In this document: positions 1 through 10,837 of the stretch, in pieces
Position numbering within the stretch: position 1 is the stretch's first letter
How the letters are laid out: every line of letters starts with the position of its first letter
Assembly (NCBI GenBank): GCA_051294375.1
Contig: JBJCIZ010001559.1
Coordinates: 1-10,837, forward strand
Direction: 5' to 3'
DNA length: 10,837 nt
Source of the DNA: Paraspadella gotoi
Taxonomy: Eukaryota; Animalia; Chaetognatha
Made by a program: the position numbers and the translations under genes
The notes under the pieces: generated by a model
What the model was told of the DNA's origin: nothing
Databases searched by the model: none
The model's input: the letters and a program-made list of their open reading frames with translations, nothing else

Positions 1-351
1 GTTGTTGAGCAAGAGAAAATTAAATAAATTCAAAAAACCTGCGGTCTTTTTAGAAAACCGCACTGTTCTTTCCGAGTGACAGGAACTGTAAACCGTTGCC
101 ATTTTCTTTAGAAGGATGATAGGACAAAATTGGTATTACTTTCTTAATTGACAAGACACGAATAAAACCTTCTAAGATTCTCAAAATTCGATTCATCACA
201 AAAAAGCCTCCACTCGGGCACCACCGTTTCCAACCCTGCCCTTCCTCCGCCGCTATGCTTAACGCGCTACCGCTTCCGCCCGCCCTTATAACCTGCTCGT
301 AACGCAGATGTGTAAACAAAACATTTTTACTGCGAATCCATTTTAAGCCGC

Positions 352-424
352 TTCTCTCTCTCTCTCCTCCTCTCCTCCTCTCTCTCATCTCTCTCTCTCT
401 CTCCTCGTTCTCTCTCTCTCTCTC
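352..424. repeat. Imperfect (TC)n microsatellite
   Basis: About 70 nt of TC dinucleotides with a few interruptions, read directly. It explains the ER-rich ORF 50..475(-). Confidence 0.95.
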
Positions 425-1399
425 TTCCTTTCTATGGCCCCATTTTGGAACGTCGTCGCCCGCAGGTTTGTTCATTCAATTATCATCGCGACGTTCCTAA
501 ACTGCGCAAAAGAGCGTCAACTCGCTCTCGCTTTGACAAGCAACAAAACCACTTGTCACCTTGCGGGGAATCATCATACTTTTTATGTTAGGTTACTTTT
601 GTATGTGTATTATGCGTACGCTATCGTGACTTTTCAATTTAAAAAAAAAAAAATTTTTAGGCCCATTACTACGGAGAATTCTAGATAATCTAAGTCTAGA
701 ATACAATACTGCTCTTTAAACTTTTGAATGACTGGTTCAGTCGTTTGTGTTTTATGTATCATGACATTGTTCATGTAAACTTTTCTCCCTAATTAACTTT
801 GCTTCACGCAACTGTTTCTTTCACTTCCTCTTCCTTTGCAGCCCCGTCCCTCCTTCGCTTTCTGCCTTCGCCCTTTTGTCGTTTCTCCTCTTTCCTCCTT
901 CTCCTCCTCCTCTCCTTTCTTCTTCCTCCCTGCCCTCCCCCTTCGTCCTCCCCGAGAAATTGCTTCCGTCGATGCCGGCGTGCTCCACTGGAGAGCTCTT
1001 ATTGCTTGTGATTGGGCTGTTAAACAAAATGAATAACAGGTGGATAATCTTCGGAGGAAGTTGCCTCGCGCTTGCGCCGTCGTCGCCGCCGCCGCGCTTC
1101 TCGTTCCGCGCGTCATCTTGCCTCCCTTTCACTATTCGCGCGCGCGTGGCCTTTTAACCCTTTCACAGAAATCACAGACTTTCTACGGGGACTTTGGTGA
1201 GAGACTCACGATTCCAAAATGGCACACCTCCTTTTCTTTTTTTTCCTTTCTTCTGGGCTTCTATCTCGCTTTCTATTCGAGCTTCCTCCACTCTCTTTCT
1301 TTCTTCTCTTTAGCCTGAAATTAGATTCTAACGCGCTCGCCTCTGATTTGCTATCCTCCCTTTGTCCTGATTTACTCCGAACCAGCAAAACCCCGAAAG

Positions 1400-1500
1400 T
1401 TCTCTCTCTGCTCTCTCTCTCTCTCCTTCTCTCTCTCTCTCGTCTCTCTCTCTCTCTCTCTCTCTCCTCTCTCTCTCCTCTCTCTCTCTCTCTGTCTCTC
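1400..1500. repeat. Imperfect (TC)n microsatellite
   Basis: About 100 nt TC tract with interruptions tctgctc, tccttctc and cgtctc. Confidence 0.95.
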
Positions 1501-1647
1501 GCCCTCCCTCCATTCTCTTAACACCAAATCTCAAAGATCCAAGGCTCCGGTCTCAGAAGTCGACTTGCTTCATTCAAATAAAAACACAAAATCACTCTTT
1601 CCAGAATTCCAATGTTATTCACTATTTGAAGTATTTTAAAAACTCAC

Positions 1648-1720
1648 CCTCATGGGCCACTGCCAGATGATAATTAAAGATCAGTTAACTCACTATTACA
1701 ACATACTCAATGAATTTTTT
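1648..1720 (-). other. Two candidate micro-exons (1720-1694, 27 nt; 1659-1648, 12 nt) separated by a 34-nt GT-AG intron
   Basis: Minus strand reads actaagcgcag|AAAAAATTCATTGAGTATGTTGTAATA|gtgagt...ctggcag|TGGCCCATGAGG|gtgagt. Both exon lengths are multiples of 3, and the only open frame gives KKFIEYVVIWPMR. No homology recognised. Confidence 0.3.
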
Positions 1721-2089
1721 CTGCGCTTAGTACAAACTCGTGTCACTCCAAAAAATTTCCACCTGATTCTTTGTGATTCCTCTTCCATTTTATGTTCCAT
1801 TTCGTATTTCTTTACTTTCTGCTCTTTTGCCTGTCCTTCGTTTTCTCTCCCTTTCTTTCTCCCGTTCTATTTTTTCCCTTTCTTCCCTTTTTCCTTTTTC
1901 ATTTTCCAGTCCTTTTTTCCTTCTTCTCTTCTCTCTCAGCCTCTTATCTCTCGAGATTTCGATCCCGAATCTCGAGGACGATAAAAATGCTAAACAAGGC
2001 CGCGGCGAATTAATCCGGGGGTCGGACTGCTGCCCCCAATTCAGATCCGGACCGGACTATTCAGTCCGGGGAGGAAAGACAAAGGAGCA

Positions 2090-2189
2090 AGAGTGAGAGA
2101 GAAGGAGAGTAGAGATAGAGAGAGACGAGAGAGACGAGAGGAGCGAGACGAAGAGAGGAGAGAAGGAGAGACCGAGAGAGCAGAGAGAG
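2090..2189. repeat. Imperfect (GA)n microsatellite, inverted relative of the 1400-1500 tract
   Basis: GA tract. 2174-2189 is the exact reverse complement of 1402-1417 (ctctctctgctctctc). Confidence 0.9.
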
Positions 2190-2619
2190 CTGGACAAAAC
2201 CAACAAATCTGGCGAGCGCAGAAAATCACGCCCGATATTAAAATCGAGGGAGGAGAAAATAGGACTGATTAGAGTTTAACTGTAGAGGGCTTGTAGGACA
2301 GATGAACTCTTGGTGAAAGGGAGGAAGAGAGTAGAACACGGTATAAAGGCTTGAATATATGGAATAACTTGAAAAATTAATCGATAATAAAAAAGAGTTA
2401 CAAGTTTTTTTCCGAAGAATCCATGATTAATCAATGTTTAAATATTTAAAATTACGCAGTAATCAGATAAAAAAATAAGTAATTAAGAAAAATTACCACG
2501 CGACGAATTAACATTCTTCTTTTAATCCAAATTTTTTCCATAAAACCAATTGTGTATCTCTTTCTTGATCTTTTGTTCATCCGACTCGTGTTTTTCTATT
2601 TCCTTTTCCTTTCTCATGT

Positions 2620-3660
2620 TATGCCTCCTCTTCTTCCATCCTCTTCCTTCATTCCAGTTTCCACCGTGACGACAACAGAGGCGGACGAAGACGATCACCA
2701 CGCCACCGTCTCCAGCTTCGTCACTGCGGTCTCCCCGAAAACGCTGCCGCCATCAACGCCCGTTGTGGGATGATGCCGACGCCTGATCAGTGTCCCAACA
2801 CCCCGCGTGTCCGGGTGCGGAACGCCTCAATTTCCTCTCTGCAACCGACCTGTTTGCGCCAGGACGATAGCATGTAGAAGAGCCGCCAACTAGACGACGC
2901 GCCGGACGCCGCCCCGGCGTGCCGAGACCAAAGGCCTTGACGCGCACAGCAACGCCGAAGCAGACGGCGTGCGACGCCGGCGCGCCAAGAGCAGCGAGAC
3001 GAGAAGTATGACCAGTGTTCGTCGCTGTGTCTCCAAAGAGGAAAGGTATAGAGATCAGGGCCTAAAGCGACAGAGGCGAGTAATAGGCGAGGCGGTGAGG
3101 GCTGGCTCTCGTGCTGCCGAGATTCCATGCCTTCAAGAGAAGAAGGGACGATGACCGTTCTGTTAGCCACAGCCCGATCTCAGCGGCAAGCGCGACGCCC
3201 GCAGAGATCGACAACCCCCGACGCAGTGTCGAATTAACAGCGCATGATGATCAGCGGCGCAGTAGAAAGAATCCGCGAACCGGCGAGGCGGAAAAGACGC
3301 CCGAGCGGGCAAGGCGTGTCGGCGGCGCGCCAGCAGAGATAAATGGCTTCCGTTGAGACGAGACCGAAGAATAGAGCGTAGACCACCAGACTCCTCGGCG
3401 TCCTCAATGGTCCCAATTGCCCAGGCGACTTTAGGAACACAAGCCGCCGCCAGAGTGACAGCCGTCTCTCCGACGAACAAGAGACGGAAGCCAGCTGGTC
3501 GATAGACATGTCACAAACCAATCGCGAAATGTTTGCTGCAGACCAGCTACGAGGACGACCGTAGAAGAGAGTTGAAGAGACAACTTCCCAACGCGAGCTG
3601 GAGATGACTGCGGTCTCAGTGCAGGGAACGTGCGGATGACGCGCTGAAGAAACAACATGC
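2620..3660 (+). other. GC/CpG-rich coding-like block with broken reading frames (disordered-protein exon, pseudogene or TE ORF remnant)
   Basis: Sharp composition shift from AT-rich flanks. Overlapping short + strand frames are rich in R/D/E/S/T/P (TTTEADEDDHH, RRRDDDRSVSHSPISAASATPAEID). No continuous ORF and no domain recognised. Confidence 0.3.
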
Positions 3661-4910
3661 AACATCGAATATTGGGGAATGGTGATGAAAAATACAGTCA
3701 TTGTAGCCACAGTGTGCAAAGAAAATTGCGCCAAACATTAGATTACAGACTTTGAAAATCAGCCAAAATATACTAGGGGTAGGCTAGTTTCTTTCTTTTT
3801 TTAAGAAAATCTTTTTTTCACGTAGCTGGTCACGTAACCAGACATCGCAGCTTATTATGTACCTTGACATGATGCATCTTAAAATTATTTTGATGATAGA
3901 TTAGACACAAAAAAAAATTGTGATAATATTTTTTCTGCCAGCCTGCGGTGATACAGCAAAATCTTAAAATTCTTAAAATCTGATAATAGCAGTCTTTTTA
4001 CCCTATGTCCAGTACGTTTTAAATCAGGTGGCACAACAAGTTTGAACTCCTAGATTTATCATATTTAAAATCATCTATGTTTTATAAGGTCCACATAGAA
4101 TTCTCTTAAACTTTTTTGTTCTTTTTCAACACCAAATGATAATCATATCCCTCAGTAATTGTATAAACATGAGGCATTAAACAATGTTCGCTATTTAATC
4201 AAAACCATAATTCAATCTTTTCTCTTTCAGTGCTATATATTTTATTTATCTTTTTAATGTGAGCCAAGTTTTTAATTTTATTTTCAAAAGCTTGTTAGAC
4301 TCTTGACTAAATTGCCGCATCAAGATTTACAAAAAAATGACTTTGAAACATTTTAAAAAAAATTATATGGAAAACATGACACCATAATTATGGCTTAATA
4401 TGAATACCATCTCATTACGTTCCTATCAATTCTTTGTTGACAGTAGGTCAAATTTTAAAAAACATTATTTTGAATCCGTTAAATCCATATTCATTAAATA
4501 ACCCTGACGACATCAAAGTGACGGAAGTCGTTCTTTATGTTTACCAAAAAAAAAAAGTAATTGATAATTTTTTATAATATCTAATCGATTTTCAATGAAA
4601 AAAAAAGCCTATTAAATATATTGCAGTGATCGTGAACAATGGTTTCGCAATTAATTTCTACATTTATCAAATTTATGTATTTTTATAATATTCTTTAAGT
4701 ATCTTTTATTCAGTGAGTAAAATAAAAACTTTTTAATTGCAAATTGTTTATCTGATGCTTAACGCCAGACTTCCCAGAACTATTACTTAGATTTTATGAA
4801 AAGTAAATTAAACTTTATTGAAAACAAATTAAACATTTTGCATAGATTTATAAAACTTGGTGCTAATTAGTTTAGTAGCTAGTTTATTTTTTAAAAATTG
4901 AAGTGCTATT

Positions 4911-5156
4911 TGTGGACGTAAAACCGAACAAACCGTTTTCATCAGCGGCCATTGTTGCGGAGGCAAAGTCATTCACCTCCCAACCCCAAAAGGGTCCGGG
5001 TGTCTAGTCGCTGAGTGGGGTCGTCTCGCAGTAAGAGACGGGCGAGTAGCGCACTAACCCGCTGTAACATGGTGTTACAGCCTGCATCCGAGCTCAGGAC
5101 TGCTTATAGTTGAACGTTCTACTCACTAACTCATAACAATATTTACTGTCTCTTCA
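4911..5156 (+). repeat. LTR copy 1
   Basis: Shares anchors with copies 2 and 3: aagtcattc, ggtccggg, tgttacagcct, ggactgcttata, aacaat. Confidence 0.8.
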
Positions 5157-5333
5157 TTAGCCGACTTCCGAAAACACACTGCCCAACAACAACACTTACA
5201 GGCGGACATGCCTCAAACCTGGCGATGCACTTTCCGGCCTCTCAACACATCAGCGACAATCCTCAACTTGGTGACGCACTTTTCACCAACAAATCAACAA
5301 TTCACTGAAGAGCGCAACAGTACATCTTCCTAC

Positions 5334-5340
5334 GGAGGGA
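5334..5340 (+). promoter_or_regulatory. Short polypurine tract before LTR2 (equivalent gatgggga at 5778-5785 before LTR3)
   Basis: G-rich purine run a few nt upstream of the LTR start, inside an otherwise C/A-rich spacer. Confidence 0.45.
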
Positions 5341-5344
5341 TGTA

Positions 5345-5588
5345 TGGTGGACTAAAACCCCACCAACCGTTCATACAGCTGGCCATTTGTGCCGCGAAGG
5401 CAAGTCATTCGCCTCCCACCCAAGAGGTCCGGGGTTCATAGCAGGGTGGTGGTCTGCAGCTTAAGAGGACTGTGTGCGCTGAATCCCGCCTGGTAAACAG
5501 TGGTGTTACAGCCTTGATCCGAAGCTCAGGACTGCTTATATTGAACGGTTTATCACTTAAACTCATAACAATAATTACTGTCTCTTCA
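5345..5588 (+). repeat. LTR copy 2
   Basis: Same anchors. Ends tctcttCA, followed by a 2-nt spacer and TGG. Confidence 0.8.
5381..5454 (+). ncRNA. tRNA-like segment inside the LTR (also ~4947-5022 and ~5833-5911); not called as a functional tRNA
   Basis: About 75 nt with ends able to pair (ggccat...gtggtc). Central attcgcctcccac resembles a tRNA-Gly(CCC) anticodon region. ggtccggggttcatagc resembles a T-arm/B-box (GGTTCRANNC). A-box is weak. Confidence 0.5.
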
Positions 5589-5590
5589 AT

Positions 5591-5610
5591 TGGTGAGCCC
5601 GAACTTCATT
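5591..5610 (+). promoter_or_regulatory. Primer-binding site, tRNA-Trp-like
   Basis: tggtgagcccgaacttcatt begins after a 2-nt spacer from the LTR-terminal CA. It resembles TGGTGACCCCGACGTGATT, the complement of a eukaryotic tRNA-Trp 3' end. The equivalent site after LTR1 (ttagccgactt, ~5157-5167) is degenerate. Confidence 0.6.
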
Positions 5611-5793
5611 CCGAGAAACAACCGAGCAAAACCGGAACACTTCAGCGCGAATGCCTCAACCTGCGATTGCACTTTCCCCCTCACACACATCAGCCGACAT
5701 CACTCAACTTGGATGACGATCCACTTCCACCAACAACAACAATTTATGAAGAGTACGCAACAGAAATCTTCCCTACCGATGGGGACTTGTTTA

Positions 5794-6047
5794 TGTGACT
5801 GAAAAGCCCCACCAAACACTCCGTTCATTCATGCGCCATGGTGCCCGGAGTGCAAGTCATTCGCGCTCCCAATCTCCAAAGGTCCGGGTGGTGTCAATAA
5901 GCCCGGTGGTCTTATCTCATTCAGAGGACGGCGGCGCTTAACCCGCCTAACATTGGATGTTACAGCCTGATCCGAAAGCTTCAAGGGACTGCTTATAGAA
6001 CGGGTTCTATCACTAACGCATGAAAACAATAATTACTTGTCTGTTCA
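5794..6047 (+). repeat. LTR copy 3
   Basis: Same anchors. Homology stops at ...gtctgttCA, the LTR end inferred independently from the PBS position in copy 2. Confidence 0.8.
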
Positions 6048-6052
6048 CTCAC

Positions 6053-6699
6053 TACAAAGCCTGAAATAAAAAAAAAATCTGATTACCTTTAAGATTAATC
6101 TTTTTTCTTTTAATTTTGTATTTTTTATGGGAGATTAAAAATTTTAAAAAAAAATTATACTGATCATCCGGAGGATTAGCTGATAACATATATTAACACC
6201 CATATCACGTAAATAATATTTTAAATTTATTAACACACACACAATTCTTAAAGTTTTTAAATAAAAATTAGATCTTACCTTCTCTGGTTTTTAAAACACT
6301 GCAACGTTTTTAAAATTATCATATATTGAACTACTCACCCCGCCAGTCAGAATTCTTTTCTTAACGACTTACTCCCCATCTAACCACTCCACAGTGACAT
6401 AATCGTCCAATTTACAAAATTGTACTCACTCCTAACCATCTGATATTTTTAACTATTTTTTGTTATTAATTACATTTTAAAATATCTATTATTGGAGTGA
6501 ATCACACTATACGTTCGCGTTTTTTTTTTTTTTTGCACATGACAGTATTCAGACGACATATCCAACCTAATGTTTTCCAAATTGACATTTCAAAAAACTT
6601 GACATAACCGTTACCATTTTTGCATTACGATGTTTTTTAATTTGCGAAACTACATCGTATATGACAAAACTTGTTCTTACCTTGTATTTATTCTGTGAC
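6053..6699 (-). other. Cluster of candidate micro-exons of a minus-strand host gene
   Basis: Minus strand: tttttag|19 nt (6699-6681)|gtaaga; atatcag|10 nt (6439-6430)|gtgagt; ttag|7 nt (6379-6373)|gtaagt; cag|20 or 5 nt (ending 6279)|gtaaga; tttttatttcag|8 nt (6060-6053)|gtgagt. Confidence 0.25.
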
Positions 6700-8642
6700 C
6701 TAAAAACGAATCCGTTTGTGAAGAAATCTATCTTGTTTTTGATGTGCAAATTTTTTTTCGCTGATCGATCTTGTCTTGTACTATTCTTTAAAAAACGGGA
6801 ATCAGATCAATGAAAGCTAATATGACCAACGTCGAGAATTTCTCTCTAAAGAAAATCTAAAACGGTTGAAAACTCCGACGAACGACTGGCCAGGGTCGTG
6901 ACAGTTGAGTTTGAGCGAATAATTGTTGGACCAAGATTCCTTTATGTCAATTTTATTTCCAAAAATAAAAAATAAAACCACAGTTATAAAAAAAATTGTT
7001 TTTCTACACGTATGAACCTCTAGGTCGATTTAATAACAACAGAAATCATCGATAATACTACTCTGGCAAGACAATTACTTACAGCCCTAGTCCTAGGTGG
7101 TTTTAATTTTGCACAGTCACGTTATGGAAAATAATTAATGAAAAAAAATTCGTTTTGAATGAAAAAATAATATTAAAAAATTCCGTGTACAACTGGTATT
7201 TTAGGACGAGTAAGTAAAAATTATGTAATTTATTGTAAGAATATTTTAAAGCCCTTTCAGATGAATCCATTTTCAATCATCGTAAGATGATTCATCTACG
7301 ACATAAGAACAAGTATAGTATTTTCATGTCAACTCGGCGGGAAAAGCAGAGTCTCGGTATCTTTTTCAAGAATATACACTCCAAAGAAATTCTCGCCGCT
7401 GCATTCTTGCACCAAACAACGGTGACAGATCCTGAAACAAGAACCTATAGACACGCTCCCGATTTATTTTCTCTTATTATCTTTCGTATCCAAAATAAAT
7501 ATTCAGGCTCATTTTTCACTCCGAATTATAGTTGAACAGAAGTTTATAATTCATTGTTTAACTGTTTATAATATTTCATCCATATATTTATATCTGCACC
7601 TTCACATTTCATCAACGCATGTATTCACATTCGCATGTACTTAAAAATAATATGCTATAAAGTTTAAGCGTCTTTAAATTTACCGTCCTTTCGTTTCTTA
7701 CAACTTTTCTAGCCAGATCACCGAGTTTCGCGATAGGGGATCAGGTTCCGGAGAATCGGCGCTTTTTTATGTATCTCGCCTCGATTCGAACGGCGAATTG
7801 CCCGTAATAATAGTATAAAAATGGCATATTTCGAAGCGCGTTGGCTGTCTTGAGGAAGCCCTGTGCCGCTGTGGAGGACTGAGAAAAAACTGGATCACTA
7901 CTTGATCATGAAAAACAATGACACTAATGTGGACTGTTTTACGGTGTTTTTGCTTCCTCATTCTTAGACTTGATCGTTCTACTCAACCAATGTTAATTAT
8001 TTTTTGTCCTTACACAGTATGATTAATTTCTCTGGCTAGACAGGGTGATCTTAACTTGTTTATATTTTTGCAATAGCTTGACTATGTTTAATTTTTAACA
8101 ATCAATAACTGCTTTTCGGCCATTAATTCGAACAATCACGCCGATAGTAGTTTTTTACTTTTTATTTTACCTTTCGGGCCAGAATTGCGGTTAATAGTTC
8201 TTTTTGTTTCTGTGCGCATGGAGCGCGCGAAAGATTTGGTCTGTTTTCCTTAAAAAAATCCGAAGTGAAAACAAAGGTGTTTTGTTTCGATAAACATTTT
8301 ATATGACACACCGAACGAAGCATAATGACTCTACCGCGAAAGGTCCCATAAATCCGGAAAGCCATGCCCTTGCGTCACGAGCAAACCGCGCGTTTCACGA
8401 AAAAGGGATTTTTGTAGGCTCTTTGTTTTGAAACATCATTCTCCTTGTGGTACTTTTTTTGATGAATGTGTTGATGCGTTTGTTTTATTCGATACAGCTT
8501 CTGTATTTTCTAGAGCTTGTTAAAGCTTGGAATTTCGGGCGAATGAATTCTCTTGCGGAAATAAAATTGAAACTGTTGTACGAATCTTACTAAATGGACT
8601 TAATGAAACAATAAACTTACATGAACTGTGCGATATTGGGAG

Positions 8643-9365
8643 ATGGAGATCCAGCGGCGACGCTTCGCCCCTTCCGCATACGACTTGACTCCTGGCCCAA
8701 TCACGCAGGGTCCTCCGTACTCTCTTAAGGGCCACTTCAAACTTCCCCTCGTCGCCGCCACCTCTTTTCACCCAGCGCCACGAATGAAGAGGAGTCCCTC
8801 TCAACCGGAACCGCTCAGGAAGGCGCGCTTCGCCCCTTGGGCCTCAACGAAGTCGTCTCGACGAATCCTCCGTCGGCTCCACGACGCTCCTCCAACCCTG
8901 AAAAATTCAAGCATCTCGCTTTCCACGCCTCCCACCCTCTCGTCCTTCTCCTACCCTCCACCTCCCCCCCCTTCTGCTCCGCCTGAAGAAGATGTCATTC
9001 CCTCCTCTCAGCCATTTCATCTTCAGGCCACCAGCGCCGTCGTCGTCGCTCAACTCCCTACGGTCAACTCCCATCCACGCTCTGCTAAGATCTTCCAGTC
9101 ACCACCTCCGCTCCTCGCGCCCCCTCCCCCAGCTTCCTCTTGCATCTACTGTCACAAGGTCGACATAAGCGGAAAGATCCGCTGCAACCAATGCCAAGGC
9201 TTCATCCACTCCGTTGCTTGCGCCAAATTTGAGAGTCATCGACAAGCCTCTTTCATGCCCTTCACTTGCCGACGATGCAACCCTCCAGTCTCTCTTCTCA
9301 GCTTCACCGCACTCCTGCCCGTAACCTGCGCATCGTCGTCAACGACATCTCTCCGCTCACATTGA
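8643..9365 (+). CDS. N-terminal part of the retroelement protein: Pro/Ser-rich region plus PHD-like zinc finger
   Basis: First ATG at 8643 within ORF 8628..9365. 9141-9278 encodes C-x2-C-x10-C-x2-C-x4-H-x3-C-x15-C-x2-C (C4HC3). Confidence 0.7.
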   Translation: MEIQRRRFAPSAYDLTPGPITQGPPYSLKGHFKLPLVAATSFHPAPRMKRSPSQPEPLRKARFAPWASTKSSRRILRRLHDAPPTLKNSSISLSTPPTLSSFSYPPPPPPSAPPEEDVIPSSQPFHLQATSAVVVAQLPTVNSHPRSAKIFQSPPPLLAPPPPASSCIYCHKVDISGKIRCNQCQGFIHSVACAKFESHRQASFMPFTCRRCNPPVSLLSFTALLPVTCASSSTTSLRSH

Positions 9366-10837
9366 TTCTCCCTCCAGATTCTCAGTCCCCCCCTCCTCCT
9401 TCCACTTCTCCTCCCTCTTTTTCCCCGCCTCCCCCTCTCTCCCACCCCCCACCCTTCACTCCCACCCTCACTCCCTCTCCCCCTTTTCTTCTCTCTATCG
9501 ATCCCTCTTCAGCACACGCATTCCTCTTCTCCGCATTCCCACATCAGCAAGAGGGAATGCGCTCCCTCACCAATCTGTTTGGTCCGACGTACTTCGCGAC
9601 CCACAAATGTCGTCAAGTGGACAAGGCGCTCTCCGCAGCCAACTTATCTTCCTTCATCCCCGCCGGTAAAAAGAAATTCAGAAAATCAGCCACGGTCAAG
9701 CAGCGGATCTCCCCACTCCATCTGACGGCCGCCTCGGACCGCATCTTCTGGAATCTCTGGAGTCAAGCCACCCGTCGGCGACGTCAACACGCTCCCTCCA
9801 CCGAATCTCAAGCCAGCAACAATGTCCGCCGTGCTACCTCCTTTGCCCAAGAGGGGCACTACGGGCAAGCCGCCAAAGCGCTTAGATCCCAAGGCCTTGA
9901 TTTTGACTCAGCCCAAGCCCTCTCAAATATGCAATCCCTCCACCCTTCTTCTCCCCCTCCTCCTCCCCAGCCTCCCCCCCCAGCCTCTGCCTACCAATTT
10001 TCCTCCTCCGAAACTCTGGAAGCCCTTAACTCCTTCCACTCTCTCTCTGCCGGGGGACCATCTGGTCTCCGCCCCGCCCATCTACGCGAAGGCATATCCT
10101 CTGATTACGGCAATGCCCTCCTCTCCACATTGACACGGGTCATCAATCTGCTGGCCTCAGGTCTTATCCCTCCTGTCATTTCTCCCTTTCTTTGTGGAGG
10201 CAACCTTTTCGCCGCGTCGAAAAAATCCGGCGGACACCGACCAATTGCAGTCGGCGAATCCCTACGGCGTTGGACAGCCAAATGTGTTAGCAAAAAGTCG
10301 ATAGCCGACACCGCCGAATACCTTTCCCCCCTTCAGCTCGGCGTCGGTGTCAAAAACAGCGCGGAAGCTATCATCCACGCAGCCAACTCCATTTTTAACG
10401 ACGACAACATCCCAGTGCAGAACAAATGGGTTCTCCAAATCGATTTCTCCAACGCCTTCAACCGCATCAGCCGCGAAGAAATGCTCAAAGAAATCCGAAT
10501 CCACTGCCCCAAAGCTTCTGCCTGGGCCGAGCTGTGCTACGCCAGCCCCTCTCACCTCTTCTTTGGTCAATCACGCATCTCTAGCTCCTCTGGGGCACAA
10601 CAGGGTGACCCTTTAGGCTCTCTCTTTTTCGCCCTTGTCCTTCAACCGCTCCTACACCGCCTTAAGTCTAAACTTCCTGATCTCCTCCTCAACGTCTGGT
10701 TCTTGGATGACGGCACCATCATCGGCACGAAGGAAGATCTCCAATGCGCTTTCGACTTCTTCATCCAACATGGTCCCGCTGCGGGTCTGTTCCTGAACCC
10801 CGGCAAATCCTTAGTCTGGTGCGGCGGCGATCTGCCA
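9233..10837 (+). CDS. Reverse transcriptase ORF (3'-partial)
   Basis: Manual translation: frame open from after the TGA at 9230-9232 to the window end. Motifs RPIAVGE (10238), DFSNAFN (10442), QQGDPLG (10598-10618), WFLDDG (10697-10714) and GLFLNPGKS. Recognisable in this frame from ~9700 onward. Confidence 0.93.

What the first reader, a model, noticed from the sequence alone, without database searches (positions are those of the whole stretch)
5381..5454. Each LTR contains a tRNA-like module: candidate Pol III-driven LTR element
Seen: about 35-40 nt into all three LTRs lies a ~75-nt segment with pairing ends, a Gly(CCC)-like anticodon region and a B-box-like ggttca motif (clearest in copy 2). 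Known: Cassandra TRIMs carry 5S-derived sequence in their LTRs. From memory, TRIMs with tRNA-like LTRs have been described as Helenus (verify). Inference: a SINE/LTR hybrid in which an internal Pol III promoter in one LTR transcribes into the next. Consistent with this, I see no run of five or more T between the tRNA-like start at ~4947 and the end of the array, in a genome otherwise full of T-runs.
Basis: partly seen in the sequence, partly recalled or inferred. Interest (0 to 1): 0.8.

Follow-up and report, generated by a model that had tools for sequence, protein, structure and literature searches.

The report
tRNA-plus-twister miniature LTR retroelement
A tiny protein-free jumping element sits here as a three-repeat tandem, and each end repeat carries a worn tRNA-like segment followed at once by a predicted self-cutting "twister" RNA fold, so its RNA would likely be cut into a roughly 430-460-base unit that could close into a circle, a design I found described only for plant elements with a different ribozyme.

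Summary
The array 4911-6047 is LTR-internal-LTR-internal-LTR (LTR ~245 nt, internal ~195 nt), with TG..CA ends, a tRNA-Trp-type primer site and purine tracts: a TRIM. The copies are 70-78% identical and indel-dominated, which looks like read error.

The tRNA-like segment is real but weak. ARAGORN, Rfam and my tRNA covariance model find nothing. A sequence-only tRNA profile picks copy 2 as the window's best hit (E 0.01); joint test 25 of 1,938 nulls. GGTTCA occurs in 1 of 3 copies, and the lack of T5 runs is expected by chance. That much is Helenus-like (Kojima 2024).

A descriptor places it in the same register in 3 of 3 LTRs (0 of 15,868 null triples for the final, post-hoc version; 12 of 4,820 for the first). 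Covariance models do not confirm it, and P2 is weak. Predicted cuts release 426- and 458-nt units, which fits a retrozyme-like circle.

The scan reported this design earlier on four other pieces of the same genome; that was my lead. No further copies, reads or RNA were available.

The parts
4911..5156 (+). LTR1 (TG...CA), 246 nt
4947..5022 (+). tRNA-like segment, copy 1 (weak; ends pair 5 of 7; no GGTTC)
5028..5103 (+). predicted P5-type twister, copy 1: GA 5037-38, T2 CGG 5039-41, UAA 5055-57 (predicted cut 5055/5056), T1 GC 5061-62, 7-bp P3 hairpin 5063-79, L4 5087-93 (one A only), P4 3' strand 5094-98, P5 5028-32 with 5099-5103
   Evidence: score 35.0; 3 of 39,930 single nulls; P5 read from the sequence
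5157..5344 (+). internal region 1, non-coding; primer site degraded in this copy
5334..5340 (+). purine tract before LTR2
5345..5588 (+). LTR2 (start uncertain by a few bases: 5341-5346)
5381..5454 (+). tRNA-like segment, copy 2 (the finding): ends pair 7 of 7, B-box-like GGTTCA at 5433; predicted Pol III promoter
5456..5535 (+). predicted P5-type twister, copy 2: GA 5468-69, cut predicted 5481/5482, GC 5488-89, full consensus-type L4 5518-25; T2 has one mismatch
   Evidence: score 32.4; 37 of 39,930; P4/L4 part only, E 0.18
5589..5793 (+). internal region 2, non-coding
5590..5602 (+). primer-binding site, tRNA-Trp type (12 of 13 letters equal to the Trp PBS of Gypsy-32_NVi and Helenus-2_SyJa)
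   Evidence: compared by eye
5778..5785 (+). purine tract before LTR3 (interrupted by one T)
5794..6047 (+). LTR3 (TG...CA; the end may be 6047 or 6051)
5834..5914 (+). tRNA-like segment, copy 3 (weakest; not above chance on its own)
5917..5992 (+). predicted P5-type twister, copy 3: GA 5927-28, T2 CGG 5929-31, UAA 5939-41 (cut predicted 5939/5940), GC 5945-46, L4 5971-79 (three A)
   Evidence: score 31.0; 87 of 39,930

Best explanation
This is a non-coding miniature LTR retrotransposon in a three-LTR tandem whose LTRs each hold a degenerate tRNA-like segment, likely a Pol III promoter, followed directly by a predicted P5-type twister ribozyme that would cut the transcript once per LTR and release a unit of about 430-460 nt, likely circularised and copied by a helper Gypsy element. 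Shown by the sequence: the LTR-internal-LTR-internal-LTR layout, TG..CA ends, a Trp-type primer site, purine tracts and no coding frame. Supported statistically but not by standard models: the tRNA-like segment and the twister-like fold. [quoted passage not shown]
For: Anatomy. PBS; animal Helenus share PBS types with Gypsy (PMC10886601). Twister template: the RF02684 consensus printed, and 51 natural P5-type motifs kept of 327 pattern matches. Ten of the 51 have a 19-27-nt linker that by eye holds a P3 hairpin, as here. Phage locus L319 has the same CCG/CGG pseudoknot and the same L4 letters and scores 34.1 bits on RF02684. Features per copy: general-base GA 3 of 3; the two A after the cut 3 of 3; T1 GC/GC 3 of 3; CCG in L4 3 of 3 with a full CGG partner in 2 of 3; P4 closed by A-U in 3 of 3 where the consensus has G-C; a P3 hairpin in 3 of 3. 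Joint descriptor score 98.4: reached by 0 of 13,310 and 0 of 2,558 null triples (shuffled LTR plus matched noise). Natural P3-bearing twisters put through the same noise give a median of 100.7, and 69 of 150 score at or below the observed value. All three LTRs outscore all 118 background tiles (31.0-35.0 vs max 30.1), and their minus strands score 19-21. P1 and P2 defects are tolerated in tested twisters (PMC11662667 section 32). The circle model is that of plant LTR retrozymes (PMC4918200 passages). By eye, the published Helenus-2_SyJa/SyUm LTRs hold a type III hammerhead after their tRNA-like part.
Against: Rfam gives no twister match on the window or on LTR1 alone. My 48-sequence twister covariance model gives only a partial match in LTR2 (8.6 bits, E 0.18), below a chance hit at 3362-3426 (9.2 bits). 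The descriptor was refined after I had seen the sequence. The first version gave 29.0, 28.4 and 21.7; LTR3 fell off register, 2 of 118 background tiles beat the best LTR, and 12 of 4,820 null triples reached the sum. P2 is poor in all three copies (scores -2.0, -1.3, +2.0) and P1 is absent in two. No single copy has every core feature. In LTR3 the lowest-energy fold pairs GGCGG with CCGCC, which would block the twister. The predicted circles fold no better than shuffles (z -0.18, +0.56). The A and B boxes are degenerate. An invariant CTTATA after the fold in 3 of 3 LTRs could be a Pol II TATA box. No clear target-site duplication. The three copies share one ancestor, so there is no covariation evidence.
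Confidence: 0.55

Rival explanations
1. An ordinary Helenus-type TRIM (TRIMp3): the tRNA-like segment likely drives Pol III read-through, the RNA stays linear with LTR redundancy and is copied by normal strand transfer, and the twister-like fold is inactive or coincidental.
For: All Helenus anatomy is present. Tandem arrays of LTR-11_DR are reported. Covariance models do not call a twister, and P2 is weak.
Against: The twister descriptor is significant in all three versions tried. Most animal Helenus LTRs seen end a few dozen bases after the tRNA-like part, often through a T-rich stretch; here ~135 nt follow with no T4.
Confidence: 0.25
2. A Pol II TRIM: CTTATA is likely the TATA box, the last ~25 nt are R-U5, and the tRNA-like part (with or without the ribozyme) is a relic SINE head sitting in U3.
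For: GGACTGCTTATA is invariant in 3 of 3 LTRs, ~50 nt before the LTR end. The tRNA signal is far below that of real tRNAs under the same noise (22.5 vs 49-149 in-sample). B box in 1 of 3 copies. A plant retrozyme LTR holds its own promoter (PMC9695139, abstract start).
Against: A Pol II RNA starting after the twister would be cut in the next LTR, lose its 3' repeat and keep a cap, so it could neither jump nor circularise if the twister is active. ACTGC in that motif is also the P5 strand. No AATAAA in the LTR ends.
Confidence: 0.13
3. Not an LTR element but 2.5 units of a tandem SINE-like or non-LTR retrozyme repeat moved by a LINE or Penelope element.
For: The array is formally A-B-A-B-A; no clear TSD; internal region 1 lacks a readable PBS. 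Twisters serve non-LTR elements (PMC8501958 abstract).
Against: A Trp-type PBS 1-2 nt after a TG..CA repeat, purine tracts before the next repeats, and array ends exactly at repeat ends. Animal non-LTR retrozymes lack LTR, PBS and PPT (PMC7761336 passages).
Confidence: 0.07

Closest known systems
Helenus / TRIMp3 (Kojima 2024, PMC10886601), especially Helenus-2_SyJa and Helenus-2_SyUm of Synergus wasps
   Same: [quoted passage not shown] The Synergus families also have the tRNA-like part in the 5' half of a long LTR, a Trp PBS and a similar PPT-LTR junction, and by my eye a type III hammerhead after the tRNA-like part, which the paper does not mention.
   Different: No sequence relationship seen: five of six motifs had 0 hits in the supplement; the sixth, gcctcccac, hit only fish Helenus tRNA parts. 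The boxes are more degenerate here. The fold is twister-type; 'twister' has 0 occurrences in the paper.
Plant LTR retrozymes (Cervera et al. 2016, PMC4918200)
   Same: Non-autonomous LTR element with a ribozyme in each LTR, PBS and PPT, Gypsy-dependent; two, three or four ribozymes in tandem; unit defined cut to cut.
   Different: Type III hammerhead, tRNA-Met PBS, ~350-bp LTRs, 600-1000-nt units, plants; no tRNA-like module in the passages read; cleavage and circles shown experimentally.
Twister ribozyme type P5 (Rfam RF02684)
   Same: Order P2-GA-T2-P1-UAA-P2-GC-(P3)-P4-L4-P4; L4 of the form U-NNN-AA-GC; both pseudoknots.
   Different: Three-base P2 strand with mismatches, short or missing P1, A-U closing P4; below any Rfam threshold in these noisy copies.
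Cassandra and Ajax TRIMs
   Same: Small-RNA-derived segment in TRIM LTRs; tandem arrays.
   Different: 5S-derived; Cassandra terminates in the next LTR, whereas no terminator exists here.
Twister variants at the 5' end of Perere-3 (Schistosoma; PMC8501958) and animal non-LTR retrozymes (PMC7761336; bioRxiv 10.64898/2026.07.22.740005)
   Same: Self-cleaving motifs that define the ends of animal retroelement RNA.
   Different: Non-LTR elements without PBS or PPT; retrozymes there use type I hammerheads and Penelope helpers.

Membership tests
TRIM / Helenus | Two LTRs with TG..CA ends around a short non-coding internal part, under 1 kb | tested here: met
   one LTR-internal-LTR unit is ~680-700 nt; the stop-to-stop frames of 103 and 118 aa there were not searched
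TRIM / Helenus | PBS complementary to a tRNA 3' end just after the LTR | tested here: met
   5590-5602, 12 of 13 equal to the Trp PBS in Fig. S2; readable in 1 of 2 internal regions
TRIM / Helenus | Polypurine tract before the 3' LTR | tested here: met
   5334-5340 and 5778-5785, short
TRIM / Helenus | 4-bp (animal) or 5-bp target-site duplication | tested here: inconclusive
   Flanks differ at the nominal ends; CTAT vs CTAC if the ends are shifted; noisy sequence
TRIM / Helenus | tRNA-like sequence in the LTR | tested here: inconclusive
   Sequence profile positive (E 0.01; 25 of 1,938); structure models negative; models were prokaryotic
TRIM / Helenus | Box A (TRGCY..YGG) and box B (GGTTC) conserved | tested here: inconclusive
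   GGTTC in 1 of 3 copies; A box 2-4 substitutions; error rate too high to decide
TRIMp3 | Transcribed by Pol III | not testable with these tools
   no RNA holder listed; unvalidated for Helenus too
TRIM / Helenus | Dispersed multi-copy family, solo LTRs | not testable with these tools
   no genome held
Twister ribozyme, type P5 | Catalytic A after the cut, second A, and general-base G with following A | tested here: met
   3 of 3 copies
Twister ribozyme, type P5 | Pseudoknots T1 (2 bp) and T2 (3 bp) | tested here: met
   T1 3 of 3; T2 complete in 2 of 3, 2 of 3 pairs in LTR2
Twister ribozyme, type P5 | Stems P1, P2, P4 | tested here: inconclusive
   P4 present with bulges; P2 poor in 3 of 3; P1 in 1 of 3
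Twister ribozyme, type P5 | Match to RF02684/RF03160 covariance models | tested here: not met
   own model R1 E 0.18, partial
Twister ribozyme, type P5 | Site-specific self-cleavage | not testable with these tools
   needs an in vitro assay
LTR retrozyme (plant definition) | Hammerhead ribozyme in each LTR | tested here: not met
   no hammerhead match; the fold is twister-type
LTR retrozyme (plant definition) | Circular RNA of unit length accumulates | not testable with these tools
   no RNA data
Cassandra / Ajax | 5S rRNA-derived LTR segment | tested here: not met
   no RF00001 match at E<=10

The most novel reading that the evidence does not exclude
Animals have their own LTR retrozymes: a Pol III tRNA-derived promoter fused to a self-cleaving ribozyme inside each LTR (twister here, hammerhead in the Synergus Helenus families). 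The ribozyme replaces both the terminator and the R repeat, giving a ~440-nt circular RNA that a Gypsy element copies into solo, full or tandem forms. The ribozyme slot is interchangeable, and part of 'Helenus' actually runs on a circular-RNA cycle.
Probability: 0.45. Interest if true: 0.8.

Novelty: new variant of a known kind. Interest (0 to 1): 0.6.

Why it matters
The tRNA-in-LTR feature alone is known (Helenus, 2024). The addition of a twister would join two element kinds thought separate, animal TRIMp3 and plant LTR retrozymes. It would give twister a role in LTR retrotransposition, where the papers I saw tie it only to non-LTR elements, and predict a new source of small circular RNAs in animals. 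It also explains how a Pol III LTR element can work without a terminator and why shared-LTR tandems form. It is cheap to test: a ~75-nt in vitro cleavage and a divergent RT-PCR.

Tried and rejected
No whole genome is held, so copy number, solo LTRs and TSDs could not be examined. Sequencing runs: none was listed, no RNA holder listed; this is no evidence either way. Metagenome motif scan: 120 loci, none related to the array (best blastn E 0.098). A motif specific to this element found 0 stretches in viral contigs. The tRNA-like segment against phage records gave 2 chance hits. Sequence look-ups in earlier findings found no look-alikes; noise could hide them. The genome contigs twister scan (120 loci) was essentially chance matches; three of those genomes then served as the tRNA source. 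Model R2 was built with a structure string off by one column and was not used; R3 used the corrected string, 97.8% of cells paired. From the 51 natural twisters I left out 3 near-duplicates (L357, L358, L489) before alignment A1. By eye I first tried hammerhead, HDV-like and P1-type twister readings and an L4 at TGTTACAGC, and dropped them: that stretch is the 3' arm of the P3 hairpin, and no CUGAUGA/GAAA core is present. T-run depletion as evidence for Pol III was rejected. Stable folding of the tRNA-like parts, the twister regions and the circles was not shown. Old age as the cause of divergence is not favoured but not excluded: indel events equal or exceed substitutions under two of three scorings (21-34 events vs 8-38 substitutions), transitions are about a third or fewer of substitutions, CpG is kept, and the RT frame 4 kb away is open for 535 codons.

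Full report
Anatomy. A GC-balanced island (50% GC) lies in 26-29% GC flanks. It aligns to itself one unit on (4912-5588 vs 5347-6047, 73.8%, E 3e-90) and resolves into LTR1 4911-5156, internal 5157-5344, LTR2 ~5345-5588, internal 5589-5793 and LTR3 ~5794-6047. The repeats begin TG and end CA. One to two bases after LTR2 lies a 13-mer that equals the tRNA-Trp primer site of Gypsy-32_NVi and Helenus-2_SyJa at 12 of 13 positions (by eye); the same place after LTR1 is garbled. Short purine tracts precede LTR2 and LTR3. A target-site duplication cannot be called. This is a TRIM in a shared-LTR tandem.

Sequence quality. The copies differ by 21-34 indel events, mostly of one base, and 8-38 substitutions per pair, with few transitions and CpG kept. 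The RT frame at 9233-10837 is open for 535 codons. I infer uncorrected long-read error local to the repeat, though old age is not excluded. Every motif test below is therefore on damaged text. No genome and no sequencing run was available.

The tRNA-like segment. ARAGORN finds nothing. Rfam finds no tRNA at E<=10 on the window or on 161-base pieces of each LTR. A covariance model of 73 prokaryotic tRNAs gives 4 hits of E 1.6-8, none in the proposed register. Sequence alone does better. nhmmer's best hit in 21,674 residues is 5405-5437, profile positions 24-56 (9.3 bits, E 0.01). A glocal profile ends at 5021, 5455 and 5914, the homologous spots, and the joint score of 22.5 is reached by 25 of 1,938 null triples; real tRNAs under the same noise score 49-149 (5th-95th percentile, in-sample). 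Acceptor-like ends pair 7 of 7 in copy 2 and 5 of 7 in the others. GGTTCA is in copy 2 only, and the A box needs 2-4 substitutions. So it is a SINE-head-like relic, not a tRNA gene. The absence of T5 runs is expected by chance (P 0.44-0.57); other GC-rich blocks of the window have 0, 1 and 2 such runs.

Helenus. I read main-text parts 1-5 of 6, passages and supplement parts 1 and 5-10 of 11; parts 2-4 (fungal families) and 11 I did not read, but all were searched for six motifs. Helenus is any TRIM with a tRNA-like LTR segment; animal families make 4-bp TSDs and share PBS types with Gypsy; Pol III use is unvalidated. No family matches this one in sequence. Closest in layout are Helenus-2_SyJa and -2_SyUm: Trp PBS, tRNA-like part early in a long LTR. 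In their printed LTRs I see by eye a complete type III hammerhead downstream of the tRNA-like part, with the CUGAUGA and GAAA core, three stems and complementary loops. The paper mentions hammerheads only in a reference title and twister not at all.

The twister lead. Four unreviewed notes on other pieces of this genome report twisters behind or within the LTRs of similar mini-elements, with units of 413, 422 and 488 nt. I took that as a lead and tested it here. To get a template from tools I scanned viral contigs, confirmed one hit on RF02684 (L319, 34.1 bits, E 6.7e-5, below the 37.6 cut-off) and kept 51 well-paired motifs of 327 matches. In each LTR, 2-6 nt after the tRNA-like end, the P5-type order appears: GA, CGG, a short P1, UAA, CCC, GC, a P3 hairpin, P4, and a loop U-CCG-AA-GC. 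The GA, the two A after the cut, T1 and the CCG are in 3 of 3 copies. T2 is complete in 2 of 3. The L4 A-run reads 1, 2 and 3 A, as homopolymer error would give. P4 is closed by A-U in all three. P2 is poor throughout and P1 is clear only in LTR1.

Strength of that evidence. Against: Rfam is silent. My covariance model of 48 phage twisters finds only the P4/L4 end in LTR2 (E 0.18), below a chance hit elsewhere; such models ignore pseudoknots and treat P3 as an insertion, and I could not run a noise control on it. The first descriptor scored 29.0, 28.4 and 21.7, and 2 of 118 background tiles beat the best LTR. For: the summed score was significant under a null of shuffled LTRs copied three times with matched noise in every version, 12 of 4,820, 3 of 3,098, and 0 of 13,310 plus 0 of 2,558. 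The last version, which allows three A in L4 and requires a hairpin in long linkers, was set after I had seen the sequence. Under it all three LTRs fall in the same register and beat all 118 tiles, and natural P3-bearing twisters with the same noise give a median of 100.7 against the observed 98.4. Tested natural twisters tolerate P1, P2 and P4 defects but not loss of the pseudoknots or catalytic bases (PMC11662667, section 32 read whole; passages). I put a genuine twister at about 0.7.

Mechanism. The predicted cuts (5055/5056, 5481/5482, 5939/5940) release units of 426 and 458 nt that hold the PBS and PPT but have no terminal repeat. In plant retrozymes that situation is resolved by circularisation, and reverse transcription round the circle is proposed to give solo, full and multimeric forms (PMC4918200, passages). 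An upstream tRNA-type promoter fits, since the leader is cut off and no terminator is needed; the unit has none (first T>=5 at 6101). All of these steps are inferred. The circles show no special stability, which noise may or may not explain. The invariant CTTATA leaves a Pol II reading open.

What is in print. Six searches returned plant LTR retrozymes with hammerheads, animal non-LTR retrozymes without LTR, PBS or PPT (PMC7761336, passages; bioRxiv 10.64898/2026.07.22.740005, abstract and passages, supplements not seen), and twisters at the 5' ends of non-LTR elements (PMC8501958, abstract and outline). None of the listings or passages describes a twister in an LTR or an animal LTR retrozyme. 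The library lacks most subscription papers and Repbase Reports.

Verdict. The likely twister makes it a new variant joining Helenus and LTR retrozymes, seen before by this scan in cleaner copies elsewhere in this genome.

Noticed in passing
PMC10886601 Data S1, Helenus-2_SyJa-LTR and Helenus-2_SyUm-LTR: By eye, a complete type III hammerhead ribozyme with complementary loops 1 and 2 lies downstream of the tRNA-like part; the paper does not mention it, so these published wasp families may be animal LTR retrozymes.
   Followed up: partly
window 8625-10837 +: Non-LTR retrotransposon (CRE-like by recall of its motifs): PHD-like finger at ~9140-9290 in frame +3 (Pfam PHD E 0.36; matches homologues) and RT in frame +2 (PF00078 E 5e-15; top relatives 64-70% identical). 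Homologues carry both in one protein, so there is a frame change between ~9296 and ~9440.
   Followed up: partly
window 2650-3750: GC-rich (58%) block with broken minus-strand frames, probably a decayed element; no Pfam match for four frames tried and no tblastn match to the 120 RT relatives.
   Followed up: partly
window 350-430, 1400-1500 (+) and 2085-2190 (-): CT/AG microsatellite tracts, the last two in inverted orientation ~580 nt apart.
   Followed up: no
window 7963-8004 +: 42-nt stretch 71% like the LTR 3' part at 5103-5144 (E 0.04); probably chance.
   Followed up: no
window 5934-5948 vs Ajax LTRs: LTR3 shares an 11-letter stretch (CTTAACCCGCC) with the part of both Ajax LTRs upstream of their 5S segment; likely coincidence.
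   Followed up: no
L399, L421, L438, L442, L446, L450, L452, L455 (viral contigs): Phage contigs with 2-4 twister-P5 pattern matches spaced ~270-590 nt apart.
   Followed up: no
L279 150-223: One stretch matches twister-P1 (30.9 bits) and twister-P5 (24.6 bits) in overlapping registers, with a GA-CGG strand on both sides of the core.
   Followed up: no
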